64,000 nucleotides of DNA, from assembly GCF_006345805.1 (NCBI RefSeq), contig NC_042997.1, positions 165,354,001 through 165,418,000 on the forward strand, written 5' to 3'. The translations under genes and the position numbers were made by a program. The stretch comes from Octopus sinensis. Taxonomy: Eukaryota. Under the pieces are notes generated by a model. The model did not search any database, was not told the DNA's origin, and saw only the letters and a program-made list of their open reading frames with translations. This document shows positions 1-64,000 of this stretch, piece by piece. Every line of letters starts with the position of its first letter. Within the stretch, counting starts at the first letter, position 1.

Positions 1-1190
1 GATTAGGAAGGCTGCTGTCAACATTGTCTGTACACTCATTTGTGGCTGATAAGGATGATGTGGGATTGGCATATCCAATAGCAATGATGACAGGAATGGT
101 TGTTCAGGGTCTGATAATGCAGCCACATTATTTTTTCATCTCTGATGTTGGTCTCCAAGAGAGGCACTGCAGGAGATCTCAAAGGAGGAAACAACATCAC
201 TGATGGTATGGAACCAAGCGACATGGTCAGCTGTTAGAGTGGACCAGTCAAGATAATATCACAAATGCTACAGGACTGCTTCAGGCAGTCCTTGTAACGC
301 CTCCTTGGTGTCCCTCCCCCATTGCGGTGGCCAGTGGTGAGCCCACCATACATGATGATCTTGGGTAGGTGTTATTCTTTCATCCTGCCAATGTGCCCTG
401 CTCAATGCAGTCATGTCTCAAATAAAATGGCTTCCAGGCTGGTGACCTTTGCTCACTCAAGGACCTCAGTGTTGGTGATGCAGTCATTCCAGTAAATGTT
501 GAGGATGGTAAGGAGGTAGCTTTGATGAAAACATTCAAGGAGATCGAGATGACAGCAGTAAGGGACCCAGGACTCAGAGCCATATAGGAGCATCGTGAGA
601 ATGACAGCCCTGTAGAAGCTGATTTTAAGATGCCTGTTCCACACACGCTTATACAGTCTGCCAAATGCTTTGCCTTTGCAAGTCTTGTCAATTCCTTTGT
701 CAATACTCACATCTGATGAAATGGTACATCCAAGATAAGTGAACTGTTGTACAAACTTCAGTTCTGTTTCAGCAATGGTGATGTGGGGTGGGCTGTACTC
801 TTCCTGAGGAGCTGGTTGATGTAGGACTTCAGTTTTTTCAAGAGTGGTATACAGGGTCCACATAGTCACCAGACGCTGGTTGGGTGAGCACCAAACTGGG
901 CTAAAACTTCCAATGAGTGATGCAAACCCCAAGGCCTACTTCCACCTTGTGGTACCAACTGGATCTCAACCAAAAGGAGAGGACGACTGCAGGTGTCTGG
1001 CAAAGCATAACCAGGCTGCTCTGAGCAGATGGGGCTCGTTAGCCATGATCGGCATCTTGTCTAGAACACACTGATATAAAATCTACGACTCGACAACCTC
1101 TGTCCTCGTCTCAGCTTGCTGGGCCACAGCAGATGAACCCCAGGTGTAAAGGGTGGGGTCAGTTCTGCACAGACTGCATTTCACCTTAAA
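1..1190 (-). mobile_element. RTE (BovB-like) LINE, degenerate 3' fragment
   Basis: ORF 453..932 has RTE RT C-terminal motifs (VQQFTYLGCTISSD, KAFGRLYKRVW, YRAVILTMLLYGSESW). ORF 36..224 ends in the Cys/His motif CHHCYWICQSHIILISH. Frameshifted. Confidence 0.85.
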
Positions 1191-2177
1191 ATTTGAGACT
1201 GTCAATCTTAAGTAAATATGGTATGTATACCTGTGTGTCTACTAGAAACCTCAAAAGCAACCTTCAAAAGCAGCAAGAAAATATCATCACACTATACTGC
1301 CCTCAATTTTACTTCAATTGTTGGGTTTTCTACCACGAAGGACCTCTCCTGGTGAAACATCTTTAACATAGCTAGGACTGCATCCTAACTGGATTTTTTC
1401 TTTTGATCAGAGCCAGAAGATACTTCTGCTCCTAGCAATTTATCAATTATATATAAAGCTCAGATGAAACCAGTGCTGCAGTTGCAGACAAACAACCAAG
1501 ACTGCATCCACAAAAAAACCCACCATACTGAATGACAGAGTCACTCACAGATACATCCTAGCTTCTGGACAACAAGTGAGTGAACTGTTTTTGAAATTCA
1601 AATCCTAAATGGACTAAGCATATAAGTGGTATCTGAGCTGACACTGGAGATGGCAAAACACTGCCTTTTCTACCTTAACTCTAATTCTGGCATTCCTATC
1701 TCACTAGTGTCCCCTTTCATCACTCTTGTAGTGTCCAACTTTCTCAGGCTCAAAGCTCTTCACTAAGTCCAGTTCTTAGAATGCCATCTCTCTGGAACAC
1801 CTCTGTTCATATCTTTCCTGCATTTATTGAGATAACCAACAGGAATATTAATAGCATCTATGTCACTTATCTGAGAGCTTACAAAAGCCATGGGTAGTTT
1901 GCCCCTTCCTTCAGACCCAGCAAGTAAAAAAAAAAAAAATGAGCCTTTTAGTCGTATTATGTGGCACTTGTTTGGCAAACAGTCAAACAACAGAATGGTT
2001 TAATAAGATGCCATCAATAAAATGTTTAACTTCCTTCAATATACCAATAATTAAATCCAGAAATAAATATATAGTGTGCTTCAATTCTGCTGCAATACGA
2101 AGCGAAAATTGTATTTAGCATCAAATCGATTTAGATAAGATATATTGAATTTACTTCAGCTTTTACTTATTCTTATT

Positions 2178-2500
2178 TGTACTTGTTTCAGTCATTCAAC
2201 TGCAGCCATGTTGGGGTATTGCCTTGAAGTGTTCAGTCGAGCAAATCGACCCCAGTATTTTTTTTCCGTATAGTCTACTCGGTCTTTGTTGCCAAACAGG
2301 CGGTAGAGAAGCACATACACACATAATGTGTGTGTGTGTATATAAATATATATATATATATGTGTGTGTGCGTGTGTATGTGTACACATACACGGCGAGC
2401 TTCCGCACAGTTTCCGTCCTTCAGATTCACACACGGGCTGATCGGCCCGGAACTATAGTAGACATTTGACCAACCACGCAGAAGTAAAGCGAACTTGAAA
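2178..2500 (-). mobile_element. tRNA-derived SINE (family S2)
   Basis: Starts tacttgtttcagtcattcaactgcagccatg; same family as 41158-41530 and 7192-7940, with an internal microsatellite. Confidence 0.75.
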
Positions 2501-2879
2501 ACAGAAAAAGTGAAAACCAGAAAATTCGACCAGCTTCAAGTTAGAAACCAGAATGATAAAGCAGGAACAAAAACAATTAGATTTTTTTTAGTTTTTCAAA
2601 CTTCCAAAGACCGATATATGAATAATTAGTGGGATTAATCGTGGGGCGGGGACATCAAAGAGTTCAGCGTGTTAACATCAACCATGTCAGTTGGTGGTTG
2701 TTATTTAGCCGTAAGTCAACCCTGACCCAGCAGACATATGATCAAAGGCACTCCAGCTGTGTTCTTCATATCCTTTTATGAGTGCCAAGGACTCCGGTTA
2801 TCTCATGGAGTCGTTTAATTTTTTAAGACGTAGAAAAGGCAGAGCGAGAAGGCAGCACGTATTAGAGGGTAAACTGGTT

Positions 2880-3560
2880 ACTGTTTCTCGTGCAAACGAC
2901 GCGCAGAAACTTCTGAAAGTAATGTAAAACTATTCTATCAAGCATCGCATCTCACTTGTTTTAAAAACGCTTTATCTGTTTTTCTTTCGTTAACGAGTAA
3001 ACTACACAATTTCCAATAGTTTGTTTAGTATACATACTCAGTTCAATAATTTATCTCACGTCCTGCGGTCAGGAGAGCAATATTCCCTACATAAGTTACT
3101 CCACTACACAGGGTTATTTACCCGCGGCGCGACGCCTTAGTCTCAATTTGATGGAAGGAAGATGCAGTTAGCAGACCGAATGACGCCGGAGTTCTAAGGA
3201 ATTACTGGCGCGAAAAGAATTCTGTCCGTGGAAATTACTCGTACGTTGTCATGTGCTGCTCTTCAGTATAACAGCATTTCCCGGGTTTAACCGAAGTGAC
3301 AACATCAGCACCACAACACGTGGCATCTCAAATGAGCGAAATACCCACCTCGACCGCCCGTATGGCACCCGTTGTCGCAGTCGATTATAAACAAATACAA
3401 ACATTTATTTTCTAATTTGTTTAACGAAGAATAGCAAATACATTTGGGTTCTTAAATGTAGGTTTTGTTTTCTATCTAACCGAGATACGAGGGACCAAGA
3501 ATGTTCTTTTATCGCATCCTCGCAAGAAATCAATATATATTTTTAGTCTAGAATATTTTC
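2880..3560. promoter_or_regulatory. CpG-rich unique segment, candidate promoter/first-exon region
   Basis: About 24 CpG in 3061-3390 versus about 15 in 1-2090 (eye counts). Not a recognisable repeat. Confidence 0.4.
3349..3404 (-). CDS. Candidate first coding exon (MFVFVYNRLRQRVPYGRS...) of an unidentified gene
   Basis: ATG at 3404, 56 nt open, then donor-like GAG|GTGGGT at 3348. Arg-rich, acid-free peptide. No downstream exon identified. Confidence 0.25.
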
Positions 3561-5253
3561 CTTATCTACATTAAAAAATCTTACGTGAACGAAACTAAAA
3601 TTCTCTATGCAAAGAGAACCATTATATTTACGGAATTTCACTAAGGGTAGATTTCGTTAGAAAAATGGAATCACAAATGGTGGTAATGAAATGCTCCAAA
3701 CATGACTCGACTATTGTATGTTGCTGCACTGTCTTATATTAACCATTACATCATTTCATCGTGTTAGTTCAGTCAGATCAATCAGTCAAAAGCTTCATTC
3801 AAACTTAAGAACCCTCATTTAGAAATATACTCCCCACCACAATTTAACTGCACGGTGAGAAGTTTGAAATTTTTTATATAAATAAAATGAAAAAAAAACT
3901 TGCTTAAATTAAAACGGACTATATGAAAAAAAAAACGAACAACTTTGGTATTTCTAAGAAAAAGCAGACTGCATGAAAAGTAAATAATTAGGTAGATTGA
4001 GAACAGACATTAGAATTAAAGTCTACAAATATATGAATTAGAAAAAGCGACCAATGTCTTTAGGAATGAAAATTTGTAGAATATTTCTTCACACAATGAA
4101 GTATATATTTAAGAAAAGCAATCTACAGAAATGTCTTTTGAAATAATTTTTGATTTCTAACATACGCACAAGGCTACCAAATTTTATAGTGAAAGGTATA
4201 GAGTTTCTCACACTGATCCAGTATTAGACTGGTACTTAAGCAACTTAAAGAATCAAAGGTAAAGTACAGACCCTGACGAAAAAAATTCAAACACTAGATA
4301 TTAATTAAAATAAAACATTACTCATTTAACATGTTATTACATTTCGCTGTTGGATCCGAAATAGGTTAGGTCATTATATATTTTTGATTACGCTCACCAA
4401 ATAATTTCCAAGTTAAAACCAGCTGTTCGGAGTTAGGACATCAATGTAGGAATTGAAGGGGTGGTTCCAACATTTAACACTGATGTATTCGTTGCATCTT
4501 AAATAAGTTCGGTGAATTCAACATGCCATTAATAGAGTATTTATTCTCACAAGGTTTAATCGTATAATTGTCTGAGACAGTGTAAATAATTGTATGAGTT
4601 TATAATAGAAATGGAAGGAATTTTAGAAAATATTTCATATCGTTCACATAAGAAAAAGAAATTCCACAAAAGTTTTAGTTATAGAATCTTAATTATTAAA
4701 AAGCACATCAGTATTTTAAATTGTTAAATATATATGAGAGTACGAAATTTATAATTGCATCACAATTATGGATATTTTGTACTCAGAGTAACTAAGTGGT
4801 GTGAGAGAGTATATTTATAAATTCGAGAATGAAAGAAAAAGAAAATTCTCACCTTCTTAACAACATCACTGTCGGGAGTGAACAGTTGTAGAATGATATT
4901 TTCAAGTTCGAAAGCCATGGTAATTGGTGCGCAAAAAATGTTAGTAATGCAACGTTTAGAAGGAATTAGAGTTTTAGTAATTAAGATTGTCTATCTGTGG
5001 TGTTGGTCACCGGTTAAATATTCATGTGGAATATATAGTACTTCAGCAGATAAAGAGTGAGAGTCGTTTAAAGGGAAATCACTCGTCATCAACTTCTAAA
5101 ACTGGCTCTGATGCGAAAAATAAACGTTATGTATTGATCCAAATTTGATATATAACATCCAAACAATATATATTTATTAAAATTTAAATATGTGCGATAT
5201 ATATGTATTATATATATTTATGTGCATATTATGTAAATGATTTTAAAAAATCC

Positions 5254-5259
5254 AAAAAA
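5254..5259 (-). terminator. Pol III terminator (T6) of tRNA-His
   Basis: Run of six T on the minus strand, 10 nt after the discriminator base. Confidence 0.8.
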
Positions 5260-5269
5260 CTTAGTAGCC

Positions 5270-5341
5270 TGCCGTGACCAGGATTCGAACCTGGGTTACC
5301 ACGGCCACAACGTGGGGTCCTAACCACTAGACGATCACGGC
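5270..5341 (-). tRNA. tRNA-His-GTG: tRNA-His (GTG)
   Basis: Reverse complement GCCGTGATCGTCTAGTGGTTAGGACCCCACGTTGTGGCCGTGGTAACCCAGGTTCGAATCCTGGTCACGGCA: 72 nt, full cloverleaf, A and B boxes, matches the invertebrate tRNA-His I know. G-1 is not encoded, as expected for Thg1 addition. Confidence 0.97.
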
Positions 5342-6501
5342 TACCAGGCTACTGACAACCGGGAGATTAAAATATATAGAATCATTATTACACGTTGAAA
5401 CGTTGGCTGCTGTTGAGTGTTGTTTTGGTTCTCTTCTAACTGTGTATTGCAATTGATATTGCGACTGAATTTACTTAAATATTTCTCATTATTTCGTATT
5501 TGAATCATTAACATGAAAGCTAATATTTGACATAATTGTTACTTGTGATATATATAATCTGTTAAAAAAAAACACGTATTAATTATATGATTATATGATA
5601 AGTATAATTTTTTTTTTTTGGTTAAGTTATTTAAAAAAAGGAACGAGGTTCTTTTCTTTCTAATTTCTTTTTATATGTGATAGTTTCATAAACATTTCAC
5701 TTTCTTGGTTTCATTTCTTGATTCGACTTCTTTACGTTTTATATTTTAGTATTGATCAAATAATTTCTAGTTAAATATTGACGTTTATTCACTCGCTATA
5801 GTTAATTTGTGGGATTAAGTGACGTCAATTTATATATTTATTAAACCAGTAAAGTAAATAGATTGGGTGGGGAGCACTGTTTAATCAGAAAAAGAAAGAA
5901 GGCAACTATGTTGATTCTTTATTTTACCGGTGTCTCCAAGACTGATGGGACGGAAATCGAAAGTTATCCTCAAACGAGATGCAACCAAAATTAAATAAAC
6001 AGAGAGAACTCTGCCAAAAGCAACCAAGGATCAAGTGGTGGTGTTTAAGGGGTTAAGTCTACCACCCAGGAACAGAGCACTTGGAACTGGAACAAATACT
6101 GCAAGGCATTTTGTCCTACGGTTTAACTAACTGTCTTTACGTCGCCTTTTAGTCTGGTAAATGTAAAGTTTAGCGTGCTTTAGTCTTCTTTTCTCTACGG
6201 ATATAAATCGACGTATTTGACTGGTAATCTATTTCTTCGACCCCATATCAACGTAGACTTAACCAGCAATACCCTTTCTACGCAAATACATGCTGTTGAA
6301 ACTGCGTAAGAATTTTTTATTAACACTATTGTCTGATCGAAGACTCGGTCTTCGATGCAAAAAACTGTTGCTAATTTTCTTGACGTCTTTCTATAAGTGC
6401 TTCTGGGTAAGTATAGGATAACATAATTACTGCCAGAGTATGAAGACTACATTGTATACGAGAAGTGTTGCTGTCTGAACTTTGATTTACATCGATCATG
6501 C

Positions 6502-6637
6502 ATTTGTTACCGCATAACTTTCTGAATAAAGCCTGAATTTGTTACCGCATAACTTTCTGAATAAAGCCTGAATTTGTTACCGCATAACTTTCTGAATAAA
6601 GCCTGAATTTGTTACCGCATAACTTTCTGAATAAAGC
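6502..6637. repeat. 35-bp tandem repeat, 3.9 identical copies
   Basis: Unit atttgttaccgcataactttctgaataaagcctga starts at 6502, 6537, 6572 and 6607 (last partial). Confidence 0.95.
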
Positions 6638-7191
6638 TATATCTTAAAAAATTTTGTTGAGAAACGTTTTCGAATTTGTAGACTCTGATTACCTAGATTA
6701 TTATTTTCCTTTTTTTTTTAATATTACCTTTTTATTCAGACTTCATACCTTTATAATCAATCAATAATTTGAGCATGAAGCGCATAATAAAAATCTACAT
6801 TGTGTCATTATCAACATAAGATTGACAGGCATGATGAAGCAGTTTCTGAGTTTACTTTTAGCCTACTACGAAGCAAAAGTATTCAGTCACCCGCAACTGG
6901 AATATCTCTATTTTAAAAGGATAGAGGTAACATTGGACTATCTAGTTCTAGACACATCATGGAAAAATTTGAGGAAAAAAAAAGACCCACAAAAAAAATC
7001 AAAACCAATAACAACTGCAGATAGATAAAATACACTCTGTACCCCTGGACCCAATTCTAACCGTAACTTACATATTTAAAAATTCGAAACTTATTGCCAT
7101 TTAATCGCAGAGTTATGACCCTCTAATATTAACTTAGAATGGAAGAGATATTGCTGGTTAAGTCTACGTTAATATGCCTCCTAATTTTTCT

Positions 7192-7940
7192 ATTACCTGT
7201 TTCAACCATGAGACTGCGACCATGTTGGAGCACCACCTTGAAGGGTTTAGTCGAGCAAATCACCCCCAGTACTTAATTTTTAAGCCTGGTGGAAATTCTA
7301 GTTTAAGCACCTCATACAATTCCCTCAAATCCTTTATTTTTTAGAATTTTCAGAATTTTTTTGCGAATTTGTGTTCTATATGCAGGAATTCATACAATTA
7401 AAAATAATGTTTTCTTTTTAATTTTTTTAACCCCCATCCCCATAAATCCTAAAAGCTCCACTCTTTTTCGAATATTTTTTTAGAATCAGTTTAAAATACG
7501 TACAGTCCGAATTTTTTTTTTTTTAATTCCAGCAATGGACCACCCTTGGTGCATCATCATTCCATTAAATGCGTGTATGGGGAGAAAAATATTGAAAAAC
7601 ATCGATACATGTCAGAGTGATAAAGAAACGAAGGTGGTTGTGAGATGTGCTAAAAATAACACCATAAACATCCTTAAATCACACACAAAAGTTTTGTTTG
7701 TTTGCTTTTATAATCGTATGAATTCCCGTGTATAGAACACAAATTGGCAAAATTTTTCTGAAAATTCCAAAAGATGAAAAAAAAATTATGAGGGTTATAT
7801 GGAGTGCTTAAACCCGAATTCCGCCAAGCCTGGTACTGATGCGGTCATTCGTATTGTGGAACCGCTAAGTTACAGGTACATAAACAAACCAACACCGTTT
7901 GTCGAGTGGTGATTGGGGATAAACACAGACAACACACACA
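7192..7940 (-). mobile_element. SINE S2 interrupted by a MITE
   Basis: S2 sequence either side of 7288-7825 rejoins at aagcctggtac. Confidence 0.7.
7288..7825. mobile_element. MITE with ~110-bp imperfect TIRs
   Basis: Left ggtggaaattctagtttaagcac...aggaattcatacaatta mirrors right taatcgtatgaattcc...gtgcttaaacccgaattccgcc. Flanked by aagcct. Confidence 0.8.
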
Positions 7941-7969
7941 CACATTTCAAAAAAATTTTATATCTTGGA

Positions 7970-8031
7970 TATAGTCACCCAAGGTTTCGCATCTACAGGG
8001 CTTTGCTTTGTGGACAGCTCGTCAGACTCTA
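7970..8031 (-). ncRNA. Type I hammerhead ribozyme, probably inactivated copy
   Basis: tagagt CTGACGA [stem II] GAAA ccttggg TG actata. The triplet is GUG and stem I has a mismatch. Confidence 0.7.
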
Positions 8032-9221
8032 TATAAATATAGAGCTTAAAATGCGTCGTAGACGTTAAGAAACGTTCAGACCTCGAGGATTACGTCCTCG
8101 CAAAAAAAAAACCCTTAATGAGGACAGGTTATCTCCCGATCAGAAGAGCAAAAATCCCTTATAGACCCGAAGAGGCCTAAATAGGAAACAGGGAGATCCA
8201 ATTTTCCAGTAAGTAACGCTTGAAGTGAATACATTTAGAAAACACTTCTTTACGGTCGTTTAATGCGCCAGGTTTCTTATAGTCCTTAAGAATTTTGGCT
8301 CTCCCCGCGATGCAGACCTTGCAACGACCACTTCCATTAATATATGGGCCCGGATGATCAATTAGTTTCCACCTGATATCACACGGGGGCCTTTGATCTT
8401 TGAGGTGTCATAGATGGCGGGCCAGGGACGTGTGACAAATCGTCTTTCTGGGACTCTGAAGGATGACTAGCTGTTAAGAAAACGTCGCTTAAACGAAGTA
8501 CTTACAGAACCAATATATTTACACACATGGGATGTGGCCCTATTCGCACCCCTGGTAACATATGGCGCATGGCTGGTCATCCCACGGATGTCGAAGATAA
8601 ATATTGGGTTATCCTCTGAGGCGGCGGAACTGGGAACAGCAAATACTTCCTCCAAGTCGTTGGTCCTGGACAGGTCATTATCTCTAGGTACGGCTTTTTT
8701 TTTATTGGTAGTAACATATATTGCAGGCCTAGCCACTCTATCTATATCTATGGTTTGTTCATTATCCGTGGCGGTGGTACCGGGGTCTTCGGTGATGCTG
8801 GTCCCGGATTGGCTATTATCTCTGGGCGTCGCAGTTGTATTGGTGTGAGAACTTGTTAATCTGCTAATAATATTGCTGTTCGGCGGTACATTACTGTTAT
8901 TGGGGATATCAGGTCCAGGTATCACCATAGCCTTATAGATGATTCGGCCTCCTTCAAGACAGTTACTATATACCCTGCAAGAGCAAACTGCATCCTCCCT
9001 TCTATTGTGGGCACTTGCTAAAATGTACTTACTGGAAAGTTGGATCTCCCCGTTTCCTAGTTAGGCCGCTTGGAGGTCTATGAGGGATATTTCTCCCTCT
9101 GGTCCAGGGGAGATAACCCGTCCTCATTACCTCTTTTTTTTTATTTTGTTAAGACGTAATTCTCAAGTTCTGAGCTTTTCTTCACATCTGCGACGTAGAT
9201 ATTTTAAATTTTGTATTTATA

Positions 9222-9283
9222 TAGAGTCTGATGAGCTGTCCACAAGGCTTTGCTCTGTGGATGCGAAACCTTGGGTAACTCTA
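9222..9283 (+). ncRNA. Type I hammerhead ribozyme with intact core
   Basis: Stem I tagagt/actcta; CTGATGA; stem II gctgtccaca...tgtggatgc; GAAA; stem III ACC-ttg-GGT; GUA cleavage triplet ending at 9277. Confidence 0.85.
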
Positions 9284-9350
9284 AATCCAAAATATAAGAT
9301 TTTGTTGAAGTGATATAAATATATTTAAATATAGGATAAAATCTCTATAA

Positions 9351-9472
9351 GAATTTATCAAGTAGTTAGCGTGAAAAACACCAAAAGAGAAAAATCCACC
9401 AATTTTTCTCTTAAATATATTTATCTATATTATACAGAGGGCATTAATATACATAAATGCCACATGCTAGCT
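9351..9472. other. Structured motif copy A (see findings)
   Basis: Outer stem agttagcgtg/catgctagct; inner hairpin gggcatt...aatgcc. Confidence 0.5.
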
Positions 9473-9924
9473 TCGAGAGTTGCATTCACTCGCTTTCGGT
9501 ACGATGTGTTTTTATTTTTATTTTAGTAGTTTTGACTTTAAGAGTCCCTCCTATAGAGTTTGTGTGTGTGTCTGTGTGAGTGTGTGTGTTGATGAGTTTT
9601 GAAAAGTGAAACAATATATAAGTTAATCGTAAGCTTTCTTTTAACAACTAGGCGAACATAACTCGAAAATAAATTGTCAAAGTTAATAGTTACTCCCCTT
9701 GGAAATGACTGCTTATTTTCCTTGAATCAAATATATGCTTATTAGCAATAAATTATTAATATGAGTTTCTTTGCAGATGTAATTTTTTTTTCTAATGGAA
9801 GAATGAACTCCATAAAGTTTCTCTCCAGTTCCACCACTTTTTTCTTCTAATTTTAGTTTACATGAAGGAAAAATTGAGTCCATAACTTTGGTAAGCGCTC
9901 CCAGATTAGAGAAAGAGCAACATA

Positions 9925-9934
9925 TGTGTGTGTG

Positions 9935-9985
<51 letters not shown>

Positions 9986-10058
9986 TTGTATAAATAGGTA
10001 TATGTGTATGTGTGTGTATATATATATATATATACATATCCTTGTATATATAGGTATA

Positions 10059-10100
<42 letters not shown>
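9925..10100. repeat. (TA)n/(TG)n compound microsatellite
   Basis: Seen directly. Confidence 0.95.
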
Positions 10101-10104
<4 letters not shown>

Positions 10105-10109
10105 TATAC

Positions 10110-10415
10110 GACGATAAACGTCGCCCTTTTCAAGCCTATCCATGCTCATGGGCCCGGTTTCTGTGGCGAATGTGTTTCCACCAGCTGGACAGGACGCCAG
10201 TCCATCGCAGTGTTACTCAAGAAACAGGAAGAAAGAGTGAGAGAAACTTGTGGCAAAAGAGTACAACAGGGGTCACCACAACCCCCTGCTGGAGCCTCGT
10301 AGAACTTTTAACTGTTTTTGCTCAATAAACACACACAACGCCCAGTCTGGGAATCGAAACCGCGATCCTCTGACCGCGAGTCCGCTGCCCTAACCACTGG
10401 GCTATTGCGCCTCCA
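10110..10415 (-). mobile_element. tRNA-derived SINE, head A + tail 1
   Basis: Head ggaggcgcaatagcccagtggttagggcagcggactcgcgg...ggtttcgattccc carries A and B boxes. Confidence 0.85.
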
Positions 10416-10421
10416 CTTATA

Positions 10422-11924
10422 TACATGGCACCCAGCATTGCCCGGAATTTAAATTTTTCCTTGCATACTGGAAGAATAACAATAGCAATAAAAATAATAA
10501 TAAACGAAAATACAACATTTACCACTTTTATGAAAGGAGATAAATTCTACCATTTATATTGAAAGAAATTATATAAAAGCTTCTGGGTAAACAACATTCT
10601 TTGTTTTCTGATTTGGAGCATAGACAAATAATCTGGAGCAACCCACAAAGTTGACCATGAGAAAATCAAACCAGTAGATTTCAAAGACTGACCTTGAGCT
10701 ATATAAATAGACATTGAAAAGAAAAGTCACACTGGGAATTGTGTTCGTTTGAATTGAAAGGGCATGTCTGTTGGTTTGATTGGAAATCTTGGAACGAAAA
10801 CCTCTTCTCCAGAGGCACATCCAGTGATGATAGTAGCTTCTGTCAAATTAGATGATAATGTCTTCACAGTCAACCTTGTCCCATTGCATAATTTAGGAGG
10901 ATCTAAATTTCTTAGAAGCACAATTGGGATTCCTACATTCAGAAAAAAAATTATGTGGAGAAATTCCAGGTGGTTCAAGAGAATTAAGGATCTCTGTTGG
11001 GTAATGGACAGCTTGATTTTCATCAAAGACTGAATCAACTGATTTGTACTTCTTAATGACTGTTGGAATCTTATTCATTAATTCATGGTTGATTCTTGCT
11101 ACTGTCTTATTTTTTGGATTAAGAATTGCCCTTTCACACAACCATGTATGTGAATTATAATTATTACCTAAGTCTGGCAATGCCCTGTTCTTCAATTGAG
11201 TTGGGGAATTCATCATGATAGCAATATGAGCCAAACTGATATCATCATTCCCATCATATAATTCCTTCAAATCTTTTATTTTTTAGAATTTTCAGAAAAT
11301 TTGGAGGAGGCAGGTTGAAAACTGTTTTGCACATTGGTCTCCATGTAATGAAGGAGAATTTCAGTACTTTATTCCATAGGTGTGAAGACTTAATGGATGT
11401 TTTTATTTCATCAGATCTTGTTCGCCTCAGAATGACTGGTAATTTCTGTCTGAAGTCTCCTGATGAAATTAATGTAACTCCTCCCATAGATTTATTGTTG
11501 CCTCTTATGTCCTGTAAGGTCTTACCAAGAGCTTCCATTGCACCTCAATGTGACATGGTGCATTTATCCCAAATAATAAGGTGGCATTGGCACAACACTT
11601 CTGTTGAACCCGAATCATTGCTTATGTTACAAATTAGGCTGTTACTTGCGACCAGGTTTAGTGGTAATTTAAAAGCAGAATGAGCTGTTTGTCCTCCTGT
11701 GAGAATGATGGCCAGACCATGGTACAGCAACTGCAATTTTTTTGTTGTTGTCTTACTTTGGAGAGAAGTAATGTTACAAGTGTTTTATTTGTGTTACCAG
11801 GAGCATCAAGAAAGAAAATTCCTCTGCCTTTTTCTGACGATTGTGGAACGCCGCCCGCACACACACACAGATACATATACATACAATATCAAACCACAGA
11901 TGAAATGGAGGCGTGTGTGTGTGT

Positions 11925-11984
<60 letters not shown>

Positions 11985-12115
11985 GTGAGTGAGTGTAAAG
12001 GTGTGTTGTCATATATACGTACATACATAAATAATAGGCGAACATCTTTCTTGTATGTATTCTTGCATGTATGTGTGCATGAGAGAGAGAGAGTGCCACT
12101 TAGACATCACTCCCC

Positions 12116-12147
<32 letters not shown>

Positions 12148-13550
12148 TACATACAGAAAAGATGTATGCATATGTATTTATGTATATACGAATACATGAC
12201 AACACACCTCTTCACTCACACACACACACACACAAAAACACACCATACATAAATGTATACAAACGTACATACAAAAATGTGTGTGTGTGTGACTGACTAT
12301 AAATACATAGAGTTCAACACGGCGTGAAAAAGAAAAATAAATAAATAAAATTTACGTAAATAAACGAAGTGTGCGAGTTCCAGCAAAATAATGCCCATAT
12401 TTTTTGGGCGCCACATATTTAATTGCAAAATCTTAACGTGATATTTGTGTAATAAAGGAATCAAACCTGGAGTGTGTGTGTGTGTGTGTGCGCGCCCGCG
12501 CGTAGTTGTTTCCAAATAGCGAATTAAAACTTGAAATGAAAACATGAAAATTTATACGGGTACAGACTTCGCCGTTTTTATGTCAATACGGGATAAACCT
12601 TTGCCATTGATAAACCTTTTTAAAGAAGTGAATCTAATGTAGAGAATTTCATTAAAAAATATCCATTTTCTTGAAAGTTAAGACGAATTGAAGTAGACTC
12701 GGGTGAATTTTCAGAAAATCCCCACCCCTCCTAAAACAGCTCTCCCCACCAAATTTATATATTCGAAATTGCCATGATAGAACACATATTGGTAGGAAAT
12801 TTTATTTAAAAAATCCATAATTCTGAGTTATGATCATGGAAATTGTGTTGAGGGCAGAAATCTGTAGTTCTTAATATGACGGGCAGGAAGTAAATAAGAA
12901 ATTTTAACGGAAAAGAAAGTATTGTAGGGGTTGAAAGGAAATTTGTCACTCAGTAAATCAAAGAGCCAATATCGAAGGAACCAGAAAGAAACCGTCAACA
13001 ACAGGAAAACACGAAACCGTACGGATTGAAGTGAAATTTAGGGAGATACTTCTGTCGGTAGATTATGAAATTGCTTACATCAGTAATTGTAAACTTGTAT
13101 CAGTCAGTAATTTGTTGTTGTTTGTAAATAGCGATTCTAAACTTAGACTTACAGTGAAAACAATAAAATGGAAGTTAAACAATGGCGCATGAAAAATGAA
13201 AGTGAAAAGAATAGGGTCCGTAAAATGAAAGTGAAAACAAGAGATATAGATTGAGAAATATGTTACATAGAGATAGAGAGAGATGGATAGAGAAGTATAC
13301 ATAAAGAGATATGTTGCGTCACTGACGCTAGAAAACCGGAAGTAAAAATATTAAAATCTTTGAAAGACGTGAATGTAACATAAAAAGCAATATTTTTTAT
13401 TTAAAAAAAATTTTAATAAAAAAATTAGTGAAGAACCTATATAATATGTCCGAGGTCAAATTATTCATGCATCACAAATATGGAAGTAATTGGTGAAGCC
13501 GTTTTCGCATGAAAAGTCAATATACACACATCTCTATTACATATATTATA
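10422..13550 (-). mobile_element. Helitron, internally deleted, with PIF1-type helicase remnants
   Basis: ORFs in 10569-11882 give FFLDAPG, GGQTAHSAFKLPLN, GGVTLISSGDFRQKLPV, LLRNLDPPKLCNGTRL, KRTQFPV and TKNVVYPE. Degenerate 3' hairpin ccgggcaatgctggg near 10430-10445; Helitron-like 5' end near 13545 (less certain). Confidence 0.85.
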
Positions 13551-13619
13551 TATATATTATGTGTGTATGGTGTTTATATATATACACACACACATACATA
13601 TATATATATATAAAATACA

Positions 13620-13990
13620 AAATGGGACAAGAACGCAAGACATCCGGACTGCTAGGTGATACAAAAAGGGACACCAAAACATCCAGATAGACGATACAAA
13701 GAAAACAAGGACGGGTCATTCGAAGTTTTTTTTCTTCAGTCAAGCACCAGATTATCCTTGCAATTTCGGCTGATTATTCTTGAGATTGCTCCAATCTGGC
13801 CAGCTCCAAGGAAAAACTAAGCTAAGAGCATTAGATTCCTTGGAAGAAAGCAGCGAATGTATACAAAAACAAGGACGGAAAAAACGGACAATGTTACACA
13901 AATATAAATACAAAAAAAAAATACAATTAAAATAATAACAGGACATAACAACAGGTATCTTTCGACTAAGGACGTATTGAATTAAGCTCT
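13620..13990 (-). repeat. Microsatellite-adjacent repeat, pseudo-LTR-like
   Basis: Two copies of aaaacaaggacgg; pyrimidine-rich minus-strand tail ending at a TA-rich tract, like the PLE tails at 26.4 and 56.3 kb. Confidence 0.35.
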
Positions 13991-13999
13991 GCTTCTACT

Positions 14000-14999
14000 T
14001 CTCTCTCTTCTCTTCCCCCTTCTTAATTCTTCTGTCCCTCTACTTTGACCCACCATTCGTGGGTCAAAGGGGCATGAAACGTCAACTATAAGCATATGTG
14101 GTGCACCTTGTCCGCCACCACTAGGTCCGAGCTGTTATGCTCTACCACCTGATCTGTTTGGATTGGGAAATCCCAGAGGATTTTGCTAGTCTCCGACTCT
14201 GCCACTCTCTGCGGTTTGTGCTCATTCATACCACGTCTTGCCTTTCTCTAGCCCCCACTTCGCAGTTTCCAATGTAACACTTTCGCTACCTGGTCGTGTT
14301 GCTACAACTTGTAGTGGTTTTGGACAAGTCTAGGGCATTCGTTCGTGATATGGGCAATGGTTTCATCCACTCTATTGCCGATGCAGCACAACGGAGACAG
14401 ATGCTCATTCCTAAAGTTGACCCTTCAGTTCGTGGCCAAAGTTTGGTCCTCCGCTGCCAGTATAGTGCTCTTGGTCTCTTTTTCTAAGGTTCCTTTCATC
14501 AGCCAATCCTACCTATTTTTCCCAGCAACATCTATTGAGGCTACATGGAATTGATTGTGTAGTCCCTTCTTGCGTAATTCGTCTTCAAGTCCTTTTTGTA
14601 CTTCTTCCTTTCTTTTCCCTTTTTTCTCTGCTCTCAATCCTCCCTCGTCCCTGTCACTAGCAAATTTTCCTTACTTTAGGCTAGGTATCTCAGTAAGCTC
14701 TCGAGTTCGATATGCACGCAGTCTTCCACACATATCAGTTTCCTTCCTCCATTTGCTCTCTTCGTGTATAGGCGATCAGTATCTGCACGTGGATGATGGG
14801 CTCCATGCATCGTTAGGAGCTTTCTTGACTTCCTGTCCATCTTCTTTAGCTGCTCCTCTGTCCACTTCAGGATTCCAGCGCCATACCGAATTACTGCGGC
14901 TGCGCGCGAGTTTATTGCCGAAAGTGTTTCTGGCATTCAGCTTTGAAGCCCATATTTTTCTCACTCGCCACAGGTACTCTCTTTTTGTCTTTTCCTTCA

Positions 15000-15000
<1 letters not shown>
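14000..15000 (-). mobile_element. R4/Dong-type LINE fragment
   Basis: RKLLTMHGAHHPRADTDRLY, HDQVAKVLHWKL and RLE-like PDLVV. The truncated 5' end abuts (TAA)n. Confidence 0.85.
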
Positions 15001-15095
<95 letters not shown>

Positions 15096-15240
15096 CATTA
15101 TTATTATTATTATTATTGTTGTTGTTGTTGTTATTGTTGTTATTGTTGTTGTCGTCGTCGTTGTCGTTGTCGCTGTAGTTGTTGTTGTTGTTGTTGTTGC
15201 TGTAGTTGTTGTTGTTGTTGTTGTTATTATTATTATCATT
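15001..15240. repeat. (TAT)n/(TGT)n trinucleotide microsatellite
   Basis: Seen directly. Confidence 0.95.
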
Positions 15241-17530
15241 CAGTAGTCTTATTTTTATAACGTGCTTTCACTGCACTACCGAGCGCAGCTCTGTGTGCCT
15301 TGCGTATGTGCTGTGGTTTGCTGTGATGTTCTTATGGTTACTGTATTGAAAGTGTTTTACGTAGAATGTGTGCGGTCCCTAGTAGTGCTATTTTCTGTAT
15401 GTTAGATATATTTGTTAGTCCTAGTGTTTTTTTTTTTTATGTATTTGTCTGAATATTTTTTTATCATACCTAATACGCCCATTGTTTCTGTTTTTAGACT
15501 CCACATCCGAGTTACCTCGATTTCCAGCTCTTTGTATTTTGAAAGTTTCTCCATTTCTTTTAGGGAAACGTTGTCATCTGTTGGTACTGATACATCAGTT
15601 AGAAAGCATTTTTTTTTTTGATGATCTCTGACAACTATATCTGGCCTACTGGCCTTAATTTCTCTATCTGTATGTATTGGCATATCCCATAGTATTGTTG
15701 CTTTCTCATTTTCTGTGACCTTTTCTGGCGTGTGCCTATACCATCTTTTTATTTATTTACTATTTCATAGTATTGGTATAGCTTCCAGTGTATGTAGGTA
15801 CCAACTCTGTTGTGTCTGTGAATATATTCCTTCTTAGTCAGGACTGAGCAGCCAGAGACAATATGATTTATTGTTTCACATATTCTACAGTTACTTATGT
15901 TTCTTTTGGTAATTATATGCTTTTGGTAATTTCTGGTGGGGAAGCTTTCACCTTGTGCTGCAATAAAAATTCCTACAGTCTTTGCTTTGAGTCCTGAGCT
16001 TCTCAGCCATTGTTGAGATTTTGCTTTGTCTATTTCTTTTGCGTTTAGTTTAATACAGTATTTACCATGACGGGGCTTTTCTTGCTATCGTTTTGTCATG
16101 ATCCGTTGCTGTTCTAGTTTTTGTTTGGATTTCATTTCTTTTACAGCTTTTGTTGTTTCTTCTTGTTCTTCATAGTTGTTAGGTAATGTGACTTCTTGCT
16201 TGTATTTGTCATCTTCCTTAAAGACTGAAAAACAGCTTTTTGCTTTGTTCGTGTTTTGTGGCTATTTGTATTAGTTTTCCTTGCTTCTGAAGTAGGTATT
16301 TTTGTAGTCTTATGGTAGTTATTTTGTAATAGTTTTCTAGCTGTATAAGGCCTCTACCACATTCTATCGTTGTATATATAACCTTTCTATGTCAGATTTT
16401 GGGTGGTGCATCCTAAATCTTGTCATTATTTTTATTGTTTTCCTGTCTATTTTGATTAGTTCATGTAGTGTCCAGTTAAGGATATTGTAGCTGTAATTTA
16501 CAACTAGGACGGCTAAAGTGTTGATACTTATTACCTTGTTTTTCGCATTGAGCTCTGTTTTCAGTATTAATGTAACTCGTCTATAGTATTCTTTTTTTAT
16601 TTTCTCTTTCATTTGTGTGTGTTGTATCGTATCTAGTTCATTGATTCCTAAATATTTGTATGTCTGGGTTTGGTCTAATTCTCTTATTTCATTTGCATTA
16701 TTTATTGTGATGTTGCTAAAAAAAAAGACTCCGCCGGTTACGACGACGAGGGTCCCAGCTGATACGATCAACGGAACAGCTTGCTCGTGAAATTAACGTG
16801 CAAATGGCTGAGCATTCCACAGACACGTGTACCCTTAACGTAGTTCTCGGGGATAATCAGCGTGACACAGAGAGTGACAAGGCTGACCCTTTGAAATACA
16901 AGTACAACTCATTTTTGCCAGCTGAGTGGACTGGAGCAACGTGAAATAAAGTGTCTTGCTCAAGGACACAACGCGTCGCCGGGAATCGAACTCACAACCT
17001 TACGATCATGAGCCGAATGCCCTAACCACTAAGCCACGCGCCCTCACTGTGATGTTGCTACTCTTAACTAGTCTTCCTCTTTTCAAGGTTGCTTTGGCAC
17101 ATTTTTCTAAGCCAAATTTCATATTTATTTGGTAAATCCATGTACTGTCTGTTGTAATATTTCCAGCTGTTTATCATTTGTAGCGTACAGTTTTAGGTCA
17201 TTCGTATATAAGAGGTGGCTGATTGTTTTGCCATAACAGTTGTATCCGCATCCAGTTCTGTTTAGCATGTCAGATAAAGGTGTCAGTGCCAAGCAGAAAA
17301 GTAGTAGAGAGAGCGTGTCTTTCTAGAATATTCCTCTTCTAATGGGGATGGCTTTGGTTTTTATGAGTTCCTGTTTTGTTTGGAGCTGAAACGCTATCTG
17401 CCATTTATTCATGGAATGCTTTGTATATTTTATGATTATCGGTGCTACCTTGTTCATAGCTAGTGTTTCTAGGATCTATGTTTGGGGAATACTAACAAAA
17501 GCCTTTCGGTAGTCGATCCAGGCCATACTT
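15241..17530 (-). mobile_element. R4/Dong-type LINE (RT + restriction-like endonuclease), 5'-truncated, frameshifted
   Basis: SMAWIDYRKAF, TYKYLGI, MHHPKSDIERLY and RPDIVVRD...KEMEKLSKYKELEIEVTRMW. The 3' end abuts the TAA tract. Confidence 0.9.
16719..17047 (-). mobile_element. tRNA-derived SINE, head B + tail 2, nested in the LINE
   Basis: Head gagggcgcgtggcttagtggttaggg...gagttcgattccc. 13-bp TSD tgtgatgttgcta at 16706-16718 and 17048-17060. Confidence 0.92.
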
Positions 17531-18050
17531 AGAGTTGTTGAGTTCGATACGCCGTCTAGCGAAAGCGAACTTACCGCATTTTCTAACTTCTTTCCGTATA
17601 GCTCCAATAATTGTTTTTGTTGTAGTTGTTGTAAAAGTTGCTTCTGCAATTCCTGTTGCTGTTCTTGTTGTTGCTTTTGCAACTGAATTATAGAAGCTAA
17701 TAAGTCTTCCATCATTTAACAAGTTGTATCACGAACAAATTGTTAAATAACCTATGTGAGCTTCGAAACCCTCGTTGCCAGATGTCGTATCCTCCGTCTC
17801 CATTGTCATTGTACCGCCACGATATTATGACGGATGGTCTTGACACACTGTACTAGTGAAGTAACAGTAAACAAGATAACGATGCAGCCGTAATAACAAC
17901 GCAACGATCCAACAATCTCTTCATGAACCAGCAATCAATATTCCAAACGAACTAACCAACTGACATCTTCCAACTTCACTGTGAACTCAACTTGAACTAA
18001 CACACAAACTTCACTCCAATCGCTACTATTTATAATCGCTCGGTCCAGTC
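17530..18050 (-). mobile_element. Gypsy-like LTR, PBS and gag N-terminus
   Basis: LTR-like end ...ACA (17783), 2 nt, then TGGCAACGAGG, near-complementary to the tRNA-Ser(GCT) 3' end. Upstream TATAAATA; Q-rich MEDLLASIIQLQKQQQ gag-like start. Confidence 0.65.
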
Positions 18051-19080
18051 TATTTCTCGCAAGGGACTCTCATCACAACATCACTCGATATTAGCCAAGT
18101 ATTCGATCGTGTCTGGTACGAAAATCTACCAAAGTTTTCTGCTTATAGGCTTCCTCTTTCATTCCTCTCTTTAATTGATAGCTTTCTCTTTAACTGCACT
18201 TTTACAAAGTGTACTGACAGAGTTCTCCATGACCAACATACCACCAACTTGGGCGTGTTTTAAGGTCTGCTTTTGTTCCCCACACTTTTTCGCCAATACA
18301 TTACTAACTTATTTGCCGTTATCATTAACAACGCCAACTATTACGTAAATAAACCCATTTAAATGTCCTTGACATGCCACCTAAACATTTCATGCCAGAT
18401 TTGTGCTGACTCTATAAGTAGAGACCTCAAAAACTTCCTTTAATAGAGTTAAGCAAATCTTTTTTCCTTCACCGAACAACAATACAATCCAGTACACACA
18501 TATAAAAACTATTATTGTACCCCGTTACGGTCTTAAATAGAGGACAATATTCAATTAAACCCGCAAAAATTGCTAAAATGTTTTACTATGACTGAGAGTC
18601 TCTCCTCGAGAACATGAATAAGAGTGCATTACAAAAACTGTCCTCCTCCTTCTTCAGAACCTGAAACTATTTCTGATCCCAACTATTGAGAAGCCTCTCA
18701 AGCTCATGTGCCTGCAAACATTACTCGCAAATCTGGAATGTTGTGGCTGCTGCTACAGAAAAGATATTTTAAGGCGAATCCAAAGGAAGACCATCAAGTT
18801 GATTGGTATGAATTTCTTACCACACACCCCAGCCGCTGACCTACGAATGTGCTGTCTTCTCTCATTCTACCTTCTCAGTTGCTACCACAGTAACATCTTC
18901 TTGGAATTGGCTAGTCTCTTTTCATCTCCATTCAGACAATCCTGACCCATTCGTCTCTTTTCCATCACCCATATTGTGACCACCCCAAGCCACAACTCTG
19001 GAAGTCCATTCTTGCTCATATTTTCTTTTTTTACAATCGTCAACTAGCAATTGTCCAAAATGAACATCAGCCGTGTGTGT
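18050..19080 (+). mobile_element. Highly degenerate Jockey/CR1-like LINE RT fragment
   Basis: SLDISQVFDRVWYENL resembles the LDISKAFDRVWH motif; later LRRIQRKTIKLIG. Confidence 0.6.
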
Positions 19081-20129
19081 CTGTGTTCTCGATCTCAGAG
19101 CGTTTGTGAAAGTTTTGGAAACATCCCCTTTCTCTCCAAATTTTTTTTTTTAAATGCATTAAGAGGGCAGGGTGTCGATGCAGGTGCCAAAATGTAGGCG
19201 TATTTCTCTAAAAAGGGAATGCTGGGGCAAAAGCTATTGTATAGTTTCAATGCGTCCTCTGCTCACACCGATTAGTTATGTAAGAATCACAGAGTACTCA
19301 TTCAAAACCCCACTTGCACCAATAGCATTTAAGAATATATAGCAGTACTGTGACGTCTGTAATACAAAGGGACTTCATATTATCCGCCACTCAAGTCCAA
19401 CTCAAAACAAAAGAAGTGAGCTTATGTCGACGTGCCGACACATGCCAGAATGCCTTCTCATAAAAGGCAAAACAAACTGCGGGATAGCAATTCACTTCAA
19501 AGACCCCTGTGTGAAAGCGAAGTGAACGCATTTTAAAGCGTTATTATGCATACAGTCGACCTAATGGTCGAACAAAATGGTAATATGCACTTCTGTTTAC
19601 TTTGCATGACAAACATATATATCAGAGTGTACATACTTTAAATACAATACAGTTCTGAGCACTTTTATGCTCTATATCACAAGATAAACAAAAGCAACAA
19701 CAATAACATAAGTATAAGTGTGTGTGTGTGTATGTATCTAACGATATAGATTGATAGACAGGCAGACAGATAGATAGGTAGATGTATATTTTGTGTGTTT
19801 GCGCGCGCGCATCTGGATTTTGTAAAGTAATATGCGACTTAAAATTCCCTGATTTGATCTTTCGGATACTCACTAATACTAAGTAGAGTGATTTTAGCTG
19901 GCTTAATGGTAATTTATTTTTATTACAATCGTAATCTCGCCAAATCACGTGGTTTGATGCGGGACTATTATCTTTGCCTGTAGGCTTTTAGGTCATTAAG
20001 ACAGATCGTTAATCAGTTTTCAAGGACGTAATCTTATATTTTGAAAAACATTAAGAAAGTAATACATTGCTAGAAAAAATTTTTATGACCGTGGGTTTCA
20101 TATTTACCTGGATGTATTTATTATATCGT

Positions 20130-20500
20130 GCAATATCTGAGTTCAAATCTCACTGGGACCAACTTTGCTTTGCAGCTTTTTAGGGTTGATAAAATAAAGT
20201 ACCAGTCAAATACTAGTGTCAGTGGTGTCGATTAACCTCCTCCTCTCAAAACTGTTGACCTTCTGTCTAAATCCGAAACCATTATTTGTCGTGCATGTGG
20301 CAGAATCGTTAGCACGCTGGACAAAAATGCTTAGCGGCATTTCGTTCGCCTTTACGTTCTGAGTTCAAATACCACTGAGGTGGACTAAAACCTGTCGTTC
20401 TTATAGTTGGGCACTGGGGATAAGGTAATCAACTAGCCCCCCACCCCACCCCAGCCCCTCTCATAATATTTCAGCCTTCTGTCAATAGAAAAGATTATTT
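20130..20500 (+). mobile_element. SINE S1 fragments
   Basis: tggcagaatcgttagcacg...gttctgagttcaaat family sequence. Confidence 0.7.
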
Positions 20501-21627
20501 GTCTTGAAGTGTTTATTCCTGTTTGTGGTCAGGGTTCAAAACGCACCTGCATTGACAACATCCAAGATGGTTAAATTTAATACTAATAGAATAGTGAAAT
20601 TGATTCAGGCGATTATTTACCATATATTAACAAATTTGCATGCAAAACGTGCTCACATAAGACGATCATATTTGTTCAGCTTTTGTCGTGAGCTGTACAC
20701 CGTCCAAGACAGGTTGGAATTCTTTTTCAGGCGCGTCAATCAAAATTTTAATTTTTTTCTTTCGTATGTCGATTCTTCTGTAATGTGATACTCCGCTGCA
20801 ATATGTTGTCTCCAGCACTGGCTGTCAGACTGACAAACACAAGTAACCCTACCACCAAACTATCAATAATTTTTTTTTTTTACTGTTTTTTCCCTTTTAA
20901 TGAGAAAACAAAAAAGCTGTTGCATCCATGTAATTCTGGAAACCATCTTAATTGTTCAAATGATCCGATTACTAAGGAAGATTAAGTACGTCATCCAGTT
21001 TCAGATCAATCAACTGACACAACAATCCGTTTACCTATTCGGATCTTCCGAACTAATCAGCCAGAGTACCTACATTGTCAACAGACGTGCTTACATCATT
21101 ACCTTTCGGATCAGTTAGCGACTTAGACTGATACTTCTAGTCATATAGTAGATAATTTCCTAAAGAAGAACTTACCGGCTGATCATTAGCTACACTAGCT
21201 CGACAACTATGAGGAGAGACAACTAAATCAGAGAAACATAGTTGTCCTGTTTGTAGCCAGAATTTTCCACCAATGGCGCAAAGCCCCCCTTTTTATGCAT
21301 GCATGTTTTCCTCTGTATATGCATACATATAGGCACGCAAACAAACTTACATGCAAGCATGTATGCATACACGCATATCTATATATAGAATTGATGTATA
21401 AACATAAAAAACACATTCATGATAATTAAGGGCTCAATTGATAACATACTGTAATAATATATTCCATTGAAACAGCTGTAGAGTATAATTTAACGATGAA
21501 CTTTATGTGAAATCTATGCTTCTCTACCTTATATTCTAAATACATATATAATAAATTTGATTTTGCTTCAGTTTTGTGTTCCTCCCATACCCTGGGTGCT
21601 TCGATATTACACACACACATGCACACA

Positions 21628-21671
<44 letters not shown>

Positions 21672-22517
21672 CGCGCACAAACACACACATATGCACATAC
21701 ATATATACATATACTTGTAGATGAATGTATAATATAACACATATAACTACACACATAACTTAGTTCTAGAACTAAGTGTTGATCTTTATCACGATGGCAT
21801 TCTCTCTTTAGAATCTCTTTGTAACAATCATATTTTCTGTAAAGCACTTTATTTTGTTGATGATTTTCCGTGCTGTGGAAACTGAAGCTTCATATCACGT
21901 GTACTACTTATAATGATCAATAAAGTTTATCACTACTACATTGTAGTTTTGGCACAAGGCCAGCATTACTATATTGTCATATCAATCAGCAGAAATAGTT
22001 GATAAGATCATTACTATATATTATTCTGCAATTTTGTTCATAATGGCCTGAATTTACAATCTCTATGTCACTTATATCAGATTATATTTCTGTTCGTCAG
22101 TTTTACAAACCACGGCCAAATGTGGGTACTTCTATGCGGACGTTCGACCTGCTATAAAATACTGTCGAAATTTCCATCAAATCACACCCGATGGATCTTT
22201 TCAATCTCAGTCACAGATTTTTTAATTAATTTTTTTTTTTTTAACTAAACAGTTTGAAACATCGGATAATGGTTAAATGTGTCAGGTAGAACACGGTTTA
22301 CTCTTAACGTTTTTGACAAAATTTTGTATTTTAGAAGTTATTTCGTGTTAAAGTTGTCGTATTTGGGTAACTTTAACCAATCAATGACGTGTATTCAGCT
22401 GAAGAAAGTTACTGCTGTTTGTGAAAGTAATGGAAGAGCAACAACACACGGCTCATCGGGTCATCTATTTTGGATGGTGCATACATATATGTACGTAAAT
22501 ACACAGACACATGTATA

Positions 22518-22548
<31 letters not shown>

Positions 22549-22974
22549 CACACACACACACACTGACACAGACACAGACATATACACACACACATACACA
22601 CACACAGGATCAGTATGGTCTGTACTAGAATATTTTAGCAGAATCCGAAATACCAACCTACAGCCAAAGTATCGAACCTGAATCACTATGTTCAGATGAA
22701 AAAATAAGTAAATAACACAAATAGGATTCTTTCAAAGAGTGACGCTCTCGATAAGAAAAAGAAATTGCCAAACATTAGCCACTAACTCATATATATATAG
22801 CTTGTTTATCGACTAATTAGCCAGTGGCTGTAAGGTAACTAAGATCAATTTATGGCACTCAACTGTGACGACGACAACGATGACGACGGCGAAAACGACA
22901 GCGACGGCGACGGCGACGGCGGCGGCGGTGACTTCAGTCCACTCAATGACAGTGAATGTCATTGTTGGCGCATA

Positions 22975-23474
22975 CCGTAAATCCTCGACTATATTCCGCA
23001 TTTTTTCCCCCAAAATTTAAAGGTCAAAATCCCTAGTGCGAGGTTAAAAATGAAAAATATTTTCTAAGCAATGTCCGAGTCTCTATTTGCTGTCCGGCAA
23101 TGTTTATTCAAACGCATTTTGTGATGTTGGGCGCGAAAATACCTTAAGCTAAGCCTGAAAGCAATGAAATCATAAAAGAATCATCCATAACTTGCAGTAA
23201 GCAATAATTATTAAACGTTATTACTGTTATTTCTTTATTTTCTGCAAACAAAATGCACAAAAACTACATGTTTGCATTATGTATTATATACAATAATAAT
23301 AAAGGACGTTACTGTATACATTTTTACAAACCAAGGACGTTATATAGACCTCCTTGACTCAAATTAGAGAAGGGGTGCGTATTATACACAAGGTTTAGGT
23401 TTTTCAGAGGTGCAGCCCCCTAAAAATCCCCTGCGTACTATACTCAAGGGCGGACTATACTCGAGGATTTACGG
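22975..23474. mobile_element. Tc1/mariner-superfamily (Tc2/pogo-like) MITE, 500 bp
   Basis: TIRs ccgtaaatcctcgactatattccgc / gcggactatactcgaggatttacgg, with TA on both sides. Confidence 0.9.
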
Positions 23475-23509
23475 TATATCTCTCACGAACGCACACAAAC
23501 TGATTCACT

Positions 23510-23985
23510 TGACTTGATAGTCTCCATTCGACAGTAAGGGCATCATTTATATCCATTGGGTTCCCTCTGGCCAGACGGTCAACACAGAATACTTTGTGGA
23601 GGTTGCGAGGGAGTTCGGGAAAAGATTTCGTCAAAAAAAGGCCAGCACACCTTCACCTGGACAATGCGCTAGTTCACATTTCCATCCTGATAACGAAATA
23701 CTTGCCAGAGATAAGCATCAAAAGTGTCCTGCACCTTCTCTACAGTCCAAACCTTGTTCTCCGTGACTTTTGGTTGTTTCCTAAGTGAAGCAGAAGATAA
23801 AAGAGCTTGTGACAAGAGTCCTGGATACTTTCACTATGGGGGACTTTCATAAGGCTTTCGCAAAACCGCTACAACAAATGCATTGAAGTCAAGGGATCCT
23901 ACTTTGAAGGAGATTAGGTTTTTTTTACATCTTTGAAATTAAGAAAATGTCTCTCCTGAAAAAAATCTCAAAACATCTGGAATGC
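23510..23985 (+). mobile_element. Degenerate mariner transposase fragment
   Basis: HLDNALVH and LYSPNLVLRDFWLFPK correspond to mariner HHDNA and YSPDLAPxDF motifs. Confidence 0.75.
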
Positions 23986-24310
23986 ACATTATATATGTAT
24001 GTGTATATGTTATATTTCGGGACGGTCATTCTTTCTTTTTTTTTTTTGCCAAATAAACACACGCACTCGTTTATCATTGTTTTTATTTTAATTTATTTCC
24101 ATTATCTGGAAATCTTTTGTCACACATCTGTGATCTCTTCTGCGACTCTTCCATCCACGTGTATATACGTATGCGCGCGTGCCTGTGTGCATATATCTAT
24201 AGTCAATATTTTAAAAAAAACGGAGAAAGACAAAGAAAAATACAAACGAACGTGTGAACGTAGCACAAGCAATGTATTAATAAGACGCTCAGAGAAGAAA
24301 AAGAGTTGTA

Positions 24311-24345
24311 GTTTTACGTTTCGAGCATAGTTCTTCTTCGGAAAC
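24311..24345 (-). ncRNA. Degenerate minimal hammerhead in a solo PLE pseudo-LTR
   Basis: gttt CCGAAGA a gaac-tat-gctc GAAA cg TA aaac. Confidence 0.5.
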
Positions 24346-24889
24346 AGGAAAACCAGGAAAGTTCAAGACGAAGGAGGAAAAAAGTCACCAACAATCACAT
24401 GTGGTTACATTTCTAAAGTGACCGGAAATAGGAGGAATGAAGAGAAAGTGCTTTCTGGAACAGGAGAGTGTGAAGATAGTCACTATGTGTGTGTGTGTGT
24501 GTGTATGTGGTAGCGTGCGATGTGTGTGTGTGTGTGTAGCAGCATGTGTGTGTATGGTAGTGTGTGTGTGTGTGTGTGTGGCAGTAACCGTGTGTATGTG
24601 GTAGCGTGTGTGCGTGCGGTTGTAACTGTGTGTGTGGTATTAACTGTGAGCATGTTGGTCACGGTTGAAATGGCTGCTTGAACAGGACTTCATTATACAA
24701 TAAACTACATTATACAGTAGGGTGTGATATGAGGAAGATTTGGTGGTTACTTCTGGTAGAATCAAAATATCAGACAGATTCTTCCTTAAAAGTTGCAGCT
24801 GGCCGGGTCTTTACGGTCGCCAACAAATCGATCCAATAGTCAAAAATTTGTTGTTCCAGCATGGGGTAATTAAATAAGATAGCTATATA

Positions 24890-25267
24890 TGGAAGCACTC
24901 CGTCGGTTACGACGACGAGGGTTCCGGTTGATCAACGGAACAGCCTGCTCGTGAAATTAACGTGTAAGTGGCTGAGCACTCCACAGACACGTGTACCCTT
25001 AACGTAGTTCTCGGGGATATTCAGCGTGACACAGGGAGTGACAAAGCCGGCCCTTTGAAATACAGGTACAACAGAAACAGGAAGTAAGAGTGAGAAAGTT
25101 GTGGTGAAAGAGTACAGCAGGAATCACCACCATTCCCTGCCGGAGCCTCGTGGAGCTTTAGGTGTTTTCGCTCAATAAACACTCACAACGCCCGGTCTGG
25201 GAATCGAAACCGCGATCCTATGACCGCGAGTCCGCTGCCCTAACCACTGGGCCATTGCGCCTCCACT
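24890..25267 (-). mobile_element. SINE, head A + tail 2
   Basis: Same head as 10110-10415 and same tail as 16719-17047. 11-bp TSD atagctatata at 24879-24889 and 25268-25278. Confidence 0.9.
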
Positions 25268-25761
25268 ATAGCTATATACTCACACATATTAACTCACACA
25301 AGATAGCTATATACTCACACATATTAACAGAGAAAATTGTATTACAACAAATAGTGTTGATAACGATGATGATGAGGAGGAGGAGGTGGAGGAGATAGTC
25401 CTGGTGGTGGTGGTGACGATGATGATGATGTTGATGATAAAGGCAATAAAAATGATGAGTGCGGTGGTATGAAGAAGGATGAAGTATAAGCGTTTACAAT
25501 GATGTGAGTCGTTTACAAACTGGAAGATAATGATGCTAAAATTGTGTGGAGGTGTTCTCCAGGGATCTAACAGGTGAACTGAACTGGACAAACCAACACC
25601 GACGCATTCGACCGTATTCATGCATATGGATGAGTGTGTGGGTGTGTGGGTGTGCGCGCATGTATTCGTATGCGTATGTCTGTATTTTTATTAGCACGTC
25701 CTGGTGTATATGTGCATGTATATTTTTATATACATACATGTGTAATAATATATGTATATAC

Positions 25762-25831
<70 letters not shown>

Positions 25832-26349
25832 ACTTATGTATGTATACAAGCACACAATTATACATACATGTAAACACACATAGGCACATACAAGCACACA
25901 ATTATACATACATGTAAACACACATAGGCACATACAAGCACACACGCACATACAAGCACACACGCGCATATACACAAAGTAAAGCACAGTTATTCCCCAC
26001 ACATACATACATACATACATACATACACACACACACTACATATACATACGCGCGCACACACATACATCAAACTACCAGTATCTTCCACTGACCATTCTCC
26101 TACGCACATGTCTAGGTAGACACACAACAGGAGCCACTCCTACTAAAACGTCTTCCTATGACCTTAAACGATACTAAGCCCAACCACATACATAGATTAA
26201 CAGCCACAACCACACACATACACAGACATATGTGCTATCATTACACACACACACACCTGCGCGCACGCACATACCCACACATACACACACATACCTCCTC
26301 TTGCACTCTCTTGTCTTTGAAAGAATTTTTTCTTCACCCATTCCCTTCG

Positions 26350-26567
26350 GGTCATTCAATATGTGACCGCGTGTGTATCGTTGGCGATTTTTTTCCTCCG
26401 TCTTCTCTCCTTTGGATCTTTCCTTTTTCTATGTTTCTGACGAAGAGCTCCGCTCGAAACTTTAAATCCTCTTTCTTTGTTTCCTTTCCTGAGCGTCCAA
26501 TAACACTATACTTGTTCCACGTCCTCGCGTTGTTGTGCTTTCTCTTTGTGTTTTCATGTTTAGATCA

Positions 26568-26571
<4 letters not shown>
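26350..26571 (+). mobile_element. Solo PLE pseudo-LTR with minimal hammerhead (26434-26466)
   Basis: ttt CTGACGA a gagc-tcc-gctc GAAA c ttt aaa; pyrimidine-rich tail ending at (TA)n. Confidence 0.65.
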
Positions 26572-26635
<64 letters not shown>

Positions 26636-26670
26636 CAACAATTGAGGGCAAAATTAATTAATTATTAATC

Positions 26671-26777
26671 AATTTCACCAAGTGTTCAGTATGCAAAGGG
26701 ACCATTCAAGGCGAATTCAAATTATTACATTATATAAAAGGGCTTAGTAAAATAAATTACTTTGCCGCATACTGAAC
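26671..26777. other. Structured motif copy B (see findings)
   Basis: Perfect 11-bp stem gttcagtatgc/gcatactgaac; inner hairpin gggc-ttagtaa...ttactt-tgcc. Confidence 0.55.
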
Positions 26778-26880
26778 TCATTAGAAATAGCAGCTAAAAA
26801 ACTTTTTTAAAGCTATTTCTAATACTTAAAGAAAATCTCTCTCATATATAGTGTTTGCTTAATTCATATATATATATATA

Positions 26881-27156
26881 TCACCGTGACCGACCAGGCT
26901 ATCAGACGTTGCTACACAGCGCTGGTCACAATTGTTTTAGCCTTCAAATGACGCCACCCCGCTGGCTAAGCGAGCAGGCCAACAGAAGAAAGAGTGAGAG
27001 AAAGTTGTGGCGAAAGAGTGCTGCTGGGATCGCCACCACACCCTGCCGGAGCCGCGTGGAGCTTTAGGTATTTTCGCTCAATAAACACTCACAACGAATC
27101 GAAACCGCGGTCCTACAACCGCGAGTCCGCTGCCCTAACCACTGGGCCATTGCGCC
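26881..27156 (-). mobile_element. SINE, head A + tail 3
   Basis: Head A sequence joined to a different 3' tail. Confidence 0.85.
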
Positions 27157-27274
27157 GGAAGAATTGATGTAAGCTTTAATGATAAACTGCGATAGGTGAG
27201 CTGCAATACGGCGAGGGATTACTGTATGTACGCATATCTGTATATATAAATACACACACACACACATAATAATG

Positions 27275-27795
27275 AAGGGGGTTGCAGTCTGGGAAGTTAG
27301 ATGACTAGATGTTAGGGATGATGTGGTCGCAGAAATTGTCTGACAGCCATAACTGGGTTCTCCTGCTTGTGTGGCATGGTGTAGAGTCTTGTTGCCATAC
27401 ATAGGGTCTTCCAGCAACCACCCTCTTGAACCAAGGCAGCACTACCTTCTCCAGGAAAGAGGAATGGAGGCATAAAATCGCCATCACTAGTGATCACTCC
27501 AAAGACCTTGATGTTGGCTGGATGTTTGATTTTTATCACTCTTGGTACATGCACTGTCCTCAGATTGACACCAAAACACTCTGAAATGTTCGTATTGGAG
27601 CTTCTTTCGCGAATGCCAAGCAGTACAGCATGTCGTTTCCAAATTTCTGCCAGAGTAAATTAGGTCACGGGGCTGATTTTCTCACAGATGGTGCCCAACT
27701 GATCCTACTATACTGTGTCGTCGACATAATCAAAAACAAACAATGCGCATGCGCGAAATTAAAAATATAAAATGGGGATACCCATCACACCATGT
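27275..27795 (-). mobile_element. Tc1/maT-like transposase fragment
   Basis: KHPANIKVFGVITSDG and RPYVWQQDSTPCHTSRRTQLWL. Confidence 0.8.
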
Positions 27796-28222
27796 ATATA
27801 TACACACATACATGCAACTAGTAATGGAGAATACACACTCGTGTACGAATGTGGAATGCACATCCCTTGCATAATTGCAAGTTTATCCATTCAAACACTT
27901 ATGTACTCATACATACATATATACATACATATATACATGCATACATTAAATACATACATAGTTTCCCTCGGGTTACACGGTACCCGGTTTGCACGGTTTC
28001 GTCTAAGCACGGATTTAGTTTTAGGCGGATCACTTCTTTGTCCGGTTTACGTGTAGACACACACCAGTTCGTTTCCGTGTCAACTTTTTTTCTCCTTTCG
28101 TTTTCCTTTTATTTCTCTTCATTGATAGTGTAGTTGTTCACTCTCTAAACTAACAATTAAGCTAGAAATATTTTCTTTATATCATATATAACAAAATAAC
28201 TCATATAACAAAATATTTCGTT

Positions 28223-28535
28223 TTTGGATTTGGCTTGCAAGATTCTTTACGTGAGTTCGTGTGTTGAAGCATATTTTGTTGTGTTTGGGGAGAGTCATTC
28301 TCTTTTAGTGCCTTATAATTTAACACACTCACCGGTAAAATTTCCACTTATTTCGTTTTTATTTTTCTAAAATTTTCGTTGCGTCTTGCAACTTTTTCAA
28401 TAGTTTTGAGTCAAAACGGCTGATAAGGTTGCAAGACGCAACGAAAATTTTAGAAAAATAAAAAAGAAATAAGTGGAAATTTTACCGGCACTAAAAGAGA
28501 ATGACTCTCCCCAAACAACAAAATATTTATTTCCT
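28223..28535. mobile_element. Head-to-head palindromic PLE pseudo-LTR pair with variant hammerheads
   Basis: Arms 28271-28403 and 28417-28526 are inverted about gttttgagtcaaaac. A 20-bp direct repeat atataacaaa(a/t)tatttcgtt flanks it. Confidence 0.7.
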
Positions 28536-29893
28536 ATATAACAAATTATTTCGTTAAATATTTTCGAGATTGAAAAATAGATTTTGAAATGTCAAGAAAG
28601 TCGATTTCGAGAAATAATAATTCATCTTCAACTGTAAGTACCAAACAGTTTAATATAAGTGAAACAACTAATAGTACAGTTAAGAAAAGCGAAGAAAATT
28701 TAGAGTCAGCACAATTGCTGAATCTTCGATAATTTTAAACGAACACCATACCAAATTATTAACATCATGGAAACAACGGAAAGCTTTATTTTGGATTGAA
28801 AATAAAAACCCAATATTACGACAGTAACACTATGTATGTATGTATGTATGTGTGAAGGCACGAGCTTACGATCGTGAGGTTGTGAGTTCGCCTCTCGGAC
28901 CGGGCTGCGTAATTTTAGTCCTTGAGGACAGTTTTCGTTTTTCTTTCGTGTTACCCAATTTTGCCTTGTCTTGTCTTGCAGCCCCAAAGCTTTTTTTTTT
29001 CTTCTGTATATGTATTATTTTCATTTTAATTGTTGTTTCCGTGTGGCTCTAAGTCTTTATTCTATCTATTGTTTTGTCCTTCATCCGTTTACTAACGGTC
29101 TCGTCTCGAGTCCGCCTCGAACCCATCTCGTCTTGTTATTCATAATTTGGTGCACTTGGTTTTGTGAGTGAATGCCTAAGCGACAATTTGTAAAAAGTCG
29201 GATTTTCAAAAGATATCAACCAGCCAGCTAAGACTCACATTACAAATAAAATCAAAAAACGGAACAGAAAAATATGCACAACTTCCTTAAGTCCAAAATG
29301 TGACATTGTTTCTGTTACCTACATCCAAACAATGGAGCTTTGTATCTTTGACAGAAACCATCTCCTTCCTTGCGGGAAGACTTCAGATAATTAAAAGCAG
29401 AAGAGAACTCATATATACATACGTATACACACACACACTCACTTGCATACATATTCAAAATGTTCTGTAGTGTGTAGGCAGCTTGCTCTTATCATTTAGT
29501 TACTGCGCCGCTTTGGTTCTCTTTTTCCTTCAACCCACTTGCAAAGACCATATTAAGGGGGTTGTAACAAAGGCAAGAAAAAGAAAAGAAAGAAAGGAAC
29601 CCCTAGAAAGAGAGGGGGCGGACATAGTAACTTTGTACATTCAGTGTATGGCAATATTAGGGTGATCGCTCAAGTATTTCTCGGGGATGACGCCATATTT
29701 TTCTGCTAAAATTATGGCTTTCAACGGATACATAGATATCCAAAAATACAAAAAAAAAAAGCTATCAAGAGCAAGCTCACTCGTAACCCACCCATTTCTG
29801 TCCTTTTCTTTCAGTTAGTATATCTCTCTCTCTCTCTCTCTTATATATATATATATATATAAGGATAAGATCGTTAATTTGAATTAAATAACG

Positions 29894-29990
29894 ATGTTAT
29901 CAAGTGGCCAGCATGGGAATAAAAACCTTCAAAGGTAATGATTATTATTCAAATTCTAACTTAGGGTATCTACAAGATACCGCCATGCTG
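29894..29990. other. Structured motif copy C (see findings)
   Basis: Outer stem cagcatgg/ccatgctg; inner hairpin ggtatc-tacaa-gatacc. Confidence 0.55.
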
Positions 29991-30202
29991 AAAATAGCAG
30001 CCAGGATCTGACTCTAAAACCACATTAAGTGTTCATATAGCACAAGGAGAGAAGACAAAAAGACAAAATAAAACTAGTAAAAAATTACTGGATAATTCCA
30101 GATCCCGGATTTCTGACTTTGCATTTAGAAATGCTTTGCCTCATCAGTGGAATATACGCTCTGGTCGACGCTATGGCGACCAGAGCTGGCTTGGCTTGGC
30201 TT

Positions 30203-30203
30203 A

Positions 30204-30267
<64 letters not shown>

Positions 30268-30268
30268 A
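30203..30268. repeat. (GAAA)n microsatellite
   Basis: Seen directly. Confidence 0.95.
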
Positions 30269-31687
30269 CGAATTTCAATCATATATAGAGAACTATAGCG
30301 CGAAGGCAGCATTAAAAAAACAACCCTTCCTCAGTTGTTGGCAGTTTTACCTACTCCGCATTGCAACAAGATGCGTCTTCGTCAAAGTAATTGCTCCTCC
30401 AAAGCAAATTAAATAAAATTTGAGATACGTGGAACGTCAAAGCTGCTAACAAAAACAGGAAAGTGAAAACATTCGGTAAGGGCTGTTTAACATTAACGAG
30501 GTGAAGTGGTGAACGCTGGAGAAAGAAATCTTTGTCAAGAGACAGACAAGAATGCATCTTATAGTTATAAGCTGAACGAGAAGAAAAAGAATTACATTTA
30601 GAAATAGATCTATAATTATTGAGGACAGAATTACAGTTAGAAATAGAGAACTATAAATATTGAATTATGCATAAAGTGCTGACTTACATTCGGGGCTTCC
30701 AATTTCTCTGTTAAATATAAGATAATCGCAAAATCATCGCACGTGTCACCTTCGATTACAAACACCAGTGGAAGATAAAAGTTCCAGAGGACTTTCTTGT
30801 TCTTTCGTTCGTACAAGGATCGTATTATGTTTCGGCTTAAAATAAATTATAGATACAAATATAATGTATAGAAATATTTAAAAACCAGAATAGAAATTAA
30901 ACGTCTTAGGCATATAAAATGAGATAACATGAGATATCAAGGTGTCATAAATTTGAAACCTGCTAGAATATCATAGATTATATATATCAAGTCATTTAAT
31001 CAGTTCTGTCCAATTTACATTTTTTTAGATTTGAATGAAATTTAATAGTATTTTCAAATGTCTAATTCAATTAAAAATTATCTTTATGCATTTGTGTACG
31101 TTTAAACTAATTAAATATTGTTTTACAAAATAATAGACGGTGTCCACAAAGTCTGCATACATGGGGATTAACACATACTTTGTGCATAAGTATTCATTGG
31201 ATCTAATCCAGATAGTATTTTCAAAAAGCTTTACAGTTTTATATTTTAAAAATTTAATTTTAAAGTTTAAGAAAATTATAAGACGCTAAATATTTATGCT
31301 TACAACGTACTAAAATGTCTATGATTTTAGTTAATAATATGTTTTTATTTCTATTACTAGCGTATAGTATGCTACTCGATTTAGTATATGTTTTCTATGG
31401 TGTTAATTCAGTAAATATCGATCATCGTTAATTATACTCAATGTTAGACTGTACGAGGTGGTTAATGCATGATGCAAATGTCGTGGAATTTTTTATATAG
31501 GGATGAATAAATGAATTCTTGTGTCCCCTATATCTATTTTTTAAATCAGTAGCACTCCCTATATAAATTTTCCTAAGTCCGGAGCGTTAAATTAATAAAC
31601 CTGTTTGCTGTTTACACACCGTCTTCGTCTTTTGTTCGTTTCTTTTGTAAATTCCCAACATATATATATATGTATGTGTGTGTATGC

Positions 31688-31770
<83 letters not shown>

Positions 31771-32006
31771 ATGTAAAACTGAGAATGTGTGTCTGTCTGT
31801 CTGTGTGTTTCCCTAAAACTTGAGAACTCCACAACCAATTTCATTCAAATTTTATACATGCCTTATTTGGGTCCATGTAGTGTCACGGGCAAAACATTTC
31901 TAACTTCTTGCCTAGGGCGAACACACAGCAATATCATATCTTCTCCACTATTTCAGTCTTACGTGTTAAAAGTGAAGCAAGAACATCTCTCTATTGTATG
32001 TATATG

Positions 32007-32081
<75 letters not shown>

Positions 32082-32319
32082 ATATATAGCTGTATATATG
32101 TATACATGTATATGTATAGCTGTATATGTATAGATGTATTTCTATAGATATGTGTATACATGTATGTCTAGATGTATATATATATATATATATTATATAT
32201 ATATATATATATAGATGTACATGTAATATGTACACATATATACACATATATATATATACATACATATATACACCCATACACACATACCCCCCACCCATAC
32301 ACATACACACATACATAAG

Positions 32320-32689
32320 TGCAGGTGTGGTAACAAACTTGGTTTCAAAACACATGGTCCTCAGTTCAGTCCCACTGTGTGGTAACTTGGCATGTGTCTT
32401 CTGCTATAGCCTGAGACCAACCAAAGCCTTGTCAGTGGATTTGTTGACAGAAACTGAAAGAAATCAATGGTATGTATATGTATATTTATATGTAAGGCTA
32501 TGTGTGTGTCTTTGTGTTCTCCCTCATCACTGCTTCACAACTGGGGTTCGTTTATCTACATCCCCATAACTTACTGGTTTCACAAGAAGAAACTTATCGA
32601 ATAAGTACCGGGCTTATCAAAATATAAAACAGCTCTACGCAGTGTCTCACATTTTTGTTGGCCCATTCAGTTGTATCTATCAATTTATC

Positions 32690-32700
<11 letters not shown>
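32320..32700 (+). mobile_element. SINE S2; its 3' half is duplicated at ~35490-35760
   Basis: cagttcagtcccactgtgtgg...ggatttgttgacagaaactgaaag. The downstream flank cagttgtatctatcaatttatctttg recurs near 35724. Confidence 0.75.
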
Positions 32701-32722
<22 letters not shown>

Positions 32723-32804
32723 ATACATATGTATATATATATATATGGATTTCGTAGACAGGAACTGAAACAAATCAATCGTATATATATGTAAGTGTAT
32801 GTGT

Positions 32805-35480
32805 TTTGGTATTGGCAACATGAATGACAATGGCCAGAGACTACTTGAATTTTGCACATGACATAACCTGTGCATCACTAACACATTCTTTACCAACAAG
32901 ACATCCCACAAGGCATCTTGGAGACATCCAAGATCTCAGCACTGGCATCAGCTTGATCTCATCATTACACGAAAATCCTTTCTGAATTCTGTTCAACTGA
33001 CCCGTACTTATCACAGCGCGGATTGTGACACAGATCATTCACTAATAAAAAGCAGGGTGGGATTCTGCCTAAAAAAAGTCCATTACTTTAAGAAAATGGG
33101 CCGACCACGCATTAACACTGCCAGAACCTCGGACGCTACACTGCGACAATGTTTTGCTGTTTCTATCAAGGTTGCCCTCAGTAGCTGCCCAACCTCCTCT
33201 GCTGAAAGTAGGTGGAATTATATCAGGGAAGCTTTGTATACCACATCAATATATACTTCCGGCATGAGAGAAAGGTAAAACCCAGATTTTGTTCAGTGCT
33301 GGGCTCTCAGAGCTGGAAGCAGTTATCGAAGCAAAGCGTGCAGCTCTGATGCAATACAAGAGTGATTCTTCTACAAAGACACTCGAAGAACTTAGAAAGG
33401 CAAGAAATAAAACCCAACTGACTGCCAGATGCTGTGCAAATGGGTATTGGCAGGAAAAATCTGTCAGAGTATCCAGTCATCTGCTGACAGTGGCGACTCC
33501 CGTGGGATGTATGCCGGTTTGACGAAGGCCCTAGGGCCATCTGCAACCAAGTCAGCCCCTCTGAAATCAACTACTGGGGATCTCATCAAGGACCAAAGCA
33601 AGCAAATGGATACATGGATGAAGTACTATCAGGATCTCTACTCACGAGAAACCACGGTAGCTGAGGCTGCGATCAAGGGTATCAAGATCTTGCCAGTCAT
33701 GTGTGAACTTGACAGTCTGCCATCTATAGCAGAGCTCACCAAATCTATTGACTCCCTTGCAAGTAACAAGGCTCCGGGAAAAGACGGCATCCCCGTAGAG
33801 ATCATCAAAACCGGCAAAAACACCATCCTGCTTCGGCACATTCATGAGCTTCTGTGTCAGTGCTGGGAAGAGGGTACAGTCCCCCAGAACATGCGGGATG
33901 CTAACATCATTACGCTTTACAAAAATAAAGGTGACCGTGATGATTGTAACAATTACCGTGGAATATCTCTTCTAAGCACTGTTGGAAAGGCCTCTGCTCG
34001 CATTATCCTGTCCAGGCTGCAACTAATTGCTTCTCGAATTTATCCAGAATCGCAGTGTGGCTTTAGAAGAAGCAGATCAACTATTGACATGATATTCTCC
34101 ATACGCCAACTTCAGAAGTCCAGAGAGCAGAAAATGCCATTATATATGGCCTTCATTGATCTGACAAAGGCCTTTGACTTGGTAAGTAAAAAAGGCCTCT
34201 TCATCCTGCTACAAAAAATCGGATGTCCACCAAAGCTGCTGAGGATCATCAAATCTTTCCATGCTGATATGCAAGGCACCATACATCACAATAGTTCAGA
34301 ATCAGGTTGTGTCCTTGCTCCTACATTATTTGGCATCTTCTTCTTGCTGCTGCTGTCACATGCCTTTCAGACATCAGATGATGGAGTGTTTCTGCACAGT
34401 AGAAGTGATGGGAAACTGTTCAATCTCTCGCGTCTGCGTGTCATGACCAAAATCAGAAGCGTCCTGATCAAGGAGATGCTATTTGCTGATGATGCCGCTC
34501 TGGTATCACATACAGAAGAAGCCCTACAAAGGCTAATCAACTGTTTTGAGCAAGCATTTGGCGACTTTGGCTTAGTTATCAGCCTCAAGAAGACCAACAT
34601 CATGGGTCAGGCTACATCGGACATCCCAAACATACATATTGGAGACAGAGTACATGAGGTGGAGAAGTTTACCTATCTTGGCTCTACCGTCACCTACAAC
34701 CTATCCCTTGATGCTGAGCTCAATATACGCATTGGCAAGGCAGCTGCTGTGATGGCCCAACTCACCAAACGGGCATGGGACAACAATAAGCTGACCAAGA
34801 TCACAAAAATCAAGATTTACCAGGTATGTGTACTTAGCACGCTACTGTATGGAAGTGAGACTTGGACGCCATACACACGCCAAGAGCGTCGCCTAAATAT
34901 CTTTCACCTGCGCTGCCTCTAGAAAATCCTTCGCATCAAATGGAAGAATCATGTCCTCAACAAAGATGTCTTCAAGCAAGCAGGAATACCAAGCATGTTT
35001 GCACTCCTCACACAAAGACGTATGAGATGGCTTGGACATGTTAGCCGTATGGAAGATGGCAGAATCCCCAAGGACATACTGTTCAGAGAGCTTGCTAGGG
35101 GCACTAGGTCTGTGGGAAGACCGTTCTTACGATACAAGGATGTTTGCAAAAGGGACATGAATGCCTGCAACATCAATATTACCAACTGTGAAGCAGTTGC
35201 CAGTAACCGTAGAGATTTGCGACGTACCTTAAAAGGAGTGACATAGAGAGAGAGGAGAAATGGAAAGACAAGAAAATACGTCAACAAGAAACTATGACAT
35301 TACAACCAGCCAGGCAAAGTCTTCGCTACATTTGCGACACCTGCTAGAGGGAGTATTTGTTCAGGATAGGACTACACAGCCACAGCAGGAGATGTATTAG
35401 GATATGAAATGTAAAAGCCGGACTAGATTATTTTATGCGCAACTCCATTGTCTCCCGAGACAAAAAGGATGCCAACAACA
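32805..35480 (+). mobile_element. RTE LINE, 5'-truncated (APE C-terminus + RT), with stops, frameshifts and an internal deletion
   Basis: FGIGNMNDNGQRLLEFC; ORF 33429..34922 with NYRGISLLS, AFIDLTKAFD, LFADDAAL and FTYLGS; 3' UTR ending ggatgccaacaaca. Long flanking duplication. Confidence 0.95.
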
Positions 35481-35777
35481 ATATATATGGATTTCGTAGA
35501 CAGGAACTATAACAAATCAATCGTATATATATGTAATATATGTAAGTGTATGTGTGTGTCTTTGTCTCTGTGTTTCGCCCTCATCACTGCTTCACAACTG
35601 CTGTTCATTTATTTACATCCACATAACTTACTAGTTTCACAAGAACAAACTAATAGAATAAGTACTAGGCTTATCAACATAAAAAAGCACTAGGCTGTGT
35701 CTCATATTTTTGTTTGTCCACTCAGTTGTATCTATCAATTTATCTTTGTATATATGTGTGTGCGTGTGTGTGTATGT

Positions 35778-35861
<84 letters not shown>

Positions 35862-35865
35862 ATAT

Positions 35866-35899
<34 letters not shown>

Positions 35900-36249
35900 A
35901 AACACCCTAATGGGAGCCTTAACTCCCAAATTTTAGTAATTTCTTTTATGATCCAAAACTAGGTAAAAAAATGGATCTTTATGAAATTTGGAAATTATAT
36001 CTTATGCATAAGGGCCATAATCCCCATGACAATTCATATATTTTTGCTGTTGGTGAATTTTTAACCATAGATATTAGACACAAATGAAGTAATATTTATA
36101 AAATTTCATCTTCTTACAAAGTTAGAAAGATCCCTCCAAGGGGACTTAACACCCACAATTTTGCCATTTTATCTAAGCAAAAACGAATACAGTTGTGCTC
36201 TTGGAAGCTGTAGGGTTACCCGAGCATAAAAGTCGGGCATTATTTCTAA
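35900..36249 (+). mobile_element. Non-autonomous Helitron-like fragment
   Basis: 3' hairpin cccga-gcataaaag-tcggg followed by a degenerate CTAG-like end. Confidence 0.45.
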
Positions 36250-36548
36250 TTCAATGGTACAACAGTGTAACAGTTTGCTTTGTCATACACTTACATTGTG
36301 ATTTCTGCAATGTGCTGCATAAATTGTCAAGTAAATGAGGGGCATCTTTGCCTCCACTGATTCAGTTGCAAAGTGTTGAGTAAAGTTATTTGATTGCAGA
36401 CCTCCTTTCAGTCTTTTTATTATCACTCGGTCACACATAGTCCCCAGATGGTAACATTGATTTCAAGGCCCTCCCAGATGAGTGACTGGTTATTCAAAGA
36501 CATTTATAGGTTTTAAATTTATTCTGTCCAGTTACGTATCAGTATAGT

Positions 36549-36780
36549 GCGGCGAGGTGGCAGAAACGTTAGCACTCTGGGCGAAATGCTTCGTGGTATT
36601 TCGTCTGTCTCTACGTTCTGAGTTCAAATTCCAACGAGGTCGACTTTGCCTTTCATCCTTTCGGGGTCGGTTAAATAAGTACCAGTTACGCACTGGGGTG
36701 GATATAATCGTCTTAATCCGTTTGTCTGTCCTTGTTTGTCCCCTCTGTGTTTAGCCCCTTTTGGGTAGTAAAGAAATAAG
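36549..36780 (+). mobile_element. SINE S1
   Basis: Near-identical to 57935-58167. Confidence 0.9.
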
Positions 36781-37029
36781 TATAGTGGTCATTTGCAAAC
36801 TCCAGAGGTGACACTTTAATTTCTCCTTAGCCCTCACGTCACACAGATGTTAATGTTGATTTCAGTTGGGTCACACCCTTCCAATTGCTATATATTCGTA
36901 ATGCATCTTACGGCTGTGCCTGTCACCTGGATGGTGAGGAATCCTACATTGGGAGTGGTAACGACTAGGGTAGGGTAACTAACTGCTTATTGTGATCATT
37001 CGTCTTCTGGTTTCCTGTAGCTTTGCTCT

Positions 37030-37451
37030 CTTTTACAAACCCAGTGTACATATATTTCCAATTTCAAAAAAATTCAAACAATAGATATAAGACCCAAGTT
37101 AAAAAGATTTTCAACAATTCAACTTCCCTGGTTGACATTAAGATGCCCACCCCCAACAGGGGCCTTAACTCTCACATTTTAGAGCTCCACGACCTTCATT
37201 TTTCAGGAGCAAAATCTTTTTAACAAGTTCAATAAGACTGGAATTTTGGAATATGCGCATAAAAATCAGTATTATGGGATACATGTGGCACGATTACAAT
37301 TTTTTTAGGGTGTGTAAAGAGTGAAATAACCCTCATCTGCAATTTTGATGAAATTCGAAATATAGATATTCCAGTTCATTACAGAAGATATAACAGAAAA
37401 GTCTAATTCTCCAATTGAATGTAACCGGGCAACGCCGGGTATCTCTGCTAG
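37030..37451 (+). mobile_element. Non-autonomous Helitron 3' part
   Basis: Ends ccgggcaacgccgggtatctctgCTAG|t. Confidence 0.7.
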
Positions 37452-37810
37452 TTGTCTATAAAGTATACAATGTAGAGAGAAAAAAAAGATTTGAACACCT
37501 GGAGGAAAGCACCATCGAAAAGTGTCTTGGTGCGACTATGAAAGATATCAAGTATCTAACCAGAGACGGTAAATTCGCCACAATAGAAGCAAGGTTCGAG
37601 TCAACGGAGCGTGTAAGGGATTACTCGACTCGAACCTTGCAAAGTGGAAATATTTTATTTTTACCTTTATATCTGGGACGTGGGACGTCTCGGATAAAAA
37701 TTAAAAATGCCCCCCAGAAGTAGAGGTAGGCTGGATTGTAGTCACACTTCTATACATGAGGGAGGACAAGATACAATTGATCGAAATTGCAAGAGACGGG
37801 CCTACAATTC
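37452..37810 (+). mobile_element. Possible L1/Tx1 ORF1 fragment
   Basis: ORF 37415..37723 (VVYKVYNV...IEARF...PLYLGRGTSRIKI) resembles an ORF1 RRM region. Weak. Confidence 0.35.
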
Positions 37811-38797
37811 CAGTCTGTTATATATTTTGAGTATTGTTATCCCTTGCGATATCAAGATATAACTTTGTATTTTGTATTTTATGTGTAGATGTATATAAAT
37901 AGAGGTACATGTTATATGTACACACATATATACATGCACTAGCACTATGACCCGGCAACGACGGGTCATAATGCTAGTACATATATAAGATTATAATGCG
38001 GATTATTATAATGAGTGTAAAATAGTTCATTATAAGCTTTGAAAAAAAAACAAGTACTAATAAGCACCGGTTAACAATGATTAACTAACAATTGTAATAC
38101 GTTGCGTTGTTCAGATATTGTAGAATATTAGAGACCACTCATAATTCTAAAAAATTTTCTTAGAATTTTATTTACAATTTGTATAATATCGTAAGAAATA
38201 TATAAACAAAAATGACATTTATATCGAACTGGGAAGCCCAGTAAGAATTAATATGTTCGATTAGAATTAAATCTGTGGTGATTGACTTAATTTCCATGAC
38301 ACTAATAGTATAATTTTCATATTAGCAACTAGAATCAATTCGTGGCTTATAAGAACAACTCTTAGTGTTATATAACGAATAATTAAAGAAGATCACTTAA
38401 TGGTTCAGCTGAGTGTATCGACATAAGATTATTGTAAGCATTGTTTGTATATGTTGATGTAGTTTTTCAAAGTTTTTGTTTGTATTTACCATTCATAGAG
38501 TTACATTAAATTTTTGGATGTTAGACTCGACTCGTTGACCAGTTTAACACACCCCTTTAGCAGAGTCATTATGGATGTAGGCTTTCAAGCCTGTTAGTCT
38601 TCCGGTCTGAGGTTATTTCCCTACTTCACAGCAGTCTAGCCAAGCCCTTGAAAAAAAGTAGTCATTCAGTGTTTAATGTTATATAGAAGTAAAATTAATA
38701 AAATGCTACAGCTCATTATTTTGGGAAGATGGTGAATGAGAGACAATGTGAGTGGATGTAGTTATTTATTTATCATTATTGGTGGCTTCACTAATGT

Positions 38798-39418
38798 GGT
38801 GAGCTGGCAGACTTGTTGGCGAATCGGACAAAATGCTTAGCTGCAATTCTCCCGGCTCTTTACGACCAAGCTTCAAATTCAAAGTCGACGTTGCTTTTAC
38901 TTGCCTACTAGGACCGATGTAATCGACTAACTCAAATTTCTGGTGTTCTACGATAATTTGAAACCATTATCAGTGTCTTCGTTATTTTCTGTTTGTTTAA
39001 GGCAGTGAGTTGGCAGAATTTCTAACACGCTGAACAAAATGCTAGACTTCATTTCGTCTGTCAGTACGTTCTGAGTTCAAATACCGCCAAAGTTGAGCTT
39101 GCCTTTCATCCTGTCGGGGTTGATAAAATAAGTTCCAATTAAGCACTGGGGTCAATGTATTCGGCTTCCCTCGAAATTGCTGGCCTTATACCAAAATTTG
39201 AAACCAAAGGCAGCGAACTGGCAGAATTACCGCGCCGGGCAAAATGCTAAGCAGTATTTCGTCCGTCCTTATGTTCTGAGTTCAAAATCCGCTGTGGCCA
39301 GCTTTGCCTTTCATCCATTTCAGGGTCGATAAAATAAGTACCGGTTGAGCACTGGGGTTGATGTGATCGACTTAACTCCAACCCCAAAATTTCAGGCCTG
39401 TAGTAGAAAGGATTATTT
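38798..39418 (+). mobile_element. Cluster of S1 SINE copies
   Basis: Three successive gagctggcaga/gttcaaa/tttcatcc units. Confidence 0.8.
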
Positions 39419-39940
39419 TTGTAATAAACATAATTTCTCTGAATCTTGTCTCTTCTATGAATTACTATATAATAATCCATGCTAGTCGCCAGATCAGCAA
39501 TAGATTCTCTATGCAATCGTTCAATCTGTAAGAAAAATTTCCCCCAATCTGGCACCTTGAATTATAACGAATAAGATGAAGGCACATGGCTTTGTGGTTA
39601 GGATGTTGGGATCATGATCATAGGATATCGGGCTTGTTTGCTGGATCAGGTGGTGCGTCGTGTCCTCAAGTAAGGCACTTTATATCACATTGCCCTATCA
39701 TATATAGCTGAAAAAAACAAACAAACAAATAAACAAAAAACTGCCTGCTGGTGTAGATACTTCTCCCACCGTCTGTCAAATTCTGGATATCTTGCTGGGT
39801 CAAAGCGCGAAGGCACTGAAATAGAGCCTGCTTGCTAGGGACAACAGGTGCAGCTATAAGAATTAATGAAAGTATGACACGTGCTCCTAAACCATTCTAG
39901 ATTCCGAGAGACGATCGTAACTTTTAATCTCTGATATATA

Positions 39941-40172
39941 CGAGAGAGTACTGAAAAATTACTGGCTTGGAGGGTATCGCGAAAGTCTTGACTGGAGGCC
40001 CAACCAACCCTCCGAATTCTTTTACAGGGCTTAGAAAAACTGGAGGACCGTTGTAATGTGTGTGAATCTGAGAGGGAAATATGTTGAATAAAATCATAAT
40101 TAACTGATCCTCCTATATTTTTATTTTACCCAAAGCTAGGAACTTTTCAGCACACCTTTGTAAGTACATATA

Positions 40173-40203
<31 letters not shown>

Positions 40204-40351
40204 ATACACGAGCGGGTGCTGAAAAATTATTGTGTCTAAAGGTTTCACGAAAGGCCTAGTTGGAGGCCCAACCTTCCGAGTTCTTTTACAAGGCTTAGAA
40301 AAACTGAAGGACTGTTGCAAAAAGTGTGTGAATCTTTTCAGCATCCCCTCG
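39941..40351. mobile_element. Two mariner-derived MITEs (39941-40160 and 40209-40351)
   Basis: Imperfect TIRs cgag..gtgctgaaaa / ttttcagca..ctcg; shared internal ggaggcccaacc and ggcttagaaaaactg. Confidence 0.7.
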
Positions 40352-40353
40352 TA

Positions 40354-40418
<65 letters not shown>

Positions 40419-40522
40419 TGGTGTGTGGTGTGTGTGCAGTGTGTGTGTGTGGTGTGTGTGCAGTGTGTGTGTGTGGTGTGTGTGCAGTGTGTGTGTGTGG
40501 TGTGTGTGCAGTGTGTGTGTGT
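40352..40522. repeat. (TG)n with a repeated ggtgtgtgtgcagtgtgtgtgt unit
   Basis: Seen directly. Confidence 0.9.
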
Positions 40523-41157
40523 GAACAAAAACACATCTATAGGAAGAAGCGTAATATGACCAATGATTTATATCATCCGATAGTTTGGTCCATAGAGTGC
40601 TCTCTCTCTCTCTCTTTCTCTCTGTTACTAATTAGCTACATATAAATTCTTCATCCAAATTAAAATCTGGTATTATTTGACGCGTACAATTATATCTAAA
40701 GTGTACAATTTTGTAATTCCTATTTGCAAATGGAACATGTTTCGAGCTGGTCTCTTGAGATTTTACAACTTGTTTGTTGCAAGTCAGTAACATTTGGTCG
40801 CTTTGTTTACAATATATTGCCGGCTGGAACGGACCCTGGCTATCGCTCTGGCGATTAGGTACTCGCGACTGAAGATGTGCCAACCAGCTTGAAACTGAGT
40901 ATGTCTCGCGATCCCGTTGTCTGCTAGAGGATGGAAGGGGTTCGCTCCCTCTGCGAGCAATATATATCTGTATATAGTGTGCAGCGCCGCACCGATAACC
41001 AGCTGGTGGGAGATCTGCCCGGAGTTAAACTAGTAGTAACATGGAACAGCCACTTTGATGTGGGAATTAACTTTACTTGCTAGTATAGTTACTACTCTGG
41101 TCTCTTCTTGAGATTTTAAAACTATACATACACACACACTCATACAAATATATTCTC

Positions 41158-41530
41158 TTTACTCTTTTACTCTTTTACTTGTTTCAGTCATTTGACTGCG
41201 GCCATGCTGGAGCACCACCTTTAATCGAGCAATTCGACCCCGAGACTTATTCTTTGTAAGCCTAATACTTATTCTATCGGTCTCTTTTGCCGAACCGCTA
41301 AGTGACGGGGACATAAACACACCAGCATCGGTTGTCAAGCAAGACACAGAAACATACACGCACACACACATATATATACATATATACGACGGGCTTCTTT
41401 CAGTTTCTGTCTACCAAATCCACTCACAAGGCTATAGTAGAAGACACTTGCCCAAGGTGCTACGCAATGGGACTGAACCCGGAACCATGTGATTGGTAAA
41501 CAAGCTACTTACCACACAGCCACTCCTGCG
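41158..41530 (-). mobile_element. SINE S2, near full length
   Basis: Minus-strand head gcaggagtggctgtgtggtaagtagc...ggttcagtccc. Confidence 0.88.
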
Positions 41531-41617
<87 letters not shown>

Positions 41618-41643
41618 TTATATATATATATTTATTTATATAT

Positions 41644-42032
41644 ATATATAAGTGAAGTTGTGTGTCTGTCTCCTACGATTTAGATTCCTAACTACTCCCA
41701 CATTTTGCGGTGCAGTTTAACCAAACCGGGTATCTTATAGTCGTGATTCATATCGAGCCCTTCTGGGTATTAGCGCGCGTCTACGATGAGTCTACGATTA
41801 AAAAAAAAAAATTACCATCATTTTTTTCCATTTTAATGCATTTTTTCGCTATTATATAAGGGAAGTAACTCTCTAAAAATGTCTACGATGAGTCAACGAT
41901 TTAAAAAAGATTTACCATAATTTTTTTTCCATTTTTAATGCATTTTTTTGCTATTTTTTGGCTATAACTTTCTAAAAATGGTTATATAGTTATTTCCCTT
42001 ACAAACCCGAGCAACGCCGGGCGATACTGCTA

Positions 42033-42033
<1 letters not shown>
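41644..42033 (+). mobile_element. Non-autonomous Helitron inserted in (TA)n
   Basis: Ends cccgagcaacgccgggcgatactgCTAG|t. Internal ~100-bp tandem duplication starting gtctacgatgagtc. Confidence 0.85.
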
Positions 42034-42092
<59 letters not shown>

Positions 42093-42255
42093 ATATGTAA
42101 TTGAACCGTTTCATGAATGTTTCGTTTATTTAATCATTGTTAACCGGTGCTTACTAGTACTTGTTTTCAAAACTTATAATGAACTATTTTACACTCATTA
42201 TAATAATCCGCATCATAATCTTCAACGTAAAACAACAGCAACAACAACAACGGTA

Positions 42256-43400
42256 ATTACTTTATTTGCCACAAGGGCAGCGTATGAGAAGACAATACAA
42301 GAACAAATTACAAAACAGTAATGTTTTACGGAGAATCGGTTATAATGAAAAAAATAACTGGATACAAAAGGAATAAAATGAAACGTCTTTACAGTGGGAA
42401 AGGCGGCTATGTAGGGCCAATCAATACACCCCATAGATCCAAAATTAACCTAACTATCGAAAGTAAATGTCCTTTCCCAGATGTTTTCTCTGATATGCTG
42501 GTGATGCTGTGGATAGGCCTGCACTCAGACTATATTCGCCACTATCCCCACCTGTCAAAAATTTAATAAAAGGCAGTATCTTTATTCCTCACCCTTAGCA
42601 TACACTCTAAATGAAGTTAATGAGGGATCGGTCGAAGAGGAAAGTATCTATTTTTAGTCATAACAAAGTTCGCCGAAGTCACCAGAAAAGAAATTTTCCA
42701 TTTCCAGTAAAAAAATTTTTTAAAAAAGGCGATGGGGTGATCCACACCATGGATTTGACTGACGGCTGGATCCGTCCTACCTACAACATCAATAACTATT
42801 TGACATAACTTCACATGTCAGCAATCTTCGGACAGTGTAGAATTTTTCCCAAACTGGCAATTCACCAAAAACGTTGCTAAATTAAGTATTTCTAGAAGTT
42901 GTCCCTTGTCTCCAAGGTTAAATTTTTCCGGCAGAGGCAATTGGTTTGGTTTCCAGCGGTGACTATAGTATCCCTAAGAACGACATCTCTCCTGCTCAAC
43001 GCCAACCTTCTATTGAATGCAAGCTACTTACTGCATTACCCAACATGTAGAGAGCTATAAGCACTTGACTTTCCACGTAGATCTTGTTCTTAGACTGATA
43101 TAAGGCTACACATCCATCAGAGACGATTTGTACACCGACTATTCATGCTCGCTGACCAAGAACTTCTGTAAATACCAGTTTCAATGCATGCATCATCAAC
43201 TACAAATAGCGCCCTCTGCTCAAAGGGTGTTGGCAGCACGAGAAGTGAAAGGGTAGGTGATTCAAACTGACCAAGTAAAAATAGTAAAGGTGGTGATATA
43301 TATGTTGGTCATCTGTATCTGATCTTACAGAGGTAGCTTCCTCTCAATGCATTTCTGAATGAGACTAGCTACACTGCACGTTCCGAATCATACCTTAAGT
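42256..43400 (-). mobile_element. Degenerate L1/Tx1-like LINE 3' portion
   Basis: Minus-strand 3' end gcccttgtggcaaataaa followed by a (GTT)-rich tract; decayed coding-like composition upstream. Confidence 0.45.
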
Positions 43401-43770
43401 ACCTTATCAGTATTTAGGTCCAGTGACTTACAACGCAGTACCGAGTTTCAAATCCGCCATCATTTCTTGGTTAATGCGTGTGTCTGTTACAACTTCGTAT
43501 TTTCACTGTAGAGTGTCAGTCATCACCTCGATGTCCATAATGTCCGACACTTTTGCGGTGATGTTTTCTGCGTATGCAGATACGGCCGTCTCACGTAAAA
43601 TTTCGAGTGGGAAGCATTTCAACAACACTGGCTTCTGCAATAATAGCTCGAAATCAAAACTGGACCAGAATTATGCGACAGAACACCCTAATTATAATAA
43701 TCCTACTTACTTTTTCAAAACCATGTATCCATTTTTTTACTTTCATTTCTCAATATCTTATAAACAAAGA

Positions 43771-44400
43771 CAGCGAGCTGGCAGAATTGTTAGTACGCCG
43801 GACAAAATGCTTAGAGGCATTTCGTCCGTCTTCATGTTTTGAGTACAAATTTCGCCGGGGTCGACTTTGCCTTTTCGGGATCATTGTAATCGGGGTCAAT
43901 GTAATCAACTTGTTCCTCTCCTGAATTTACTGGCCTTGTGCCAAAATCTGAAACCAATAAGAAGGCGGCGAGCTGGCAGAAGCGTTAGTACGCCGGGCGA
44001 AATGCTTAGCGGTATTTCATATGCAGTTACGTTCTGAGTTCAAATTCCGCCGAGGTCGATTTTGCTTTTCATCCTTTTGGGGTCAATAAATTAAGTACCA
44101 GTTGTGTATTGGGTCGATCTAATCGACTGGCCCCCTCCCCAAAAATTTCAGGCCTTGTGCCTAGAGCAGAAAAGAATCGTTAGCACGCCAGACGAAATTC
44201 TGCTAAGCATTTCGTCCGTCTTTACTTCCTGAGTTCAAATTCCGCCAAAGTTGACTTTGTCTTTCATCCTTTTGGGGTCAATAAAATAAGTACAGGAGTC
44301 GATGTAATTGACTTTGTCCTTCCCCTGAGCTTGCTAGCCTTGTGCCAAAATTGGAAACCAATATTTCATAACCAAGATGCTGATAATTGGCAGAATCGTC
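43771..44400 (+). mobile_element. Tandem cluster of S1 SINEs
   Basis: Three to four head-to-tail units. Confidence 0.85.
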
Positions 44401-45065
44401 ACAACTTCACGATCATTTTCCCAAAATCGATTAAAAATAATAACTGGTAAGTGTAGACAATAGATCGATATAATCGACTATACCTTTCCCTTCAAATGTG
44501 TGATTTTACACCATTGTTAGAAATCAATTCCTTATAACCAGGTCATTTAAAACAGTAAATACAATAATTAGTCAGACGACTTTAATGTTATTTCTGCTAA
44601 ATGTTTAAAAAATAAAATAAAATAAAAGCAAATCTATAATCAAAAAAAGATTTACACGATAAATTGGTTGGATTCATCATAATAGGTGAACATTATTTAA
44701 ATCAAGATTGATATTAATTACATGTTTAGTATGATTACTGAGATTAAGGCTTTAAATACCAGACAAGATATGTTAACGTTTAGTAAACGTGCAAATATTC
44801 ATACAACTTGTAAAAAGAACATTTCAAAGAGCATACTAAAAGATCAGTAAGTGTCTAATTAATAGTCACACATTAACATAATGTCTTGATTTTAATCTAC
44901 TTCCCTTGTTAATGTTGTTGACTGGTTACAAATAAAAGTTCTGAGTTGGTTAATTTGATTTTAACCTACATGGATAAAAACTAAAACAAAAGCTTAGTCT
45001 ATTGCCGGGTCACAACAATCTGGTCATTGGTTACACTTGCCGGATTCTATTCTATTGTGATGGAA

Positions 45066-45310
45066 TCGTGTGGCGTAGCTTAATGGTTAGGTCGTTGGAC
45101 TCATGATAGTAAGATTGTCGTTTCCATTCCTGAACTGGACGACACGTTGTGTTTTTGAGCAAAACACTTCATTTCCCGTTGCTCCTGTCCACTCACCTGG
45201 TAAAAATGAGTAATCCTGCGACGGACCGGCGCCCCGTCCAGTTAGGGAATATATACGCGATCGAAATCGGGAAACCGGCCTACAAGTTTAAATGACTCAG
45301 GAAGGAACTC
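45066..45310 (+). mobile_element. SINE, head B + tail 1
   Basis: Body like 16719-17047; tail ctgcgacggaccggcgccccgtccag...gaaaccggcc like 10110. Confidence 0.75.
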
Positions 45311-45460
45311 TACGTATTTTACTATTCTATTGCAACCAGTCGGACTAGTCCATCAGTCTGAAAACCCAACGTGTCCATGTACAGTTACCTGCTACATTAA
45401 CTCATGTTAGTAGTTCCTTCCTCCATCTATCAACCTCGGTAGCTCTTCTGACTAAACCAT

Positions 45461-45525
<65 letters not shown>

Positions 45526-45526
<1 letters not shown>

Positions 45527-46307
45527 TAGCAGCATAGCTCGGCGTTGCCCGGGTATGTAAGAGCCCCCTAGTAGGCAACGACTAATCCCAATCTAGTCCT
45601 TTCCCTCTAGGGAACGAAGGCGCATGTGTAGGTTGCAATGTCTTCTCTTCACTCCTAAATAACTATCAAACAGCTATCGATAATTCAACCCAACCAATTC
45701 CTACCAGGAAGAAATTACATTCGAGACTTTACCCCCAACACCGCCACTTCTGCTAATAGCTGCTGCAGCCGCAAGTTATTCGAATACTTTTTTGTTTACA
45801 CTTTCTTTATAACTACCACCCCAAACGTTTTACCTTAAATTTTTGATGTACCCTAAAGGTCCTCGGACGCTACTTGCAAACTCTTGGTTTATTATAAACC
45901 GCTTTTGTCATGTGCATCAAAAAACCTTTTCCATTCGTTTGTTCAGTTTGGTCACTTTTGACTTTTTCGTTGTTGTCACTCACATTGCTGCCCGCTTTTT
46001 TGCCGTTTTTGTACATTTTTATACATTTTGGGATACTTACCCCACGTGTTCCGAGAGTTAAAAAGGTCGAGTTGCGTCCCCTAGACAGTCTGTAGAAAAT
46101 GTGTTGCATATAAAAAGTTTAGATTCTCGACCCATGTCGAATTTATCGATTTTTTTTCAGAACTGGGGGAACTTTTCAAAATTTTCGCTGCGTTAGTTTT
46201 GAATTATGACATTGGGCTATGTGTGTGTCAAGTTTCACCAGAATCGGTTGAAAGCCGTGGTCAGGGTGAGGGTACAACCTGACAGACACACAGACAGACA
46301 AACTGCC

Positions 46308-46320
<13 letters not shown>
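45526..46320 (-). mobile_element. Non-autonomous Helitron between (TA)n tracts
   Basis: Minus-strand end cccgggcaacgccgagctatgctgCTAG|t; Helitron-like 5' end tatataaacggcagtttgtctgtctg. Confidence 0.85.
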
Positions 46321-46355
<35 letters not shown>

Positions 46356-46984
46356 CAATGGTGAACTAAACAAAAGATTTGATTAAACTACTCTAAAGTC
46401 ACAAATCTGATGGAGTTAATACTGAAATAATGATTTAGTGATTTAAATAAAATATATTAGACTCATAAGTAATTATAATTATAATGTTGTACGGAGCAGA
46501 ATGTGAAGGCTCATGGGTTAGTGGTTAGAGTGTCGGGCTTACAATTAGTGAGTCCGATTCCCCGAGTGGGCAGTGTGTTTTGTTCTTGAGCAAGAAAGTA
46601 GAGCCAGAAGAAATGCTGCTAGGGATTTTTCCAGTCCTATAACAGTTCAGCCACCTTGCTCTCTCTCTCTATATATATATATGATTAGCTTACAGCTGTT
46701 TCTGCTATAAAATGCAGTGGACTCATAGCTAAGTGCTTGAGTAACTAACACCTTATAGTTTCATCGGACCCTCGAATATGATGTAAGGTGGCGAGCTGGC
46801 AGAATCGTTAGCACGTCGGGCGAAATGCTTGACGGCATTTCGTCTGCCGTTACTTTCAAGTTCAAATTCCGCCGAGGTCTACTTAATTAACAACAGCAAC
46901 TATCACGACTCCAAGTAGTAGTAGTAAGACATTTCTCCTATGGCATCACTTTCAATAACACATCTATATGGATTTTTTTAATCC

Positions 46985-47830
46985 TCAAGACATTTTTAAC
47001 ATCTCAAGGCTCAAATGTTTCAGAAAAAAAAATACAATTTCAAAAGAAATTGTATAGTTCATAGTTCTATATAAAACTTCCAGCCATCTTGCAGGTTTCA
47101 AAATCGCCGTGGAATTTCCACAGCTATGACAAATATTCATTATTGGGAATTCTCTTTCTACCTCTGCAGAGCTCGGAGCAACGGTATTCATTCTATCTTT
47201 AGTTATTCGCACTGTTAGTGAATTCTCATGATTATGATAATTTCGAGTAATATTTTCTACATGAATGCGGGAATCCTTAACACAGATTTACAGAATTCGT
47301 GTTAATCTTTCTTTTAGCTGCTTTCATATGAAAAAAGGCATTCATCAGTATTCCAAGAATCTGGTTTAGCAACATTTACCAATTCGTGAATTCTATTGTT
47401 AATTTCTTTACATATATTGCTTGATGTTGCGTTATCACAATCCGAACACACTGCTTTCGTAGCTTTTAATTCTACATTCAGTAATTCTTTCTGTGGAAGA
47501 TTTAGAAAAATCCTGCTTTTAATAAATTTTAGCTTAAAAAAAAAAAAAAAGGTTTCGTCTCTTTTCTTTTCATACTCTTTCTGATAATTTCGGATTCTGT
47601 TATTTATTTATTTATTTATTTCAATTCGTAATTCCTGAAATGTCTTTCTTGAAGTTGTTTTAAGAGAAAGGAAGTCCTTACTTTGTCTATCAATATGGCT
47701 ATATCTTCCAGAAAATATTTGTTGGAAATATGGTTAATCATTACTTCATATTTTTCGTTTGTAGGATAAAAACAATGCTGCATAAGTTCACCAAATTGTT
47801 GCAACTATGAATTTAAATTTCAAGCAATCC
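46985..47830 (-). mobile_element. Degenerate hAT-like transposase fragment
   Basis: TVAPSSAEVEREFPIMNI resembles the hAT dimerisation motif SxAxxERxFSxMN. Confidence 0.55.
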
Positions 47831-47854
47831 ATTTTGGTTTGAAAGTATTTAATA

Positions 47855-48200
47855 GTGGTTTCAAATTTTAGCACAAGACCGGCAAATTTGAGGGGATGAG
47901 GAAGTCGATTACACCGACCCCAGTGCTCAACTAGTACTTATTTTATCGACCTTAAAAAGATGAAAGACAAAGTCGACCTCGCAGAATTTGAACTCGGATC
48001 GTTGAGATGGACAAGATGCTGCGAAGAATTTTGTTCGGCATGCTAAAGATTCTGCCAGCTTGCTACCTTGAAAACAACTAATATTGGGTCGAAATTTGTT
48101 TCAAATTTTGGCACAAGGCCAGCAAGTTCATGAGGATGGTTAAATCGATTAAAACGACCCACCTGTTCAGCTGGTACTTATTTTATCGACCCCGAAAGCG
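47855..48200 (-). mobile_element. S1 SINE fragments
   Basis: gtacttattttatcgacc...gaatttgaactc. Confidence 0.75.
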
Positions 48201-48790
48201 ACTGGAATTTCGCTCCCACTTTCTCCCTAAATGTTAAAACTAATGTAGGTAAGAAATTTCTGGCTCCTTTAGGTAAGCATTTCCCAATAAACCATAAATC
48301 CAGCAAGATTTTTTAATAGGCGCTCCATAAAAATATCATACAGTTGCCACTCCAGCATGAAGAACATCGTTATAAGCATCACCAAAAGCCCACTTCCATT
48401 TGTAACTGTCGAGATCCTGAAGCTTGCTCACTTGACCAGACGTGTATGATAAAATCTGTCATCTATGAGGCAGAAACAGCCACAGTAATAGAAAAGAAAA
48501 GTTACATCAGTTTATGCGGAGGAAATTTTAAAAGATGTTAGGCAAACCACCAGTCTTCTTTTCAGTACATCGACAAATGTAAAGCTACTAAGTTGATTAT
48601 CCACGTAATGGAGTTTGAATACGAACTGCACACCACATGCAATCAAGTGGAGAATCGTGGAGAGATGTAAATGGATCAAAGAGATACAACTTAAGCGCAG
48701 CTAAAAGATCGAACATTCTTTTTAGATAAAAGAATTTTATCACACTACTTAATTCCAGATCCAAAATTTTCAGCAAATTTTTTTCGTCGA
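48200..48790 (+). mobile_element. Penelope-like element GIY-YIG endonuclease fragment
   Basis: FSLNVKTNVGKKFL; CNCRDPEACSLDQTCMIKSVIYEA...YISLCGGNFKRC*ANHQSSF. Confidence 0.85.
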
Positions 48791-49139
48791 ACTGGAGGAT
48801 ACAACCTTCTCCGGACTGAGCAGTCGTCTCGCAGATTTTGGACTCCTCGCCGTTGAATTATCATCTAACACCTGCTAGTTTAATTATGATTTCTACGGTC
48901 AAATATATAAGTGTAAAGAAAATTTACAAACAATAAATGTTATCTCTTAATTTCGGTTTTTAATATACAAGGATAATTTGTCGTATAATAGGAATAAAAT
49001 CGTCAAAGAAGTAAAACAACTTGTGAAGGAATAACGTTTAGGGAACAAAAGTAACACATTTCATATGGAGATGAACGTTCCATATTTTATTCGCAGTGGT
49101 CTCATGAGATATTAGTTTCAACTTAAATTCAAATATATA

Positions 49140-49286
49140 TTGTATTCAGTTGTGTCTGGGGAGAGTCATTTTCTTTTTGTGCCTTATAATTTAACACACT
49201 CACCGGTAAAATTTCCACTTATTTCTTGTTTTTATTTTCGTAAAATTCTCGTTGCGTCTTGCAACCTTTTCAATAGTCTTGACTCT
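49140..49286 (-). mobile_element. Solo copy of the 28.3-kb pseudo-LTR arm
   Basis: ggggagagtcatt...gttgcgtcttgcaaccttttcaatag. Confidence 0.8.
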
Positions 49287-50851
49287 GTCTGTTATTTATT
49301 GTATTCAGTTTTTAAAATTCAGTTTTTACTGAGATACCTTCTACAAGCTAATAGCTTTTACATAGTAATTCTACAAAATCATTTTACATGCAAATTAAAA
49401 TATTACTGAGTATCAAACTTAAATAATGCCTACAGCAAATCATACATAATTAATAATGAATTAGATGCCCAAGATGGCTGTAGTCCAATTACTGAAACAA
49501 GTAAAAGCTAAAAAATAAACTGAAATTTATTTTAACGGGGAAATAACAGCCCTTTAGAAGGAGGGAAAAAACCGCCTGGGATGGAATACCAATCAATCAT
49601 AGAGTCCAGCTACAGAAGGCCAGTGCAGCACCTGTAAAATTATATATCTAAAAACAAATATAATGAATGTTTTTAAACGGTTCCAATAAATGTGATATAT
49701 AGATGCATGAAATTAAAAGTAAGGACATTCAATTTTTCTTATTTATTTGTTTTCCCTCTCATACACTTTTTCGACGAGAATTTATCATTAAAGTTAATGG
49801 ATTCCAATATGTAACACGATTTTTGTACTTGGGTAGCATCTGTTATATCCTCTTTGCTTACCCCAAAGAAAGTATGAAAATAGCTAATATTTCCTTCAAA
49901 CTTTGCTTTTCTTACATTTATTCAAACCTCAGAGTATCCCTCTCAGCACATGGCTATGATGCTCCCCCACTACTCCTGCTTATGATCAAAAATACACATG
50001 CTGTCAGCTATTAAGGGACATTCTCAAGTAGTTAGGGTCAAGTAACTGACAAGCAAATCTGTGGTATTGAGCAGAATATTTGCTATAACGATATTTCTGC
50101 TTCAGCAACTCAGCACTGAATCTGTCTGAAATGTAATGGAAAATAGGTCAGTTTCAAAACAGTGATATCCAGGTCACAAAAGCAATGTTTGAAGGAAATA
50201 ATAGTAATTTCTTTTGATTTCTAGATAGAAGCAAATAGGAAATAGCACTTACCAAAGACAGAAAAAAAAATTGTTAGTGTTTTTTTCTCGTCGTTACGGA
50301 AGTAATTTTATGAATTTAATTATTTGGGGTCTTAAACATATTCACTACATGAACTATGTTATCCTTTACGTAACCATATGAAAACAAACTTCGTTTACAT
50401 CCAAATGATGACCCACTGAAGCTGTTCAGTATTCAGAAAAGTTGACTGCTTACTTTATTTTTCGGCACGTTACTCTTAAACTGATAATCGGATGAGCGAT
50501 AATAAAGACTTAATCAACAGTAATCTGCTGGCATTACCCACTGTTAAAATTTCACTTGAAGCTATCTTGAAGAACATAAAGCCGTGATCATTTGTTAAAA
50601 AAAACTGACTTCCAAAACAGTTTCCAACGCTTAATGCTGTGGCTGTTATTGCTTTTGTTGTTGTTGCAGCTGCAGGGCTACTGTTGCTGCTTTTATACCC
50701 AGGTCAGCATAGGATGAGAAGCTTTCCAACCATAGCCATCCCGCCATTTTTCAGCTCTTGTGTACATATAGAAACACATAGTCCAACGTGTAATTAGAAA
50801 GTAATTATGTACACACATACATACAGACATGTACGTTTGTGCGTGTGCGTG

Positions 50852-51000
<149 letters not shown>

Positions 51001-51007
51001 AAGATTA

Positions 51008-53486
51008 CATCGGTCAACATATTTTTTTCTGGTACAAGGTTTATCAATAGATTTTAGCTAATTTTGGGGTGCTGAATCCAAATCTGGCATCAGATGTTAT
51101 CTATCACATCAGTTTTAGCAGACGAAATCTTTTAATTTAGCTCCAAAACACTTTTTAGTACTCAAAAAAAGAAGAATTTTTCTTAATACAATAAATCGAA
51201 ACAAAGTTGCGCGAGTAAATGCACATTAGCATGTAAGAATTAAGCTTGGTGATAGCAAAATATAAATACAAACTCCCTATTCATTGTGGTCATTCATTCT
51301 GATCATATTATTACTGCAAGAACTTTTTGACGGCCTCTTGCGCACAGCTTCTAGAATGTCTTCTACCAAGCTCCAGTAGTTATCTGCCATCATGTTTGAG
51401 TCTCATCGACCTTGGTAGCGTTCTTCCATTACTTTTACGTCTTGATGAAAGTGTTCGCCTTGTTCTTCGCTAACATCACCCAAGTTCTCCGGAAACGCAT
51501 CCAAATGACTGTGAAAGAGGTACGATTTTCTGCTCATTCTATATCCAAGTGCTTGCAAGCTCAAGAGCAGCTCCTCCACAATTTCATGATAGTTCTCAGC
51601 TTTCTTGTACCCGAGGAAATTCCGCACCATATCGCAGAAGGTATTCCAAGCTCTACCCTCGCCGCACTCATTGTTGTAACAAAACACGGATCTCCGAGGA
51701 GTGTTCTTATCTGAGGTCCATCAAATATTCCTGCCTTCTTCTCGTCACTGAGACTTGGAAAAGTTCTACGTATGTATCTGGAGTATCTTCCACTGCGATC
51801 AAGAACTTTGATGAATTGCTTCATCAGACCAGGTTTTATGTGCAGTATGGGGAAGGGAAAAGATGATGTTTTTCTATCACCTGATGTCAAACTGTTTCTT
51901 GGGTGGGGGGCCATTTTTTTTCACCCAGTGATCATTTGTAGCTCTACTGTCCCAGTAGCATAGGAAACAAGGGTACTTAGTGTAATTTCCTTGCTGGCCC
52001 AGTAGAAAGTTTAACATTTTCAAATCGACACAAACTACCCATCCATAAACATGACATTGCAACCTCACCAGAAGAATCTTGATATTGGCTTACTCCTCTT
52101 TCATTTTTTATAGAGTGTCCTATTGGAATTGAGCCATACAAACTCCCGTTGTGAAGTAAAACACATTTCAAACTGCTTTTAGAGCTGTCAATAAAAAGTC
52201 TCCACACACGTGAATCATATGCCGGCAGTCCCATATTGAGAAGAAGCCCTTCAACATCATTACAATAAACAAGCTAACCATTTGAATGGAAGCACTTCCA
52301 CAGTTCTGCTTTTCTGTTACTATAAAAGGACACCAGTGCCAGGTTTCGGCAGTCTTTTCTCTTGCAGACTGGAAGCAAATAATTCAGCAGACCGCTTTGG
52401 CAAATACAAATCCCTGGCCTCATCATTCAATTCAGGCTGACTAAAGAGAGATAAATTATCACAGTCTTTATCAAAGATGGCATAAACTGTTCATCTTCAT
52501 CAACAGTAGGTGAATTGAGGGCTTCATATTGAGAAGAAGCCCTTCAACATCATTACAATAAACAAGCTAACCATTTGAATGGAAGCACTTCCACAGTTCT
52601 GCTTTTCTGTTACTATAAAAGGACACCAGTGCCAGGTTTCGGCAGTCTTTTCTCTTGCAGACTGGAAGCAAATAATTCAGCAGACCGCTTTGGCAAATAC
52701 AAATCCCTGGCCTCATCATTCAATTCAGGCTGACTAAAGAGAGAAAAATTATCACAGTCTTTATCACAGATGGCATAAACTGTTCATCTTCATCAACAGT
52801 AGGTGAATTGAGGGCTTCATCATCAATTTGTGGTAGCTCAATAAATACAGTCACAGGTATTTTCTGAGAATGAACAACCGGTCGACGGACAGATGGGATA
52901 TGTGGGTATTACAAGTGTCGTTTGGTTTTCGTATTGAACCATTTTACATTAACAAGGCAGATGTAGTAGTATTCCACATGGTTTGTTGGCTCTCTCTGAA
53001 CCATTGGCACACCAACTTGGACCAAGGTTTTGTCATGGTCTTCAAGAACTACTTTAAAGTAAGCAAGATACACTTTCTTGACAAAGTTATTAATGCTGTG
53101 CCTTTGAGCCTGTGGAGTGAAGTTTCCATAGATGTAACAGAAGATATTGGGGTCATTACAGCATTTCTTTCTTTTCGATGTTGTATCCATAACTAGATCA
53201 CAATGGTTCCGTTCACACCTGAAGAGAAGAGAAAGGGTTTTAAAGCAAAACTCAGCTTGAACATATTAAAAATTAGCATGACAATCCAGCCAAAATTCTC
53301 GCAAATAGTGGTGTAAAGTTCACGTTTCGTATGATCGAGGTAAATAAGGGTATATACCGATAGCACAAAAATGTGATGTGATAGAGCAAATCTGAAGTCA
53401 GTTTTGGAATCAGCACCCAAAAATTAGTCTAAAACAGCTCTAAGATTTTATACTAAAGAATAAAATATTTATTTTGTTGACCGGTG
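51008..53486 (-). mobile_element. Chapaev3 (CMC) DNA transposon, end-to-end, pseudogenised transposase
   Basis: TIRs catcggtcaaca / tgttgaccggtg with TTA both sides. Transposase motifs CCNDPNIFCYI, WRLFIDSSKSSLKCVLLHNG, CVDLKMLNFLLGQQGNYTKYPCFLCYWDSR and SEEQGEHFHQD. Confidence 0.88.
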
Positions 53487-53509
53487 TTATAGTTTTCCAG
53501 AAGATACCC

Positions 53510-54780
53510 ATTTGCCATTTCTTCTTCGTGATTTTCATCCCTGTTTAACACGCAGCCAAGATATGTGAAGAAAGATATGCTTCATAGTTATTTTAGGATC
53601 CACACGAGATTTTGCAGTTGAGACCTGACATAGAATAACAATTTTATCAAGATTTGTTTAAGTTAATTGACGTGACATGTCACTTTCGCATGTAACATGT
53701 CAAATAAATTTTTTCCCCGAAGATTTTTTAAATGATTTTCATTGTGTGCGACGATATCACAGAGATCAATTTAAATATGTTTTTTTTCTTAATTTCCTTT
53801 TATCAGAAATATAAAAGTTGTCATTTAGATTTAAACCATAAAATCGGTTTGAACATTCTTCACCAGTACAAACTCATATCACTATGAAAAGACTTGATAA
53901 TATTTGTAAATTTATCAGGAAAACCGTAAGTTCTGGATTTTCCCATGTCAAAGTCGTTAGTAAAGTCAATGACTCCATGGTACCGGTTAAGTCTCTGATC
54001 AATGCATTTTTCTTGGAGGTGATGAGCAGAAAATATGTTTTAGGTTCAAAGTTTAACATGGAAACCTCATAGAACCTCGAATAGAATGGATATCATGAAT
54101 AATTCTACTCGATATTTTCCCTACACAATTTGGCTTTATACAGGATTAGTAATAGTTGGGAAGCTGATGTATTTTGGGATCTGAAGAAAATGCCCAGTCT
54201 ATGAAATGCGGTCCTATCTATTCAATGATGTAATTCTCTGTGAGAGATTTTCAATGATAGCGAGGCCTAGCATTTATGAGCGATCTTGTTGCATGCAGTT
54301 CATGTTTAAGTGAAGTGAAATGCAATGATTTTTTTTCTTGATATGAGCCCTGCTTGTAATTGTTGCTGTAGAAAGCGACAAGACTGGCAAAATATATTTG
54401 AGTTACGTGCGAATGACTCCTGGATAGGGAAGATTAGGGATGAAAAGTAGTATCAGCTTGTTAGATAGAGTGCTTTAAAAGGGAACAGCAAATAGGGTAA
54501 TTGATGCTTACAAGGAAGAATGTGAGGGATAGATATTAGCCCTGTTTACAGAGAGTGGTTAAAAGCAATCTCTATCAGCATAGTTTGCTAAAGTGTGATC
54601 TGATAGGAAGCTACCAATCAAAAAAGGAGAGACAAATGGAGTTTTAAGGTAAATAGTATTGACAGATTTACTTGACAGGTAGACTCGAAAGTTTCACTGA
54701 AGTAGCGGGGAACAAAACTGCTTTCATAAAATATCCCTGCAGTGAAAGACCACTGGTAAGCGGCGTAGAAAGTAGGTATC
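53510..54780 (-). mobile_element. Very degenerate LINE RT fragment (RTE-like)
   Basis: Faint RT-like motif remnants on the minus strand, with many stops. Confidence 0.4.
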
Positions 54781-54895
54781 CAATAGAACTAAGTTTTACG
54801 GAACCCGTAGTGGTGCTCATTAAGGGAAGAGAGAGAGGGAGAGGCAGAGACAGAGACAGACAGATGGAGAGATATTATTAAGGCACGCGTATTTA

Positions 54896-55100
54896 AGGCG
54901 GTGACTGGCAGAATCGGTAGCACGCCGGGTGAGATTCTGAGCGGCATTTCGTCCGTTTTTACATTCTGGGTTCAAATGCCGCTGGGCTCGACTTTGCTTT
55001 TCATCCTCTCGGGGTTGATAAAATAAGTACCAATTGAGCATTGGAGTCGACGTAAACGACTTATCCCCTACTCTGAAATTTATGGCCTAGTGCCAAAATT
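54896..55100 (+). mobile_element. SINE S1
   Basis: Family consensus sequence. Confidence 0.8.
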
Positions 55101-55902
55101 TAAGGCATGAGTTCATTTGATACACTCAAACATAAGCAAACATATACAGACTCTTACTAAGTAGACAACAAACAGGATTTTTACCTAGCTTTAGTCTGCT
55201 AGTTTACCTTGCTTTGCTTTGGGCCATCAGTCCTTTGATGGAGAAGTACTAGTGCCCTTGTGGCACATGGCGTCTCTGTGGTATTCTTTTAGACATTGCG
55301 GAGCATGTCCTTCTCTTAGGATGCTCTCTTCAGTCGATTTCTTTCAAAGATAATAAAGTAAGTACTTTACTTACCGACTTCAAAAAGGTGAAAGGTAGTA
55401 TAGACCACGGTAGAGTTTGAACCAATAGGATAGAGTTCTAGAAATATTACCGCAAAGCAATCTAATATGATGTTCTAATGATTCTGCTAAATGGCTACCT
55501 TAAACTTTTTATGTTGATGTGCAAGTGTAGTTTTAGTAACAACAGCAAAGAATAACATTTTGAAATTTTAAAACGTCTTTCATTTTATTATCGCATGATT
55601 TGTAAGTTGTTTTACAGAATGAGTTAAATGGCTTCTTTCTTTGAAAGCCTTGCTTATTTTAATTTTTTTCGAGACTGTTGCTCACAATCTAACGTAGAAG
55701 ACTTGTGAAGGGTGCGAAAAATAGCGCAAGTATGTTTAATGTAAACCTGCGTTAAAGAAGTGGTTGAGATTAGATTTTTGGGTACCGAGTCTCAAAGAAG
55801 AGACGACGAAAAACTGTGACCAAACGCCATGTACTGTTGAGCAGACTTTTATAAGCCGTATCACCATGGGCAAAACAGAAGCTAAAATTTTGTTGATGTG
55901 TA

Positions 55903-56037
55903 TACATACATACATGATACATACATACCTACATACATACCTACATACATACATACATACATACATACATACATACATGCATGCATGCATGCATGCATGC
56001 ATGCATACATACATACATACATACATACATACATACA
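55903..56037. repeat. (CATA)n/(CATG)n microsatellite
   Basis: Seen directly. Confidence 0.95.
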
Positions 56038-56249
56038 AATATGGCGTGCCAATCCGATGCCCTCACTTGCTGTGGAGAGGTCTCTCTTGTCAGCACATAG
56101 AACTGTGCTTTGTTCGAGGCTGAAGAGTCTTTGACTCTTGTTTCTAGCAATGTTGGTGCTGCCCTGCACCCTTAGTCACTTTTAGTGACGGTTGACTTTT
56201 TCCATTTTAGTTTTAAATTGCATCTAGCTCTTAATCATATATATATATG

Positions 56250-56428
56250 ATCAATCAGTCGCCATGATTGATCGTTAGCCACTGCACACATTTTTTTCTC
56301 TCCTTGTTTTTTCTGTGTCCCTTTCTGTAGAAGAGCGTAGGCTCGAAACGTAAAAGACTTTTCTATTCCTGAGCGTTTGTTTTGTACACCACCTGTCTTC
56401 GTCTTTTGTTTTTTCGTATACTCTCCCT
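56250..56428 (+). mobile_element. Solo PLE pseudo-LTR with minimal hammerhead variant (56321-56356)
   Basis: cttt CTGTAGA a gagc-gtag-gctc GAAA cg TA aaag; tail ends at (TA)n. Confidence 0.65.
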
Positions 56429-56840
<412 letters not shown>

Positions 56841-57934
56841 TTTTAATCCAAACGGGAAACAAAAAAACAACAACAAAGGAACAATTACAGTATTATTATT
56901 AATAGGCGCTCAGGAAAAGGAAGCAGGGAGGTATGACGTTTCGAGCGGAGATTTAACGTCGAGCATCACAGTTTGACATCAGCAGTTGGGGACAGACAGC
57001 AGTGAAGGATATTGATTTACCACTGATACTCCTGGTTCGATTCAGGACATTATATATTGAGTGTCATTATCAGCTATCGGTATATGATAGAGCATATGTG
57101 TGCCTCTTCGTGTATATCGTGCATTAGTTACGTTTGCAATGTAACGCACCCGCGTCTATTTTACCTTGTCACCACATTAAGTACAAAATAAGGCGGCGAG
57201 TTGGCAGAATCGTTAGCACGTTGGGTAAAATCCCTAACGGCATTCATGTTCTGAGTTCAAATTCCGCCGGGTTCTACTTTTCATTTTATCTTTTCGCGAT
57301 CGATAAAATACGTACCAGTTGAACAGTCGATTTAATGGACTTAACCCCTCCTCCAAAATTGCTGGCCTTGTACCAAAATTTGAAACCTCATTAAACACTT
57401 ATATTTCACTACCCTTCTTATAATTTGATGTCCATTGAATTGTTATACTTCTTCCTGAATCTCACTGGTAATCTGGAAAAAAGTGTATTTCGGTGGAAAA
57501 CACCATTGAATTCCATGCAAAATCTTTCTAGTTCGAACTGCTTGGGTCACTGTTATGAGGTTCGTCGTACGCCATGCATGTAAAGTGTTAAGTGAATTGG
57601 ACGTCATCAGATAGGTTTATTCTCAGTATTACTTGTGCAACGGTAAAACCTGCGATAATTATTGCTACAGAATACTGTATTCTGTAATTATTTGATTTGT
57701 GCTATGTAATTGATGTATTGCGAATCCAACGCCTGAGAGGATAGGTCGTCGAGTTTTCAACTGAAAAGCTGTAATTAAAACGTGTGAAAGCAGTGGATGT
57801 AGAAGGGCAAGAGGAAAGGCAATAAGGCTTGTTGGTATTATATCGAGAGAAAGAAGAGGGGAAGAAAAGAAAACTGGTTAAACTGTCAGTGGTCATGGCA
57901 TTAAGACAACAGCAGTGAGATGGCAAGAAAGATG

Positions 57935-58352
57935 CGGCGGCGAGCTGGCAGAAACGTTAGCACGCCGGGCGAAATGCGTAGCCGTATTTCGTCTGCCGTT
58001 ACGTTCTGAGTTCAAATTCTGCCGTGGTCGACTTTGCCTTTCATCCTTTCGGGGTCGATTAAATAAGTACCAGCTACGCACTGGAGTCGATATAATCGAC
58101 TTAGTCCGTTTGTCTGTCCTTGTTTGTCCCCTCTGTGTTTAGCCCCTTGTGGGTAATAAAGAAATAGGTATTTCGTCTGCCGTTATGCTCTGAGTTCAAA
58201 TTCCGCCGAGGTCGACTTTGCCTTTCATCCTTTCGGGGTCGATAAATTAAGTACCAGTTACGCACTGGGGTCGATATAATCGACTTAGTCCGTTTGTCTG
58301 TCTTTGTTTGTCTCCTCTGGGTGTAGCTCCTTGTGGGCAGTAAAGAAATAAG
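57935..58352 (+). mobile_element. Young S1 SINE tandem dimer
   Basis: Full copy followed by a second copy starting internally at gtatttcgtctgccgtt. Confidence 0.9.
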
Positions 58353-58413
58353 AAAGATGCGGCGGGTGAGCAACGTAATCTACCGAGAAAAATTCATACA
58401 TTCATACATACAT

Positions 58414-58497
<84 letters not shown>

Positions 58498-59879
58498 ACA
58501 CACACACACACAAACACACACAATAAATTTGGAAAACAAATGGTAAATGGGTAGTAAATAACACGAGGACATCAATATATAAAAGATATGAGCAGCTTAT
58601 GATTACGAGTGTGCGAGAAAATTGTGATATGAATAGTACTTTTAAGTGTATGTGCGTGTGTGTTTCGTGTGCGCGCGTACATATACACTTATGGTGTCTC
58701 TTGCAATAGATTCTTGTTAGTGTAACTATGAAACAGTTCTATTACCACTTCTGATGTGCCTTTAAACGGTAGTTAATGTTAATTAGGTTATCTAATCAGA
58801 AGTAATGGAGAAAAGTGATGGAGAAAAGTAACTGTAACTGTTTGACTACAAAACGCAACTTTACCCTGTTCCCCAGAAAGTTTCTTGGGTGGTTTTTACT
58901 ACAGGAGCCCCAATCCTATCATGTTCGATATTGTCAAATTGAAAAAAAGTAACTAAAACATAGCAGGAAATGCGACAATTGATTAACTGGTGTATACTGA
59001 TGACGCTCGTCTATAAGGCGCACATTTGCCGCAAAGTACATAACACGGAATCTATGGCTACCAGTAACCGTCGGATTCAAGTGCGTACTGAATTTTTGAC
59101 ATGCAGTTTATTGGCTAAAATGTTGTACACTGTTTAAAAACGTTTCCAGTTTAGTGCTGTCAGCGTCACCAGCATCGCCTTAATGATGCAAGGGAAGTAG
59201 TACATCCGGTAGGAAAATGTCTGTTTACTCAGACCAAGTGAAAATATTTTATAGCGCAATGCGTGGCGCGGGGGTACATTCTCAGCTGTCCAGGTCGAGC
59301 TATGCTGAACCTAAGCATCTAAGCATTTACGTTACAAGAATAAAAAAAAAACGGGCTGAAAGGCGTTTAAGGATTTGTTGCATCTGTTTCATGCAAGACA
59401 CAATGAAAGGGCAACTGAATGAAGCATGTGTGAGATGAATATTATTACAAAGTAGCAGGAAAACTAAAGAGAAATGTTACAAACATGATTCATTAGATAT
59501 GGAATGTTAACCTGCATTAAAAATCCCTGCTATTAGATCTCTGTATACTTGACCCCACATAAGAGATTATAAAAAAGACAGAAACAAAAAAAAGCAGACA
59601 AACGGCTATATGCTGTATTGCAGACGCTTGCACCTCGCATCAGGATTTTTTTAAAAATCTGACGTTAAAACATTGATGACATAATCAGTAGGGTGTCATT
59701 AATGTAATATAAGAAGTTTATAAACTTCAATTAAATGAAATTATTCATGCAGTTAAATAAAGTTTATTTTTTTATGTGTTCAAATCTAGAAAAAGAAGAA
59801 ACATAAGGGAGATAACACCAATAAAATCAAATAACTGAAATGCTGACATAAAGATATGTAGATGGAAGTAGGTCATGCC

Positions 59880-61460
59880 TTTAATATTGACTGGTGAGAA
59901 GCTGCCGTTCTTTAATATGTTGGCCTGGTAGTTCCTTGTAAGTAGGCATTGGTCTTGGGTTGCTGTGATAAACCCTTCTATTTTAGATTTTATGTCTTCT
60001 ATTTCAGATTTTAAGCCAGAAGCCAGAAGCCATTAGCCATTGATGGGTTAGGGCTTTGTCAACAGCAACATAATTCGCTCTCTTTAGGTATTAACCAGTG
60101 AGAGATTTTTCTTGCCATTTATCAGTCAGAATATCTAAGGCAGCAGTTTTAGCACGGGTTTTCATGCGCTTAGCTTTTTCTGCACTTGTTTCTAGTATGA
60201 CTAATTCCGGAATTTATTGTATTTGGAATTCACTTCAATATTCCCATGCCTGATTTGTTATTGAGTATGATGCTTTCTTGTTTTCATGTTTTGAGTCAAG
60301 TTTTAACATCCAGTCCTCAGAGTTTTTCAGGTAGGTGTCTAGGCCGATTGTGGCAATCTTCGTTGTTAATGCCAGTTGTAAAAATCCACGGCCTCCGTCT
60401 TTTCTTGGCAGATAAAGTCGATCTATATCTGCCTTAGGGTGGTGCATTCTATGCATTTTCAACAGTTTTCTTATTTTTTTGTCAAGATTACACATTTCAG
60501 TAATTGATCAGTTAATGATATTGAAACTGTAAGTCACGACTGGTATGGCTAAAGCATTGATAGCTTCGATCCTGTTTCTTGCATTCAGCTCTGTCTTAAG
60601 TATTGCTCTCACTCTGCGATAACATTCTCTTCTGATCTTTTCCCTCATCACTGAATGCCTGATTCCGTCCCCTTCAAGTACCCCTAGGTATTTGTAGCTC
60701 TCCGCTGGTTCCAACTCTTTTATGACATTCAACTGGTCAAGGTTAACGTTAAATGTTTCTGTAATTTTTCCTTTGATAAAGGTAGCTTTTGCACATTTAT
60801 CGAGGCCAAATTGCATCCTGGTGTCATCACTGAATTGTTTAACAATCGTTAGTAAGCCCTTGAATTGTTGCTCATTTTTTGCAAAGAGCTTTAAATCATC
60901 CATATATATGAGATGATATAGATTTTTATCTAACATTTTATAACCGTACTGTTACCATTGAGCAATTTTGAGAGAGGTATTAAGGCTAGACAAAAGAGGA
61001 GTGGTGATAGTGAGTCACCCTGGAAAAATGCCACATGAAATTCTTACATCACCAGCATTTAGAGATTCATTGTCACTGTTCAAAGTCAGTGTGGTTCTCC
61101 ATGATCTCATCTTACAGACAAAAAGTTTCGCTGAGTAGGAGCTATTTTATACATTTCCAGACATTTCTTAATCTAGCTATGTGGTAGGCAGTCAAATGCT
61201 TTTTTATAATCTATCCAGGCTATTAATAAGTTTTTGTGTCGTTTGTGACAATCTTCTAATATCATCTTATTGATGAGTAGCTGATCTTTACAACCATAAG
61301 ATCCATGTTTACATCCTTTTGCTCATTAAGGAATATGTTACTTTCTATTAAGAAACTATAGGTAAATTTAGTCAGGACAGATGTTAGCGTTTTATACATT
61401 GTTGTTAAGCAGGTTATGGGTCGATTTTTTTTGGTTTATTTGTTTCATCACTTTTGGAAT
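59880..61460 (-). mobile_element. R4/Dong-type LINE RT fragment
   Basis: HLIYMDDLKLFAK, SYKYLGV and MHRMHHPKADIDRLY. Confidence 0.9.
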
Positions 61461-62985
61461 TAGGAATGTTAAACCATTAACTAGCCAAGAGGGCATCATA
61501 CTAAGATGTTGCAAAATACACAACAGATTAGACTGTTGGAACAGAAAAATTCCTAACATCGGGCTACTAGTAACCCTAGATGCCAAGAGCCACCCTAAGT
61601 ATCCTAGCTGTCCTTAATAACACTGTTTTCTGGAGCTGTACTAAACTAGGCTTTATGCCTATTTCCGCTATTCATCTGTCCCAATTTAATATACCTATAA
61701 CTACTGGAATACATTTTATCTGCACTTTTCATAGTCTCTATAATTCAATGACTAGGTCCTGGTACTTTGCTATTTTTTCTGTGCTTCTCATATTGATTTT
61801 TTCATTATTTGGAACTGTAAAGGCAATTATCTGATACTTTCTATTCTCTTTGTCTACTACTACTAAATCAGGCCTTCTAGCTTCTAGTTTGAATGTTAAA
61901 GTTCCACAACAGCTTCTATTTCTTACTTTCTAGTACTTTTCTAGGTTCATGTTCATATCATTTATCAGTATGATCAAACCCTAGCATAACTCCCATAACT
62001 CCCATAACCATGTCTCACTACTACTATTTGCAACCATAACCATGTCTCACTACTACTGTTTGCAGCAACTATCCAACTATCTCTGGGAATCTACCATGCA
62101 AAGCCTTCTCCTGCCAGTCAGATAGCTATTTTTTCTGGTTTTAACTTCGTTTCTTTTTTCTCCCGTGTCTTGCTGTGACTCTGGCAGCTCTTAATAAACT
62201 TTCTTCACTATTACTTACATAGGAGTCTATATCTACTCTAGCTATCTACTCTAGCTAAATATACGCAGTCTTCTACTGATATTAACCCTCTTCCACCTTT
62301 CTTTCTAGGTAAGTATAATCTCGCCACTCCTGCTCTCAGTTGGAGACCTCCGTTCATATTGAATTACCTCCTGGGTTTTCTATCTAGCTTTGCTAATTCA
62401 GCTTTTGTCCAATCTACAAAAGCTGCAGAGCATCTAAGTAATGATACTGCCCAAGCATTTACAGCCTTCACTAGATTCGAACCATCTAGCTTTGGCCTCA
62501 TTAGTTTCCTTACCCTCATGATGTACTCCTTCTCAATTTTCGTTTTCATTTCTATAGTTAGTATTCTGTCAAATTCTAATACTCCTAGATACTTATAACT
62601 CTCTGCTTCTTTTAATGATTTCAGTGTTTGACCAGCTGGTAATTGGATGCCTTCACTGTTGATTACCTGTCCCCTTTCCATGACTAATATTGCACACTTA
62701 TCTATGCCAAACTCCATACCTATATCTTTGATGAAGAATCTTACAGTCTGTATTAAGGAATCCATCTCTTTTTTATTCCTACTAAAAAGCTTCGGATCAT
62801 CCATATAGAGAAAATGATTAATTTTTCCCTTACTATTTCCTTAATACTAAACTGAGGGGGATCAAACATAAGACAAATATTAAAGGGGATAACCAATCTC
62901 CTTCGAAAATTCCTCTCTTGATACTAACCTTCCCTAAGACTGTGTCACCTGAGTAGAGTTCTACTTTCCATTTCTTCATGCTGAA
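61460..62985 (-). mobile_element. Second R4/Dong-type LINE fragment (RT + RLE)
   Basis: YMDDPKLF, SYKYLGVLE and RLE-like RRPDLVVVDK...EKIAKYQDL. Confidence 0.85.
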
Positions 62986-63876
62986 GCTAATTCTCTTGCG
63001 TCATTAATTGAGAATAACCCACATTGCACAACCCGAGAATTGGCAGAAAGCCTCAACCTATCAAAATCCGTCGTTCATGAGCACCTGGTAAAGCTTGGGT
63101 AGACAAATCGCTACGATGTTTGGGTACCACATGAGTTGAGTGAGAAGAACCTTTTGGATCGCATTTCCATCTGTGATTCGCTTTATAAACGGAATGAAAA
63201 CACGCCTTTTTAAAGCAAATTGTGACAGGTGATGAGAAATGGAATATCTACCGAAATGTTCAAAGAAAGCGATCCTGGAGTAAACGACATGAGCCACTCT
63301 TAGCCACCTCAAAAGCGGGTCTTCCCCCTTAAAAAGTCTTGCTTTGTGTCTGTTGGGACTGGAAAGGAATTCTATACTATGAGCTTCTCCCAAGTAACCA
63401 GACAATTAATTCTGAGAAATACTACACACAACTGGACAAGTTAAAAGCAGCAATTCAAGAGAAACGTCCAGAATTGGCCAACAGGAAGGGTGTTGTTTTC
63501 CAACATGATAATGCAAGACTGCACATTTCTTTGGGAACCAGACAAAAATTGCTGCAGCTCGGCTGAGATGTGTTACCCCATCCTCCATATTCACCAGATA
63601 TGGCTCCTTCGGATTTCCACTTATTCAGGTCTCTGCAGAATAGTCTTAATGGTAAAAATTTCAATTCCTTGGATGACGTAAAAAGATACCTTGATGAATT
63701 CTTTGCCATGAAACCACCTCAATTCTGGGAAGAGGGTATTTTCAAGTTAAAGGAAAGATGGAGACGCATTGTGCAACAAAATGTTTCATATTTGGTTGAT
63801 TAAAAATGTAATGGCAAGTATTTAGTGACCTTTTCCTTTCTTTTAAAAATCGGCACGAACTTTCCGGACAACCCAA
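62985..63876 (+). mobile_element. Mariner element, 5'-truncated, with right TIR
   Basis: WVPHEL, VTGDEKW, FQHDNAR and YSPDMAPSDFHLF. TIR cggcacgaactttccggacaacccaa followed by TA. Contains in-frame stops. Confidence 0.93.
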
Positions 63877-63884
63877 TATTTAAG

Positions 63885-64000
63885 CATTCACTTATCCACG
63901 AGTATGGGATCATGTCATATTGAATATACTCAAACATTCACTTATCCATGGATGTGGGACTGAATATACTTAGACATCCACTTATCGATGAGCGTAGGAT
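63885..64000. repeat. Degenerate 40-50 bp minisatellite (runs off the window)
   Basis: cat(t/c)cacttatc...tgaatatact recurs three times. Confidence 0.7.

Follow-up and report, generated by a model that had tools for sequence, protein, structure and literature searches.

A motif present in three diverged copies in the 64,000-nucleotide stretch of the Octopus sinensis genome analysed here (hereafter the window) has a four-helix RNA fold, which reads on the minus strand. In our main reading, to which we give a probability of about 0.7, this motif is the conserved 3'-terminal structure of many families of non-LTR retrozymes and is probably where a borrowed Penelope-like (PLE) reverse transcriptase (RT)/GIY-YIG endonuclease binds the RNA and starts. 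A first-pass annotation of the same DNA had proposed a conserved covarying fold at a Penelope-type terminus, and this proposal is borne out by covariation across ten families and by PLE-like ends; the fold has no match in Rfam.

Three copies of the motif in the window

The three diverged copies (A, B and C, Table 1) lie where the first-pass annotation had placed them. A descriptor of their shared layout matched exactly these three places in the window and 0-1 place in each of 30 shuffled windows (one match in 6 of the 30), a test that is partly circular because the descriptor was derived from the copies themselves. The AT-rich setting reported earlier was likewise confirmed, all three copies adjoining (TA)n or AT-rich DNA. 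Copy B is 5'-truncated near 26866, ahead of its own hammerhead, and the short end used by other family B copies (6 of 17 terminal copies) falls about 10 nt beyond the CU, near 26728. Copy C was recovered by a model from whose training set family C had been left out (E 1.4e-5). The predicted cut of its hammerhead lies between 30101 and 30100, and this hammerhead is undetected by Rfam.

Regarding the surroundings, copy A sits inside the AT-rich end of another Penelope-type element, an insertion with inverted arms (7985-9310), each arm of which has a canonical type I hammerhead core with a long stem II (7985-8025, minus; 9228-9268, plus). Positions 26333-26571 are what is left of a Penelope pLTR. 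This remnant has a minimal hammerhead core (26437-26459, plus) and stands tail to tail with copy B, a single (TA)30 tract lying between the two. Three hammerheads, at 7985-8025, 9228-9268 and 26437-26459, were considered as parts of motif copies and rejected, as they belong to other elements.

Table 1. Features of the motif copies and further features of the window (window coordinates; WC, Watson-Crick)
Feature	Position	Strand	Remarks
Copy A, whole motif	9333-9471	-	family A; 31.4 bits, E 0.036
Copy A, P1	9462-9471 with 9365-9374	-	
Copy A, P2 and CU	9438-9461	-	
Copy A, linker	9360-9364	-	
Copy A, P4 and CU	9333-9359	-	
Copy A, inverted second arm	9477-9555	+	family A sequence from between hammerhead and P1; by-eye comparison with loci L109 and L052
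Copy B, insertion	26632-26866	-	long 3' end at (TA)n tract 26572-26631
Copy B, whole four-helix motif	26645-26776	-	family B; 105.8 bits, training copy of the model
Copy B, P1 5' strand	26767-26776	-	10/10 WC pairs
Copy B, hairpin P2, then CU	26739-26766	-	fold and family comparison
Copy B, AU-rich single-stranded loop	26713-26738	-	short-end site of other family B copies
Copy B, small hairpin P3	26701-26712	-	fold and family comparison
Copy B, P1 3' strand	26685-26694	-	Pa of the first-pass annotation; fold and family comparison
Copy B, conserved pyrimidine-rich linker	26680-26684	-	AAGT of the first-pass annotation on the plus strand; family comparison
Copy B, terminal hairpin P4, then CU	26645-26679	-	fold and family comparison
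Copy C, whole motif	29862-29992	-	family C; long end at (TA)n
Copy C, P1	29983-29992 with 29907-29916	-	
Copy C, P2 and CU	29963-29981	-	
Copy C, loop	29937-29962	-	
Copy C, P3	29925-29936	-	
Copy C, linker	29902-29906	-	
Copy C, P4 and CU	29862-29901	-	
Copy C, type I hammerhead motif	30095-30153	-	core intact; 6-bp stem I; stem III short and palindromic
tRNA gene	5270-5341	-	Rfam, 62 bits
LINE-type reverse transcriptase frame	33411-34922	+	Pfam RVT_1
LINE-type reverse transcriptase frame	60508-60951	-	Pfam RVT_1
LINE-type reverse transcriptase frame	62364-62840	-	Pfam RVT_1

The fold and its covariation

For most single copies RNAfold returns a nested minus-strand fold of four helices. P1 (8-10 bp) encloses the hairpin P2, a CU, an AU-rich strand of 27-64 nt, the small hairpin P3 and a U-tract; 3' of P1, a short pyrimidine-rich linker precedes the terminal hairpin P4 and a second CU. 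This fold is kept in at least 13 families of the Octopus sinensis genome, together with conserved unpaired bases in the linker and CU and one invariant G-C pair in P1.

Covariation was scored by family majority in ten families with 0-83 extra copies each, with 5000 strand swaps as control, and was also examined in 13 single copies. The pair counts that follow are not independent events because families B and D-H are related; moreover, the family G majority is distorted in P1 columns 3-4 by a decayed reference, and A2 is represented by one copy. Both helices proposed earlier covary. P1, previously called Pa, forms 80 WC and 13 G-U pairs in 100 cells, with two-sided change in 7 of 10 columns and all four WC pairs in one column, a result reached by none of the 5000 strand swaps. 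P2, previously described as a GGG-hairpin-CC, is paired in 29 of 30 cells (21/5000 swaps). P4 forms 49 WC pairs and one G-U in 50 cells (6/5000 swaps), its second pair alternating between G-C and A-U. No two-sided change was seen for P3 across the ten families (1968/5000 swaps reach its score); the hairpin is retained with other sequences in the diverged families L and M and in further diverged families. Pairing of the GG of P3 with the linker, as a second small pseudoknot, showed no two-sided change either and is absent where the P3 sequence differs.

Model R1, built from four related families (B, D, E and G), recovered five families that had played no part in its training (A, C, K, L and M). 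Its successor R2 places all three window copies on the minus strand and brings in further families. In the families thus found, complete copies show P1, P4 and CU. In alignment A7, which leans toward the model to which it was fitted, includes related families and has some misregistered rows, pairing holds in 90.7% of the 497 cells, and two-sided change is seen at 26 of the 29 pairs (0/500 shuffles). It should be noted that MAFFT and RNAalifold misregistered P1 across families. A comparison with Rfam yielded no match at the three copies (E≤5), and only weak unrelated families at motif copies in five loci (E≤10).

Most families conserve a pyrimidine-rich stretch just 5' of P1 (aaatagcagc in the first-pass annotation; 26777-26800 and 29993-30003, minus; loci L069 and L067). 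In B-type families this stretch forms part of a long hairpin upstream, which is not the case in C; in A, C, L and M, P1 may continue into it beyond a bulge.

The motif reads on the minus strand

The strand, left open by the first-pass annotation on account of mixed G-U evidence, can be assigned. Three independent lines place the motif on the minus strand: the orientation of the hammerhead, the G-U counts, and the fixed 3' ends as opposed to scattered 5' ends. G-U cells outnumber A-C cells by 14 to 1 for the minus strand in P1, P2 and P4 of the ten families. Whole-motif folding z-scores did not separate the strands.

The host elements are retrozymes with a hammerhead upstream of the motif

Judged by their sequence features, the host elements of the motif are non-coding, (TA)n-targeting, tandem or inverted non-LTR retrozymes that carry the motif at their 3' end. 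The families themselves are new and the element type is already known. In family B, units of 545-560 bp follow one another in tandem arrays, often as a pair of arms set back to back; one end is fixed against (TA)n, and the longest stop-free frames seen in these arrays span 76-124 codons. The unit measures 494 bp in family C and about 480-540 bp in families A, K, L and M. Exact searches of the Octopus sinensis genome gave 4084 and 4233 matches for two family B patterns, 129 for a family C pattern and 2 for a tight family A pattern; a looser pattern for A and its relatives gave 1720 (control, 7). Family B words also occur in at least 23 sequencing runs of three organisms, among the matches listed. 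When model R2 was applied to 60 stretches of 10 kb at round coordinates, four of them beside the window, 14 matches were obtained at E≤1, of which nine were below 1e-4 and five of these nine in training loci. A rough extrapolation from 9-14 matches per 600 kb puts the genome-wide copy number at some tens of thousands.

In 7 of 8 families examined, the motif strand carries a type I hammerhead core together with its stems I and III, about 95-155 nt upstream (5') of the motif; family D was missed in the range scanned, but one D-type copy shows the core. Stem I comprises 4-7 bp and the palindromic stem III 3-5 bp, and stem II closes with a mismatch or an extra base in 5 of 7 families. The call rests on a custom pattern and a pairing check because Rfam detects none of these hammerheads. 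Among 135 motif copies with 300 nt of upstream sequence, the core stands on the motif strand in 38 and on the opposite strand in 9, most of the 135 being 5'-truncated ahead of it.

At one locus (L106, 1936-3020), a motif copy has as its neighbour an open frame of 361 aa that contains a zinc knuckle and is LINE ORF1-like.

Genomic copies end at two fixed sites

Genomic copies have two fixed 3' ends, one in the loop at about 10 nt from P2 and the other 10-20 nt beyond P4. Each fixed end is separated by a short AU-rich stretch from a G:C-closed hairpin and CU. Ends were mapped with the motif 5' half as anchor. In family C (70 copies, 6 of 76 having been dropped as short downstream or duplicated), 34 ends were short, 28 long, 5 copies ran on and 3 ended elsewhere; the short ends lie mostly 8-17 nt past the CU that follows P2 and the long ones about 10 nt past P4, or 23 nt where the TA flank keeps matching. 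Family B (n = 40) gave 6 short ends (five at +10), 11 long ends (ten at +17) and 23 copies running into the next unit. Short ends were seen by eye in families A, D, F, G, H and M too. In family C, 30 of the 34 short ends and 23 of the 28 long ones (53/62) adjoin a TA-type flank, as do 17 of 17 ends in family B, and 13 of 16 two-armed loci pair one short with one long end (8/10 in C, 5/6 in B). By contrast, 5' ends scatter from -400 to +8 in family C (n = 64) and from -422 to +3 in family B (n = 19), with no pile-up at the motif.

The available text of PMC8557442 describes PLE insertions as partial tandems with an inverted 5'-truncated arm, a tail at one end and a microsatellite target. The end pattern reported here is that of a PLE-type insertion and carries the Penelope 'tail' signature.

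Search for an autonomous partner

No autonomous element with the fold was found, there being no sense match at the 3' ends of 28 GIY-YIG loci and 20 Neptune-type loci; the GIY-YIG search scored 150 of 5029 candidates, retrieved 30 and covered elements other than the Naiads of the Octopus sinensis genome. The Neptune ORFs examined end in other sequences than the motif. At L103 a fragment of a Neptune ORF adjoins a family A motif; it was considered as a partner and set aside as a nested insertion, its relatives ending in another sequence, and two weak model matches downstream of GIY-YIG domains proved to be noise on inspection. A search for a solved structure related to the Neptune ORF found none. 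In the available part of the PMC8557442 supplement, the motif was absent by eye from the ends of those Naiad consensuses that bear octopus species names, and short words gave no convincing match. A metagenome pattern scan returned 31 loci with no model match, a result uninformative about other animals.

Neptune-type PLEs are abundant (L073-L102, L153-L172), with a CxxC linker and open frames of up to 883 aa; unlike the motif, they have their own fixed 3' ends and optional tails of 40-60 nt. The Naiad consensus printed before Naiad_Mphi in the same part of that supplement ends in a G:C-closed hairpin and CU, and shares a short word found 5' of P1, possibly hinting at a Naiad-type helper.

Alternative readings of the motif

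The two end sites could be set by sequence alone, through AU-rich strands annealing to nicked (TA)n, in which case the fold would stabilise the RNA or its circle, or control the hammerhead. Both sites are indeed AU-rich and merge into the (TA)n flank, and retrozyme RNAs are described as highly self-paired in the accessible portion of PMC7229834. In family B the unit's two strongest TA matches coincide with the end sites (7/8, in a run that missed 11 anchors, mostly long ends, through an alignment artefact), so that simple annealing could explain them and this family does not discriminate. Family C does: none of 67 ends falls in the spacer, where TA matches reach 8/8, whereas the two used sites match 6/8. 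Moreover, the ends keep a similar distance past the hairpin and CU across families whose hairpin sequences are unrelated. We therefore regard this explanation as unlikely.

The first-pass annotation had proposed a pseudoknot in copies B and C and a loosely HDV-like topology. The strand ahead of AAGT is in fact the 5' arm of P4, a hairpin missed at that stage. The pseudoknot pairing does exceed the strand-swap controls, with 43-48 WC pairs in 60 cells (36 and 5 of 5000 swaps), and reaches 5-6 of 6 in families B, E, F, G and H, as would be expected if the 5' arm of P4 alternated between terminal hairpin and pseudoknot and so chose between the two start sites. Yet in fixed register it is broken in families A, A2, C, D and K and absent in M, its best run beats shuffled upstream sequence in just 1 of 13 copies, and the layout is common to all these families, pseudoknot-keeping or not. 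A general switch of this kind thus appears highly improbable; the pairing may possibly act as a switch in one lineage and is not a defining feature. HDV-like ribozymes have a long-range P1 with an internal insertion, a small P3, a P1.1 and a conserved J4/2 core. The motif shares with them the long-range P1 with its insertion and the small P3 hairpin, and differs by having no supported pseudoknot, no P1.1, no conserved J4/2 core and a U-tract between P3 and P1; neither a nested double pseudoknot nor a catalytic C in J4/2 was found, and the HDV-like topology is not supported by the most diverged families. Comparison with the covariance models and cores of the twister, twister-sister, pistol, hatchet, hairpin and hammerhead families was negative as well. 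A new self-cleaving ribozyme or ligase would accord with the deep covariation, the conserved unpaired bases, the invariant G-C pair in P1 and the lack of an Rfam match. However, the invariant unpaired bases are few, the pseudoknot is at chance level in 12 of 13 copies, and 5' ends show no accumulation at the motif or immediately ahead of it (of 64, 3 lie within 10 nt of P1; the test is blind 3' of P2). Furthermore, the motif-bearing RNA already has an ordinary type I hammerhead core upstream on the minus strand, so that the fold does not replace the usual PLE ribozyme. Self-cleavage by the motif is accordingly hard to credit, since nothing indicates it; of the earlier proposal, a new ribozyme or an RT-recognition element, it is the second half that we retain as the best reading.

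Proposed role in retrozyme insertion

From the fold, its strand, its position and the end pattern, we infer how a start signal read by a borrowed PLE protein could operate. The protein would bind the fold via P1, the linker and the hairpin bases, and would nick (TA)n DNA on both strands. Each DNA 3' end might then base-pair with the AU-rich strand that directly follows P2 or P4 and serve as the primer for cDNA, both start sites obeying one signal, namely a G:C-closed hairpin, CU and an AU-rich strand able to anneal to nicked (TA)n. If a single RNA, which may be circular, were primed twice in this way, the two arms would stand back to back and differ in length by a tail of about 100 nt.

The motif bears on how animal retrozymes return to DNA. 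PLE machinery has been proposed as the mover of animal non-LTR retrozymes in the available text of PMC7229834, and the available part of a 2026 preprint by Li, Clavereau and Pollet (bioRxiv 10.64898/2026.07.22.740005) calls the mobilisation mechanism open. For PLE RTs, the choice of RNA and the internal start have been described in a single in vitro study that gives no structure model. The fold offers a covariation-supported structure with two mapped, putative start sites, testable with short RNAs.

Comparison with known systems

The elements resemble the metazoan non-LTR retrozymes described in the available portions of PMC7229834 (Cervera and de la Pena 2020) and bioRxiv 10.64898/2026.07.22.740005 in their non-coding tandem units of 480-560 bp, their thousands of copies, and their single type I hammerhead core per unit with a short palindromic stem III. 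They differ in that the same portions of these sources describe no second conserved RNA structure, no fixed start sites and no cephalopod family.

A precedent comes from the Poseidon PLE of anole (PAc; Frangieh et al. 2024, PMC11167929), whose protein, according to the available text, needs an RNA segment 3' of the hammerhead, cuts AT-rich DNA on both strands and has two internal RT start sites, the spacing of which equals the genomic tail. The retrozyme motif likewise lies 3' of the hammerhead, with two putative internal starts, a tail between them and AT-rich targets for which cutting of both strands is proposed. By contrast, PAc starts in an AC-rich stem-loop inside an ORF, with a tail of 30-40 nt and, in the text available, no covariation model, whereas the motif is non-coding and AU-rich, with four helices, a tail of about 100 nt and 13 or more families; the two are compared by description only. 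By this analogy, we regard the cis-element as an undescribed variant of a PAc-type initiation region. The open literature, taken outside Repbase, Dfam and preprint supplements, yielded no description of the fold or of a second conserved retrozyme structure.

PLE RTs are the closest relatives (sister group) of TERT. Ciliate telomerase RNA consists, in order, of a closing helix, a hairpin, the template strand, a small stem, a return strand, a linker and a terminal hairpin. The motif resembles this core in size and in the succession of closing helix, hairpin, priming strand, small stem, return strand, linker and terminal hairpin; it differs in having no reiterated template and no supported pseudoknot, the resemblance being one of topology alone, and the telomerase RNA models in Rfam gave no match to it. 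In the ciliate RNA, as described in the accessible text of PMC4993307, TERT is bound by a hairpin whose base is conserved and which lies immediately 5' of the template, and helix IV is regarded as possibly convergent. The position of the copy ends, about 10 nt past P2 and CU, would fit the geometry of such hairpin-base docking by the RNA-binding domain of an RT; P2 does not act as a template boundary or stop, as cDNA continues through P2 and P1 to the remainder of the unit. The fold could thus be imagined as a telomerase-RNA-like core for a Penelope RT, in which the closing helix would present the AU-rich priming strand beside a hairpin base docked on a TRBD-like domain, the terminal hairpin would provide a second dock, and one RNP would prime both nicked (TA)n strands. 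This analogy, the boldest of our readings in that PLE RTs are the enzymes nearest to TERT, is in our view unlikely. If true, the fold would be a living model of the RNA recognised by the ancestral PLE/TERT enzyme.
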